Part shown: piece by piece, positions 1 to 64,000 of the stretch | Layout of the letters: each line of letters begins with the position of its first letter | Numbering within the stretch: the first letter of the stretch is position 1 | Assembly: GCF_009914755.1 (NCBI RefSeq) | Contig: NC_060929.1 | DNA length: 64,000 nt | Strand: one strand, 5' to 3' | Origin: the human T2T-CHM13v2.0 reference genome, Homo sapiens | Notes under the pieces: model-generated | Databases searched by the model: none | What the model was told of the DNA's origin: nothing | The model's input: only the letters and a program-made list of their open reading frames with translations | Translations under genes and position numbers: made by a program

Positions 1-171
1 GGTTTGGTTTGTTCTTGCTTCTCTAGTTCCTTGAGGCATAACCTTAGATTGTCTGTTTGTGCTCTTTCAGACTTTTTGATGTCACTGTTTAGGGCTATGA
101 ACTTTCCTCTTAGGACCACCTTTGCTGTATCCCAGAGGTTTTGATAGGTTATGTCACTATTGTGGTTCAGT

Positions 172-984
172 TCAAATAATTTTTAATTTCCATCTTGATT
201 TCATTTTGACCCAATGATCATTCAGGAGCATGTTATTTAATTTCCATGTATTTGCATGGTTTTGGAGGTTCTTTCTGGATTTGATTTTTAGATTTATTCC
301 ACTGTGGCCTGAAAGAGTGCTTGATATAATTTCAATTTTCCTGAATTTATTGAAGCTTGTTTTATGACCTATCATATGGTCTATCTTTGAAAGTTCCATG
401 TGCTTATGAATAAAATGTATGTTCTGTGGTTGTTGGGTAGAATGTTCTGTAAATATCTGTTATGCATTTGTTCCAGGGTATAGTGTAAATCCACTGTTTC
501 TTTGTTGACTTCTGTCTTGGTGACCTGTCTAGTGCTGTCAGTGGTGTATTGAAGTCCACCACTATTATTGTGTTGCTGTCTACCTCATTTCTTATGTCTA
601 TTAGTAATTGTTTTATAAATTTGGGAGCTCCAGTGTTAGGGCATATATATTTAGAATTGTGATGTTTTCCTTTTGGACAAGGCCTTTCATCATTATTTGT
701 CCCTATTTATCTTTTTTAACTGCTGTTGCTTTAATGTTTATTTTGTCTGAAATAAGAATAGCTACTTCTGCTCACTTTTGGTGTCCATTTGCATGGAAAG
801 TCTTTTTCCTCACCTTTACCTTAAATGTGTCTGAGTCCTTATGTGCTAGGTGGGTCTCTTGAAGGCAGCAGACAGTTGGTTGGTGAATTCTTATCCATTC
901 TGCAATTCTGTATCTTTTAAGTGAAGCATTTAGGTCATTTACATTCAATGTTACTATTGAGATGTGAGGTGCCATTCCATTCAT
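172..984 (-). pseudogene. Degraded L1 ORF2 endonuclease domain
   Basis: ORFs 772-984 and 172-399 carry APE-like endonuclease motifs; the frame is broken between them. Confidence 0.85.
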
Positions 985-1368
985 TGTGCTATTTGTTGCT
1001 TATATTCCTATTTAAAAATTGGTATTTTTGTTGTATAGGTCCTGTGAAATTTGTGCTTTAAAGAGGTTCCATTTTGATATGTTCCTAGGGTTTGTTTCAA
1101 GATTTAGAGCTCCTTTTAGCAGTTCTTGTAGTGCTGGCTTGATGGCGGCAAATTCTCTCAGCATTTGTTTGTCTGAAAAAGACTGTGTCTTTCGTTCATT
1201 TATGAAGCTTAGTTTTGCTGGATACAAAATTCTTGGCTGATAACTGTTTGGTTTAAGGAGGCTGAAAATAGGGCCCCGATCCCTTCTAGCTTGTAGGGTT
1301 TCTGCTGAGAAATCTGCTGTTAATCTGATAGGTTTTCCTTCATAGGCTACCTGGTGTTTTTGCTTAAG

Positions 1369-2437
1369 TATTGGGGAATCTGCCCCGATATTCACGTAGG
1401 TTCTTTTCTATTTTCCTTAAGCGTTGGCAAGCTTGAGAAATAAAGGGACAGAGTACAAAAGAGAGAAATTTTAAAGCTGGGCATCCAGGAGAGACATCAC
1501 ATGTCGGTAGGTTTTGTGATGCCCCACAAGCTGCAAAAATCAGCAAGTTTTTATTAGGGAGTGTCAAACGGGGAGGGAGTGCGCGAATAGGTGTGGGTCA
1601 CAGACATCAAGTACTTTACAAGGTAATAGAATATCACAAGGCAAGTGGAGGCAGGGTGAGATCACAGGACCACAGTATGGGGGTGAAATTAAAATTGCTA
1701 ATGAAGTTTCGGGCACCATTGTCATTGATAACATCTTATCAGGAGACAGGGTTTTGAGATCAACCGGTCTGACCAAAATTTATGAGGCGGGAATTTCCTC
1801 TTACTAATAAGCCTGGGAGTGCTATGGGAGACTGGAGTCTATTTCACCCCTGCAGTCTCAACCATAAGAGACGGACACACCCAGGGAGGCCAGTTCAGAG
1901 ACCCACCTCCAGGTGCGCATTCTCTTTCTCAAGGATGTTCCTTGCTGAGAAAAAGAATTCAGCAATATTTCTCCCATTTGCTTTTGAAAGAAGAGAAATA
2001 CAGCTCTGTTCCGCTCGGCTCACTGGCAGTCAGTGTTTAAGGTTATCTCTCTTGTTTCCTAAACATTGCTGTTGTCCTGTTCTTTTTTCAAGGTGCCCAG
2101 ATTTCATATTGCTCAAACACACATGCTGTACAATTTGTGTAGTTAATGCAATTATTACAGGGTCCTGAGGCGATATACATCCTCCTCAGCTGACAGGATT
2201 AAGAGATTAAAGGAAAGACAGGCATAGGAAATCACAAGGGTATTGAATGGGGAAGTGATAAGTGTCCATGAAATCTTTACAATTTATGTTTAGAGATTGC
2301 AGTAAAGACGGGCATAAGAAATTATAAAAGTATTAATTTGGGGAACTAATAAATGTCCATGAAATCTTCACAATCGACGTTCTTCTGCCATGGCTTCAGC
2401 TGGTCCCTCCATTTGCGGTCCCTGACTTCCGGCAACA
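1369..2437 (-). mobile_element. MER11 (probably MER11C) solo LTR of HERV-K(HML-8)
   Basis: Minus strand starts TGTTGCCGGAAGTCAGGGACC...GAAGCCATGGCAGAAGAACG; length 1069 bp; perfect 6-bp TSD CTTAAG at 1363-1368 and 2438-2443; L1 ORF1 resumes on both sides. Confidence 0.93.
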
Positions 2438-2677
2438 CTTAAGATTCTTTTCTTTGTCTTAACTTTAGATAACCTGACGACAATGTGCCTAGGTGATGAT
2501 CTTTTTCTGATGAATTTCCCAGGTGTTGTTTGAGCTTCTTGTATTTGGATGTTTAGGTCTCTAGCAAGACCAGGGAAGTTTCCCTTGATTATTTCCCCAA
2601 GTACATTTTCAAAACTGTTAGATTTCTCTTCTTCCTCAGGAACACTGATTATTCTTAGGTTTGGTCATTTAAGATAA

Positions 2678-3024
<347 letters not shown>

Positions 3025-5412
3025 TTATTCTTTTTTCTTTGTCTTTGTTGAATTGGGCTAATGCTAAAACCTTGTCTTCAAGCTCTGAAGTTCTTTTTTC
3101 TGCTTGTTCAATTCTATTGCTGAGACTCTCCAGAACGTTTTGCATTTCTATAAGTGCGTCCATTGTTTCCTGATGTTTTGATTGTTTTTTATTTATGCTA
3201 TCTATTTCACTGAAAATTTCTCTCCTCATTTCTTGTCTTTTTTTGACCTCCTTAAATTGGACTTTGTCTTTTTTCTGGTGCCTCCCTGATTAACTTAGTA
3301 ACTAACCCTCTGAATTCTTTCTCAGGTAAATAAGAGATTTTTTTTCTTGGTTTTGATCCATTTCTGGTAAGCTAGTGTGATTTTTGGGGGGTGTCAAAGA
3401 ACCTCGATTTGTCATATTACCAGAGTTGGTTTTCTGGTTCCTTCACATTTGGGTAGCCTCTGTCAGAGGGAAAGTCTAGGGCTCAAGGTTGTTGTTTAGA
3501 TTTTTTTTTTTTATCCCACAGGGCATTCTCTTGATGTAGTACTCTCCCTTTTTTCCTAGGGTTGTATGTTCCTGAGAGTTGAGCGGTAGTGATTGTTATC
3601 TCTCTTCTGGATCTAGCCACACAGCAAGTCTACTGGGCTCTGGGATGGTACTGGGGGTTGTCTGCGCAGAGTCCTGTGATGTGAACCCTCTGTGCATCTC
3701 TCAGCCATGGATACCAGTACCTGCTCTGGTGGAAGTGGCAGGGGGGTGAAATGACTCTGTAAGCATTCTTAGCTTTGGTTGTTTAATGCACTACTTTTGT
3801 GCTGGTTGGCTTCCTGCTGGGAAGTGATGCTTTCCAGAAAGTATTGGCTATGGTAGTATAAGGAGGATCAGGCAGCATGCAGGGCCCAAGAACTCCCAAG
3901 AGTGTTATGCCCTTTGTCTTCCAGCTACCAGGGTGTGTAGGGAAGGACCATTAGGTGGGGGCAGGGCTAGGCATGTCTGAGCTCAGACTCCTTGGGCAGG
4001 TCTTGCTGTGGCTCCTGTGGGGGATGGGGGTGTGGTTCCCAGGTCAATGGCGTTATGTTTTTAGGAGGATTATGGTTGCCTCTACTGTGTCATGCAGGTT
4101 GTCAGGAAAGTGTGGGAAAGCCAGCAGTCACAGGCCTCATCTAGCTCCCATGCAACCCACAGAGCCAGTCACACTCCCACCATGTCCCCTCCCAATAGTG
4201 TGGAGTCTGTTTCCAGGCAGTGGGCAAGTACGGTTTAGAACTTGTCCCACCACCTCCCAGTTGTGAAGTAGGGCTTTTGTGCTTTCCTCACCTGTGCAGT
4301 CTGCACACAGGATTCATGCCCTCCCACAAGTTCTGGCCAGGAGACTTACTGATCAGTTAAAATGTTTACAAAGTTCAGCTAAATGTTTCCTTCTCCCTAT
4401 GGCCTTTTCCAGTGCCTCTGGCAGCCCTCCCCAAGGACCCCTGTGAGGCAAGGTGGAAATGGCTTGCTAGGGGACCCAGTGAGCTCACAGGGCTTTTCCT
4501 GCTGCTTCCTCTACTGCTGTGTTTCACTTGGCTCTCTAAATTGACTCAGCTGAAGGTAAGGCCAGAATCTTTTCCTGTGATCTAGACCTTCAGGTTCCTC
4601 TGTGAGGGTGTGTGTTTGGGAGGCAGATGATCCCTCTTTTCCACTTCCACAGTTTGGGCACTCGCAGTATATGGAGTGTCTTCTGAGTCCTGCAGGAGTA
4701 ATCTGCCTCCTTCAGAGGGTCTGTGAGTTCTCCTGGCTTTCCTGAATTATTCCTGCAGCCTTTCTGGAGCAAAAGTTCATGATGTGAGCCTCCACAGGCT
4801 GCCCTGTCTGTCCGAGTGAGAGCTGCAATCTAGTCCTGTCTTCCATCCACCATGATCTGCCTCCCCTGTAAAAATCTAAATAATACAGAAACACACAGAG
4901 TAAAAATTAACATCTCTCTTTGATTCCCCACATGTGAAAATTTTAATATATGTGTATCGTCCTGCGTTTCATCCTTATGAAAATAACAAAAATAAGCTTT
5001 AATTAGGTGACTCAGTTCTAGTCAACAATGAAAGCCCACAGCATGTGTGTGCAAGCATGCAGACATTTGGGAAGTGAAGCAGGATGAGGGTGTAGGGATG
5101 TATGTGTTGTCGCATTTGTCTTCAATGGGCTCATATAGGTTGTTCTAGAGTTGCCTCCATTAGATAGAGATAAAATATAAATGGGATCACAAATAATAGT
5201 AATAATGTCAAAATGTATAATTTGAGAAAATATTATATAATTTGGTAAAGAATAAGCCTATCAATGAATGCTTCATGAAGAAAGTGGAATTTTAGGTGAG
5301 CCTTGAAAGCTAAGTCAAATTCAGAGAAGTAAAGGAAAGAAAGAAAAACCCAGAGATTAATTTTAATTTGCACACTACATTCTCCCCAACAGGATTCTAC
5401 TGTGGTTTATAA

Positions 5413-5583
5413 TAGGGTAAACTACTTAACCTCCTTATGCCTTATTCAGTTTTCTCTTTGATAAAATGGGACAATAAAAACAGAACCAACTTCACAGAGT
5501 TATTGTGAAGATTAAGTGAAATGCTATATCTAAATAACTTAGAACGGTATATGAAATACAGTAAGATCCAGTCAATGTTTATT
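5413..5583 (+). mobile_element. MIR
   Basis: MIR core: acttaacctc...cagttttctc...taaaatggga...ttattgtgaagattaagtga. Confidence 0.75.
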
Positions 5584-5767
5584 ACCTGGACTTCTATTAT
5601 ACAGCAAGAGTAAAGCATTTATTCATAAATCTGTGTCCATTTATGAACTGCAGATACCTGCCACATAAAACTCTGCAAGAGTTTCATTCTTTCCTGTCCC
5701 CCAGCAATGAGAAAAATGGAACCCAGCTTAGTTTAATCAGGCATATCCCTCAGAGACTATTTCTTAG

Positions 5768-6042
5768 GGGTGGTACCTTCTTAAACAATCTGTGATGAAG
5801 CACCTGATTTTAAAAATTTTCAGTCCATTGTAGACTAACACTGTTATAAAATATAATAAAAATAAATACTAGAAAAGTAAAGTAGAAAAGACATTTAAAA
5901 GTACTAATTTTTTATTGTTTGGTTCAATAGGCACAAAATTTCTCTGTCAAATTGCTGTATAGATTTCTGAATTCCCATCCTCCATTTCTGAACTTACCTT
6001 GCTTTAGATAGTAACAGTCAGTGGACCACCCTTGGCGTAGCA
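5768..6042. mobile_element. hAT-Charlie-type DNA transposon remnant (MER119-like)
   Basis: Ends resemble hAT termini (cttcttaaacaatctgtgatgaag ... gtggaccacccttggcgtagca); AT-rich interior. Confidence 0.45.
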
Positions 6043-7061
6043 ACATTCCAGGGCACTGGACCTGTACTTCCAGAGTTGCCTCCATTAGATGGAGAGCCAC
6101 ATTCCAACCCATGGCATTGTTTGAGTATATTTGCCATTTGGTGCACAAATGAATAGTAGTACCCTCTTGCCTCCACCTTCTCCTCTGACTCTTTCCTTGG
6201 CTTTTATTTCTGCTAGCTGCAGCCCAGTGCATATGAATATAAAGCTGGCTGCTGACAGTTGAAGAAAGTACAAATCACAGTCAAGATAACTTACTATTTT
6301 GAAGAACATGAGACAGGGTTTCTTACTACCACTTACTTCTCCTTGTCATTGAACGTGGACATGTCCTGAACGTCTCAACATGTCCTGAATTCTCTTAGCT
6401 TAGAAGGCCATGACTTTCAGAATTCAGAGTTTAGAGACATTGCAACTGATTATCAGAACTCGATGCTGCTTACACAGACCTTTAACCCCCATAGGAGTTG
6501 GATGTCAACCTCCTCCCTGCTCTGGCCTGAGACACCTGAGCTGACCACCTGTTGGGATTGGACCCAGTCCTTCCTCCTGCCTCATCCCCATCCCCAGCTC
6601 TATTCACATGCCTTGCCTGGTATCATGGTTGCCTTTGTTTCTAGCCCTGACAAGCTTTTATTCAGATGTGTTAATTAAAACAATAAACCTTGCTGTTCCC
6701 ATTTTCCAATTGCAAAAGTGTTCTTGAATCAAGGGTGACTCAAGGAGTTCATGATTACTTCTAATGAGCAGACCACAAAAATCAATCAGTCCCTTTGTAG
6801 AGAAACAACACTCGAGTGCAGTCACCTATAATGTGAACAAGGAAACATTTCTTTAACAAGAAAAACATTAATGATAAAAAAAGAGTGGGAGTGGTGGAGC
6901 TTCAGATCAGCAAGGAGGGTAGAAGTGACTCCAGAGGTGGCAGATTCTGCTAATTAAAATCTGCCCTAAAATGAACTACTTACCAAGACATTTTAGCCTG
7001 AATTTTAAAACAAAGACCCAATATTGTCTTGGTGTCTTTATTCTTTTTGCCTTTTCTTCAT

Positions 7062-7760
7062 CTAAACTTATTTAAAGCTATTTCTATTGTAAAATAAGAC
7101 ACACATACAGACAGTGCATAAAATATATATGTTTGGTTTAAATTATTATAAAGCAAGCTGCATGTAATTGCTTTCTCAGGCCAAGAAATTGAATGTTGCC
7201 AGAACCCCAGGAACCACCCAGCCTCTTCCCATATGACCACTTCCCCACACTCTCCACCTTCCTTACTTCTATGGTAAGCACTTATTTGCTTTACCTTATA
7301 ATTTTATCCTTTAGGAATGAATCTCTAAACATTATAGTTGAGTTCTCTCTGTGAGGTTTAAATAAACTGAATCTTACAACATGCATTCTATGTGTCTGGC
7401 TTCTTTAACGCAACATTCATCCATATTGTTGCATGTAACTGGTTTCATTTGTTTGTTGTTGTTGCTGTGTGGTATTCCATTGAATTAATATACCCCAATT
7501 ATGTACCTGCTCTTGTTGATAGACTTTTGGGTTGTTTTCAGTTTAGTGCTATTACAAATACTGCTGCTATGAACATGCTTGTACATTTATTCTGATGCAC
7601 ATGTGCACACGTTTATTTTGGGCATATACTCAGGACTAGAATCGCTGGATCATATAATATGCAAATCTTTAACTTTAGTATATAATGCCAATGGTTTTCC
7701 ACAGTGGTTGTCCTAATCTGCATTCTCGCCAACAGTATATGACAATTTTCCACTTAACTT
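7062..7760 (-). mobile_element. Old L1M (L1ME-like) 3' fragment
   Basis: Typical reverse L1M 3' text: ttcatccatattgttgcatgta, gtattccattg, gctgctatgaacatgcttgtaca. Confidence 0.8.
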
Positions 7761-7859
7761 TTAAGAGAGGAAAGAAGGCTTTTCATTGTGTTAAAATATA
7801 TTTAACTACATGAAATCCATACATTTAGAGTTTCATGGACTAAGCTCCTATAGGTGGTC

Positions 7860-8107
7860 TGAGTGGTGTGCTCAGCAAGTGCTCTTACTCTGGACTCTAA
7901 TAGACCTGGATTCGAGTCCTGGCCCTGCCACTTATTCACTATATGCCATTAGACAAGACAGATAACATTTTAAATTCTGCTTTCTTGTTTGTAAAACAAG
8001 GGTAACCATAATACAAAATTCACACAATTGTGTTAATTTAGTAACACATTCAAAATGCCTAGTACATTGTCTGGCATGTTGGAAACCTAAATATAATAGG
8101 TGCTATT
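7860..8107 (+). mobile_element. MIR
   Basis: agacctggattcgagtcctggccctgccactta...gtaaaacaaggg; ends in an (ATT)n tract. Confidence 0.8.
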
Positions 8108-9239
8108 ACATTATTATTATTATTATTACTATTACTATTTGCACTCAGGATTTCCTTTCTAACCACAGCGGCGAGAAAGATTGGGAGGCAAAAGTTAACC
8201 TTGGCCATCTGTACATGCATATTTTTCAGTAACCTCCAACCTCAGGAAATAGTCTTAGAAAAGGATAATCAAGAGGATATTTACAAACCAGAACTCAGTT
8301 TTGTTTAAGTGGCATCAGCCAGATGAGCAACACTTGTCAAGAGTGTTTTCCTAGTCACCCTGACAGTTCTATACCTCCTGGCACCTCAGAGAAAAAATAA
8401 TTGGAACCCTGAGCTCTCCACCACCACCTGTCCAGGGAGCCCAAGTGCTCTGCTCCCTCATTCCAGGAGCAGCCACCTGGCATGTCCCTGACTCCTGAGA
8501 CTGCAGCTGCAGGAGCAACATGGAAGCCATTTGGGCCCTCTGCTTACCGTCGCTCTGGGATGCAGCTGCCAGGAGCTGTTCCCAGAGGACTGTGGTGGCT
8601 AGTAGCCAGCAACACTGAGAAATAAAAGTCACAGAATCCAGGATACAAGGTAGAAATTACTGTAAAATGCCCTACAGTGAGTGAGCGGGAAGGCCACCAG
8701 TGCAGTTCTGTGCTGAGTGTGACTGATCTCTCAGCATCTTCTCTCTAGCACCTGCTCCTTTTGTCCACTCTTCCAGGAAGATGCCCAACAGGCATTAGGA
8801 AGATTGCCTGTTCTAGAAACAGGGCTCTGACGGTCCTCTAAATAAAAGACCCATTTAGATTCCAAGGTGCAGGCCCTGGGCTAAAACTCCTAGAGGATTG
8901 TGAGGTATGACACCTAATGGGCAGGGGGCAGAAGTGAGGCAGGTTCTTTGTCTGCAAGGAGATGTCCAGGCCTGCTTTTGATAGGGGAAGGAGGTTCAGA
9001 GTGGATTATGGGGTCTGATTTTCAGGATTGATTTGGTGAGGCCACTTATTCAGTGATATCATTGTCCTTTCAAGGTCAAGCTTTCTTACTTGTGACTTTT
9101 TTCTTTGAGAGGAGTGATGTATTAGAAAAGACTTAAAAGTCTACCGGCTAGGGACCTGGAGTCTGGGTTAATCACACACATGTGTATATTTGTTATTCTA
9201 AATAGGCTAAATTGATTCTTGTACCAGAGAAAACCTGTT

Positions 9240-9690
9240 CTAATAAAGCTTGAAATCATTCTAGATTACTCATTATTTCCATGCTGTGCATCACGTTTTC
9301 CCCACTCTAGTCAATTTCTCTTTAAAATGCTTCCCACCTATGTTTCTCCTCCTTCTTACTTTGTCTTATTACAATCATTCCTTTGTCATTGCAAATATCT
9401 CTCATTCTAATCAATTCTTCATAGACCTGTCAACTTAATATTATTCAAATAATGTTTTCATCATATCCTTTCCTGCTCAAAAAGGTTCCCAGTTGCCTCA
9501 TAGGTAATACCAAAATTCCTCAGCCTGGAGCTCAAGGCCCTTCCTTATCCATTATTTTTTAATTCTCATTTCCCACTATTTTTCCAATGAATCCTGTTAG
9601 GACTCATTGTCCCTGTAACATGCTACCCCCTCTGCTCTTCCATGGCTCACCCTCTGACACAACTTGCTTTCTTCCCTTCTTCTTCCATCT
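9240..9690 (+). mobile_element. L2 fragments
   Basis: cctgctcaaaaaggttcccagttgcctcatagg...aaaattcctcagcctgg...caaggcccttc is typical L2 3' region. Confidence 0.55.
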
Positions 9691-9738
9691 TGCCTAGTAT
9701 TGCCAATGTGTGGTGTGTGTACCTCTGGTATAACATAA

Positions 9739-10065
<327 letters not shown>

Positions 10066-10254
10066 GACCAAACTTTTTTAAAGGAAATTTTAATATGTAG
10101 GGTCTTAGTCAATATATAGTGGAGAATTTAAAAAGTCACATCACACCCATGACTTCATAGATATCACTGCTCAGAATGGGCTAGAGTAGAAAACGCTGCA
10201 TTATCCCACTTTTACAAAGTATAAAATTATAGTCTTCCACATTATCAGGATATA

Positions 10255-10640
10255 AATGGAGTGGCCCCATACCCTGGCCAGATAGATTGGCTCAAGAATG
10301 GGCATTTGGTTTGATTCAGTCCAAAGAGGAAAGGTCTACTAGAGAATTGAGAAAGACGTTTAATCACTCTTAAGAGCCATTAGAAAGGATATCCTCTCCT
10401 CTCTTTTTCTGGATGTAGAAGCTGCAGATACAAAGACTGAAACTGCTATAGTTACTTTGGTACCATAAAAGAAGGCAGCCTGAGGACCAAGTCAGCCCAC
10501 AACACCGAGTTGAGACATGTTCAGAGAGCTCTATATTAAACCAGATTAAACCAATTCTAGTTGGACTTTCCGTTCCATGAGCCAAGGCATTTTCCTACTG
10601 TTGAAGCCAGTTCAAGTTAGTTTATCCGCCACTTCAGTCT
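10255..10640 (+). mobile_element. MLT1 (MaLR) LTR, old subfamily
   Basis: gattggctcaagaatgggcat...ggactttccgttccatgagccaa...aagccagttcaagttag; MLT1J/K-like 3' end. Confidence 0.6.
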
Positions 10641-12489
10641 AAAGCATCATGGCTGCTTCAGTTTGGATGATATGAGTTGCTAACATAAATCCATGCTTCC
10701 CACATTTTTTTTTTACCTGATGTTCATAGTAGAAAAATGGTAGTAGTTGTAACACAGTGGTGTAAATGGATAATATTGCTTGTGATCAAAGGTGAAGCAC
10801 TCTGGGGCCTTTGGCTGCATCAGCTTCACAGAAAGCTGGGGGTCAGTATCTCAGAACTTGTAATCCACTTGTGGTAAGTGTGAGAGCCCAGTGACTGGGA
10901 GGCTCTGCTTTAGAAAATCCATGTCTATGGTTCTTTCTTTTCAGAAATGTGTAAAAACATCACTTGTGGAAGCAGTAACTCATTTAGTAGGTTAAGTATA
11001 AATATGTTAGAGTTCGGCTTTTGCTCTTTGTTTTTCTCTTACATTGGGCCCATTCAAGAGCAATGGTTAAAAATAAGAGTTTTACAATGTAAAAGTGAGC
11101 TGTGTTGGAAATGTGAGCACTAGTAGTGAATGGCATTCTAATGGTTGCATGAGAAGTTAAATGTACTGATCACTATGCTCTGGCATGCTTTATGAAAAGG
11201 TGGGCAAACACTAAAACGATTTCTATTTTATTCAGATGCCCCTGGCTTCAGATAGAAAGGCCCTGAACATCTACTGGGGTTTTGAGAAGAATATCAACAC
11301 TTTCCTAAGAGAATTTTCTATCTGTAAGATCATATACTTGATTGGAAATGGCTTTGCTAACTGGTATATTTTTATTCATTTGATCAACTTAAATATACCC
11401 TTACAAAAGAAGTTTATACCAATACATCAAGCGTACAACAAAGTGAACACAGTGACTGCAAACCAGATCTGTAGGCCTCATGCCTCAAATAATGAAAATT
11501 GTGATTTTTTTTCATTGTGCAAACAACTTGATTATTAACTCTGATGAATATCCGCTAAAAATATTTTGAATATTATGAAAAGCAGTTGGAAAAACTTGAT
11601 ATGTATTCTTTGAAATTATTTTTCCAAATGGAGTAAATGGATTAAAATAAAAGAAAGAAAAACCAAAAATATTTTCCCTTAAGGACATTAGCAGATAATA
11701 TTAATATATTCAGAAAAAGTTTGAAGCTTGCTTCAGTTTTTGAAATAAATATTTATCAGAAAAAACTTCCTATTTTATTTTGATTCAAAATTAATTATCA
11801 GGATTCAGTTCTTTCAGAGAATATAGTGATTTTTTTTTCTATTCTCATTCTATGCTCTTGTCAGTTGGAATTCAGTGAAATCATAACTAATCACTGAAAC
11901 TATTTTATAAAAATTTCTTTTCATCTGAAACTAAGTGACTGAGCCTATTATACGCTTTATTCTTGATTGACTTTATTCTTTTCTGTTAGAAATTATATTT
12001 AGGTATGCATTTCTACAAATTGATTACACCGAATATTGCTCATTTTACTACTTAACTTTTAGTTTGGATTTAATTTTTAAATTCAATAATGTTATTTTGC
12101 TCTATTTGTACTATAGGTTTGTATTATAGTTTGTCTAATGACAGTAGTAATATAATATTTTATTCATGAATGCATGTTAATAAAAATGTATATTATATAC
12201 ATAAGTATATAATAGTATGTGTGTTGTTCACACATGGCCCCAGTTGGTCATGTGGATAACTGAGGCTTTGGAAACACGGCTCTAGTTGAGATATACTTCA
12301 TTCAAGGCCAAGATACATTTTTCTTCCTTTAGGAAGCCTTCCCTGACAAGTCAAACCAGCATCCAGTTCTCCTTCTTTTTAGGACTCTTAATTGTGTTTA
12401 TCTTTTTTGTTTATCAGTCTTAAAAAGCTCTTGGTTTTACTCTTTTCGTTAATTGACAGACACTTCACTTACAGTGTTGACCTGTGTGC

Positions 12490-13754
<1,265 letters not shown>

Positions 13755-14524
13755 AAATAAAGAAAGAAGTGGATGACTCATCAACAATCGGTGCTACTGG
13801 GAGGTGTGGAGAGAGGGAAGGTATTGATAGTGGTCAGGAGTTAAGTTGGCATACAGGCTACACCACACAAGAACTAGTGTCTATTCTCAGCTGGCCCGTG
13901 GAGAGTCATATATTGGAAGAGGATGTGAACTGCTCACAAGACCAGCAGTTTTGCAATCTGCTGTTACTTGGGGTGGGAATATCTATAATCCTTTTCTTCT
14001 TTACCTCCCAGCACCAATCTCTTAATCCCCAGAGCTGGTCATCTAGCATCCTATGAGCAATTAGAAACCCACTGGTAGCCTTGTGCAATTGTGGGGTACA
14101 AGGATGATGCCCATGGAAGAGGCCACAGAATAGTCTAAGCCTTCTGGGAAAGATTCCTTATGTTTCTTGTCAGTGAACATTGTTTCCTTCTCTTGATTTC
14201 CATAAGCTCTTTCCATGTGGGTTTTATTACACAAAACATTTCATTAAATTGGACATCTTTTCACTACCTCTTCTTTGACTTTAGTTTGTTTTTACTGATT
14301 TGGAAATCTAAATATCTTGTTAATTAAACTGAAAATGTCCCCCCGCCCCCAGGCAAGTAGAACCAATCCCAATCATTGCAGTGGCTACATCTGCATAGAG
14401 ATCACTGTGTAGGGTTAGCAGAATGCTTAACCTCAAATTCACTATCCTAGAGAGGTAGCATGAGGGCATGCTAGGCTGGAAAGCCAAGGTCAGATACCTG
14501 GGGCCATGTCATGGGTTTCCACAG

Positions 14525-14700
14525 CATTTTAGAATAGGAGAGCCCTCAGAGAATGTCTAACAGTTTTGATTAACCCATTGGTTACCAATGGGAGAACATT
14601 GTTACCAATGAGAACAATGAGGCCCAGAAACAGAGTGAGGTTTGCTTGAAGCACACAGCTCATTAGTGACAGAACTACGACTGCAAATCATGTCTCCTTC
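14525..14700 (-). mobile_element. MIR/MIR3
   Basis: gaggcccagaaacagagtgaggtttgcttgaagcacacagctcattagtgacagaac. Confidence 0.65.
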
Positions 14701-15085
14701 TCCTACCTCCACAAAATAATGCAATATATATGTATGGGTAAAGCCATGAGCTGCATTTATTTAGAAGGTGGTGGTGAGAAAGAATATAAGGCATACCTGG
14801 GAGAAATTTGTCATGTCTTTCAGCTACAGAGAAAATTCACTCCAGAAAATAGTTGTGGTCTCAAATAGCTGTGAATGAGTTCAGGATTCCTGGGGAATAG
14901 AATATTTAAAGAAACCTCATTTAGAATCCTTTTGTACACATAAATATTTTTTGGAATATATATAATTGCTTTCCATAAATTTTAGAGTATTTACATCTAG
15001 GTTGTTTCATATGCAACCATCACATAGTCAGAAAAACCTAACTTGGAGAGGCCATGGCTCTCCAGAGAAAATGCTATTTGGGGCT

Positions 15086-15420
15086 GTATTATTAAAGGTA
15101 GATGACATTGGCTGCTGCAACTGAAAACCCTGAATTCTCAGACACTTTACACAAGACAATTTATTTTCTTCTTGTGTCTTAGTTAGATATGGGGTAAGGA
15201 GAGCTGGTCATCTAGTGGCCCAGGTTCTACTCTCCTCTGCGTCCAAGGAGTTCTCTCTAGTCTACTAGCCAATGGAGAACAGAGAGACACACAGTTGGAA
15301 GTAAGGGTTGGGTCAAGAGTTGACACATCACTTCCACTCATTTTCTAATGGCCAACACTTACCCTCCTGGCCAGCTAACTTCATATCCAGCTTTATGCCA
15401 AAAAAGTGAGGCATTCATGG
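15086..15420 (-). mobile_element. MLT1 (MaLR) LTR remnant
   Basis: ttggctgctgcaactgaaaaccctgaattctcag...cacatcacttccactcattttctaatggcca. Confidence 0.55.
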
Positions 15421-15777
15421 ATGTTGGTGAGCACAAGCTTTCTCTACTCAGGTTTCACCAAAAGGCACCTGCATGGCAAAACTTTCCCAACTCCAGCAGG
15501 GCCCTGTGCTGGAGGAGTCAGAGCCCATGGCATGTATCATTATGATAATTCTCTAGAGACCATGACATCCTGTTCCAGGCTTCCACTACAATAGGGCAGG
15601 ACCTGGATTCAACAGGAACACAGCCGGTTCCTCTCTGGAAAATCTCGGCTTCTGGTATGGCACAGCTTTTGAGCACTGAGTTGCACCTTTCCAACTGCAA
15701 TTAAAGTTATTAGGTGTTTGGCATGAGGAATGTGAGAACCCAACCTGTCTGCAGAGTATAAAACATTAGAATAAGGT

Positions 15778-16101
15778 GGCCGGGCGTGGTGGCTCATGCC
15801 TGTAATCCCAGCACTTTGGGAGGCTGAGGCAGGTGGATCACGAGGTGGGGAGATCGAGACCATTCTGGCCAACATGGTGAAACCCCGTCTCTACTAAAAA
15901 TACAAAAATTAGCTGGGCATGTTGGCATGTGCCTTTAGTCCCAGCTACTCTGGAGACTGAGGCAGGAGAATTGCTTGAACCCGGGAGGTGCAGGTTGTGT
16001 GAGCCGAGATCGCACCACTGCACTCCAGGCTGGTGACAGAGAAAGACTCTGTGAAAAAAAAAAAAAAAAAAAAAAAAGAAAGAAAGAAAAAAGAAAAAAA
16101 A
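15778..16101 (+). mobile_element. AluSc-like with long compound A-rich tail
   Basis: Diagnostic ggatcacgagg and gagatcgagacc; 18-bp TSD AAAACATTAGAA(T/G)AAGGT at 15760-15777 and 16102-16119. Confidence 0.95.
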
Positions 16102-16439
16102 AAAACATTAGAAGAAGGTATAATGTCTCTGGAGTTTTCCTAAGACTTCCTGATATAATAGCCTCTGGGCAGTATGCACGTGCTCAGCTGCAGTTTTCCT
16201 GAATAAACTATGTGTCTTCTTTCAAAGTACTTCTTGTCTCAGACGTGTTTTTTTCCCACTGCTTAAAAATAGAAGCCTAAAGAAGAAATGAGAATGGTTT
16301 GGTAATGAAAGATCAAGGCAGACAGTAATTATTGATGAAGGATGAAAGCTGCAATGGCATGAGAATGCATTTTACCCTTTCCTTATTCCATGGAGCATAA
16401 CTGACTGAGCATAACTTGAAACTCATATTTGTATTTTTC

Positions 16440-16732
16440 TGAAGCTACACTTCCCATAGGCAGCTCTCTGCTTCTGACAGCCACCTTTAGCTGAAGCATT
16501 CCTCACTGGGTTTGCACAACTTTCCTTTGACTTTATGGCAGTCAAAGACACTTCTACCCAACCTGCTCTCCCTCTCTTTCACCTGGGATCCAACTTGCAT
16601 TACAAGCCATGATCCAATGGCTCTCTCAGCTTATCTTGGATTCTTCCCTGTTTCCTTGTATGTGGGCATTTTCCTAATAAAATCTCTGCACATCCCTCTT
16701 TGCCTCTTCTTCTTAGAAGATCCAGACTAACA
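16440..16732 (+). mobile_element. LTR16-family (ERVL) LTR, 3' part
   Basis: ttcctaataaaatctctgcac...cttcttagaagatccagactaaca is an LTR16-type 3' end with poly(A) signal. Confidence 0.6.
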
Positions 16733-19700
16733 AAAGTTCAGGCTTAATATTATCCTGTGAACTATCACTTGCAATGAGTACAACATTAACACATCACTAA
16801 TTTCCACAAAGGTCAGCTCTAATAAGTCTTCCCTTAAAATTTCTATGAAATAAGAAAGGGGACTTAGCAACCAAGAAGCTGAGAATTGGGATGTTGGAGA
16901 GATCAAGGGGCTTGGACCCCTTTTAAGTGTTATTTCCGTAGGGTAATCAGGGGAACCTGAATTCTATTCCTAGAGGCCTTTAAGAGAAGAATCTATACAG
17001 GAAATAGCAGCAAGTGAGTAATAATATACCACTTGATTATTTATTGTATTTATTATTGGGTGGCTCAAACCTAATGAAGAGTTTTCTAGTAAGCTTGGCT
17101 AGGCTGAGCTGGATTAGGCCAGGCTTGAGCACCCAACCTAGCCCAAAGGCCTAGTAGGCTCTTCAAAATCTTTAACTCAAACCTAAATTCCAGAATCTAC
17201 CTACCCTCAGCCAGACACATGGGACAGAGGTCAAAGGCAAAATAATACCTAAGCCTGTGTGTTTGAAGACAAGAGAGATTAAGATGGTGGGTCTCTTCCC
17301 ATGTGGGAATGGACTCTGGCTTCCCTGACCACCTAAGCCACAGGAGGAAGGAAAGAGGTCATCCATCAGGATGTTTACGCTGACACCACCCATTTTAGAG
17401 AGCATGACCTAATCAGATTCTTGGAAACCAATGCAATCAGATTATTATTCCCTCATCTTAGAGGAATCAAAAGGAAGAGAGTATTGAGGGAAGGAAGATA
17501 ATATTTACCCTCCTCGGAGAGCATTCCTAGATCCTTACTAAAATGCACATTAATCACTTAGGAGCTTGGTGTGTGTGTGTGAAGGGGTCTTATAGGAGGC
17601 AATCTCTTCCCTTAAGGAGTGAAATTCAATTGGAAAATGAGAAAGACATATACAGAGAAATCAGATAACGTTTCAGTTCTTGGCTCTGTAGTTCTGAACA
17701 ATAGGATAGATGGGATCAATATGAGCTGGGCTGACAAGCATGAGCTTTTAAGAAGAGTCCAAATCTTGTAAAGTTTTGTAGGCTCCTTGGTTTTCTTATG
17801 TAATAATCTTACAGGGCAAGTCCTCGTGAAGATTAAATGAGATAAAACATAGTGCCCAGCACTCATGAGAGATGGCAAGTTGGCAGTGAATGCTGGCCAA
17901 TTTCCAGGATAGGTGAAGGGGTGGGGTGACTCCGGATGAGAAAAGCAGCAGCCGCAGAGATGTATGTAGGGACCACAGGGAGACCACTTGGCCAGAGAGA
18001 GGCGAGCACTTTGCAAGATTGTGGGGAGTCAGGCAGTATGCTTTCATAGGCCTAGGGAAAAAGAGCCATCCAAGGCAGCTGGCTGGCACTCCAACTTAAC
18101 GCAGAAAGAAATTGACTGAGAAGTAGAAAGTGGCAATTGGAGGTGGGTGCTTACATACTTAAATACCCGAGAACAGTTGGGTAAAAGGGTTCAGCTGGAC
18201 TTTTCTTGTCAGAAATGAGGCTGCATTCTTCCTCCTCTAGGGTCCTACAAATAGGATCAACAGCATAAAAGAGAAGATTGCCTTTTCTCACTTCAAGCAA
18301 TCAAGGATGCTATTACAGAAACTTGCAGAAGGCCAAGCAGAGGGTTTGCCTGTTGCAATACCAATTGTTTGCAGAATTGTATTAATATTCCATAGCTATC
18401 GCTACATTTTCAAATAAGATAGGTAAAGAAATTAAATGCAAAGTGACAGTGTGGAGCCCTATTGAAAAAGTTATTTCTCAAACATTTACAATTTACATTT
18501 TTTTAATCAATCACGACAAACCCAGATAAAAACATTTGGCCTCTAATGTACATTCCATTCTAATTATAAAATGACCAATCTACTTTCTAAGCTGTTTGAT
18601 CTGTACCTGTATTTACATCTTCCCCTTGCCTGTTGCTTCCAACAGACATCTAAGATTGTCTGGGTTTTGGACCTGCCTACACAGATGCAATTTTTGATGT
18701 CATTTTCACATAAAGTTAAATACCTCTGGATCCTTGTAGCCTTTTTCCTCCATTGGTTTCATTATCCCAGACTCAACACGCACGACTCTCTGTCTTTATT
18801 AAGATATTTTGGTTTCTCCTGGAAAATAAAAAGTGCATGTAATCTAGCCCATTGTGGTTTTAATCACAGCAAAAATGATAACAGGATTTGCTCACAGCTT
18901 CATTTAAACATCCTTGTGAATAAGCACCCCCTCCCCCGAGATTCATTCCAGCCAAGGAACACAGGCCATAAGCACTGGTCAGTTTCCCATCACCCTGGTT
19001 CTGGTCTGGTGGAGAGAGTGAAATATTCAGGTACTCATGACTTCTCTGCTTTCCAGTATATTCTGTCTCAATCTAATTCTAAGTAAGCTTAACAACTCCA
19101 GAAAACTCTGTTTTTGTGGCTAAAATTGAGTGTCAGTATTCTTTCCTACCTATCCTAGGCTAAAGCCCAAACACCACTCCCTTCTTGCAACCACAGATGC
19201 TCCTGAGCTGAGAGAATAACAGAGGAGCCCATGGACTCATTGTTCCTGCATGCTCATGCATGGCGTAATAGAGATATAAAGGTTGGCACAGAATGTTGTA
19301 TGGAGGGTGTTTCTAGGGTCCATCCACAGCAGGCATCAGAATGGCTAGGAATAACCATGCACTGGTGTTGCTCAATAATTTGCTTTCCCAGTGCTAATGA
19401 GGAAGGAAGAAGCTGTGCGTGATGGGGCTTTGTGGTTGCTATGAGGAGTGTGTCGCTTGATCTGATTACTAATGATATCTCAGGCTTATCATAGCTTCTC
19501 TGAGCAACCAAACAGGCTTATGAAGGGCTTTCCACAACCTCAGAAGTTCCTAGCAGAGAAAATCCATGTCCAGGAGCAGCTGCATGGAGAGGAAAAGAGG
19601 AAAAGAAATGCAGAGAAAAAAGGAGGGCATGGAAAATAAGAGTAAGAACAGAGAAAAGGGAGGAAAAGGAGAGGAGAAAAAGATGTGTGTTTAGGGAAGG

Positions 19701-20274
19701 CTACAGTCTGTGGCTGTAGCCTTAGCTTGTCTGGACTCCTAAATTAAATGGACATAGGGATCTCTGCCCTCATTTTCCAGGAAAAGTTTGATTTCATATC
19801 ATGTTCCTTATTGTCAGACTGTGGATCTTCAATTTAGATTCACAAAAGTAGCCATCCTGAGGAAAGTACATACAAATAAATGCCCTCCAAATTACATGAG
19901 CTTTACAGACATATTTAACAATCAACTTCTGATCCTGGTAAGCATATTGAATGTAGCCTATTATTGAGAGCAATGAGTTATGTACATTACAATAAACAGT
20001 ATTAGCTTTAGTGATTGCTTCTCTGAATTAATCATGGCCAGCAGGGATTTCTTGGAACTAACTTTTGTTTTATTCACGTGTTTTTTTTTTTTTTTCAGGG
20101 TTGGGGGTGGCGGGGTACTGTGTGTGCTGTATTTAGCTGGCATTTGTAAAATGCTGGTACTATTGTCGAAGTCAGGTATCTAATTAGATTGGGCAATTAC
20201 TGGCATTTAGCTATTGGGTGGTTTTGGTTTTAATTTTAATCCAGTAGATGCCATTTAAAGGGTAACATTAAAAA

Positions 20275-20449
20275 AAAACTTTTACAGAATGAATAAATGG
20301 TTATTGTAGAAAATTTTCAACATATAGGACAAAGGAGAAAATAAATATTACCAGTAATCTACTCAAGAATAATGACTAATAACATTTTGGATTTCTATTT
20401 GTAACCTAGTCTTTTCTTCCACAGTGCAGGTGAGTGAGTGTGTGTATAG

Positions 20450-20485
<36 letters not shown>

Positions 20486-20915
20486 TCCATGGCTATAAAA
20501 ATTGAGATCACATTCCTACATACTATTATTTTGTGAGCTGGGGTTTTTCCACTTAACATTGTCATGAATTCGTTTTCATATCATTAACTTTGTCTTCTGT
20601 AGTATATTATCTAATAGGTGTATTTTATTTTATACTAAAGATACATTACAATTGATTGAACAGTTCTCTGTTATTTGATATTAGCCAATTCTCAGATTTT
20701 GTTTAAAAAATCCTGATATAAATATCCCAATCCATCAACTTGAGGTTACAACTGTAATGATTTCCTTAGAGAAAATGCCTGTAAACTGAACTTTCTGAGT
20801 CAAAGAGTAAGAGCATTTTAGCGGATTCTGATGTGTATTGTCTAATTACTCTCCAGACTCAAAAGCAGTGTGAGTAATGCCTGTCCACTGAGCCTTTGCC
20901 AACACTGAATATTGA
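20275..20915 (-). mobile_element. Old L1ME fragment
   Basis: Degraded reverse L1M 3' text (tttccttagagaaaatgcct...gagtcaaagagtaagagcatttt). Confidence 0.6.
20451..20478. repeat. (TG)14 microsatellite
   Basis: Seen directly. Confidence 0.97.
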
Positions 20916-20979
20916 CTATTAGTACATTTCAAGTTCTTATTGAAGCTGTATTGATGACATCATACTCATGAGTTATAAA

Positions 20980-21225
20980 ATAATAACAGCTATACACTGA
21001 GCCCTTCCTAAGGCCAGATCCTATGGTGTGCACTTTACACATAACCCTCTTTCTTAAAACTCCCAATAATTGTAGGAGGTGGTGTTATATTATCTTTTTT
21101 TTCAGATGAGAATATGAAGATAAGGATGATTAAGTAACTTACCCAAACTCTCACAACTAATAAGTAGAAAGTGAAACCAGGATTGTCTAATTTCAACACT
21201 TGAGTTTTTACTGACAAAATCATCT
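20980..21225 (-). mobile_element. MIR
   Basis: ttttcagatgagaatatgaag...attaagtaacttacccaaactctcacaactaataagt. Confidence 0.75.
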
Positions 21226-21279
21226 GCTTCAGTAGTGGCTACATCCTAAAACTTTAAGTTTGCAGATGCTATATAACTT

Positions 21280-21710
21280 CTACCTTAGGTTGGTTCCCCA
21301 GAAAGGGACTCTGAGATTTTGAGACTGACATGCAGGAGGATTACTGGGGAGTGCTCTTGAAAATAGCCCTATAGGTGGGGGCAGGGGCAGAAAAGCCAGA
21401 TGGGCAGAGGGAGAAGTTGAATAGCAAAGCAGCTGTGGCAAAGCCTGAAGTCAATTCCACAGTGAATCTTGCAGCTGGGGTGGCAATTCGAGTGTCCTGT
21501 GCTGGGGCAAGAAGTCTGGACCTTTGCAACTGATTGAATGTGAGCTGTGCCAGATCATGGCTTAACTTCAGGTGAGTCAGCTCCATTAAGCCAAAGAGAA
21601 TTCCCAGAGACTCAGCTGTGAGCTGTCATGCAGGGACTCCCCCAGAAGCCAGGGGAATGAGCGCCTGGGTACTGAAGGAGGGTCTGGGCAGCACAGCATA
21701 ACCACCACTG
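21280..21710 (-). mobile_element. LTR16C/LTR33-family (ERVL) LTR
   Basis: Minus strand starts gtggtggttatgctgtgctgcccagaccctccttcagtacccaggcgctcattcccc; the other end reads ggttccccagaaagggactctgaga. Confidence 0.7.
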
Positions 21711-21984
21711 AAAACTCCACAACAGCTTTTCCGGGAACTGACATCATGAATCCAGCACAGGTCCAAATTCTTGCCTGTCTTTAGTCCTGTTAGGATAATT
21801 CTACCTTTCTGATGAGTTTTGGCTCCCTTTCTAAGGACTAGCTGGGAAAAGTCATTGTCTGAGGCCTGAGGCATATTCAGCTTTAGAACATTGGTGATGG
21901 GACTGGGGGAAAAGTATAGAGGCTGTGGCCAAAGGAAACCAAGGAGGACACTGTTCATTAGCTGGTAATGACACAAAGGTTCCT

Positions 21985-22500
21985 GTAGGCGATGACTTCT
22001 GTAGTGCCGTGCCAATAATCCTCTTTCACATCAGGAATCTCCCCAAACCCACTTTCAGTCCACGTGGTTCTGATGGAGCTAACCCTCCCCTCAACCCTAG
22101 GAAAGGGCGCAGGACCAAATGCTCCTGACCATAGTGATTGGGTAAAGGACAAACAGATGACTTCTCCAACCAATGGGAGTTTTGGGAAAGAGAGTCTCTT
22201 TCTCCAGGAGCTACTGAATATAGGCCTTGAGAGGCTGGTGGCTATCCTCGCCTTCACTTGGAGAGAAGACACTTGGAGAAACTGGAGGGAAAGAGACACA
22301 GAGAGAGATAAAAACAAAGAGGCACAAACACAGAGACAAAGACAGAGAGACACCGAGTTTGGCAACATGGCTTCAGCGCTTGAATTCAGAAAAGCGTTAA
22401 TCAGGCTTTTCAATTACCTGAGAAAATAACTTCCTTTTTCTCCCTCTTAAGACTGTTTGAGTTGGTTATGACCTTTGGTTTTGAAATAGTTCTGACGACA
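21985..22500 (+). mobile_element. MLT1K-like MaLR LTR
   Basis: cccactttcagtccacgtggttctgatggagctaacc...gaccatagtgattgg...ttaagactgtttgagttgg. Confidence 0.65.
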
Positions 22501-23206
22501 ACAGAGATGGCTAAAGAGCTCAAACACCAGAGAACAGGGCTTCTTGGCCACCAGCAGCAGGTGGGAGGGTTTAACAACCATGAGCAGCACAGAAGGCTGT
22601 CCTGAGGACCAGAGAGGAGACAGGGCCTTCCCGGGATTGCACAGGTGTTGGAAAAATTCAGTCAGAAGGCATACCTCCTGGCAGACCTCCCAAATGCAGA
22701 GAAGCGGGTTAAATATACACTGACCTTCTCAAAAATATTTATTTAATAACCTAGGTATTGATGGATGGTTGGGTGACATGGACTCCAGTATGTGCCATGA
22801 AGGATACGAAGATGAAGCTGTCATGAACTCTGCTCTCGAGAAGCTACTGTCAAAGTTTGTTTTTTTTAAACTTGATATATTTGAGGTAGAATTGACAAGA
22901 TTTTAGTATTGATGAAATAAGATAAAAGGGATGGTGAAATTAATGATGACTTTAGCCAAAATAATTAATTCAGGTGGGGAGGAGAGAAGGGGATTGACTG
23001 AATTCTAGTTGACTGAGGCTTACTCATAGTGGGAAGAGCTGTGAGCCATGTACTGTTTTATTTATTGTTTTGTTTTCGGGTTTTGTTTTTCAATACCAAA
23101 AGTGGATATTCATGGAGTCTGAGAAGCTAGGATTAGAAATGCAGTATGTGACAGCAGAATGGCAATGTCATAAACCGTCACTGTGCTAGGTTCTAGAAAT
23201 AAAATA

Positions 23207-23794
23207 TAGTTGATCCTTGAACAACACAGATTTGAAGTGCCTGGGTCCACTTACATGCAGATTTTCATCCACTTCTGCCATCCCTGATACAGCAAGAACA
23301 ACACCTCCTCTTTCTTCTCCTCCTCAGCCTTCTCAATGTGAACACCACAAGGATGAAGACCTTTATAATGATCCATCTCCACTTAATTAAGAATAAATAT
23401 TTTTTCTCTTACTCATGATTTTATTAATGGTATTTTCTTTTCTCTAGCTTACTTTATTATAAAAATACAGTATATAATACATATAGCACACAAAATATGT
23501 GTTGATCGACTATTTATGTTATTGATAAGGCTTCCGGTCAAAAGTAGGCTAATAGTAGCTACATTTTTTGGCAAATCAAAGGCTAATTACTTGGATCTGA
23601 TCACTATACATTATGTATATCACAACATCACTATGTGCCCCATAAATATGTACAATTATTGTGTTTATTTAAAATTTGGAAAATAAAAAGTTACAAAACA
23701 TTTTTTTAAAATTTAAAATTTAAAAGTTCTATGTGGATTTTTGAGTGCATGGGTAAGTTGTCACCCCTAACCCCCGTGGTTCCAGGATCAACTG
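23207..23794 (+). mobile_element. Tigger2a DNA transposon, interrupted by an L1 3' fragment
   Basis: TIRs tagttgatccttgaacaacac / gtggttccaggatcaactg; TA duplications at 23205-23206 and 23795-23796; internal gatgaagacctttataatgatcca. Confidence 0.9.
23582..23722 (+). mobile_element. Short L1MA 3' end inserted in Tigger2a
   Basis: gctaattacttggatctgatcactatacattatgtat...ccccataaatatgtacaattat followed by an A/T-rich tail. Confidence 0.8.
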
Positions 23795-25104
23795 TAGTGT
23801 GTATTCTTACTGACTCAAAATTCTTTATATTTATCTGCTTCTCCACCACTCGCCACTTCAAATGAACAATTAACTTGTCAAAGATTATTTTCCTCAATAC
23901 ACAACTTCCTATTTCTCACTCTCCCTCATCTCCTCTTTCTTTCTTCTTGCCTCTTATTAAAACCCAAAAGTTGATAAGAAAGTGGAATTAAAGATAGAAT
24001 TTGTGTATAAACAGACTTAACTGTAGTGTTCATTCTTTTCCATTTCCTAAATTGTCCAATTTCACCAGACAATGACCTCAATCTAGCCTAGAATAATAAA
24101 AACAATTACCAGCTACTCTATTGCATGAATAAGCCCTAGTTTTACTTTGCAAGCATCCCATTAAGTGTTTGCTGGATTTTTCTATTTTCCTTCTCTATGT
24201 CAGAGTCAAGGCAAGCATCACAAGCCAAGTAGCCACCCTGCTAACTGGAAGGTAAAAGAAGAGCCAGGGGAGGGAAACAGACTCAGAGACTATCAATTTT
24301 CCCTGAACTAGAACAACCTATTCTTATCAGAGAAGATGAGCATCACTTAACATTTGACAAACCACTGTCCCCAGAGTGCATTACCATGGTAATCCAGGGC
24401 TGCAGAGAATAAAGCATCTGAATCAGTCCCATTTGATGGTCATTGGTCACATCATGTGCCATCTTACACTCACTGAATGCCTACTATGTGCAAAGTCTGT
24501 AGTGAACCTTATCATTACTGAATAGAATTTGGATAAAACTCTACCACCTCTTTCAATTCAAAATGTACCTTAGAGATAAGTTTGGGAAAAAGGTAATTCT
24601 ATTCCCCTGCCCTGAAATTATTTATATTTGTATACATTTGTAAGGGGACCCAACATACATCAAACTCAGTCTGATGCTTCAGACAGGTTCATGTTGGCGC
24701 ACTCCACAGGGATGTGTTCAAAATGCCAGCATGGACACATGAACAGCAACAGACACATATTCAATCGACTACACAACCAGAGAAAATGCTGGAGAAAAAC
24801 CAAGCTAAAAGTATCCTTCCAAGTCAGGGACATAATACTCACAGATAGACCCATCAGCCAATCTGTCTTTTGACATGGAATTGGGAAGGAAACTGAAATT
24901 GGATACATGCCACAAACCTCAAAAAAACCTGGAAAAGAACAGGGTGACACTTGGCAAACAATAACCCTGCTTTCAGATAAATGCACAGAACTGTGCCTAG
25001 ATTACCCTTCCTCATCTCCAGCTTTTGGGTTCTGACTCATCCTCCATCATCAGAAATTCTCAGCAGGAGCTCTAGACCTATGAGAGTCTTGCCAAATATT
25101 AATA

Positions 25105-25335
25105 TTCAATGTTTTTTGAGGATTCCCTATCAACCTGACACTCTGCTGAAAACTTTATAAGAATGATCTAACTTAAACCATCCAACAACTTTGTGATATA
25201 GTTCGTAACTAATCCCATTTTAAAAAGGGAAAACTGAGGCTTAGAGAGGTTAATTAACTTGAGCAGGGTCACACTGCTGTGAGGCGGTAGATCCAAGCAG
25301 GCTGGCCCCAGAGCCTATCGTCTTATCAGCTCTGC
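25105..25335 (-). mobile_element. MIR
   Basis: cccattttaaaaagggaaaactgaggcttagagaggttaattaacttgagcagggtcacac. Confidence 0.8.
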
Positions 25336-25635
25336 TTAGCTGCCTTAATGTGGTCACACACCCTGGAAAAATACCCTGGCTGCTCTAGCTGGCAACAAGA
25401 ACTAGGGAAAACTCTCTACATAGTCTCTAGGGCCCACACAGAAACAATTTTCCTGGGCTGTGCTTTAATATTGCTCCCTCTGCTTTGCCAGAATGTGAAT
25501 GAGAGAATACCCTGGGTGAACCATGCACTTGTATCATTTGTGGAAATGTGGTGAAAGGTATGTGTTCCCTGCTATTCACTAATCTAATACAAGGATTGAG
25601 TCAATTCATTTCTAAATAGTTTCACAGATTAATTT

Positions 25636-25870
25636 GGAGGCAATGTGTCTTAGTGGTAAAGAACACGACCTTGGGTCAGCCTGCCTGGAACAGGTAGCAA
25701 CCCCACCTCCTACCGCTAACCTGCCTGAACGTCAGGTCCTTCATTTGTAAAGTAAAGATAACTATAGTTCTCAATTAATATGACTGTTGTGAAAATGGAA
25801 TTAAAGCACTTAGAGGTATGCTGGGCATACTTCTAAGTATAAGCCCCCAGCAATCATTAGCTGTTAAGAT
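25636..25870 (+). mobile_element. MIR
   Basis: ttagtggtaaagaacacg...tcatttgtaaagtaaagataac...aaagcacttag. Confidence 0.7.
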
Positions 25871-25902
25871 TATTTCTCAGCTTGCTGTTTTCAGAAGGTA
25901 AG

Positions 25903-26258
25903 TGCAGTCCCAAAATCCCTTATCTAAAATTCTTGTTGCCAGGTGTGCTTTGGAATGGGAAATTTGGGGGATTTTAGAAGGTAAAGGGAATCTGTACTAT
26001 GGACACCCTATGATGAAACTTCCTCAGTACGGTCTAGGTCAGTACACAGGATTATTTCTGCACCAAAGAGTATGACTTTTTACTCTAAGTGAGATTAATA
26101 GAGAAACTAAGAAGCTTCATGTCAGTTTTTGTGGTCTGGTGAGTTTCCCTGACACTCCCAACAAGTAAGTGGATAAATAAATAAGTGCATAAATAAATAA
26201 ATAGGCTCCTTTCCAGAACTTTTTACACTTCAGAATTGTGAACAAGAGACTGTGGATT
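25903..26258. mobile_element. MER46C-like Tigger-family DNA transposon
   Basis: TIR-like ends gtcccaaaatcccttatcta ... gaacaagagactgtgga. Confidence 0.65.
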
Positions 26259-26286
26259 CCAGCTACAGGACAAAAATTTCACTGAG

Positions 26287-26475
26287 TGTATTAGTCCATT
26301 TTCACACTGCTATAAAGATATTTCCTGAGACTGGGTAATTTATAAACAAAAGAGGTTTAATTGACTCACAGTTCCTCATGGCTAGGGAGGCCTCAGGAAA
26401 CTTACAATCATGGCAGAAGGCAAAGGGGAAACAAACACCTTCTTCACAAGGCAGCAGGAGAGAGAGAGAGGGGAA

Positions 26476-26511
<36 letters not shown>

Positions 26512-26694
26512 TTCAAGGGAAACTGCCACTTTTAAAACCATCAGATCTTGTGAGAAAGCCCTCACTATCATGAGAACAGCATGGGGGAAATTGCCTCCAT
26601 GATCCAATCACCTCCCACCAGGTTCCTCCCTCGACTTGTGGGGATTACAATTTGAGATGAGATTTGGTTGGGGACACAGAACCAAACTATATCA
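26287..26694 (-). mobile_element. MSTA/THE1D-type MaLR solo LTR with internal (GA)n
   Basis: tgtattagtccattttcacactgctataaag...gggacacagaaccaaactatatca; 5-bp TSD CTGAG/CTGGG. Confidence 0.9.
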
Positions 26695-26759
26695 CTGGGC
26701 ATCCAAACCCACTCCCAGCTTCAGTTATCTCCTAGCTGGAATGAATCCCTTATCAGCAC

Positions 26760-27480
26760 TTCTAAGATTCATGCATCCCTACATGACCAGCTGCAGGAAA
26801 GACAACTCTTTGACACTTCCTACTGGCACCCCTGACCTGACTCATCACGTCTTCCCCAGCAGACCTGCTGCACCTCTTGAGGAATGTCATCCCAGGTTGC
26901 AATCACCTTGAGATCCCACCTCTCCAGCCATCGAAAGCCCCACACACTCAAGACTGTATACCTGGGCCTTACTGTATCCAGTGTGGATTCCTGAGGGGTG
27001 CTCAGACCTATTGCTGACTCTTTCTGTTCTCTAAGTCCCTCCCACATTGTCTGTACTCATTGATGGGGACCCTCATTACTGTCCTAATTGGCAGTCCCAG
27101 CCTGCCCGGTTTACACAAGTTGCTAGGTTGATCTCCCCACTGTGCTGTTGAGATTATGGCCCTCTAAACTTCAATAATCCATGTTGCATTCAGGAGGCTC
27201 CTACCTTGCTAGCCAGCATTTGAACACCTCTATAACCTCCTCTCAGCTTCCCCTTCCAGCCTCGTCTGCCCCCGCTTCACCATACCTAAGGACTCACTGT
27301 CTGTCACAGGCCTCTGCAGCTATCTCTGTGGGCTTCTGTGTATCTTGCACTGTGCCTAGAGTACCCTTTTCCATCTCCACCTTTTGGATTCTTACTCTTC
27401 CTCCAAGGGTGGAGAGAAATTGCTTTCTTTCTTGAAGATTGCTTTGATTGTTCCCGCAAGAAGTGTTCCTCTCCTCTTCT
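26760..27480 (+). mobile_element. Degraded L2 fragments
   Basis: gactcatcacgtcttccccagcagacctgctgcacct..., ctgtgcctagagtaccctttt..., ttcttgaagattgctttgatt resemble the L2 3' region. Confidence 0.5.
26934..27002 (-). repeat. Left arm of a 69-bp inverted repeat (partner 29046-29114)
   Basis: 64/69 identical to the reverse complement of 29046-29114 by hand alignment; both ORF tracks give STPQxSTLDTVRPRYTVLSVWGF. Confidence 0.95.
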
Positions 27481-27544
27481 GAGGTTATTTAGTTATTGTT
27501 TCCCTTATATTCCAGCTCTTCTCCTCCTCATGGCTATTTGTAGG

Positions 27545-27790
27545 GAGGCTGTGTAGCATCATGGTCAAGAGTGCAGGCACACTGCCTGGATCCCAATTCT
27601 GCTTCTCACATTTGTTAATGGGAAGCCTCTTTATAAGCCTCAGTTTCCTTATCTGTAAAGTGGGGAAACCAAAATTACCTCCCTCATCAGGTGGTCTTTA
27701 GAGCACTCACTGATTTGCTGCATTTAGCAGAATGTCTGGGCTACAGTGAGTGTTTGACAAATGTCTGAGATCATTTTCATCATTCTTATT
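27545..27790 (+). mobile_element. MIR
   Basis: gcctcagtttccttatctgtaaagtgggga core. Confidence 0.8.
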
Positions 27791-29045
27791 ATTCTGTACA
27801 TTATACCATGAGCTCCCCAATGGAAGAAACAGCTTAAGTTCATTGTTCAAATCTTCCACACTGTTTTTCATAACCCCTCACACTCTATGGGTGTAATAAA
27901 CATTTGTCCAATGGAATTCTTATACTGTTATACTCCACCTTAATATTTAAGTAGCCTCAAGTCTTTTATGGAGCAAATGTTTTGGAAACTCAAAATAATG
28001 AAAAAGTGTATCCAAAGGAATAAGATTAGGTTCACAGATATAACCTTAGTATTTTTATTCAAATACATAAAAGTTACAAGGCAATATATCCATTTATTTG
28101 AATAGCTCAACCTAAATAAAATTTGGAAAAGTATGTATCCATCAGTGCTATTGAGGAATAGTGGTATGAGTAATAAATGAGGAATAAATCAGTCTGGGGT
28201 ATGAGAGAAGGACCATCTGGCAGAGGCAATGGGAAGCTTCATTAAAGCTGTTAAGCCCCAGATACTAGGTCAAAAACAGAGGGATTTGTTTTGAGCTCTC
28301 TAAAACTGCAAGTATGCATAATTGCACTGTGTAATCCAGCAAACCTTTGCCCCTTCCGAGGTGCTCTGCTGCTAATCCTGCCACTGTTGCAGATGTTTCC
28401 CTTCATCTCAAAGCTTCTCCTGTGAGTTAAAGTGAGCCACAGTGGCTGAGGGCATCCTGACAGCTGTGCTGGTGTGGTTAGGGCTTTCTTAGTGGAAGCA
28501 ATGCTGGAACAGGATTTATTGTGAATAGGCCCCCTTTTGTAGGCCACCCCAGGGAAACTCACGTGCATGATGTGTGATTTTCTTACCTGCTGCTAAGACT
28601 GAGAATTCACAAGGGAGTATCAGCATCCCTGGCGGTTGTGAGCAACCTGACTTGAGGCACATCTGTTGGGGACCCCATCCTGTCCAAGTGTCTGGATTCC
28701 TGTCATAGCAAAGCAGAGGAGATAAAGGCCTCTCATTTCACTGGAATTGAATGCCTTTGCCACCAATCCCTCTACCACAGTCCTGCAGTATCTGATCAGA
28801 CCACCTCCTATGGTGACGGTGGGAGATCCAGCTGGGGAGATGAGGGCTGAGGCATAACAGAGACAAAAACATAGAAAAACTGCGTCTAATCCAAGTTATC
28901 AGATTTAAGGGAAAAAATGCCTTTTACAATTACAGCGTTTTCAGGCATACAGTTGAGCTGCAATGTGAACTCAACAGCATGACAGATAGAGTAGAGAGAG
29001 TCAGGCTTCATTTATTTCCAGTCCTGGAAGTAGGTGGGCACTGCC

Positions 29046-29114
29046 AGCACCCCTCAGAATTCCACACTGGACACAGTGAGGCCCAGATATACAGTCTTGA
29101 GTGTGTGGGGCTTT
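29046..29114 (+). repeat. Right arm of the 69-bp inverted repeat
   Basis: agcacccctcagaattccacactggacacagtgaggcccagatatacagtcttgagtgtgtggggcttt. Confidence 0.95.
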
Positions 29115-30326
29115 TCATGGGTTCCCCCAATTCATAATCCGTTCGTAAGTGTACCTCGATTTCTTCTAGGGGAATTATCCTTCCCAAGATGTGCAGTCAA
29201 GAATGTGGTGGCAAATCCAGGGCATATGTTCTCCCATTTTACTGTTGAATATTCCAGACCAAGACTTTTCCCTTTACTTTGATCCTGCCAGCATTCCCAT
29301 AGTCTTCCAGAAAATCCCCTTACTGCAGAAGTTTGCCAGAGTAGGTTGCTATGGTTTTCAACTGAAGAACCCAAACTCAGACTCTCTCCAACCTGATGGA
29401 TATCCGAAAAGGAGTCATTTTTCTTTGGCATTTCTACATACATCATGTCCATTCTTTCTATTCCCCTTCCAAGAAAGCTTCCAGGCATAGGAGCATTGCC
29501 CAGATAAGTAGAAAGAAACAAAAGACTCCCATGAGTGAATCAGCCAGGGCACCGGCTGTGAGCATTTTGAGGAGCAGTCTGCACTCCCTGGAGGTCTCTG
29601 GAGCAGCTCGAGCTGGCTGGAACCTTGTAGGAATGTGTGGGCCGAGCTGACCGGATCTCTGAAGTCTCACCAACCTAAGCATCCAAACTGTATTTAGGCT
29701 TCTGGGTTGGAAGTTTTTCCAGAATTTATGGATATGTTTTAAATTTTTGCATCAAACTGTAATGTGATGGTCCCCTCAACACCTATGTCTTGGCACAAAT
29801 AAAAATGTTTAATTCTATACTAATTCCTCTGCTACTTAATTGCCTCTGTGCATTTTAGAGATCCCCTTTTTCCTCCTTTTCAATAGTCATCTTTCATTTC
29901 TCATCACCAAATTCATGTCTGCATGTTATATCCCTCTCTTAATTTTCTATTGGCTTAGAAACCAGAATATTAAGTTGGTGAAAACTGATGTAAAACAAAC
30001 ACGAAGAGGGCTTTCCTGGAGGGTAAAATACATAAATCTCACTGCATCGACTTTGTGGCATCCTTTCCTTCTAAAAGAGTTTTCTGTTGTATTTCAAAAT
30101 GATGAGGTTGTTAGAACTGGACTTGACACAGGAGATCCCACTATGGTAATAAATGAATTTTACTTCTCTCATATCTTGCTTAACTTTCTCAGCTGCTTTC
30201 CTCCCTTCCTGTGAACTGCTAACCATCTCAACACCATTCAAAAGAAATCACCGAGTTGTAAACAGGCTGTTTTTGCTTAGACGTGCACATTAGAGGCTAT
30301 TCTTGTCAGAAAGGAGGCGTGAAATA

Positions 30327-30775
30327 TGTATCGGTTAGCTTTTGTTATGTAACAAGCCATCCTAAAATCTAGAAGTTTAAAAGGATAATCTTTGTTTATT
30401 TGTTTAGAATTTTCTGGGTCAGAAATTAGGACCAGATTCAGCAAGGGTAGCTTATTTGTGCTCCATTTGGTGTCAGTTGGATATTTCACCTGGGACACCT
30501 GGGATAGCAGGGAAGTCTGGTCTTCTCTCACCTCATGGTCTCTCTTTCTACAGGAGGCCAGCTTAGCCTTCTTCCCATGGATACAAGGTTCCAAGAGAAT
30601 GGAAGTTATAAGGCCACTTGACACCCACACTCAGAAGTCCCACATTGTCATCCCTGCCATATTCTTTTGGTTAAAGCAAGTCATAAGACCAGTCCAGACT
30701 CAACAAGTGGAGAAATAGATGCCACCTCTTGATGGGACAAGCTTCAAAGAATTTGGCTATTTTCAATCTACCACA
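30327..30775 (-). mobile_element. MLT1H-like MaLR solo LTR
   Basis: tgtatcggttagcttttgttatgtaacaagccatcctaaaatctag ... ccacctcttgatggga...aatctaccaca. Confidence 0.8.
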
Positions 30776-32139
30776 GCAGGAAATCCTAAATTAATTATTT
30801 TATAAAAGACTAATTAAGCATAAAGTCCTCTGATCCTAAAATAATCACCTTCCTCTGGCCCTAACCAGCCTTTCATTATTTGATTAGTAGTTGTGAATTA
30901 ACAAAATGTTTCACATTCATTATTTTATTTATCCATATAATAAGCTTTTGAAGTATGTCACCTCCTGTTTTCAGATAACGGTTTGGATGCCCAGAGAGAT
31001 TAGTGACTTACCCAGGATCCCAGCTACAAAACGACCTTAAGTCCTATCCATGTCCTCTACACTCTTCTTATAAATAACTTTGTTTATTTCAAGAGAGGCT
31101 GATCTGCTTAATTATCATCAAGGTTGGGATCAGAATTGAAGCAATTTTTCCCCAAGGCTTAAGCTTGCTAGCTCAGAGATACTATTGAAAAGGAGCACGC
31201 TGCTTGTCTGAGATGCTCTTGCCCCTAACCCATAGCCACGCTTACAAATTCCAGACATGCTTCCCAAAAGGCTGGTTTATACCAGTAACTAGACTGGCTT
31301 TACTGGGAGTAAAAGTATATACATCTGTTATTTCTCACAAAAGAAAAGCAAACAGAGTAATCTCACAAATAAAAGTAGCAGCAGATAGGGAAATTTTATG
31401 GCTTCAAAGCATACAGGGTGAAATTCTCCAAACCCCTTCCCTTCAGAAATCTACAGTATCTAGCTTTTCCATTAAATGAGGTATGCATGCCATGTTTTAT
31501 CTAGCACAACTTAAGGTTTTGTATTCAGCTGGAAATATATTTAAGCTGTCAAATACTCATCTAAAAAGAAAGAGAGAACAACTTTCCCCAAACTCTTTGA
31601 GAATTTTGAGAATTTACTAAGAAAATGCTTTAAAATGAAATCTACATAAATTGAATCACGGAGCTGAGCATCTACACTGGAATAAAAGTTCAAGAATATG
31701 TGGAGAAATTAGAGATCATTATCACCAACTAAAAAGGAATGTGAGTCAGTCTTAAAATGACTATGCTGGTACATTATTTATTTACTTACTGTTATTTCTG
31801 TGCTTCCTCCATTCTTTTTCATCTTAGATGTCAAAGAATCAGAGGGCAGCATTTGGTGCTTAGTGTAATACTGTCATTGATGTGGCTTTTGAGGCTTTGC
31901 ATTTTTATCAAGTGAACTTGATTTCTTGCTTATAATTCCTCTTTTTATTCTCAACTCTTAGAGAGAGCCGGGGCAATTTCTCCAATGTGCAAGTGAGGAA
32001 ACAGAGACTCTGAGAAGCTAATAGGCTACTCTAAAATAACAAAATTAGTCAAGCCAAAAGTGAGGCTTAAACCCATATTATGACTTATTCCACTGATCAT
32101 ATTGCTGGCATATGTTAATACATATATAATACATATATA

Positions 32140-32308
32140 TGTGTTAGTCCATTTTGCATTGCTATAAAGGAATACCTGAGTAATTTATAAAGGAAAGGGG
32201 TTTATTTTGGCCCACGGTTCTGCAGGCTATACAAAAAGCATAGGGTTGGCATCTGTTTCTGGTGAAGGCCTTAGGAAGCTTACAATCATAGCATAAAGCA
32301 AAGGGGAA
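32140..32308 (-). mobile_element. Truncated MSTB-type LTR fragment
   Basis: tgtgttagtccattttgcattgctataaaggaatacctgag...; stops abruptly at aaggggaa. Confidence 0.85.
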
Positions 32309-32309
32309 A

Positions 32310-32830
32310 TAAAATAAATAATGTATATATAAAGAAAAGTCTAAATAAGAAAGTAAAAAGTTTCTAAAATTCCACCACCCAGAAATGATGACAGTTAACA
32401 ATTGGCTCCATTTCCTTTGTCTTCAATATTAGTGGAATTATATGTGTACATTTTTATCCAATGTTTTGTTTGTTGGTTGGTTGCTTTGATTAACCTTAGA
32501 TCAAGAGTATTTTTTCATGTTATTACAGAATCTTTGAACATACAACTGTAAAATGTTGCAATGACATTATGTCATATGATTATTCCATAATTTATTTAAT
32601 CAATGACCTATTGTGTGGCACTTAGGTAATGTCTTACTTTTTGCTCCAGTAAATAACAATGAGATGGAAATATTCACATGTAAATCTTTTATATTTTTGG
32701 GTTTTTCCTTAGGTCACAGACTTATGGGATTACAGGGTCAAAAGCCATTATGATTGTTAAGGCACTTAACATTGCTGACATATTAAATCTGCCTAATAAG
32801 TTCAAGTGAAATGCAGGCTGTGCAAGACAA
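32310..32830 (-). mobile_element. Old L1ME fragment
   Basis: ttccataatttatttaatcaatgacctattg...ggattacagggtcaaaag. Confidence 0.6.
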
Positions 32831-32976
32831 TATCTCAACCAACAACAGAGTTCTTTCCTCTGGAAATTCTCTTGTAGGAGAATTAGACACATATTCAATG
32901 AATGTGGCAATCTAGGCTCTCACATATAGACTCTCCATAAAGATTGGTAATAACTTCTTTAATGGGCTTTGCTCTC

Positions 32977-33388
32977 TGTGTTAGCTCATTTTTCATTGCT
33001 ATAAAGGAATATCTGAGAGTGGGTAATTTATAAAGGAAAGAGGTTTATTTTGGCTCATGCTTCTGCAGGCTATACAAGAAGCATAGGGCTGGCATCTGCT
33101 TCTGTTGAGGTCTCAGGAAGCTTACAATCATGGCATAAGGCAAAGGGGAAGCAAGTTTGTCACATGGAGAGAGAAAGAGCAAGACAGATGCCAGGCTCTT
33201 TTAAACAACCAGCTCTCATGTGAATTAATAGAGTGATGACTCACTCATTACCATGGGGAGGGCACCAAGCTATTCATGAGGGATCTGTCCCCATGACCAA
33301 AACACCTCCCACCAGGCCCTACCTCCAACACTGGAGATCACATTTTAACATGAGATTTGGAGGGGACAAATATCCAGACCAAATATCC
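32977..33388 (-). mobile_element. MSTB-type MaLR solo LTR
   Basis: tgtgttagctcatttttcattgctataaagg...acctcccaccaggccctacctccaacactggagatcac...gaggggacaaatatcca. Confidence 0.9.
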
Positions 33389-33804
33389 TCCTCTCATTGT
33401 CCTTGTTCTAGGATCTTGCTGTTACCTGGTTGACTTGATGAGAATCTGTTAAGGCAGATCATTGTTATACCAAACACACTCTCTCTGCTATTCCATAATT
33501 TATTTCTTTGCTCACTACTCTGTTAGACTGGTTTTTGAGAAATAACATTGTCTGTATATTTTCTACTGTAAAACTACATAACTATTAATAATAGTTCACT
33601 CTGGGATTTCAGCCATCTGCTCTTAGTTTTCAAAAGAGGAAAAATTCTTCACTTTATCTAGATTGGAGAAAGGCAAGAGATCAGTGAGGGTAGGAAGAGA
33701 CAGAGACTGCTTTATAATAAAGTCTTCTCTATAGTTTGTATCCTTAGATGACTCCTCTTTCCCTTCTTCTCTTTTATCATTTCTCTTTTCAAAGTAGGTC
33801 GTTA

Positions 33805-34130
33805 TTTATTTGTTAGGTCAATACTGTGTGTCAAGTTGTGTTCTGGACTCTGAGGACAGAGAGGTGAATAACAGACATAGAGCTTATGCTCTGGGAGCTT
33901 ACAAATTAGTGAAGGTGATAGATAATTAATTAAAACAAAGTTTGGTGAATAATTGGATATAGTGGAGGATCAGAACCTAGTCAAGTGGCCTGCAAAGGCC
34001 TCCACATAGAAGTGGGATTTATGTTGAAACTTGAAAGGTAACAATAAACTAGCCAGACCAAAGTGGATAAAGGGAAGTGAAATGGTCATGTAGGAAGAAG
34101 AATTTCAAGCCAGGAGGAATTTAAATTTTC
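33805..34130 (-). mobile_element. L2 3' fragment
   Basis: atactgtgtgtcaagttgtgttctggactctgaggacagagaggtgaataacagacatag. Confidence 0.7.
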
Positions 34131-34515
34131 ATTTATGATTTAAAAAAATTCTCAGGAAATTTGAAATATAAGGACACTTTCTTAAACTGGGAAAGGATAA
34201 CTATAAAAAAAACCTACTGCAAGCATACTTCATAGTAGAATGTTAATGCTTTCCTACGTTGAGAATCATGTCATCAAGAGAAATTTTAAAATAACTAAAT
34301 AAATAGGTGGATATACTATTTTCATGGACTGAAAAACTCAATATTATAAAGAAGTAATCTCCCTTACTTGATCTTATATTTCAATAGAATACTAGTCAAT
34401 ATTTCAGAATACTATTTGCGGAAGATCAAAAGCTGATTCCACAAATAAAAACCATAATGAGCTAACACTACCTGTCCACTAGAATGATAAAATGACAAAG
34501 ACTGGCAATGCCAAA

Positions 34516-35071
34516 TGTGATGGTGAATTTTAGATGTCAACTTTACTGAATTAAGGATTATCTATAGATCTGGTAAAGGATTATTTCTAGGCGTGTCTAT
34601 GAGGATGTTTCTAGAGGAGATTGGCATATAAGTCAGGGGGCCTAGTGGGGAAGATCTGCCCTGAATGTGTGTGGGCACCATCCAATCAGCTAGGAGCCTG
34701 GATAGAACAAAAAGACAATTTTCTCCCTCTTCTGGAACTGGGATACACTTTTCTCATCTTCATGGATATCAGAACTCCAGGTTCGCTGGTTTTTAGACTC
34801 CAGGACTTATACTAGTGACCCTGCCTCATCCCCTCGAGTTCTGAGAGACTTCTGCCTTGGACATAGAATTTTATCATTGGCTTCCCTGAGTTTGAGGCCT
34901 TTGGACTTGGACTGAGCCACACTGCTGGTATCACAGGGTCTCCAGCTTATAGATGGGCCTGGCCTGTTGTCTCCATAATCATGTAAGCCAATTCTCCTAA
35001 TAAATCTCCTCTCATACATCTCTATATACATCACATTGTTTCTGTCTTTCTAGAGAATACTGACCAATACA
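34516..35071 (+). mobile_element. MLT2B-type (HERV-L) solo LTR
   Basis: tgtgatggtgaattttagatgtcaact ... gagaatactgaccaataca; perfect TSD CCAAA at 34511-34515 and 35072-35076. Confidence 0.9.
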
Positions 35072-36216
35072 CCAAATATTTAGCAAGGATGTGAAGGAGC
35101 TGGAATTCTTTCAACTGCTATTGGTGAAAGCACTTTCAATACTATTTCTCCATTAAAGTTGAGTATATACATTTTGTATGATCAATAATTTCATTCCTAG
35201 GTATATATTCCCTCACCTCCAATGCCTATAAAAGCTTCAAACTAGAAATAACCCAAACGTTCGTGATCTCTAGAGTGCATCAATAAATTCACAGTCATGC
35301 AACAAAATATCATTCAGCAATAAAAATCAGTGAACTAAACCTACTTGCAGCAATAGGAATGAATCAGACAAATATAATACTGAGTGAAAGAATACAGGCA
35401 CAAAACAATGCATACTGTATAAGTCCAATTCAAACATAGGAAAAAATAGTCTATTAAGTTAAATGTCTGAATAGTAGTTGCCTTTTAGAAGGCATGCAGT
35501 GATGATTGGAAGGAGATATGTAAGTGACTTCTGGGGTACTGGTAATATATTATACTACCCAATTCTGTGGGTATGTTGACTTTGTGATAATTATTTAAAC
35601 TATATAAGTTGAACATATTTATATGTTATACTTCACATAAAGTTATAAAAACCTATAAGAGGAAACTAAAGTGAACCTAAGACCAATTTATAGCTTTAAA
35701 TGCACATGTGTGAAGAAGATGGAATAACAATGGGCTAATATCCTCTTGAATAGAAGATAAATATAAAACAAATTAAATCCAAAGGAAGTGAAAGAGGGGA
35801 ATCACATAAGAAGGATCAGAAATTAGTGAACAAGAAAAGAAATATGCAATAGCTAGGATACACAAAGTTAAAAGTTTCTTTAAAGATGAATAAAACTGAC
35901 AAACCTCTGGCAAAATGAACCAAGATGTCAGCAATAAAAAGGAGATATGACTTCATATTATGCAGATATTTAAAAATAAAGGAAATTATGAAAGAGTTAT
36001 GCCAATAAAATTAAAACTTCAGATGAATTGGCCAATTTCTTAAAAAACTTTATACAAAGAACAAAAAATAGAAAATTGAAGACATTAAATCCATAACTTA
36101 AAACCTTCCAAGAAAGAAAACTCCAGAGACTACTTCATTTGTGATTTTTATAAAATAGTTAAAAAATAATGCTATACTTTTACAAAATCAGAGATCAAAA
36201 AAGAGGGTGTAGCTTT

Positions 36217-36358
36217 TTAAAAAATTTTAAAAATTTTGTATTGAGACAGGGTGTCACTATGTTGCTTAGGTTGGTCTTGAACTCCTGGGCTGTAGAAATC
36301 TGTTCGCCTCAGCCTCCCAAAGTGCTGAGATTACAGGCATGAACCACTGTACCCGGTC
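36217..36358 (-). mobile_element. FLAM (free left Alu monomer)
   Basis: Single monomer; TSD AAGAGGG(T/A)GTAGCTTT at 36201-36216 and 36359-36374. Confidence 0.88.
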
Positions 36359-36660
36359 AAGAGGGAGTAGCTTTAATTTATTAATGCAGAATAACCTTGA
36401 TAACCAAACCCGACAAAGACATTAGGGAAAAGGAGATTTTATAAGCCAGTCTCACTAACATACATTGAAGGAAAAGTCCTGAAGAAAACAGTAGTGAACC
36501 TAGATTAAATCCTCTAAATGAAAACATGGGAAAATATCTCCATGACCTAGTAGGAACAAAAAATCTTAAATGAAATGCAAGAGATAGATAAGTTGAGCTT
36601 TATTGAAATTAAAACTTCAATTCCACAAAATACATTATTATGAGAGTGAAAAAGAGGGTG

Positions 36661-36985
36661 AGCCAGGTGTGGTGGCTCACACCTGTAATACTAGTATTTT
36701 GGGAGGCTGAGGCAGGAAGGTCGCTTGAGGCCAGGAGTTTGAGACCAATCTGAAAAACACAGTGAGACCCTATCACTACAAAAAATTAGCTGGGCATGGT
36801 GGTCTGTGCCCGTAGTCTCAGCTATCTGGAAGACTGAGGTGGGAGGATCTCTTGAGCCCAGGAGATCAAAGTTGTAGTGAGCCATGATTGTACCACTGCA
36901 CTCCAGCCTGAATGACAGAGTAAGACCCTCTCTCTCTCTCTCTCAAAAAATAAATAAATAAATAATAGTAATAATTAAAAAATAA
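36661..36985 (+). mobile_element. AluJ
   Basis: J diagnostics cttgaggccaggagtttgag and ggaggatctcttgagcccagg; (TC)n then (AAAT)n tail. Confidence 0.92.
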
Positions 36986-37371
36986 AAGGAAGATAGGAAA
37001 CTGTCAGAGGCTGTTACAGTTATCCAGGGCCCTCCTTCCTTCCTGCAGGATGCTGCCTCTATTCTCTCTGCCTGGATGCTCAGTACATACACTCTTTCTG
37101 CCTAGCTACTCTAACTTGCCCTTCAAATATCAGCTCAGTCTTTCCTTCCTCTAGGAAGCTTACATTTTCCTTCTCTCCATTAAACTTCATTGTGGGTTTC
37201 ATAATATTTATGGCTCGATTATGAGAATTATCATATTTGAAGCTTTACATTTATTTGAATGCTTAGTTGGTTAGTATCTGCTTCATCTACTAAATTGTGA
37301 AGATCAATCATGTTTGATTTTTGCACAATTACTGTATCTTCAGTGCTTGTATATAGGGGCTTAGTAGATAT

Positions 37372-37680
37372 TTTTTGTTTGTTTGTTTGTTTGTTTTTTT
37401 GAGGCAGTCTTGCTCTGTTTCCCAGGCTGGAGTGCAGTGGCTTGATCTCGGCTCACTGCAACCTCTGCCTCCTGAGTTCAAGTGATTCACCTGCCTCAGC
37501 CTCTTGAGTAGCCAGGATTACAGGCATGTGCCACCATTCCCGGCTAATTTTGGTATTTTTAGTAGAGACGGGGTTTCATCATGTTGCCCAGGCTGATCTC
37601 AAACTCCTGACCTCAGGTGATCTGCCCGCCTTGGCCTCCCAAAGTGCTGGGATTACAGGTGTGAGCCACCACATCCAGCC
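37372..37680 (-). mobile_element. AluS inserted in an L2 3' end
   Basis: Reverse dimer with (TTTG)n tail; L2 terminal text continues either side (tagtagatattt / aatatttgttagatgaat). Confidence 0.93.
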
Positions 37681-39854
37681 AATATTTGTTAGATGAATAC
37701 GTGAACAAAGGGATAGATGAATAAATACAATTCTGCATGAGCATCAGAATAGAAGTCAGGAAAAAGTAGGGGGAAGAGTACGAATATGGCTATAAAAGGG
37801 CCATATGAGGGATCCTTATAGTGATAAAAGGGTTCCCTTATCTTGACTATATCAATGTCCATATCTGGGTGTAGCAAAATATTACTACTGGGGGAAAATG
37901 AATAAAGGGTACATGGGATCTCTCTGAATCTACAATTAACTCAAAATAAAGTTTAAAAAATAGAAGTAATGCCCAACCAATAGAAGTTGGCCTAAAACAC
38001 TTTTCTCTCCATTGAGTTAAAAGGTGAAGAAAGCCCCCAAACAATTTAGTGTGGCTGCTGATAGATTTCTCCATTAAATGACAACTGTCACAACAGTGGA
38101 GTCGATATGCACATCTACATTCTCCTCCTGTAAATGCTTGGCTAGAGGAAAACACTCAGATGCAATTTTTGGGAGGTATAGATGGTATCAAATTTGAGTT
38201 AAATGTTCCATACATTTTGCTACAGTTTGGGAGGAGCAAAGGGTGGCCCTTTTGAGGATGCTATATCCTCTGAAGTCATAGTCTGGCATTACTGGTATTG
38301 TAAGAGATGAGCACAGGATTCAGATCTATCTTTAAGTATCCTGGAGAAATATATCTTCTCTTCACGCTGTGCTCAGCAGAAATACTAAATTTATGATGGA
38401 AGTGACTATAACTAGGCCCTGGTCAGAAAGTTGTCTGTGACCTGCAGAAGCCAGAGTATTTGCCATTGGTTTAGAAAGCTGAGAGAAGAGAACTTTTAAT
38501 GTATCAGCGGTAGCTGGGCTCTATCCCAATTGGGAGAAAAAAATATTGCAAAAATGTCTTAGTGAGACGTTATTTGGGGACACATAAAACAGGAGAGAGA
38601 CTCTATAAATGAGGTTATATTCAGAGATCTATATAGATGATCTCTATTACTTTCTCTCTATATATATGCACACCCATAAACATGTGTATTTCTTATATAA
38701 TCTGAATATGACTATATATACACATATTTATAATCTTATATTAGGATTTTCTTTCTCTTTAGGCATGTTGTGGTAGTTGTGGGAGATTCCTTCTAGATTT
38801 GGTCAGTGTCTGGTTAGTATAAATGTGCATTTTTTTTCCTAAAGCATAAGGAAAATTTTATTTTAAATTCTTATAAACTAACTTTTCAAAAAATTCATTT
38901 GTGTATTTTTTATATAGTTCTTCGAGTACTTCTTTTGATTTTTCCCATAAGTTACACCCTGCCTCCTCCTTTCTACTATTTTCTTTGATTACTATTCTCT
39001 CATAGAATTTGCAGGACAAAATAACCCTGCAATTGTATATTGTAACTGCTCAATAATAGCAAGCTTAGTGCTTGAGAGCTTCACACAATGGGTTGGTACA
39101 AAGATAGGACCCCTTCAGGTCATCTCTGCTGAAGATATTTATCATCATACAGATGTGAATAGACCCATCTGAGAAAATGGTTTATGAAAAAAATAATAAT
39201 TCAAAGGATGTTGGATGAGAGTGGCCAAAATTCCATGGTCCACAAACCCACTATCAAATGAGAATAACAAAATAACAGAACACATAGAAACAGCATTTGA
39301 TTGTTGCTGAAATGAAAGAAGGTTTGTGGGAAGGAAGCTGAAGATCACTGGGTAGAATCAAGCCTTGTTTGGAAATCCGATTACTAAGAAATGAGAGGGA
39401 GTAAGCAGCCTATTAGATTAAAGGGCTCATGAAAACTTATCAGCCACTCTGAGCACAGTTGCAGAGGCAGTAATGAAACCACTAAGATGTGCAAAGATAG
39501 ACATAGATTTTCTGGGGGAAGAAATATCAAGAAAAATGGGGGTGAGAGTTGGCAAATACTTTCTTGCCAACCTTCAAAAGCTCTATTCTTTGCAACTAAT
39601 GGATACTATGTTAGTCTTTATAAAGCTGAGCTCTAGGTAATTATTTTTCTTATATAACAAAGTGCCTTAGAAAATAGACCCAAAACAAAACATTGCTAGG
39701 AAAAGAACTTAAAAAACTTAGGTTGAAGATTTCAGAGGTAAGTTATTTATGGCTTTCTTAAAAATCTCTAAAACTAAGCAGAAATTATGATCAAGGTCAC
39801 AATATCACATATTCAGAATAACTATGGGCTAATTGAGTTTTATGTTCTTAGGTA

Positions 39855-42490
39855 AAGAAAGAAAAAGCAACAAAGAAAAGTGAACAGGCCTCAGAGACAT
39901 GTGGTAGAGTCAACAAAAGAAAACAGGGAACCATGAACTGTCTATTGGAGACATACTTTTGATTCAAAGACACAAACAAGTTGAAAGTAAAAAAAATGGA
40001 AAAAGATATATCATGAAAACAGTAATCAAAACAGAGCTGGATGGCTACACTAAAATCAGAAAAAAAAAGCTTTAATACAAAAATTTATACTAGAGACAAA
40101 TACATTTGTAAATCCATATTCATCTAACAACAGAGCTGCATGAAGCAAAAATTGACTTTGAATTAAAGGGAGAAATAGACAATTCAATAATAACAGTTGG
40201 ATACTTCAATGACCCATTTTCAATAGTGGATAGAACAACTAGACAGAGACAAACAAGGAAACAGAAGACTTAAATAAGTATATTAAGCAACTAAACCTAA
40301 CAGGTATCTATAGAATGCTCTACCCAACAACAGCAGAAACACATTCTTCTCATGTTACATTGTCTAGATTGGCCATATATTAGGCTATAAAACAAATCTC
40401 ACTAAATTTGAAACAAATGAAATCATACAGCTTTGGTGCTACAAACACAAATAAATTAAATTAGAAGTCAGTAACATGATGAGATTTGGAGAAGTTGTAA
40501 ATATGTAAAATTAAACAACACACTCCTAAATAACCAATGGGTCAAAAATATAAAATTAGAAAATACTTTGAGATTAATAAAAATCAAAACATGACATACC
40601 AAAATGTATGGAATACAGCTAATGCTGTGCTTAGAGAGAAATGTACTGCTATCAGTGCTTATATTTTTTTAAAAAAGGAGAAAGATTGCTGTTGATAGTT
40701 TCTTTTGCTGTGCAGAAGCTTTTTGTTTAATTAGATCCCATTGTCAATTTTTGTTTTTGTTGCATTTGGTTTTCTATGTCTCTTTCATGAAATCTTTGCC
40801 TGGTCCTATGTCCAGAGTGGTATTTCCTAGGTTATCGTCCAGGATTTTTACACTTTAAGGTTTTGCATTTAAGTTTTTAATCCATCTCGAGTTGATTTTT
40901 TGTATATGGTTTAAGAATTGAGTCCAGTTTCAATCATTTGCATATGGCTAGCCAGTTATTCCAGCACCGTTTATTGAATAGGCTGTCATTTTCCCATTGC
41001 CTGTTTTTGTCAACTTTGTCAAAGATCAGATGGTTGTAAGTGTGTGTCATCATTTCTGGGCTCCTATTCTGTTCTATTCTATGTGTCTGTTTTACCAGTA
41101 CTGTGCTGTTTGGTTACTGTAGTCTTGTAACATAGTTTGAAGTCAAGTAATGTGATGCCTCTGGCTCTGTTATTTTTAATTAGGATTGCCTTGGCTATTC
41201 AGGCTCTTTCTTGGTTCCGAAGGAATTTTAAAATAGTTTTTTTTCTAATTCTATGAAGAACGTCTTTGGTAGGTTGGTAGGAATAGCAGTAAATCTATAA
41301 ATTGCTTTGGGCAGTTGGTCATTTTAACAACATTTATCTTCCTATTCATGAGCATGGAATGTTTTTCCACTTGCTTGTGTAAACAGATAACCTACAGAAT
41401 GAGAGAAAATATTTGCAAACTATGCATCTGACAAAGGTCTACTATTCAGCATCTATAAGGAACCTAAACAAATTCATAAGCAAGACAACAAGCAACCCCA
41501 TTAAAAAGTGGGCAAAGAACATGAACAGACACTTTTCAAAAGAAGGCATACACACGGCTAACAAGCATATACTAAATGGCCAAAATTACTAATCATTTGA
41601 AAAATGCAAATCAAAGCTGAAATGAGATACCATCTCACACCAGTCAGAATAGCTACCATTAAAAAGTCAAAAAAAAAAAAAAAAGAAAAAAACCCTAAAA
41701 CAGATGCTGGCAAGGTTGTGGAGAAAAGGGAATGTTTATATACTCCTGATGGAAATGTAGTTCAGCCATTGTGGAAAGCATTTGACAATTTCTGAAAGAA
41801 TTTAAAACATGATTGCCATGTGACCCAGCATTCCCATTATTAGGTATATACCCAAAGGAATATAAAACATTCTACCATAAAGACACATGCAAGTATATGT
41901 TCATCACAGCACTATTCACTATAGCAAAAATATGGCATCAACCTAAATGCCTGTCAACAGTAGACTAGATAAAGGAAAATATGGTACATATACATCATGG
42001 AATACTATACAGACATAAAAGAGAACAAAATCATGTTTTTGCAGCAAAATGGAAGGAGCTAGAAGCCATTACTCTAAGTGATTAGCAGCAATAGAAAACC
42101 AAATGCTACATGTTTTCACATATAAACGTTGAACACACATGGACACAAAGAAGAGAAAAACAGACATTAGAACCTACTTGAAGGGGGAAGGGTGAAAAGA
42201 GGATGAGGATTGAAAAACTACCTATTGGGGTACTATGCTTATTACCTGGGTGATGAAATAATCTGTACATCAAACCTCCGCAACATGCAATTTACCTGTA
42301 TAACAAACCTGCACATGTACCCTGAACCTAAAATAAAAGTTAAAAAAAGAGATCTCAAATAAAGAACCTAGTCTTTCATCTTAAGAAACTAGAAAATAAA
42401 AAGCAAATTAAACCTCAAATAAGAAATAAGGAAATAAAGGATAAGGCAGAAATAAAATAGAGAATAGAAAAATGATAGAGAAAATCATTC
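39855..42490 (+). mobile_element. Old L1M (MB/MC) ORF2 fragment, interrupted by a younger L1PA
   Basis: Endonuclease-region text aaagggagaaatagacaattcaataataacagttgga; it resumes at gatctcaaat after 42348. Confidence 0.8.
40687..42348 (+). mobile_element. 5'-inverted (twin-primed) L1PA13-16-type insertion
   Basis: 40687-41380 is antisense L1 and 41381-42348 is the sense 3' end with aataaaagttaaaaaaa. The two pieces are adjacent in L1 (aactatcaacag|gtaaacaga). Degenerate A-rich TSD ends in AGAT. Confidence 0.88.
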
Positions 42491-43525
42491 AATAAATATA
42501 GTTCAACATTTTTATGTGTCAGGCATTGTGCTAGGTGTACTTGTCACTATGTCTGTCTTATCCACTTGACTATGGGCTTCTAGTAAAGAAGAAGTTTGAC
42601 TGAATTGTTTTTGTGTCTCCAGTAGTGCTTTCTACCTAATATTTAATGACATTTGCATTTGTATAATGTGGTCCATCCGATTGAATAATTAGTACTCACG
42701 GAATGGTATACTTTTATCAACAACACTCAGATGTACCTACAATCGGTTATAACTCTTTTGGTAATAATATCAATAGCTAGAAATAAGTGAATACTTTCTA
42801 AGTTGCAGACTGTACCTTAGCTCTGATGTCCACAGAAATTTGGAAAAAGGTATGAGTAATCACGGCTTGTTTTCAATATATAAAAGTCAAATGTATTTTT
42901 GTTTCTTCTACTTTTAATTCACACACAATGCTTGTATATATTTATCGGGTACCATTTGATGTTTTGATGCATGTGCACATTGTGAAAGATCAAATTAAGG
43001 TAATTTGCAAATATATCACCTCAAACATGTATCTTTTTTTGTAGTGAAAACCCTAACAATTCTCTCTTCTAGCTATTTTGAAACATACAATATATTGTTT
43101 TTAATTATAGTCACCCTACTATGTGATAGAACACCAGAACTTATTCCTCTTGTCTAATTGTAACTTAAGAAATGTCTATTTAGGTCATTTGCCCATCTTT
43201 GAAATTTGATTATTTGTTTTGTTTTTGTGTTTTGCTATTGAATTGTTTGCATTCCTTATATATTCTGATTACTGATCCCTTGTCAGATGGATAGTTTAAA
43301 TATATTATTCCATTCTGTGAGATATCTCTTCACTCTGTCGATTGTTTTCTTTGCTGTTCAAAAGCTTTTCGGATTGATTTAGTCCCAATTGCCTATTTTT
43401 GCTTTAGTTTCCTGTGCTTTTGAGGTTCCATACAAAATATCTTTGCTAAGATCAATATCCTAAAGTATTTCCCCAAATGTTTTCTTCTAGCAGCTTTCTT
43501 CTTTCTAGTAATTTTAGGTCTTACA

Positions 43526-43957
43526 TTTCATGCACATCCGTGTGAAGAGACCACCAAACAGGCTTTGTTTGAGCAACATGGCTGTTTATTTCACCTGGGT
43601 GCAGGCGGGCTGAGTCCAAAAAGAGAGTCAGCGAAGGGAGATAGGGGTGGGGCCATTTTATAGGATTTGGGTTGGTAAAGGAAAATTACAGTAAAAGGGG
43701 GTTGTTCTCTGGTGGGCAGGGGTGGGGGTCACAAGGTGCTCAGTTGGGGAGCTTCTGAGCCAGGAGAACAATTCACAGGGTTAATCACTCAGTTAAGGTG
43801 GGGCAGGAACAAATCACAATGGTGGAATATCATCAGTTAAGGTGGGGCAGGACCTTTTCACTTCTTTTGTGATTCTTCAGTTACTTCAGGCCATCTGGGC
43901 GTATACGTGCAAGTCACAGGGAATGCGATGGCTTGGCTTGGGCTCAGAGGCCTGACA
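43526..43957 (-). promoter_or_regulatory. LTR7, 3' LTR of provirus 1
   Basis: TGTCAGGCCTCTGAGCCCAAGC...CATGAAA on the minus strand; AATAAA and TATAAAA present. Confidence 0.95.
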
Positions 43958-44614
43958 TTCCTGCCTTCTTATATTAATAAGAAAAATAAAACAAAATAGT
44001 GTTGAAGTGTTGGGGTGGTGAAAATTTTTGAGGGGTGGTAGGGAGAGAGAATGGGCGATGTTTCTCAGGGCTGCTTCAAGTGGGATTAGGGGCAGCGTGG
44101 GAACCTAGAGTGGGAGAGATTAAGCTGAAGGGAGGTCTTGTGGTAAAGGGTGATATTGTGGGGATGTAAGAAGAAACATTTGTCATATAGAATGATTGGT
44201 GATGGCCTGGATACGGTTTTGTATGAATTGAGAAACTAAATGGAATAACAGAAGGAGAAAAACAGGTATAAAAGGTCTAAGAATTGGGAGGACCTAGGAT
44301 ATCTGATTAGAGAGTGCCTAAGGAGATTCAGCAGAGTCCTGCCAGCAAAGATTATTTATTTACTTCAAGAGTTTAGAGTGGCAGTTTGGGGATAGCACCA
44401 GGAGATATCAGCTGTGATGTCTTGGAGAAACAGTGTAAACCGGCAGTGTAAAGAAAAGCAGGGCATGTATGAGTAGTTGAGAACGGTGAACAGGAGTATG
44501 ACTAACAGATGAGGATGAAATTTGGGCTTCACTGAAGTAATGGGGGCTGTCTGTGAAGCCTTGTGGCAGTGCAGCCCAGGTAATTTGTTGAGCCTAATGG
44601 GTGTCAGGGTCAGT

Positions 44615-45802
44615 CTAAGTGAAGGCAAAGAGAGGCTGGGATGAAGGGTGCAAAGCAATAGTAAAGAAAGCATGTCTGAGATCCAGAACAGAATAATGGG
44701 TAGTAGAGGGAGGTATTGAGGATAGGAGAGTATATGGGTTTGGCACCACGGGGTGGATAGGCAAAACAATTTGGTTGATAAGGCGCAGATCCTGAACTAA
44801 CTTGTAAGGCTTGTCTCGTTTTAGGACAGGAAAAATGGGGGAATTGTAAGGAGAGTTTATAGGGTTTAAAAGGCCATGCTGTAACAGGCGAATGATAACA
44901 GGCTTTAATCTTTTTAAAGCGTGCTGCGGAATGGGATACTGGCATTGAGTGCGGTAAGGGTGATTAGGTTTTAATGAGATGGTAAGGGGTGCATGATCGG
45001 TCGTCAAGGAGGGAGTAGAGATATCTTATACTTGTGGGTTAAGGTGGGGGTATACAAGAGGAGGACACAAAGGAGGCTTTGGATTGGGAAGAAGGGTGGC
45101 AATGAGATACAGCTGTAGTCCAGGAATAGTCAGGGAAGCAGATAATTTAGTTAAAGTGTCTCAGCCTAATAAGGGAACTGGGCAGATGGGGATAACTAAA
45201 AAGGAGTGCTTAAAAGAGTATTGTCTAAGTTGGCACCAGAGTTGGGGAGTTTTAAGAGGTTTAGAAGCCTGGCCGCCAATACCCACAACAGTTATGGAGG
45301 CAAGGGAAACAGGCCCTTGAAAAGAAGGTAATGTGGCGTGGGTAGCCTCCGTATTGATTAAGAAGGGGACGGGCTTACCTTCCACTGTGAGAGTTACCCA
45401 TAGCTCGGCATCCGTGATGGTCAAGGGTGCTTCTGAGGTGATCGGGCAGTGTCAGTCTTCAGCTGCTAAGCCAAGAAGATCTGGGAAGGAGTCAGTCAGA
45501 GAGCCTTTGGCCAGTGTTCCAGGGGCTCTGGGAGTGGCTTCCAGGTGAGTTGAACAGTCCGATTTTCAGTGGGGTCCCACAGAGATGGGACGTGGATTAG
45601 GAGGAATCCCGGGCTGCGGGCATTCCTTGGCCCAGTGGCCAGATTTCTGGCACACGAAGCAAGCTCCTATGGGAGGAGGTTCTGGAGGAACGCGTGGCCA
45701 CTGCAGTTCAGGCGTTTGGAAGTTCTTGTGTGCTGGAGATGTGGCTGGGGTTTGTCTCACAGTGGAGGCAAGGAATTGCAACTTTTTTCTATTATTGTAC
45801 AC
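44615..45802 (-). pseudogene. HERV-H gag(NC)-pro-pol remnants of provirus 1
   Basis: CFVCQKSGHWAKEC zinc knuckle; FLINTEATHATL degenerate protease site; RT N-terminus QYPIPQ...YKLVQDLR...YSVLDLRHAFF; frames broken. Confidence 0.9.
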
Positions 45803-46762
45803 CTTGAAGGCGAGGTTAATTAAATCCTGTTGTGGGGTTTGAGGGCCAGAATTTAATTTTTGGAGTTTTATTTAATGTCAGGAGCAGATTGGGTAATAAA
45901 ATGTATTTTGAGAATAAGACGGCCTTTTGACCTTTTAGGGTCTAAGACTGTAAAGTGTCTCAGGGTTGCTGCCAAATGAGCCATGAACTGGGCTGGATTT
46001 TTATATTTGATGAAACAGAGCCTAAACACTTCTGATTTGGGATAAAGAAAAAGGAGCATTAACCTTGACTATGCCTTTAGCTCCAGCCACCTTTTTAAGA
46101 GTAAATTGCTGGGCAGGTGGGGGAGGGCTAGTCAGGGAATGAAACTGTAAGCCGGACCAGGTGTGAGGAGGGGAGAGGTGGTAAAAAGATTATAGGGTGG
46201 AGGAGCAGAGGCTGAGGAAGAATTGGGACCTAGCTCGGCCTGGCGAGGAGCAGCCTGGGGAAGAAGGGAGAGGTCAGATGGGTCTGTAGAAAAGGAAGAT
46301 TAGAAAGACTCAGCGACGCTTGGGGTTGGTACTGAGGGGACAGGTGGGAGGGAAAGAAGGAAGATTAGGGACGAGTTGCACTGGGCACAGAGACTAGGAA
46401 GGGACTGATGTGTAAAAGAATGCCTGGACGTCAGGCACCTCAGACCGTTTGCCTATTTTACAACAAGAATTATTTAGATTTTGCAGGATGGAAAAATTCA
46501 AAGTGCCATTTTCTGGCTATTTGGAACTACTGTTGAGTTTGTATTGGGGTCAAGCAGCATTGCAGAAGAAAATAAGGCGTTTAAGTTTTAGGTCAGGTGT
46601 GAGTTGAAGAGGTTTTAAGTTTTTGAGAACACAGGCCAAGGGAGTAGAAGGAGGAATGGAGGGTGGAAGGTTGCCCATAGTGAAGGAAGCAAACCTAGAG
46701 AAAAGAGAGAGTAGAGAAATGGAGGGAAGTGGTTCAGGTGTTCTCACCTTCCAGAAAAGGGG

Positions 46763-47110
46763 TTGGGGCACAGAGATAGATCAGGGTGCAGAAATAAGGG
46801 ATTGGGGTGCAGAGATATAAGAGGTTGGGGCGTGGAAATAAGGGATTGGGGCACAGAGATAAGAGGTCAGGGTGCAGAAATAAGGGATTGGGGTGCAGAG
46901 ATAAGAGGTTGGGGTGTGGAAATAAGTGATTGGGGGGTTCTTGCCCCCTAGGAAAGCGGGACTTGCCACTAAGGGTGAAGGAGAAGGGGTTGAGGGGTAC
47001 TTGCCCCTGCCCCAGGAAAGCGGGACTTGCTGCTAAGGGTGAAGGAGAAGGGGTTGAGGGGTACTTGCCCCTGCCCCAGAAAAATGGGACTTGCTGCTAA
47101 GGGTGAAGGA
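46763..47110. repeat. HERV-H leader tandem repeats (~20-bp units, then ~64-bp units)
   Basis: Alternating ggggtgcagaaataagggatt / gagataagaggtt units at 46763-46937, then about 3 copies of ttgccc...gggacttgc...taagggtgaaggag. Confidence 0.85.
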
Positions 47111-47548
47111 CCAAGGCAGGTGTCCCTGCGTGGTCTGACACCTTTGAAACGTGGGTGAATAATCAGAGAGGTGTCCCTGAAATGATTAAACACCAAGGGA
47201 AGGCTGCCTTCCCAGTCCGTGACCGGTGCCAGAGTTTTGGGTCCACGGATAAAACGTGTCTCCTTTGTCTCTACCAAAAGAATTGAAAGGAATTGAAATT
47301 AAGAGAAGGGAGAGATAGAAATGTGGGGCCAAGATTGAAAGGAGAAAGAGGTTGAGGGATAGTGAGGGAGGTTGGAGAAGAGAGTAAAAAGAGGCTGCTT
47401 ACCGGATTTGAAATTGGTGAGATGTTTCTCAGGCTGGTTGTTCTGAGGACCTGAGGTCATTGGTGGATCTTTCTCATGGAGCAAAGAACAAGAGGACAGG
47501 GTATTGATCTCCCAAGGGAGGTCCCCCGATCCGAGTCATGTCTCCAAA

Positions 47549-47976
47549 TTTCATGCGCGTCCGTGTGAAGAGACCACCAAACAGGCTTTGTGTGAGCAAC
47601 ATGGCTGTTTATTTCACCTGGGTACAGGTGGGCTGAGTCCGAAAAGAGAGTCAGCAAAGGGAGTTAAGGGTGGGGCTGTTTTATAGGATTTGGGTAGGTA
47701 AAGGAAAATTACAGTCAAAGGGGGTTGTTCTCTGGTGGGCAGGGGCTGGGGCCACAAGGTGCTCACTTGGGGAGCTTCTGAGCCAGGAGAATGATTCACA
47801 GGGTTAATCAGTTAAGGTGGGGCAGGAACAAATCACAATGGTGGAATGTCATCAGTTAAGGCGGGGCAGGACCTTTTCACTTCTTTTGTGATTCTTCAGT
47901 TACGTCAGGCCATCTGGGCGTATACATGCAAGTCACAGGGGATGCGATGGCTTGGCTTGGGCTCAGAGACCTGACA
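47549..47976 (-). promoter_or_regulatory. LTR7, 5' LTR (promoter) of provirus 1
   Basis: Followed by the PBS; leader splice donor CCG|GTAAGC with GT at 47402-47401; about 25 substitutions and one 4-bp indel versus its 3' LTR (hand count). Confidence 0.95.
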
Positions 47977-48911
47977 TTATATTTAAGTTTTAATCCATTT
48001 TGAGTTAATTTTTGCATATGGTGAGAGATAGGGGTCTAGTTCCATGTCTGCATGTACATACTCAGTTTCCTCCACACTATTTATTGAAGTGATTGCCCTT
48101 TCCCCAACGTGTATTTTTGGCATCTATGTTGAAAATCAGTTGGTTGTAAGTCTGTGGATTTATTTCTAACTGTATTCTAGTCCCTTGGTGTATATGCCTG
48201 TTTTTATGCCACTACCATGCTATTTTGGTTATTACAGCTTTGTAGTACATTTTGAAGCCAGGTATGTGATCCCTCTAGCTTGGTTCTGTTTGCTTAAGAT
48301 TGATTTGGCTATTTGGGGTCTTTTGTGGTTCCATACACATTTTAGGATTTTTCTTTCTATTTCTATGAAGAATATCATGGATATTTTGATAGGTATTACA
48401 TTGAATCTCTAGATTGTTTTGGGTAGTATGGACACTTTAACAATTCCAATTCTTTAAATCAATGAACATGGGGGTATTTTTCTGTATCCTTCTATTTATT
48501 TGTGTCCTCTTCCATTTTTCATCAATGTTTTATAGTTTTTGTTGTAGATATTTTTCACCTTCTTGGTTAGGTTTATTCTTAGGAATCTTATTTTTTGTGC
48601 TATTGTACTGTAAATGAGATTTTTTTCTTGATTTTTAAAGATAGCTTAATAATGCCATCTAAAAATACTACTGATTATCGTAAGTTGATTTTGTGTCCTG
48701 CTACTTTACTAAATTTGTTTATTAATTATAACAGGTTTTGGTGGAGTCTTTAGGGCTTTCCGTCTCTAAGATCATGTTGTCTGCAAACAGGAACGTTTTG
48801 ACGTTTTTCTCTTCAATTTGGATGCCTTTTATCTCTTTCTCTTGTCTTGTTGCTCTGGCTAGGACTTCTGGTACTATGTTGAATAGAAATGATGAATGTG
48901 GGCATCCTTAT

Positions 48912-49343
48912 TTTCATGCGCATCTGTGTGAAGAGACCACCAAACAGGCTTTGTGTGAGCAATAAAGCTTTTAATCACCTGTGTGCAGGTGGGCTGAGTC
49001 CGAAAAGAGAGTCAGCAAAGGGAGATAGGGGTGAGGCCATTTTATAGGATTTGGGAAGGTAATGGAAAATTACAGTAAAAGGGGGTTGTTCTCTGGTGGG
49101 CAGGGGCGGGGGTCACAAGGTGCTCAGTGGGGGAGCTTCTGAGCCAGGAGAAGGAAATTCACAGGGTTAATCATTCAGTTAAGGTGGGGCAGGAACAAAT
49201 CACAATGGTGGAATGACATCAGTTAACACAGGGTAGGGCCTTTTCACTTCTTTTGTGATTCTTCAGTTACTTCAGGCCATCTGGGCATATACGTGCAAGT
49301 CACAGGGGATGCGATGTCTTGGATTGGGCTCAGAGGCCTGACA
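48912..49343 (-). promoter_or_regulatory. LTR7, 3' LTR of provirus 2 (ATTAAA-type R region)
   Basis: R reads GTGATTAAAAGCTTTATTGCTC on the minus strand, unlike the other three LTRs (GAAATAAACAGCCATGTTGCTC). Confidence 0.95.
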
Positions 49344-49949
49344 TTCCTGCCTTCTTATATTAATAAGAAAAATAAAACAAAATAGTGTTGAAGTGTTGGG
49401 GTGGTGAAAATTTTTGAGGGGTGGTAGGGAGAGAGAATGGGCGATGTTTCTCAGGGCTGCTTCAAGTGGGATTAGGGGCAGCGTGAGAACCTAGAGTGGG
49501 AGAGATTAAGCTGAAGGGAGGTCTTGTGGTAAGGGGTGATATTGTGGGGATGTTAGAAGAAACATTTGTCATATAGAATGATTGGTGATGGCCTGGATAC
49601 GGTTTTGTATGAATTGAGAAACTAAATGGAATAACAGAAGGAGAAAAACAGGTATAAAAGGTCTAAGAATTGGGAGGACCTAGGATATCTGATTAGAGAG
49701 TGCCTAAGGAGATTCAGCAGAGTCCTGCCAGCAAAGATTATTTATTTACTTCAAGAGTTAAGAGTGGCAGTTTGGGGATAGCACCAGGAGATATCAGCTG
49801 TGATGGCTTGGAGAAACAGTGTAAACCGGCAGTGTAAAGAAGAGCAGGGCATGTATGAGTAGTTGAGAATGGTAATAGGAGTATGACTAGACAGAAAATA
49901 GTAGGGATGACAAGTTTTTTTTGGGAGGGGGGCACAGTCTAAGTTGGTC

Positions 49950-52130
49950 TGGTGTCTGGAATGAGACTGGGGCCTAATAAAAAGGAGCGTCTATACAGGA
50001 GCTTAAATGGGCTGTACCCTGTAGCATTCTGACAGGCCTGAATTCTGAGAAGGGAAAGTGGTAGAAGTATTGTCCAGTCCTTTTTAAGTTGGTGGCTGAG
50101 CTTGGTGAGGCGTGTTTTTAAAAGACCTTTAGTCCATTCTACTTTTCTTGAAGATGGAGGACCTTAAGGGATATAAAGGTTTCACTGAATACTAAGAGCC
50201 TGAAAAACTGCTTGGCTGATTTGACTAATAAAGGCTCATCTGTTATCAGACTGTATTGAGGTGGGAAGGCTAAACTGAGGAATTATGTCTGACAGAAGGG
50301 AATAAATGACTGCCGTGGCCTTCTCAGACCCTGTACGAAAGGCCTTTACTTATTCAGTGGAAGTGTCTATTTAGACTAAGGGGTATTTTAGTTTCCTGAC
50401 TTGGGCATGTTGAGTAAAGCTAATTTGCCAGTCCTGGGTGGGGGCAAATCCTCGAGCTTGATGTGTAGGGAAGGGAGGGGGCCTGAATAATCCCTGAGGA
50501 GTAGTAGAATAGCAGATGGAACACTGAGAAGTTATTTCCTTGAGGGTAGATTTCCACGATGGAAAAGAAATGAGAGGTTCTAAGAGGCAGGCTAGTGGCT
50601 TGTACTATAGCATAACCTGCCTTTGCTGGTGTGTGGCGATTAGGCCTGGTGGAACCGCCATCAATAAATCAAGCATGATCAGGGTGAGGAAGAGGAAAGA
50701 AGGAAATTTGGGGAAATGGGGTGAATGTCAGGTGGATCAGAGAGATACAGTCATGGGGGTCAGGTGTGGTATCAGGAATAATGTGGGAGGCCGGATTGAA
50801 GTCTGGGCCAGGAACAATGATAATTGTGGGAGACTCAGAAAAGAGTGAGTATAGCTGAAGGAGCCGGGAAGCAGAAAGTATATGCGTCAGGTATGAAGAA
50901 GAAAATAGATTTTGGAAGTTATGAGAACTGTACAGTGAGTTGAGCATAGTTGGGGATTTTGAGGGCCTCTAAAAGTATTAAAGCAGCAGCAGCCGCTGCA
51001 CGCAGACATGAGGGCTAGGCTAAAACAGTAAGGTCAAGTTGTTTGCACAGAAAGGCTACAGGGTGCGGTCCTGGCTCTTGTGTAAGAATTCTGACCACAC
51101 TAACTATGCCTAGGAAGGAAAGGAGTTGTTGTTTTGTAAGGGATTGAGGTTTGGGAGATTAATCGGACATGATCAGCAGGGAAAGCACGTATGTTTTTAT
51201 GAGAATTATGCCGAGATAGGTAACAGGTGAGGATAAAATTTGGGCTTGACTGAAGTAATGGGGGCTGTCTGTGAAGCCTTGCGGCAGTACAGCCTAGGTA
51301 ATTTGCTGAGCCTAATGGGTCTCAGGGTCAGTCTAAGTGAAAGCAAAGAGAGGCTGGGATGAGGGGTGCAGGGGAATAGTGAAAAAATCATCTTTAAGAT
51401 CAAGCATGGAATAGTGAGTTGTGGAGGAAGGTATTGAGGACAAAAGAGTGTACGGGTTGGGCACCACGGGGTGGAGAGGCAAAACAATTTGGTTGATAAG
51501 GTGCAGATCCTGAACTAACTTGTAAGGCTTGTCTGGTTTTAGGACAGGTAAAATGGGGGAATTGTAAGGAGAGTTTATAGGGTTTAAAAGGCCATGCTGT
51601 AGCAGGCAAGTGATAACAGACTTTAATCTTTTTAAAGCGTGCTGGGGGATGGGATATTGGCATTGAGTGAGGTAAGGGTGATTAGGTATTAATGAGATGG
51701 TAAGGGGTGCATGATCGGTCGCCAAGGAGGGAGTAGAGGTATCTTATACTTGTGGGTTAAGGTGGGGGGATAGAAGAGGAGGACGCAAAGGAGACTGGAT
51801 TGGGAAGAAGGGCAGCAATGAGATACAGCTGTAGTCCAGGAATAGTCAGGGAAGCAGATAATTTAGTTAAAGTGTCTCAGACTAATAAGGGAACTGGGCA
51901 GATGGGGATAACTAAAAAGGAGTGCTTAAAAGATTATTGTCTAAGTTGGCACCAGAGTTGGGGAGTTTTAAGAGGTTTAGAAGCCTGGCCATCAATACCC
52001 ACAACAGTTATGGAGGCAAGGGAAACAGGCCCTTGAAAAGAAGGTAATGTGGAGTGGGTAGCCTCCATATTAAGAAGGGGATGGGCTTACCTTCCACTGT
52101 GAGAGTTACCTGAAGCTCGGTGTCCTTGAT
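49950..52130 (-). pseudogene. HERV-H pro-pol remnants of provirus 2 (protease, RT N-terminus, connection/RNase H region)
   Basis: ORF 51333-51725 (YKLVQDLHLIN...YSMLDLKDDFFTIPL) and 50669-50947 (PHDCISLIH); keeps ~1.3 kb absent from provirus 1. Confidence 0.85.
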
Positions 52131-52321
52131 GGTGTAGGGTGCTTCCGAGGCAATCGGGCAGTGTCAGTCTTCAGCTGCTAAGCCAAGAAGATCTGGGAAG
52201 GAATCAGAGAGCCTTGGGCTAGAGCTTTAGGGGCTCTAGGAATGGCTGCCAGGTGAGCTGGGCAGTCTGATTTCCAGTGGGTCCCTGCACAGATGGGACA
52301 TGGCTTGGGAGGAATCCCAGG

Positions 52322-53176
52322 CTACGGGCATTCCTTGGCCCAGTGGCCAGATTTCTGGCACTTGAAGCAAGATCCTGTTGGAGGAAGTCTTGTAGGAATG
52401 CTTGACTGCTGCGGCTTAGGCATTTTGAAGTTCTCATATGCAGGAGGTGTGGCTGGGTTTTGTCTCACAGCAGAGGCAAGTAATTGTAACTCAGAAACGC
52501 GTTGCCGTCTGGCTGCTTCCTCTCTATTATTGTACACCTTGAAGGTGAGGTTGATTAATTCCTGTTGTGGGGTTTGAGGGCCAGATTCTAGTTTTTGAAG
52601 TTTTTTCCTAATGTCAGGAGTGGATTGGGTGATAAAATGCATGTTAAGAATAAGGCGGCCTTCTGGCCCCTCTGGGTCTAGGGAGGTAAAGCGTCTAAGG
52701 GTTGCCGCTAAGCGGGCCATGAACCGGGCTGGGTTTTCATCTTTACCTTGGGTAGTTTCTTTAAGTTTGTCACAATTAACACCTTTGTAAGCTGCTTTTT
52801 TAAGCCCTACGACTAGGCAGGAAAACATGTAATATCGCCTAGCTATACCTGGGGAATTTGCCTGGTAGTTCCATTGGGGATCCTCTCGGGGAACTGCTCT
52901 AATGCCTTCCTGGAGGTCTGGCTCATGAAGCCAGCAGTTATCAGCATGAGATTGGGCCAGAGAAAAAATTCTTTCCCGTGCATCTGAGGAGAGGGTAGAC
53001 GTCAGGATGACATTTAAGTCACTCCAGGTTAAGTTGTAGGACAGAGTTAGATATTGGAATTCCTGTATATATTTAGTGGGGTCTGATGAGAAAGAGCCTA
53101 AACATTGACTGATCTGAGAGAGGTCTGATAGAGAAAAAGGTACATGTGCCCTGACTGTGCCTTCAGCTCCAGCCAC
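52322..53176 (-). CDS. gag: Uninterrupted HERV-H Gag frame (capsid plus NC zinc knuckle); expression unknown
   Basis: 284 codons with HVPFSLSDL, the MHR-like TQGKDENPARFMARL and CFKCQKSGHWAKEC. The track start is GTG; the first in-frame ATG is at 52828. The frame is stop-free back to 53392. Confidence 0.6.
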   Translation of the reverse strand: MAGAEGTVRAHVPFSLSDLSQISQCLGSFSSDPTKYIQEFQYLTLSYNLTWSDLNVILTSTLSSDARERIFSLAQSHADNCWLHEPDLQEGIRAVPREDPQWNYQANSPGIARRYYMFSCLVVGLKKAAYKGVNCDKLKETTQGKDENPARFMARLAATLRRFTSLDPEGPEGRLILNMHFITQSTPDIRKKLQKLESGPQTPQQELINLTFKVYNNREEAARRQRVSELQLLASAVRQNPATPPAYENFKMPKPQQSSIPTRLPPTGSCFKCQKSGHWAKECP

Positions 53177-53311
53177 CTCTCTAAGAGGAAATTGTTGGGC
53201 AGGTGGGGAAGAGCTAGTCGCGGAACTAAACTGTAAGCCAGACCGGGTGTGAGGAGGGGAGGTGGTAGAAGGATTATAAGGTGAAGGAGCAGAGGCTGAG
53301 GAAGAATTGGG

Positions 53312-54072
53312 GGTGGAGAAAACAACATTTTTGTTGAGATTTAGTTTATTTGAATACTTGGGATAGCCAGGAGTTAAGGAGATACCTTTTAGTCATACAC
53401 ATCCACATGTCAAAGCCATCACATTGCAGCTATGGGTATACATTTGGGTGCCATGCACTTAATGATGAAAGTTTAGATGGGAAGATGTTGGGCATTATGA
53501 AAGAGAGAGAAAAGCAAGGGAAAGAGTAAAGGCCAAAGAGAGTATCAGGTGGTCAGAATGTCAAATTTTGCAGATAAGTGGGCAGCAAAGTATTTTTCGT
53601 GCTTGGGTGATCACTGGCAACATTAAGGAGAACTTTTAGTCTAATGCTGGGAGTAGGGTCTAGAAATAAAAGTCCCAAGTGAGGCAAAAATAATGAAAGA
53701 GAGAGAGAGACAGAGCTCTCCATCTGGTATGGTTTATTTTGTGACTTGAACTGTGATGTGCTGTTAGGGTGGCCAGATTGAGTTAAGCTGATCAACCATC
53801 CCAGTTTGCTCAGGACAGTCCCGTTTTAGCACGAAAAATCTGCATCCCAGGAATCTCCCTAGTTCTGGGCAAGCTGGGATGGTTTGTCACCCTACAATTC
53901 TTAGGGCAACATACGGCACTTAGTAGGTTTTCAGTAAGTATTTGTTCAGTGAATGAAAAAAAAAAAAACAGAGACAGATCAACATCTCTGGGGCTAAGTT
54001 CCTTAAGTTTGTAAAATGAGGTTAGAAATATCTGTAGTAGCCAGCACATGAGGTTATTTTGACAACCAGATG
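53312..54072. other. Non-viral host-genome segment inside provirus 2
   Basis: No similarity to the provirus 1 leader. Contains L2-like text (~53330-53700), MER94, an L2 3' end plus poly-A (~53900-53968) and a MIR-like core (~53985-54030). Confidence 0.88.
53765..53894. mobile_element. MER94 (hAT-Blackjack MITE)
   Basis: TIRs TAGGGTGGCCA / TGTCACCCTA, palindromic body aaccatcccagtttgctcagga...tctgggcaagctgggatggtt, 130 bp. Confidence 0.8.
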
Positions 54073-54075
54073 TTT

Positions 54076-54206
54076 CGGCACCAAATTTCATGCGCGCCCC
54101 TGTGAAGAGACCACCAAACAGGCTTTGTGTGAGCAACAAAAAACGGCACCAAATTTCATGTGTGTCTGCGTGAAGAGACCACCAAACAGGTTTTGTGTGA
54201 GCAACA
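54076..54206 (-). repeat. Tandem duplication of a 63-bp R-end/U5/partial-PBS unit
   Basis: cggcaccaaatttcatg...gtgtgagcaaca at 54076-54138 and 54144-54206, separated by AAAAA. Confidence 0.95.
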
Positions 54207-54606
54207 TGGCTGTTTATTTCACCTGGGTGCTGGGGGGCTGAGTCCGAAAAGAGAGTCAGGGAAGGGAGATAAGGGTGGGGCTGTTTTACAGGATTTGGGT
54301 AGGTAAAGGAAAATTACAGTCAAAGGGGGTTTGTTCTCTGGTGGGCAGGAGTGGGGGTCGCAAGGTGTTCAGTGGGGGTGCTTTTTGAGCCAGGATGAGG
54401 CAGGAAAAGGATTTTCACAAGGTAATATCATCAGTTAAGGCAAGGACCAGCCATTTACACTTCTTTTGTGGTGGAATGTCATCAGTTAAGGTGGGGCAGG
54501 GCGTATTCACTTCTTTTGTGATTCTTCAGTTACTTCAGGCCATCTGGGTGTATACGTGCAAGTCACAGGGGATGTGATGGCTTGGCTTGGGCTCAGAGGC
54601 CTGACA
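54154..54606 (-). promoter_or_regulatory. LTR7up-like 5' LTR of provirus 2
   Basis: Minus strand GACATTCCACCACAAAAGAAGTGTAAATGGC...CTCATCCTGGCTCAAAAAGCACCCCCAC matches my recollection of LTR7up. 453 bp versus 428-432 bp for the other LTRs. TATA is mutated to TGTAAAA (54284-54290). Confidence 0.8.
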
Positions 54607-57600
54607 CTTATAGACCTTAGAAGAAAAACTTTCAACCTTTCATTATTCACTGAGATATTAGCTATGGATATGTCATATATGGCTTTTATCATTTTCAGGC
54701 ACATATCTTCTGTGCCTAATTTGTTGAGACTTTTTATCATGAAGGGATGTTGAATTTTGTCAATTGTTTTGTCTGCATTTATTGAAATAATAGTATAATT
54801 TTTGCTCTTCATTTTGTTAATATGATGAATAATATTTATTGATTTGCAAATGTTGAACCATCCTTGCTTCCATAGGATGAACCATACTTAATCATGGTGA
54901 ATTATTTTTTTAATGTGCTATAGAATTCAGTTTGCTATTTTGTTGAGGACTTTTGCCTCTGTATTTATCAGAGATATTGGCCTACAGATTTCTTTTTTGT
55001 GATTGTTGTGCCCTTGTATAGTTGGAATAAGGATAATGCCAGCCGTATAGAATGATTTTGGAAGAATTCTGTCCTCTTTAATTTTCTGGAGTAGATTGAG
55101 AATAACTGGTATTAGTTCTTCAAGTGTTAGAATTCAGCAATGAAGCCATCAGGTCCTGGGCTTTTCTTTGATAGAAATTTTTTTTATTAATAATTCAATC
55201 TTGTAACTCATTATTAGTCTGTTCAGATTTTCTGTTTCTTCATGATTCAATCTTGGTAAGTTGTATTTGTTCAGGAATTTATCCATTTCTGATAGGTTCT
55301 CTAATTTTCTGGCATATGGTTGTTAATAATAGCCTCAGATGATCCTTTGTATTTCTGTGGAATTAGTTGTAACATCTCCTTTTAGTCTCTGATTTTATTT
55401 ATCTGAGTCTTTTCCTTTTTTTCTCAATTAGTCTGTCTAAAAGTTTATGTGTTTTGTTTATTTTTTTAAAAAGCAACTCTTCATTAACTTTTGCACTTTT
55501 AATTCTTAGTTTCATTGATTTGTTTTATCTTTATGACTTATTTCCTTCTACTAAGTAAGGGTTTTGTTTGTCCTTGTTTTTCTTACTCCTTGAGGTGCAA
55601 TATTAAATTTTATATTTGAGACTTTTCTTCTTCTTTGATGTAAATGCATTGCTATAAATTTTCCCTCTGAGTACTACTTTTGCTGTATCCCATAGGTTTT
55701 GGTATGTGTGCTTCCATTCTCTTTTGTTTCTAGAAGTTTTTAAAATTTACCTTTTAATATTTTTATAATTCATTCGTTGTTCAGGAGCATGTTTTTTAAA
55801 ATTCCCATGTATCTGTATGGTTTGCAAAGTTCCTCTTGTTATTGATTTCTACTTCCATACCATTGTAGTAAGCACCAATTCTTAATACAATTTCAATTTT
55901 TTACAATTTGTTGAGACTTATTTTGTGGCCCACTAAATGGTTTATCTTGGATGATGTTACACGTGCCCTAGAGAATAATGTATATTCTACTAATGTTGGA
56001 TGGAAAGTTCTGTATATATCCTTAGGTCCATTTTGTCTTAAGTATAGCTCAATTTCAGTAGTTTCTTAATTTTCTGTCTGCTTAATCTGTCCATTGTTGG
56101 AAGTAGGGTATTGAAGTCCACAACTATTATTGTTTTGCTATCTGTTTCTCCCTTCATGTTCATTAACGTTTGCTTCATTAGGTGCTCCAATATTGTGTGC
56201 ATATATATTTACAATTGTTATGTCTTCTTGATAAGCTGGTGCTTCATCATTAAATGATGACGTTTGTCTCTTGTGGCAGTTTTTGACTTGAAGTCTATTT
56301 TACATGACATAAATATAGTCACCTCTGCTCTATTTTGGTTACCATTTTCATGAAATATCTTCTTCCTCCCATTTACTTTCAGCCTATGTGTGTCCTTAAG
56401 GTTTAAGTGTGAATCTCTCAAAGGCAGAATATATTTGGATCTTCTTTTTGTAAAATGCATTTAGCCCCTCTGTGTCCTTGGATTGGAGAATTTAATTTAC
56501 GTTCAAAGTAATTATTAATAGGTAAGGACTTACTACTGTCAGGTTGTTAATTTCCTACTGGTTGTTTTGTAAATGCTTTGTTCCTTTTTTCCTCTCTTGT
56601 TTATCTTTGTGATTTGCTGATTTTCTTCAGTGTTAATTTTGATTTTTTTATTATACATGTATTTGCTATAGTTTTATTGCCTCATGAACATCATGAGGTT
56701 ATCATAGAACATCTTATAGTTAATAATAGACAATTTGACATTGATAACTTCAGTCACATACAAAAGCTCTATGCTTTTACCCTTCTCCCCACAATTTATA
56801 ATTTCGATGTCACAATTTATATTTTATATTACATATTTCTTAACAATTTGTTGCAACTATTATTACTTTTGACTGTTTTGACTTTTAACCTTCACACTAG
56901 ATATATGTGTGAATTATAATACGTCATAACAGTATTGGTCTATTTTGGACTTGACTATATATTTACCTTTATCAGTGAACTTTTTACTTTCATATGTTTT
57001 CATGTTAGTGATTAGTATCTTTTCATTTCTACTTTAAGAACTCCCTTACGCATTTCTTATAGGATAGGTTTAGTGATGATATAGTCTCTCAACTTTTGCT
57101 TATCTGGAAAATACTTTTTTTTTCCTTTATTTCTGAAGTACCTCCTTGCTGGGTATAGTATTCTTCACTAGCAATTTTTTTTCTTTTGGCATTTAAATGC
57201 ACCATCCCATTCTTTCCTGGCCTGCAGGATTTCTGCTGAGAAATCAGCTGATAGTTTAATAGAGATTCCCTTATACATGATTTGATGCTTTTCTCTTGCT
57301 GCTTTTAAAATTGTCTGTTTGTCTTTGACTTTTGGCAATTTAATTAAATGTGCCTCAGTGAGGACTTCTTTGCGTTAAGTCTGTTTGGGAATCCTTGAGT
57401 TTTATGCATCTGGCTGTCCACATCTCTTCCAAAACTTAGAAACTTTTCAACAATTATTTCATTAAATAAGCTTTCTGTTCCTATGTTTGTCTTTCCTCCT
57501 TCTTGAATTCCTATGAATGTTTGTTTGCTCAGCTGTGTTCCATAAATCCTGTAGGATCTCTTCAATCTTTTTCATTCTTTTTTTTTCCTTCTAACTGGGT

Positions 57601-60600
57601 AACTTCAAAAGATTTATCTTCAAGTTCAGAGATTCTTCTGCTTGATCCAGTCTGCTGTTGAAGGTCTCTATCATATTTTTTTATTTCATTCAATGAATTG
57701 TTTAAATAAAAGATTTCTGTTTGATTCCTTTTTATGACATGTAACTTTTAAGTTTTTCATTCAGATCATGATTTTTTTTCTGATTTTGTTGAATTGTCTG
57801 TCTTCTCTTGTATCTTGCTGAGTTTCCTTAAAATCATTATTTTGAGTTTCTCTTCAGGCACTTCATAGATTTCTTTTTCTTTGAGGTCAATTCCTAGAGC
57901 ATAATTATGTACTTTTGGTGTTCTTATATTCCCTTGATTTTTGATGTTTCTTGTGTTCCAGCATTGATGTCTCCCCATCCAATGGAACAATTATCTCTTT
58001 GGAACTTTACAGGGTGGATTTTTTCAAGAAAGACTTTCACATGGAGAAAGGTCTTAGTGTGCTGGTTGGGAAGGGTGTAGTGGTTCTATTTTTGAGTAGA
58101 TGCAGTGGTATAGCCTCCATGCAGTTTCTTCAACTGAAACCAATATCAGTGAGGACTGTGAGTGTCTTAGTGGCCTAGGCTGTAGGAGTTTATGGCAGCA
58201 ATGGCAGCAGCATAGATTGTTAGGGTCCACAGTGGCAAGGGCTTTTGGGACCCTCCTATTCTTGTTTTCCCTGCAATAGGAAGATTTAACTGAAGGGTCT
58301 TAGGCTCAGGGCCTCATGAACCTATTGTGGTACTTGGGACTTAAGGTTCAGGTTCACTCTTTGAGGCAGAGCTGAATGTAGATTGTCTATAGTGCTAGTT
58401 AGCTATGACTCTGAGGCCCCTTAAAGCAGCCTGGGCACTGGGGCTGGGTTATAGCTGTGAATCTGACCATATGGGGTGGGGCACAGCACTGGCCAAACTT
58501 TGGGGAAAAATGAGTGGTTTGGAGGTTTGGGCCCAGAAAGCTACAGCTACAATTCAGGAACCACAGCCAATAGGGCACTGTGGCAATTCAGATCCTGAGG
58601 GATGAGTTATTGTATACTGATCACTCTGGACCCTATACAATACCTCATCACCCAGGCATGATATGACTTGGAAGTACCCTAGACTTTCTGAGGTAGGTAC
58701 GGTAGCAACAAGGATCCCAGAATGTCAGAACACAGCCGTCACTTGAGCTGTGGAGGGCAGTGAGCACAGTGATGACTTCACTCCCTATGGAGGAGGGTGT
58801 CTCAGCTCAGACTCTAGAAGACTAATTCAAGTTCAAGGAAGCAGGGCACTAGAGTTGTTTGGCCTGAGGACCAGTGTCTCAGCTCAGCCACTTCTCTGTT
58901 TCCCTGGATGAGGGGTACCACATCATCTCAGTCCTGGGATGCCTGACTGCTTGGCTCAGCAAGCCTCTTGGCCTCATCCCCAAGAGGCAATGGGCCACTT
59001 CAGCTCAGGCCTTGGGGACATGACTTCTCTGGGAAGCCAAGGTACCATCTTCCCAGGAGGCAGGCACCACTTCAGCTCAGACACAGAAAGACAAGACATA
59101 CAGTGACTAGGAGGAGTAGATGGAGCAGTTCTGCCAAGGAGCTGTTTCCTTGGGAGACAGTGAACAGCTTCAGCTCTAGTCCCAAGAAATAAGGTGCAGA
59201 AGTTACTGGGTGGCAGGGGTCAGGTAGATGGAGCAACTTAGCCAAGGCATGTTTCTCCAGGAGAGAGTGCACGGCTTCAGCTCAGGCCCTGAGGGGCAAG
59301 GCACAGCAGTGACTAGGAAGGGTAGATGAGGCAGCTTCAAGGCCACGTGCCACCATGGGCTAGGATGTAGCGGCAGCTTGGCTGAGAGATGGTGAGCCAC
59401 CAGACAGGGGAGGTTCAGTGGTGACTAAAACGCAGGAATGGAATGGTGTTGTGGCCATTCACTCCTGGAGGAGAACACACTCCAGCAGTAGTTCCAGTTC
59501 CAAGATGGTATAGTGCAGTAGCCACATGGGCCACACAGGGTTGGGGCACAGTGTCAGCTCCTTCCCTTGGAGAAACACAGCTGTGTGGCTCTAGGCAGAT
59601 CCCTCAGCTGGCCTTAGTGACTGTGAGAACTGCAGGGGTCCCTAGTGGTAAGGACTGTAGGTGTCCCAGGTATTAATGGGGGCTGCTGGGATCTGTTTAT
59701 CTTTTACCCACAGGGAGAAGTCCCTCCTGGTTCTAAGCTGATCCTCACTGGGGGATAGGGTGGCAGAGGCCAGGTGTTCCCTTTGGTTCTCAATGTGGCC
59801 ATCCTGGGTTTCTGTGCTCTACAAAGACTTTTAGACTCTTTTGATGTACTCTAGTGCTCTCCTTTAGTTATTTTCATCAAAGTGTGGTTTATTCATTGTT
59901 TTGGCCATCTTGGTTGTGGGGGAAGAACACTAGAAGCTTCTAGCCAGCCATTTTGCTGACATCACCTCGAGTTTACTGACCTTTTTATAAATGAGAGGAC
60001 TGAAGTTTGAGTTCTAGGTCAAGGACACATAGTAATAAGCGTGTTAAAGGAGAGTTTTAAGCCAAAGCCTGTAGTACTATTCCCACCATAACATGCTAAG
60101 TATTAAAGTAAAGCCTCGCTTGCAATTGGACAGATTATTGGGTACAAACAGGACACTAAAGGAATCCTTGTCCCAATGTGCTCAAATAAGTGACCTCTGA
60201 GAGCAGCTGTCCAGGCAGGCACAGCTCTCCATGAGGGATGCCTGTGGCAAGCTCTCTAACAGTGGCTGCTGCCTGTCGTGGACAGCTAGCTTCCAGATCT
60301 CAATGCTGACACCCATGTAAGGCTTCTCAAAATTGACTTTCCCCTGTATAATGGCTTTTGTACCCTTTAGCAACCCAGGCTTATTTTTTGATTGAACTAG
60401 ACCCTAGTAATTTCCAGACTTAATGGATTTCAGAAGTTTTGAAATGCTGAACTGTTAGAGAAATACACAACCTACATGTGGCCACAGAGAATCTTCCTCA
60501 TAAGCCAACTGCACTCTAAATATTGAAATGTCATTTTCACAGCTATGCAGTTTTTCCAGATGGATTATTTTTCAAAATGGTTGACATTAGCAAAAAAACT

Positions 60601-60984
60601 CTTGCTATTAAAAAACTGCATAATGTTCTGTTAATGAAAATGTGAATAAAAATGTCTCTAATGTCACTTGTCCCTAATTAAATTTTTCACAAGAATGTTT
60701 TCAGCAACATACTGTGATTCTGTTAAATAGGAAAAGGAGTTACATTATATGGCTTAACAATGTTCCTGGAGTTACTTCCATAAGGAAAAGTGATTAGAGC
60801 CATTCCAGCTAATGACCACAATGTACAATAGTCATCTGAAGTAAGCATCCTCAGATTGCAATCAACAGTTCCACATAATAGCAAATTTGAAATTTTATCT
60901 GGTTTCTGGGTTTATCTTAGTTGGTGCCTCATTTTATGTTTCCCTGTGATTTAATACCAAGTGTCTGTGTTGCAAAGTTTTGTT

Positions 60985-61360
60985 TTGTTTTAAACTTTCA
61001 AAATTGAGGCACAACATGCACAGATAGGTGTATAAATCTTCAGTGAACAACTTAATAAATGTTTGCATATGTATATGTCTGTGTAGTTACCACCCAGGTC
61101 AAGTTATAGAATATTTTCAGCACCCAAGAAAGGTCATTTGTGCCCCTTTTCAGTCAACAACATCTTCAGAGGTCACCATATTTTTCCTTCTATCATTATG
61201 TATTTGTTTTGCTTGCTCTTGAGCTGCATAGCAGTACGCTTTTTGCTTCTGGTTTCTTTTGCATAATACTATTCCTGTGAGATTCATTCATGGTGCATGT
61301 GGCAGTAGTTCATTCTTCTTTGTTCTGTGTAGTATTCCATCATACCACGTTTACTTTTAA
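60985..61360 (-). mobile_element. Old L1ME 3' fragment
   Basis: ttaccacccaggtcaagttatagaatattttcagcaccc...gagattcattcatggtgcatgtggcagtagttcattc. Confidence 0.75.
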
Positions 61361-61371
61361 GAATCATAGCT

Positions 61372-61672
61372 GGCCAGGCACAGTGACTCATGCCTGTATT
61401 CCCAGCACTTTGGGAGGCCGAGGCAGGTGGATCACCTGAGGTTGAGAGTTCAAAACCAGCCTGGCCATCATGGTGAAACCCTGTCTCTACCAAAAATACC
61501 AAAATTAGAAGGGCCTGGTGGCAAGTGCCTGTAATCCCAGCTACTCAGGGAGGCTAAGGCACAAGAATCACTTGACTCCCAGAGGCAGAGCTTGCAGTGA
61601 GCCAAGATCCCACTACTGCACTCCAGCCTGGGCCACAGAGCAAGACTCCATCTCAAAAAACAAAAACAAAAA
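61372..61672 (+). mobile_element. AluS (Sq/Sx-like)
   Basis: Full dimer; TSD remnant AAGAATCATAGC / AAAAACATAGC. Confidence 0.95.
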
Positions 61673-63384
61673 AACATAGCCAAGCTAATCACAGACTCAC
61701 TCAATGCGGGGTGAACCTCTCCATCACTGCCTGCAAAGGATAAATTAAATTTTTAAAAATGCTATCATCTTATTTCCTCCTACAGAGAGGAAAGAACCGC
61801 CATCATCTACCCAGAAAAATTTCATCTCACATAGGCAGACGAGTCAGCCCTTTATTGGGTCAGGGCAATTTTACTTGTTAAACAACTGCCTCTATGATGC
61901 TTTGCAATATCCAGGGATCCCTGATAAGAAGGTGGTATTGTTAATTGACAAGCATGGAAGAAAATATTGCCTGTTTGATTCATAATCAGTAAATCATATT
62001 TAGCGATATAAATATCACCAGCAGTTTGAAGAGGAGACAGTTGCTAGGAGCAGTTCACTTAAGTCAAGCATTGATAGTACTCAGGCCTGAGTCACACTGA
62101 TGCTCGGTGCAGAGACCCAGGTAGAATGTATGAGGACCATAAAGAAAGAGGCTCCACAGACAGTACTCACCACAAACATAAAGGAGCAGAACAAAATAAG
62201 ATGGATAATGAGCTTTAACAAATGAAACTTTTGCTAAGGTAGATTTTACATAGAAATACAATAGTGTTATGTATCTGGACACATATAGAAACACAGGGGT
62301 AGAGATCAACAGAGAAATCAGAGCCTAGAATATCTCTTAACACTTAAGGCTTGTTTTTACAATCTTGTAGGAGATTGAAACATTCTGGTTTCAGCCTGCC
62401 ATAAAGTAAGTGCATGGAAGTCCAGACCTTATCAGTGCATTGTCATAGTGAAAGCCAGTCATCCAAGTATTTATGAAAACTAGAAGCAGAGGAACATTTG
62501 ATGAAAGAGAAAAAAAAGAGGATGTTATAAGATTCATACGTAATGAAAGGATGAACTTGAGAGAGCAGAGTTTTTAAACTACTTTAGCTCTACCATTTCA
62601 ATTTTATTAATAAAATAAATACTTAATCGTGTCTATGACTTACTAATTTGTTCATTCAGCTAGTTTTATTGAGCATCTTCCATACACCAAAACAGAGAAA
62701 GAGCCTTGTAAGTAGCAATGCCCTTTGTCGAAGGCAGCTACCCTGAATCTGCATCTTTATTTTCCAAGGACATTTTTTTTCCCATAGCTGTTTTTGCTGC
62801 CTGCACTTTCAAGTCTGTAACTATATTTACAGTTTTCTTTTTGCCTTTGACATTTGCACTTCTCAACTCAATGCTTCAGTAACTCTCCATGCCCTTTACA
62901 TATCCTGCAGCTAATAACTATGCTGCTTACTTAAGAAGTTACAAGGAGCCTCAAGTTGGAATGCTTTGAGAAATATGAGCCAACAGCTCCTATTCCCTGA
63001 CTGCATTTTCTGAGCATGGTTTGCAAAGTAGAAGCTTTGGGGAATGCTTAGGTGTGGGAAGAAGGAAAAGGAGGCATCTGCCTAAAATTTGAAGTCCTTG
63101 TAATGAAGCCCCTGGACTTTTAAAGTCCCCTATAATAAGAGAGGAACAATTTCCTTCATTAATTAGTCGTAGATGGTTTGAGAAACTTTGCCTACTATGC
63201 AAATTGCACAGTGCTCAGGACAGGAAATTCAAGAAGAGATGTCATTCTGGAGCTCAGCTGGGTTCATTCTGGCTTGAGAAAGAAGGTTCTAGGAGGAGGA
63301 ATGGAGAAGACATAATGGACCAAGAGAATTGATCTTGAAAACAGACAGAAAGCATCAGACTGCAGTTGAAGTTACAATGTTACA

Positions 63385-63625
63385 ACATGTGTCCCATTTG
63401 TTGAGCACTTACGTGTCAAACTCTGTGTCAGTCCAAGAGCATGTAGTATAAACTTCCCAACAACCCTATGGGGGCAGTTACCATTATTTTTGTCATATCA
63501 AAAATGAAGAGACTGAAGGTCAGATGTTTTCTGTAGATCACAGAACTGGTAAGTAGCAGAGCTGCAACTCAAACTCAGGCCCGAGCGACCCCAGAACCCA
63601 CGGTTTTAGCCATGTGCCATGTTAT
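63385..63625 (-). mobile_element. MIR
   Basis: ccatttgttgagcacttacgtgtca...caaccctatg...agatcacagaactggtaagtagcagagctg. Confidence 0.8.
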
Positions 63626-64000
63626 CTCCATATTATCTCTTTGTTGAGATAAGGGAAGATACACAGGACAGGGTGATTTTCACTGGAAAGTGAAGGTGGT
63701 CAGGGGCAGGGGTACCTGCATGTCTGGAGATGGAGAATGGAAGGATGAGTCTTTGGCTTTTATAAAAGCCAGTGTTCTCTGAAAACCTCATAATACCCAG
63801 TATGTCAGGCAGCTCTACTTGTGGATATCACTGCCAATCAAAACTTGGATATGTCCTTCTAAGGAACCCTGGTTTTCTCATCTCTGTTCCTCAACCACTC
63901 TGAAGCTAAGCAAGAACCTCTTTAACTGGAGCAGCTTGTTAACCTTCCAGAGAGCTCTCTTGCTTCTGACACCTTGACTGCCTCTCATCATGCTGCTGAT

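What the first reader, a model, noticed from the sequence alone, without database searches (positions are those of the whole stretch)
48912..54606. One integration site, two different LTR7 types
Seen: the 3' LTR (432 bp) has U3 block gagcttctgagccaggagaaggaaattcacagggttaatc...gaacaaatcacaatgg and an ATTAAA-type R. The 5' LTR (453 bp) has gtgctttttgagccaggatgaggcaggaaaagg...ccatttacacttcttttgtgg and an AATAAA-type R. These are block differences, not point drift. Known: reverse transcription makes the two LTRs identical at integration. Inference: one LTR was replaced afterwards, most simply an LTR7up-like promoter grafted onto a provirus with undeleted gag, perhaps in the event that brought in the host insert.
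Basis: partly seen in the sequence, partly recalled or inferred. Interest (0 to 1): 0.7.

Follow-up and report, generated by a model that had tools for sequence, protein, structure and literature searches.

The report
Chimeric HERV-H with captured chromosome-6 DNA
A single ancient retrovirus insertion on human chromosome 5 has two different end-repeats and holds a 0.77-kb copy of the DNA lying just behind a related virus on chromosome 6, likely stitched together while the viral RNA was being copied, which would make it a rare traceable fossil of retroviral capture of host DNA.

Summary
Observation confirmed. Window 48912-54606 (minus strand) is one HERV-H insertion in an old L1 with colinear flanks. 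Its LTRs are 82% identical and fall in separate clades (100/100). A published table labels them 7u2 (3') and 7up1 (5') but lists them as a truncated provirus and a solo LTR. New here: the 775-bp host insert has one full-length paralog, the 3' flank of a transcribed 7up1 provirus on chr6. That provirus's 3' LTR carries the same rare U5/part-PBS repeat (3 loci genome-wide). The insert joins gag through 14 nt of microhomology. It joins the LTR through 12 nt complementary to the tRNA-Phe 3' end, which the donor DNA lacks. The copy is about as old as the donor (3.4% versus 3.5%). Most likely the provirus was born chimeric in reverse transcription: read-through RNA capture plus an aberrant, intermolecular plus-strand transfer (0.55). 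The body is 7up-like, so the 3' LTR may be the stranger. Primate orthologs could not be checked. New variant of known mechanisms; moderate interest.

The parts
48907..48911 (+). Target-site duplication, left copy (CTTAT), in an old antisense L1
48912..49343 (-). 3' LTR, 432 bp, LTR7u2 type with ATTAAA-type R
   Evidence: label from PMC8912925 supplement 2
49344..49869 (-). env remnant homogenised with neighbour provirus A by later local gene conversion (6/526 differences, 6 shared rare variants)
49870..53311 (-). HERV-H body (env/pol/pro/gag remnants, many stops); 7up-lineage states; keeps 52745-53083, which A lacks; leader, true PBS and gag start are missing
53298..53311 (-). 14-nt microhomology shared by HERV-H gag and the chr6 flank: the flank-to-gag junction
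53298..54072 (-). Captured host DNA, a copy of G000:C6:115604676-115605453, the 3' flank of a chr6 LTR7up1 provirus (26/771 substitutions, 4 indels)
54072..54083 (-). 12 nt complementary to the 3' end of tRNA-Phe(GAA), then the jump into the flank copy; only the first 8 nt also fit the His-type PBS; the chr6 donor has TSD and flank here instead
54086..54153 (-). Extra U5 copy plus 8-nt part-PBS and T run; this junction occurs at only three loci (here, chr6 3' LTR, a chr1 5' LTR)
54154..54606 (-). 5' LTR, 453 bp, LTR7up1 with the 8-bp AAAAGAAG insertion and AATAAA-type R; overlaps RefSeq enhancer 54262-54777
54607..54611 (+). Target-site duplication, right copy (CTTAT); L1 continues
43526..47976 (-). 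Neighbour provirus A (LTR7u2, TTACA/TTATA TSD) in the same L1; conversion partner of 49344-49869, not the donor of either LTR

Best explanation
This is one HERV-H insertion whose 5' end carries the rare U5 repeat of a chr6 provirus's 3' LTR and a copy of that provirus's 3' flank, and it was likely born chimeric during reverse transcription of two co-packaged RNAs. Inferred steps: (1) RNA 1 was a genome with 7u2 ends and a 7up-like body with less-deleted gag; RNA 2 was a read-through transcript of the chr6 7up1 provirus running about 790 nt past its 3' LTR. (2) Minus-strand DNA from RNA 1 made the 7u2 3' LTR and copied env-pol-gag, then switched at the 14-nt microhomology into the flank on RNA 2. 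This lost the leader and the PBS, so a normal second transfer was impossible. (3) RNA 2 was also primed, by tRNA-Phe, possibly at a part-PBS inside its repeated U5, and gave a plus-strand strong-stop DNA ending in a tRNA-Phe copy. (4) That DNA annealed aberrantly to the first minus strand at the LTR/flank boundary. Both ends were then proper LTR ends and integrase inserted the molecule with a 5-bp duplication. Much later, local conversion with neighbour A overwrote about 530 bp beside the 3' LTR. The product lacks PBS and leader and would be a dead end. Shown: one site, two subfamilies, the donor locus, both junction sequences, the A/B tract. Inferred: timing at birth, the RNA route, and the source of the 5' U3.
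For: The insert has 1 full-length paralog among 34 non-self matches, 95% identical, directly behind a HERV-H 3' LTR and in the sense direction. The donor has an intact TAATG duplication and its flank continues past the junction, so the direction is chr6 to chr5. The U5-repeat junction has 4 matches at 3 loci. The 14-nt microhomology is the longest exact match between 2.27 kb of donor flank and the donor's body. The tRNA-Phe run is 12 nt. Exact LTR-end plus Phe-type starts number 3, against 273 His-type. Of three other Phe-type loci read, two are also mis-joined at the PBS, one after the same 12 nt. Age: flank copy 26/771 (3.4%) versus donor LTR pair 16/453 (3.5%). The 5' LTR has none of 7 variants private to the donor 3' LTR, and both LTRs are equally far from their own clades (median 5.1% and 5.3%). 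Both subfamilies spread about 10-14 Mya (PMC8912925). The donor is scored as transcribed and bound by NANOG/OCT4/SOX2/KLF4. A 7u2-LTR element with a 7up-like 3' body exists (L032, 1 of 12). The junction lies 34 nt behind the first AATAAA of the flank (weak).
Against: [quoted passage not shown] The 5' U3 lacks two variants that both donor LTRs share (positions 191 and 242; 0 of 29 in the panel). It carries C104, found in 2 of 29 panel LTRs, one of them a close gag relative on chr9. This needs later homogenisation of the donor's LTRs: they are identical over 177 bp, p=0.005, which fits but does not prove it. The 5' LTR does not group with the donor LTRs in the tree and is no closer to them (28/453) than to others. 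None of the four gag relatives checked has 7u2 LTRs. Only 3-4 of the 12 tRNA-matching bases go beyond the part-PBS already in the donor, and two adjacent deletions could also make them. If the RNA were cut 10-30 nt after that AATAAA (recalled norm), it would end just short of the microhomology. DNA-level conversion demonstrably acts at this locus.
Confidence: 0.55

Rival explanations
1. Post-integration DNA repair. A break in the 5' part of a normal provirus invaded the chr6 3' LTR, copied through it and 0.77 kb of flank, and rejoined gag at the microhomology.
For: Explains the intact target site without rare strand transfers. Ectopic and LTR-LTR conversion are known in ERVs (passages of PMC8781664) and are seen here between A and B and probably within the donor. 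Microhomology joints also occur in DNA repair (established knowledge).
Against: Needs two adjacent deletions exactly at the PBS that rebuild a tRNA-Phe complement. Near-identical templates lay 1-5 kb away. The event would have to fall right after the donor inserted (0 of 7 donor-private variants).
Confidence: 0.18
2. Capture at birth with two matching 7up1 LTRs; the 3' LTR was replaced soon afterwards by a 7u2 LTR from elsewhere. Here the 3' LTR is the stranger.
For: Body 7up-like at 7 of 7 sites. 4 of 4 gag relatives checked carry 7up/7u1-type U3. C104 is shared with the chr9 relative. The later A/B tract could hide the switch point. Needs only an intramolecular second transfer.
Against: No donor stands out for the 3' LTR (best hit 95%; long own branch). 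It lacks the variants private to A's LTRs, and the third neighbour is 7up1. LTR type and body type are reassorted in the panel in both directions, so body type is weak evidence.
Confidence: 0.15
3. Classic read-through transduction gave a long provirus (7u2 LTR, chr6 body, chr6 3' LTR, flank, gag-pol-env, 7u2 LTR). Later recombination between the outer 5' LTR and the inner chr6 LTR, within their first 101 bases, removed the chr6 body.
For: Uses only textbook steps. The first 101 bases hold no site that separates the two clades among the sites tabulated, so a crossover there would be invisible.
Against: Predicts three U5 copies and an intact flank boundary, not the Phe-type junction. Recombination between the two identical 7u2 LTRs should win.
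Confidence: 0.08
4. Two independent insertions: a solo 7up1 LTR beside a truncated 7u2 provirus, as the published annotation lists them.
For: PMC8912925 supplement 2 lists them apart. The L1 has a natural 5-bp repeat at the site.
Against: The DNA between them is not native to chr5 but a chr6 copy tied to the LTR's own U5 repeat. The outer flanks are colinear L1 in 4 of 4 copies, and the 'solo' LTR has no duplication of its own.
Confidence: 0.02

Closest known systems
HERV-H LTR7up1 and LTR7u2 subfamilies (Carter et al. 2022, PMC8912925)
   Same: The two LTRs are listed members (hg38 chr5:136,551,573-136,552,021 7up1; 136,546,330-136,550,728 7u2). The subfamilies are contemporaneous, and recombination by template switching is proposed there as a driver.
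   Different: That work treats block exchange between subfamilies. Its tables list this element as a solo LTR plus a truncated provirus, not as one insertion with two LTR types and captured host DNA.
Retroviral transduction of host sequence by polyadenylation read-through (passage in PMC4997597; Swain and Coffin, Zhang and Temin recalled)
   Same: Sense 3' flank of a transcribed provirus, joined to viral sequence at a short microhomology.
   Different: A germline fossil with the donor still in the genome; non-coding cargo; the capture removed PBS and leader; the LTRs do not match.
Intermolecular second-strand transfer (Cappy et al. 2017, PMC5651808)
   Same: Would give a provirus whose 5' LTR comes from the second RNA of a heterozygous particle.
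   Different: Inferred there from HIV-1 recombination patterns with a normal PBS. Here the joint is aberrant, carries a tRNA-Phe-type piece and lands in host DNA.
Ectopic recombination and gene conversion between ERV LTRs (Johnson and Coffin; Hughes and Coffin; as summarised in PMC8781664)
   Same: Discordant LTR trees, reported also for a HERV-H locus; the A/B tract here is of this kind.
   Different: The cases in those passages exchange homologous sequence only; none of them describes carrying unique flank across chromosomes.

Membership tests
HERV-H provirus | LTR7-type LTRs ending TGTCAGG...CATGAAA with a 5-bp target duplication | tested here: met
   caveat on the L1 repeat
HERV-H provirus | gag-pro-pol-env remnants colinear with other HERV-H | tested here: met
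   Gag_p30 and zf-CCHC in 1 of 3 stretches scanned
HERV-H provirus | Full His-type PBS and leader after the 5' LTR | tested here: not met
   8-nt part-PBS, then a 12-nt Phe-type piece, then host DNA: a rearranged, defective copy
LTR7up1 (5' LTR) | 8-bp AAAAGAAG insertion in block 2b (shared with 7u1) and placement in the 7up clade | tested here: met
   published label 7up1
LTR7up1 (5' LTR) | Transcription in ESC (typical, not universal) | not testable with these tools
   published table: NANOG 1, KLF4 1, RNA 0, SOX2 0, OCT4 0
LTR7u2 (3' LTR) | Other block 2b type, no 8-bp insertion, groups with about 434-bp copies | tested here: met
   the name comes from the published label, not from a comparison with reference models
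Read-through retroviral transduction | Captured DNA is the sense 3' flank of a provirus | tested here: met
Read-through retroviral transduction | Short-homology junction to viral sequence | tested here: met
   14 nt
Read-through retroviral transduction | RNA intermediate and capture during reverse transcription | tested here: inconclusive
   tRNA-Phe-type piece and matching age support it; no intron loss or poly(A) relic to prove it
Read-through retroviral transduction | Donor makes read-through RNA that covers the junction | not testable with these tools
   donor scored RNA=1 but Chimeric Transcript=0; no reads available
Post-integration ectopic replacement | An older ortholog with matching LTRs; event younger than the insertion | not testable with these tools
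   no primate genomes held; supplements of PMC6629862 (no coordinates) and PMC9483895 (0 hits) did not help; internal dating shows no lag

The most novel reading that the evidence does not exclude
A germline provirus born with two different LTRs: a traceable fossil in which one round of reverse transcription captured a named donor's 3' flank, used a second tRNA (Phe) and joined strands from two genomes. Mis-priming by tRNA-Phe and faulty plus-strand transfer would then be a recurring source of HERV-H rearrangement, moving 7up promoters and host DNA between chromosomes during the great-ape burst.
Probability: 0.45. Interest if true: 0.65.

Novelty: new variant of a known kind. Interest (0 to 1): 0.5.

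Why it matters
Read-through capture and intermolecular plus-strand transfer are known mainly from cell culture and from inference on HIV recombinants. A fixed germline copy with donor, junctions and primer mark all readable would be a natural test case, and ape orthologs can decide it. It is also a counter-example for two routine assumptions. LTR-pair dating would make this element about three times too old (12% versus 3.5%), and repeat annotation splits it into a false solo LTR and a truncated provirus. No function is shown: the element is a dead end and is scored untranscribed in ESC.

Tried and rejected
Source of the insert inside the window: none. Neighbour A as donor of the 3' LTR: rejected; B lacks variants shared by both A LTRs and the LTRs differ at 32/430. 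Third neighbour at C5:137.09 Mb as donor: rejected; it is 7up1 and differs from the 5' LTR at 28-31 sites. The chr1 provirus with the same U5 repeat as direct source: rejected; the 5' LTR lacks the variants shared by its two LTRs. A416, shared only with the donor's 5' LTR (0 of 58 panel copies), is a single site and was not counted as support. Ortholog data from papers: PMC6629862 supplement is keyed by ids without coordinates; PMC9483895 supplements gave 0 hits for six coordinate strings. Literature searches gave no description of this structure. Of the two 5q31.1 papers, one lists neighbour A and the other an element at other coordinates. The library lacks most subscription papers and older HERV-H work, and bioRxiv supplements were not open, so absence from print is not established. 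Earlier scan findings were not available.
Full report
Setting. The window holds two HERV-H proviruses on the minus strand, 935 bp apart in one old L1: A (43526-47976) and B (48912-54606). The finding concerns B.

Observation. B's LTRs are 432 and 453 bp, 82.4% identical by BLAST, with block differences in U3 and different R types. Ten other pairs differ by 1.6-5.8%; seven of them were selected by likeness to the query and could not have been discordant. I fetched the 30 best-scoring loci for each LTR (40 scored of 3273 and of 2298 candidates), dropped the two self hits and built a 66-row tree with the 8 focal LTRs. The B LTRs fall on opposite sides of a 100/100 branch. Supplements 1 and 2 of Carter et al. 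(PMC8912925; I read the abstract, sections 6, 9, 11, 14 and 39, and searched rows of these two files) label the 5' LTR 7up1 'solo', the 3' LTR plus body 7u2 'truncated', and A 7u2 'full'. CTTAT flanks both ends. The L1 family has its own 5-bp repeat there, but the flanks are colinear in 4 of 4 L1 copies. So this is one site.

The insert has a donor. Of 34 non-self matches to 53313-54070, one is full length: G000:C6:115.60 Mb, 95% identical. The rest are short hits to repeats inside it. On chr6 this DNA lies directly behind the 3' LTR of another HERV-H, whose TAATG duplication is intact and whose flank continues past the junction. The direction is therefore chr6 to chr5. The donor matches hg38 chr6:114,422,302-114,428,296, labelled 7up1 and scored as transcribed with NANOG, OCT4, KLF4 and SOX2 bound. 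Its 3' LTR has three U5 copies separated by a part-PBS; B's 5' LTR has two. The junction of that repeat has 4 matches at 3 loci: chr5, chr6 and the 5' LTR of a chr1 provirus.

Junctions. Flank to gag: 14 nt of microhomology, the longest exact match between 2.27 kb of flank and the donor's body. A second 14-nt match to B's body lies further out, so such matches are not extremely rare. The junction lies 34 nt after the first AATAAA of the flank. LTR to flank: B reads 12 nt complementary to the tRNA-Phe(GAA) 3' end and then enters the flank 8 nt past the donor's LTR end. The first 8 nt are common to the His and Phe sites, so the specific signal is 3-4 nt plus its position. Exact Phe-type starts after a HERV-H LTR end number 3, against 273 His-type. 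I read three of the other 15 matches. One has a near-complete Phe site and a normal leader. One has the same 12 nt and then jumps back into the His site. One has a Phe site joined to sequence far downstream. Phe priming with faulty transfer therefore happened in this family (inference). Leader, true PBS and gag start are lost, so B would not replicate further.

Timing. The flank copies differ at 26/771 sites; the donor's LTRs differ at 16/453. B's 5' LTR has none of seven variants private to the donor's 3' LTR; it shares one CpG change that is also in 7 of 29 panel copies. Both B LTRs are equally far from their clades. 7up1 and 7u2 spread together about 10-14 Mya. The copy was made about when the donor inserted, while the family was active.

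Against my reading. The 5' U3 is not shown to come from chr6. It lacks two variants shared by both donor LTRs, carries C104 like a close gag relative on chr9, and does not group with the donor. All three sites lie in a 177-bp stretch where the donor's LTRs are identical (p=0.005 against 100,000 random placements), as later conversion would leave them, but this is untested. B's body is 7up-like at 7 of 7 sites in 50019-50727 (12 versus 15 panel copies). The four gag relatives checked, of 39 other loci listed, carry 7up/7u1-type U3. So the 3' LTR may be the foreign one. LTR and body types are, however, reassorted in the panel, and one 7u2 element has a 7up-like 3' body. DNA-level conversion is real here: A and B differ at 6/526 sites next to the 3' LTR, against 32/430 in the LTR and 61/851 in pol, and share six rare variants in that tract.

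Mechanism. The most economical account uses two co-packaged RNAs. A minus strand from a 7u2-ended genome switches at the microhomology into the donor's read-through flank and so loses its PBS. A Phe-primed plus-strand strong-stop DNA from the donor RNA anneals to it aberrantly and supplies the left end. Integrase inserts the chimera (0.55). Read-through capture is described in a passage of PMC4997597. Intermolecular second transfer is proposed in PMC5651808 (first part of the text and most of the discussion read), which also calls it the exception. Rivals: later ectopic repair from chr6 (0.18), early replacement of the 3' LTR (0.15), a long product trimmed by LTR recombination (0.08), two insertions (0.02).

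Literature. Searches found no account of this structure; searches were for background. From PMC8781664, PMC6629862, PMC7472051, PMC3253121 and PMC12145686 I saw passages only; from PMC6629862 and PMC9483895 also supplement searches. Swain and Coffin, Zhang and Temin and the usual cleavage distance after AATAAA are recalled. Older HERV-H papers and unseen supplements may bear on novelty and on ortholog states.

Verdict. A real feature, mis-split by annotation, with an identified donor. The mechanisms are known kinds; their combination in one traceable germline copy was not found in the searches named. No function is shown. Interest 0.5.

Noticed in passing
window 43958-44483 and 49344-49869: Local gene conversion between proviruses A and B: 6/526 differences and six shared rare variants; a 30-nt pattern matches exactly only at these two places.
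   Followed up: yes
G000:C5:137087900-137093860 (just beyond the window): A third HERV-H (7up1, full in the published table) on the same strand: three proviruses within about 30 kb.
   Followed up: partly
L010 464-1051 (chr6) and L015 378-901 (chr1): U5/part-PBS tandem copies are unequal between the ends: chr6 has three at the 3' LTR and one at the 5'; chr1 has two at the 5' and one at the 3'. Likely relics of faulty plus-strand transfer.
   Followed up: partly
L010 LTR positions 87-263: The chr6 LTRs are identical over 177 bp but differ at 16 sites elsewhere (p=0.005): probable LTR-LTR conversion.
   Followed up: partly
L081, L082, L083 (C4:100.45 Mb, C7:114.56 Mb, C2:192.62 Mb): HERV-H copies with Phe-type primer sites; two of the three are mis-joined right at the site.
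   Followed up: partly
L075 (C23:93.149 Mb) and L056 (C1:54.90 Mb): A 5' LTR followed by a PBS fragment and a second LTR; a short duplication at the PBS.
   Followed up: no
window 52322-53392, minus strand: A stop-free stretch of 356 codons runs from the captured flank into gag (Gag_p30, zf-CCHC); its first Met is at codon 189; no evidence of expression.
   Followed up: partly
window 54289 (5' LTR position 318): The TATA-like TATAAAA of most copies has a G here (2 of 29 panel copies too), in line with RNA=0 in the published table; no test of cause.
   Followed up: no
window 43526-43957 and 47549-47976: A's LTRs are themselves mosaic: 7u2-type U3 block with 7up-like states from about position 300 on and an AATAAA-type R. 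A is listed as '5q31.1d' in a colorectal cancer table.
   Followed up: no
C1:217828355 (+) and C1:217834663 (-): Two 7u2-like LTRs 6.3 kb apart on opposite strands, possibly a part-inverted provirus.
   Followed up: no

What the first reader, a model, noticed from the sequence alone, without database searches (positions are those of the whole stretch)
53312..54072. HERV-H provirus carrying ~760 bp of captured ancient host DNA in place of its leader
Seen: one TSD (CTTAT) brackets 48912-54606. Between the PBS remnant and gag, the viral leader (46228-47530 in provirus 1, ~1.3 kb) is missing. In its place are degraded L2 pieces, a MER94 and a MIR-like core. Known: these families stopped moving long before primate HERV-H existed, so they cannot have inserted into the provirus. 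Inference: a block of genomic DNA was copied in from elsewhere, either by template switching to co-packaged cellular RNA or by ectopic repair or conversion from another LTR7 locus. I did not find a donor copy in this window.
Basis: partly seen in the sequence, partly recalled or inferred. Interest (0 to 1): 0.8.

Follow-up and report, generated by a model that had tools for sequence, protein, structure and literature searches.

The report
HERV-H provirus carrying another provirus's flank
A human endogenous retrovirus copy on chromosome 5 has lost its leader and carries instead about 760 bases of ordinary host DNA copied from just downstream of a related provirus on chromosome 6, a rare fossil of a retrovirus picking up host sequence.

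Summary
Provirus 2 (48912-54606, minus strand) has a perfect CTTAT target duplication. It lacks the ~1.3 kb leader. In its place, 53312-54072 is non-HERV DNA.

In the whole T2T assembly this block has one other full-length copy, chr6:115604690-115605453 (95% in the search, 96.3% on realignment). There it is the host DNA directly downstream of the 3' LTR of a complete HERV-H provirus with its own TAATG duplication. Chr5 and chr6 are colinear through the LTR end, an odd U5+partial-PBS tandem unit, and the flank. So the copy went from chr6 to chr5.

On the gag side the two sources overlap by exactly 14 nt (53298-53311).

The block diverged from its donor (K2P 0.038) about as much as the chr6 LTR pair (0.036), so capture followed the chr6 integration closely. 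No other provirus carries the block, so it never propagated.

I could not settle the mechanism. I favour a reverse-transcriptase template switch into a chr6 LTR/read-through transcript (about 0.5). LTR-primed ectopic DNA repair is close behind (about 0.4). Orthologous ape loci would decide.

It is a new example of a known kind of event.

The parts
48907..48911 (.). Left copy of the 5-bp target-site duplication CTTAT of provirus 2
   Evidence: Read directly. The L1 flanks are adjacent in 7 of 9 other L1 copies.
48912..49345 (-). 3' LTR of provirus 2, short LTR7-type form, discordant with its 5' LTR
   Evidence: K2P to its own 5' LTR is 0.164. At least 39 other genomic copies are 93-95% identical. 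It shares 0 of 4 provirus-1-lineage markers.
49346..53297 (-). HERV-H internal region (env-side remnant, pol, gag) of provirus 2
   Evidence: Homology to provirus 1 and to the chr6 provirus. The pol part is up to 96% and the gag part up to 95% identical to other genomic HERV-H copies.
53298..53311 (-). 14-nt overlap (sense CCCAATTCTTCCTC) shared by the chr6 flank and HERV-H just upstream of gag; the recombination junction
   Evidence: The chr6 match runs to 53298. HERV-H homology starts at 53311 in 6 of 6 other copies.
53312..54072 (-). Captured host DNA, copied from the 3' flank of the chr6 HERV-H provirus
   Evidence: The only other full-length copy in the assembly is chr6:115604690-115605453, 95% identical. 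Realigned: 96.3% identity, K2P 0.038 over 752 sites.
53770..53898 (.).
   Evidence: Thirty dispersed genomic matches at 72-85% identity. Inverted arms 53784-53816 and 53862-53894, 33 nt, 79% complementary. The family name was not tested.
54073..54085 (-). Remnant of a second U5+PBS unit: last 3 nt of U5, 8 nt of the tRNA-His-type PBS (TGGTGCCG), and TT
   Evidence: Alignment with chr6, where this unit is complete; chr5 lacks 60 nt of it.
54086..54153 (-). First U5+PBS tandem unit: last 52 nt of U5, T5, 9 nt of PBS, TT
   Evidence: The unit junction occurs at only 4 sites in 3 loci genome-wide; the reversed-pattern control gave 0.
54154..54606 (-). 5' LTR of provirus 2, long LTR7-type form
   Evidence: At least 40 other genomic copies are 93-96% identical. 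It shares 0 of 3 chr6-lineage U3 markers and one rare R/U5 variant with the chr6 5' LTR.
54607..54611 (.). Right copy of the target-site duplication CTTAT
   Evidence: Read directly.

Best explanation
Shown: window 53312-54072 is a copy of the host DNA that lies immediately downstream, in the viral sense orientation, of the 3' LTR of a HERV-H provirus at chr6:115605593-115611458. It sits in provirus 2 where the PBS and the ~1.3 kb leader should be.

Shown: on the LTR side, chr5 and chr6 are colinear (LTR end, U5+PBS unit, unit remnant, flank). On the gag side the join is a 14-nt identity.

Inferred, and favoured: the capture happened during the reverse transcription that produced provirus 2.
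1. The young chr6 provirus made a transcript that ran from, or through, its 3' LTR into the flank.
2. That RNA was packaged together with a HERV-H genome of a different gag type.
3. Minus-strand synthesis coming up through gag jumped at the 14-nt match into the flank RNA.
4. It copied the flank back to the U5/PBS-like units.
5. Plus-strand transfer was completed through R-U5 and the partial PBS.
6. The product integrated on chr5 and made the CTTAT duplication.

Without a PBS and leader the new provirus could not replicate further. The short-form 3' LTR of provirus 2 would then be a later, separate DNA-level conversion.
For: Donor and direction:
- The block has a unique second copy on chr6.
- That chr6 copy abuts a provirus whose own TAATG duplication brackets the LTR plus two U5+PBS units.
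- Chr5 carries the same LTR-unit-flank order inside a provirus with an intact CTTAT duplication.

Junction: the overlap is exactly 14 nt.

Timing: block vs donor K2P 0.038 (28 substitutions in 752 sites) against chr6 LTR pair K2P 0.036. The capture came soon after the chr6 integration, when the family was still moving.

U3 of the provirus 2 5' LTR is not chr6-derived. It shares 0 of 3 chr6-lineage rare variants (LTR positions 191, 242, 346; panel of 39 LTRs). This fits U3 coming from a helper genome. The switch to chr6 material lies after position 346, which is about 30 nt past the TATA-like box and so about where R should begin (the R start is inferred).

The provirus 2 R/U5 shares a rare A at position 416 with the chr6 5' LTR, not with the 3' LTR next to the flank. 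Genome-wide, 19 sites carry A and 945 carry G. Only an RNA links the chr6 5' R-U5 with the chr6 3' flank.

The unit-2 deletion in chr5 starts at PBS nucleotide 8 and ends 3 nt before the U5 end. Both are reverse-transcription landmarks.

Provirus 2's gag type differs from that of chr6 (about 80-84% identity, while provirus 1 and chr6 are 92-94% alike). So provirus 2 is a recombinant.

Background from passages read: host capture through read-through RNA and non-homologous template switching (PMC4997597); RT-level recombination in HERV-H (PMC8912925).
Against: There is no RNA signature in the block: no splicing and no added poly(A). The A-run at 53957-53969 is also in the donor.

The two LTRs of provirus 2 should have been identical at integration, yet they differ at subfamily level (K2P 0.164). 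The model therefore needs an extra, unexplained DNA-level event.

Provirus 2 shows another DNA-level exchange. The tract 49324-49889 is about 98.7% identical to provirus 1, against 92.6% for the LTRs. Ectopic repair at this locus is therefore plausible.

The position-416 sharing is a single site. Chance coincidence over the 3 private R-U5 sites examined is roughly 0.03-0.06.

The provirus 2 5' LTR carries 10-11 private rare variants against about 6 for each chr6 LTR. If real, provirus 2 would be older than chr6, which this model forbids. The difference is not significant.

As a rough estimate from recalled rates, not from any call, non-homologous RT capture is rarer per integration than ectopic repair is per locus over millions of years.

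There is no APOBEC-type pattern: 2 of 5 sense-strand G-to-A differences are in GG context.
Confidence: 0.5

Rival explanations
1. DNA-level ectopic repair after integration. Provirus 2 integrated with a normal PBS and leader. A later double-strand break or gap near the PBS was repaired by invasion of its LTR end into the homologous 3' LTR of the chr6 provirus. Synthesis ran on through the units into about 770 bp of chr6 flank. The new strand then annealed to the other broken end at the 14-nt match, with loss of the 1.3 kb leader (synthesis-dependent strand annealing coupled to microhomology joining).
For: The donor has a homologous LTR directly beside the block, and the two loci are colinear from the LTR into the flank. 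A 14-nt microhomology suits annealing-type joining. Provirus 2 shows other DNA-level exchanges: discordant LTRs inside an intact target duplication and a tract nearly identical to provirus 1. A crossover near the LTR's 3' end (after position 346) is natural for a break near the PBS. The private-variant count of the provirus 2 5' LTR (10-11 against about 6) allows provirus 2 to be older than the chr6 provirus.
Against: The capture has to fall within roughly the first third of the chr6 provirus's lifetime (K2P 0.038 against 0.036). This model predicts that only weakly. It needs 1.3 kb of loss on one side. It gives no reason for the unit-2 deletion boundaries at PBS nucleotide 8 and the U5 end. 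It gives no reason for the rare position-416 variant shared with the chr6 5' LTR rather than the adjacent 3' LTR. Provirus 2 shares 0 of 2 private R-U5 variants of the chr6 3' LTR, though those may postdate the event. The donor is on another chromosome, while many LTR7 copies, including provirus 1 about 5 kb away, were closer.
Confidence: 0.4
2. Three-LTR intermediate. A full read-through chr6 genome and a second genome recombined during reverse transcription into a double-length provirus (LTR-genome-LTR-units-flank-gag...LTR). This integrated on chr5. It later lost the first genome by recombination between the outer 5' LTR and the middle LTR.
For: It has the same donor, junction and timing evidence as the best explanation. 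Complex shared-LTR elements produced by template switching are described for plant LTR retrotransposons (PMC1950507, abstract read).
Against: The middle LTR would be the chr6 3' LTR, yet the provirus 2 5' LTR shares 0 of 3 chr6-lineage U3 markers. The LTR-LTR crossover would therefore have to lie in the last ~110 nt. The model also needs more steps.
Confidence: 0.04
3. Not a capture at all: an assembly chimera, a HERV-H leader variant, or old repeats that inserted into the provirus in place.
For: None found. Read-level support for the junctions could not be checked here.
Against: The block is 3.7% diverged from chr6 with 4 indel events, so it is not a collapsed or misplaced chr6 read. Only 2 full-length copies exist genome-wide, and one lies outside any provirus, so it is not a leader variant. 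The block is one colinear 760-bp piece of chr6, not separate insertions.
Confidence: 0.02

Closest known systems
Retroviral transduction of downstream cellular sequence through read-through or LTR-initiated RNA and non-homologous template switching (the oncogene-capture model, as summarised in PMC4997597)
   Same: The donor host DNA lies directly downstream of a provirus in the sense orientation. It now sits inside a provirus with normal LTR ends and a target duplication. The downstream junction is a short sequence identity.
   Different: The captured DNA is repeat-rich non-coding sequence, not exons. The upstream join is the LTR end itself, so the PBS and leader are lost and the product is a dead end. 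It occurred in the germ line of an endogenous family. An RNA intermediate is not demonstrated.
Ectopic gene conversion and recombination between dispersed HERV LTRs (HERV-K and HERV-H literature; PMC6298018 seen only in search listings)
   Same: Sequence passed between proviruses on different chromosomes, guided by LTR homology. Provirus 2 also has discordant LTRs within an intact target duplication.
   Different: The transferred tract leaves the homologous region and copies about 770 bp of unique donor flank. It ends in a 14-nt microhomology rather than in homology.
L1 and SVA 3' transduction
   Same: The downstream flank of a source element is carried to a new locus.
   Different: Here the flank sits inside the element next to the 5' LTR, not at its 3' end before a poly(A) tail. 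There is no L1-type target duplication or added poly(A) tail at the block.
Gene-fragment capture by plant LTR retrotransposons (review PMC13317346, seen only in a search listing)
   Same: Host sequence lies between the LTRs of an LTR element.
   Different: Those captured elements often propagate. This one is a single copy, and its donor is the flank of a sibling element.

Membership tests
HERV-H provirus (LTR7-type LTRs plus HERV-H internal region) | Two LTR7-type LTRs in the same orientation, bracketed by a 5-bp target-site duplication | tested here: met
   CTTAT on both sides. Each LTR has at least 39 genomic relatives at 93-96% identity. The two LTRs belong to different forms (K2P 0.164).
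HERV-H provirus (LTR7-type LTRs plus HERV-H internal region) | tRNA-His-type primer binding site and leader after the 5' LTR | tested here: not met
   Only 8-9 nt PBS pieces remain inside the U5+PBS units, and the ~1.3 kb leader is absent.
HERV-H provirus (LTR7-type LTRs plus HERV-H internal region) | Internal gag/pol homology to other HERV-H copies | tested here: met
   Gag part up to 95% and pol part up to 96% identical to other genomic copies.
RT-mediated transduction of a provirus's downstream flank | Donor host DNA directly downstream of a provirus, in the same transcriptional orientation | tested here: met
   The block abuts the chr6 3' LTR plus units, inside-out of the TAATG duplication.
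RT-mediated transduction of a provirus's downstream flank | Non-homologous or microhomology junction with viral sequence on the 3' side of the captured block | tested here: met
   14-nt overlap at 53298-53311.
RT-mediated transduction of a provirus's downstream flank | The capture is as old as the integration of the carrier provirus (carrier never existed without the block) | not testable with these tools
   This needs orthologous loci in other primates. Only rough equality of divergences is available.
RT-mediated transduction of a provirus's downstream flank | The two LTRs of the carrier are alike, since they are identical at integration | tested here: not met
   K2P 0.164 with subfamily-level indels. 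The model needs a later conversion of the 3' LTR, and no donor for that was identified.
Ectopic LTR-primed DNA repair or gene conversion | Homologous LTR adjacent to the copied tract in the donor, and colinearity from homology into the tract | tested here: met
Ectopic LTR-primed DNA repair or gene conversion | Recipient LTR carries variants of the donor's adjacent LTR near the tract | tested here: inconclusive
   0 of 3 chr6-lineage U3 markers and 0 of 2 private R-U5 variants of the chr6 3' LTR are shared. The latter may postdate the event.
   No repeat library was available. Two sub-blocks have 30 and 3 dispersed matches at 72-88% identity. No repeat matches were found for 53312-53770.
L1-mediated insertion of a cellular RNA copy | Added poly(A) tail and L1-type target duplication around the block | tested here: not met
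   The A-run at 53957-53969 is internal and also present in the donor. No duplication flanks the block.

The most novel reading that the evidence does not exclude
Provirus 2 is a germ-line fossil of the first step of retroviral transduction. A single full-length read-through transcript of the newly integrated chr6 provirus supplied both its 5' R-U5 (marked by the rare position-416 variant) and its 3' flank. It was co-packaged with a genome of another HERV-H lineage. Reverse transcriptase stitched them together at a 14-nt match. The odd U5+partial-PBS units of the chr6 lineage made completion possible by offering a stand-in for the missing PBS.
Probability: 0.35. Interest if true: 0.7.

Novelty: new member of a known kind. 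Interest (0 to 1): 0.55.

Why it matters
Capture of host DNA by retroviruses is known mainly from acutely transforming viruses and from cell-culture experiments. In those cases only the finished, selected products are seen.

Here both the donor locus and the unselected dead-end product survive in one genome, with both junctions readable at base level. If comparative genomics shows that the block arrived together with the provirus, this would document that HERV-H virions packaged LTR-flank chimeric RNAs and recombined them in the primate germ line.

If instead the block arrived later, it is a clean example of LTR-guided interchromosomal repair that copies unique flank. That process can move regulatory DNA between chromosomes.

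Either way it explains how repeats far older than HERV-H can sit inside a provirus. A HERV survey raised a similar puzzle for old MaLR fragments in younger HERV chains (PMC4724089, passages read).

Tried and rejected
1. Leader remnant. I first read 'GAAACATCT' after the PBS piece as a remnant of the normal leader, because the same 9-mer occurs in the provirus 1 leader. The chr6 alignment shows it is the U5 end plus the chr6 flank. Rejected.

2. Whole 5' LTR overwritten by the chr6 3' LTR. Rejected: 0 of 3 chr6-lineage U3 markers are shared, and chr6 LTRs are not among the 40 best matches of that LTR.

3. 3' LTR converted from neighbouring provirus 1. Rejected for the LTR itself: 0 of 4 provirus-1-lineage markers are shared, and K2P is 0.078 against 0.061 for the provirus 1 pair. 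A separate near-identical internal tract does exist.

4. Provirus 2 as progeny of the chr6 provirus throughout. Rejected: its gag is only about 80-84% identical to chr6 gag and belongs to a type best matched at 95% on chr9.

5. Donor within the window. None found.

6. APOBEC-type editing as an RT signature. Not seen. An excess of GC-to-AT differences towards the chr5 copy (14 against 5) is unexplained.

7. Dating provirus 2 from private variants of its 3' LTR. Uninformative, because a converted LTR inherits its donor's variants.

9. Five literature searches found no description of this locus or of a HERV carrying another provirus's flank. The supplementary LTR7 tables of PMC8912925 were not opened, so the subfamily labels of these LTRs remain unassigned.

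Full report
**What is in the window.** The window carries two HERV-H proviruses, both antisense on the + strand.
- Provirus 1 (P1) spans 43525-47981.
- Provirus 2 (P2) spans 48912-54606.

P2 is bracketed by CTTAT at 48907-48911 and 54607-54611, directly against the LTR ends. It sits in an old L1. In 7 of 9 other copies of that L1 family, the sequences left and right of P2 map next to each other (extrapolated gap -2 to +4 bp). The other 2 of 9 matched only the left flank. P2 is therefore one integration event.

A BLAST of P2 against P1 aligns the 3' LTR and the env-side region, pol, gag down to 53311, and the 5' LTR. Nothing in P1 matches 53312-54080. The P1 leader, 46228-47543, has no partner in P2. 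In 6 of 6 other HERV-H copies tested, homology to P2 starts exactly at window 53311. In the 13 gag relatives examined, the 5' LTR lies about 1.2-1.3 kb further on. P2 thus lacks the PBS 3' part and the whole leader.

**The donor.** A search of the whole T2T assembly with 53312-54072 gave 35 matches, all 35 candidates scored.
- One was the block itself.
- One was a full-length match at chr6:115604690-115605453, 95% identical.
- Thirty were short matches (72-85%) to query 459-587.
- Three were short matches (84-88%) to query 604-654.

The short matches show that the block contains old dispersed repeats. One is a small element with 33-nt terminal inverted repeats. I had no repeat library, so the names L2, MER94 and MIR are not tested. 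Nothing repeat-like was detected for 53312-53770.

**What the chr6 locus is.** I fetched 30 kb around the chr6 match.
- A complete HERV-H provirus lies at chr6:115605593-115611458, antisense on the + strand, with a canonical leader.
- The shared block is the DNA immediately beyond its 3' LTR. In the viral sense orientation that is directly downstream.
- The provirus has its own 5-bp duplication, TAATG, on both sides.
- Inside that duplication the 3' LTR is followed by two extra tandem units of 68 nt. Each unit is TT, 9 nt of the tRNA-His-type PBS (TGGTGCCGT), TTTTT, and the last 52 nt of U5.
- These units were therefore part of the viral DNA that integrated.
- To the far side of the shared block, chr6 continues as non-HERV DNA.

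**Colinearity and direction.** The alignment of chr5 53230-54640 with chr6 shows the same order in both: LTR, unit 1, unit 2, flank. In chr5, unit 2 lacks 60 nt. What remains is TT, TGGTGCCG and the final AAA of U5. The first bases of the flank also lack 8 nt between two CAT repeats.

Chr5 therefore carries, inside a provirus, the very junction between the chr6 provirus and chr6 host DNA. The copy went from chr6 to chr5.

**The gag-side junction.** The chr6 flank reads ...CCACC-CCCAATTCTTCCTC-TTGAC. HERV-H reads ...AAGT-CCCAATTCTTCCTC-AGCC. P2 has the chr6 base before these 14 nt and the HERV-H base after them.

**Uniqueness.** No other provirus carries the block. The U5+PBS unit junction occurs at only 4 sites in 3 loci genome-wide, and the reversed-pattern control gave 0.
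- chr5 P2.
- chr6, twice.
- chr1:228553336, where one unit lies between a 5' LTR and a full PBS. The 3' LTR of that provirus has none.

**Timing.** Kimura two-parameter (K2P) distances are:

| Comparison | K2P | Non-CpG K2P |
|---|---|---|
| Block, chr5 vs chr6 (28 substitutions in 752 sites) | 0.038 | 0.033 |
| chr6 LTR pair | 0.036 | 0.026 |
| P2 5' LTR vs chr6 3' LTR | 0.064 | 0.043 |
| P2 5' LTR vs chr6 5' LTR | 0.064 | 0.036 |
| P1 LTR pair | 0.061 | 0.043 |
| P2 5' LTR vs P2 3' LTR | 0.164 | 0.152 |

The capture cannot predate the chr6 integration, yet it is as diverged as the chr6 LTR pair. It therefore followed the integration closely. With neutral rates that I recall (about 1-2 x 10^-9 per site per year, not from a call) this is of the order of 10-17 million years ago.

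**P2 is a mosaic.**
- Its 5' LTR is a long LTR7-type form and its 3' LTR a short form. Both forms are abundant in the genome.
- Its gag region (52200-53311) is only 80-84% identical to P1 and to chr6, which are 92-94% alike there. It is nevertheless an ordinary HERV-H gag type, best matched at 95% on chr9.
- The three closest gag relatives have long-form 5' LTRs. The long-form 5' LTR is therefore probably P2's own, and the short 3' LTR is the replaced one.
- The 3' LTR is not a copy of P1's LTRs. It shares 0 of 4 P1-lineage markers (panel of 39).
- Separately, 49324-49889 differs from P1 at only about 9 positions, against 37 differences in the adjacent 434-bp LTR. This looks like a recent local conversion between the neighbouring proviruses.

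**How much of the P2 5' end came from chr6.** I used a panel of 39 other long-form LTRs. I counted only how often the focal copies' own bases occur in the panel.
- The two chr6 LTRs share three rare variants, at LTR positions 191, 242 and 346. The P2 5' LTR has none of them. Its U3 is therefore not chr6-derived, and the switch to chr6 material lies after position 346.
- Position 346 is about 30 nt after the TATA-like box, so about where R should start (the R start is inferred from general promoter layout).
- P2 shares one rare variant, A at position 416 in R/U5, with the chr6 5' LTR. The chr6 3' LTR and the units do not have it. Genome-wide the A form occurs at 19 sites and the G form at 945.
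- P2 shares none of the 2 private R-U5 variants of the chr6 3' LTR.
- The chance of one such coincidence over the three private R-U5 sites examined is roughly 0.03-0.06. This is suggestive, not decisive.

**Mechanism.** Two routes fit the anatomy.

Route A is capture during reverse transcription. A transcript from or through the chr6 3' LTR into its flank is co-packaged with another HERV-H genome. Minus-strand synthesis jumps from gag into the flank RNA at the 14-nt match. Completion goes through R-U5 and the partial PBS of the units. This is the classical route of host capture (PMC4997597, passages read). RT-level recombination is accepted for HERV-H (PMC8912925, passages read).

Route B is ectopic repair after integration. 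The broken LTR end of P2 invades the chr6 3' LTR, copies on into the flank, and anneals at the 14-nt match.

For route A:
- The early timing.
- U3 not from chr6, with the switch near the start of R.
- The position-416 variant, which links the chr6 5' LTR with the chr6 3' flank. Only a full-length read-through RNA does that.
- The unit-2 deletion boundaries at PBS nucleotide 8 and the U5 end.
- The leader being simply skipped rather than deleted.

For route B:
- P2 shows other DNA-level exchanges.
- The LTR pair is discordant, and route A cannot produce that.
- My rough estimate, from recall, is that ectopic repair is the commoner process.
- The P2 5' LTR has somewhat more private variants (10-11) than either chr6 LTR (about 6).

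No RNA hallmark and no APOBEC-type pattern is present. I put route A at about 0.5 and route B at about 0.4. A three-LTR intermediate gets about 0.04. It is disfavoured by the U3 markers. Artefact or leader variant gets about 0.02.

**Comparison with what is known.** Functionally the result resembles retroviral transduction of a downstream flank, or LTR-guided interchromosomal conversion that overruns the homology. It is not an L1-type 3' transduction, since there is no added poly(A) tail and no L1-type duplication. It is not a propagating captured element.

Five literature searches found no description of this locus or of a HERV provirus carrying the flank of another provirus. A HERV survey remarks that very old MaLR fragments occur inside younger HERV chains and asks for other mechanisms (PMC4724089, passages read).

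**Verdict.** The finding is real and the donor is identified. The event is a single dead-end capture dated close to the chr6 integration. It is a new example of a known kind of process. Orthologous primate loci would decide between the RNA and DNA routes.

Noticed in passing
L012 9456-9592 (chr6:115605456-115605592); L020 1499-1566 (chr1:228553334-228553401); window 54073-54153: A small HERV-H lineage carries tandem 68-nt units made of TT, 9 nt of PBS, T5 and the last 52 nt of U5. The unit junction occurs at only 4 sites in 3 loci genome-wide. On chr6 two units sit after the 3' LTR but inside the TAATG duplication, so the viral DNA end was aberrant at integration. On chr1 one unit sits between the 5' LTR and a full PBS, and the 3' LTR has none. 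How the units arose and why their number differs between the two ends is unexplained.
   Followed up: partly
window 49324-49889 and 43937-44503: Neighbouring proviruses 1 and 2 differ at only about 9 positions over ~550 bp of the internal region next to the 3' LTR. The adjacent LTRs differ at 37 positions in 434 bp. This is a sharp boundary that looks like a recent local gene conversion.
   Followed up: partly
window 48912-49345 versus 54154-54606: The two LTRs of provirus 2 belong to different LTR7-type forms (K2P 0.164) although the 5-bp target duplication is perfect. The donor of the short-form 3' LTR was not identified. It is not provirus 1.
   Followed up: partly
window 53298-54072 versus chr6:115604676-115605456: Between the two copies of the captured block, GC-to-AT differences towards the chr5 copy outnumber the reverse 14 to 5 (sense strand C>T 9 and G>A 5, against T>C 4 and A>G 1). 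Only 3 are at CpG. Polarity is unknown without an outgroup.
   Followed up: no
window 43520-43525 and 47982-47986: The target duplication of provirus 1 is imperfect (TTACA on one side, TTATA on the other). Its right flank is also L1-like.
   Followed up: no
window 46750-47100: The leader of provirus 1 contains a run of tandem ~40-60 bp repeats (gggattggggtgcagagataagaggt... and gcgggacttgc...aagggtgaagg...). The chr6 provirus leader matches this region at several offsets, which suggests variable copy number between proviruses.
   Followed up: no
window 47230-48429 and 54262-54777: The two RefSeq 'enhancer' features in the hub's table coincide with the 5' LTR (plus part of the leader) of provirus 1 and with the 5' LTR of provirus 2. 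Transcripts from the provirus 2 LTR would run straight into the captured chr6 DNA, because the normal leader is gone.
   Followed up: no
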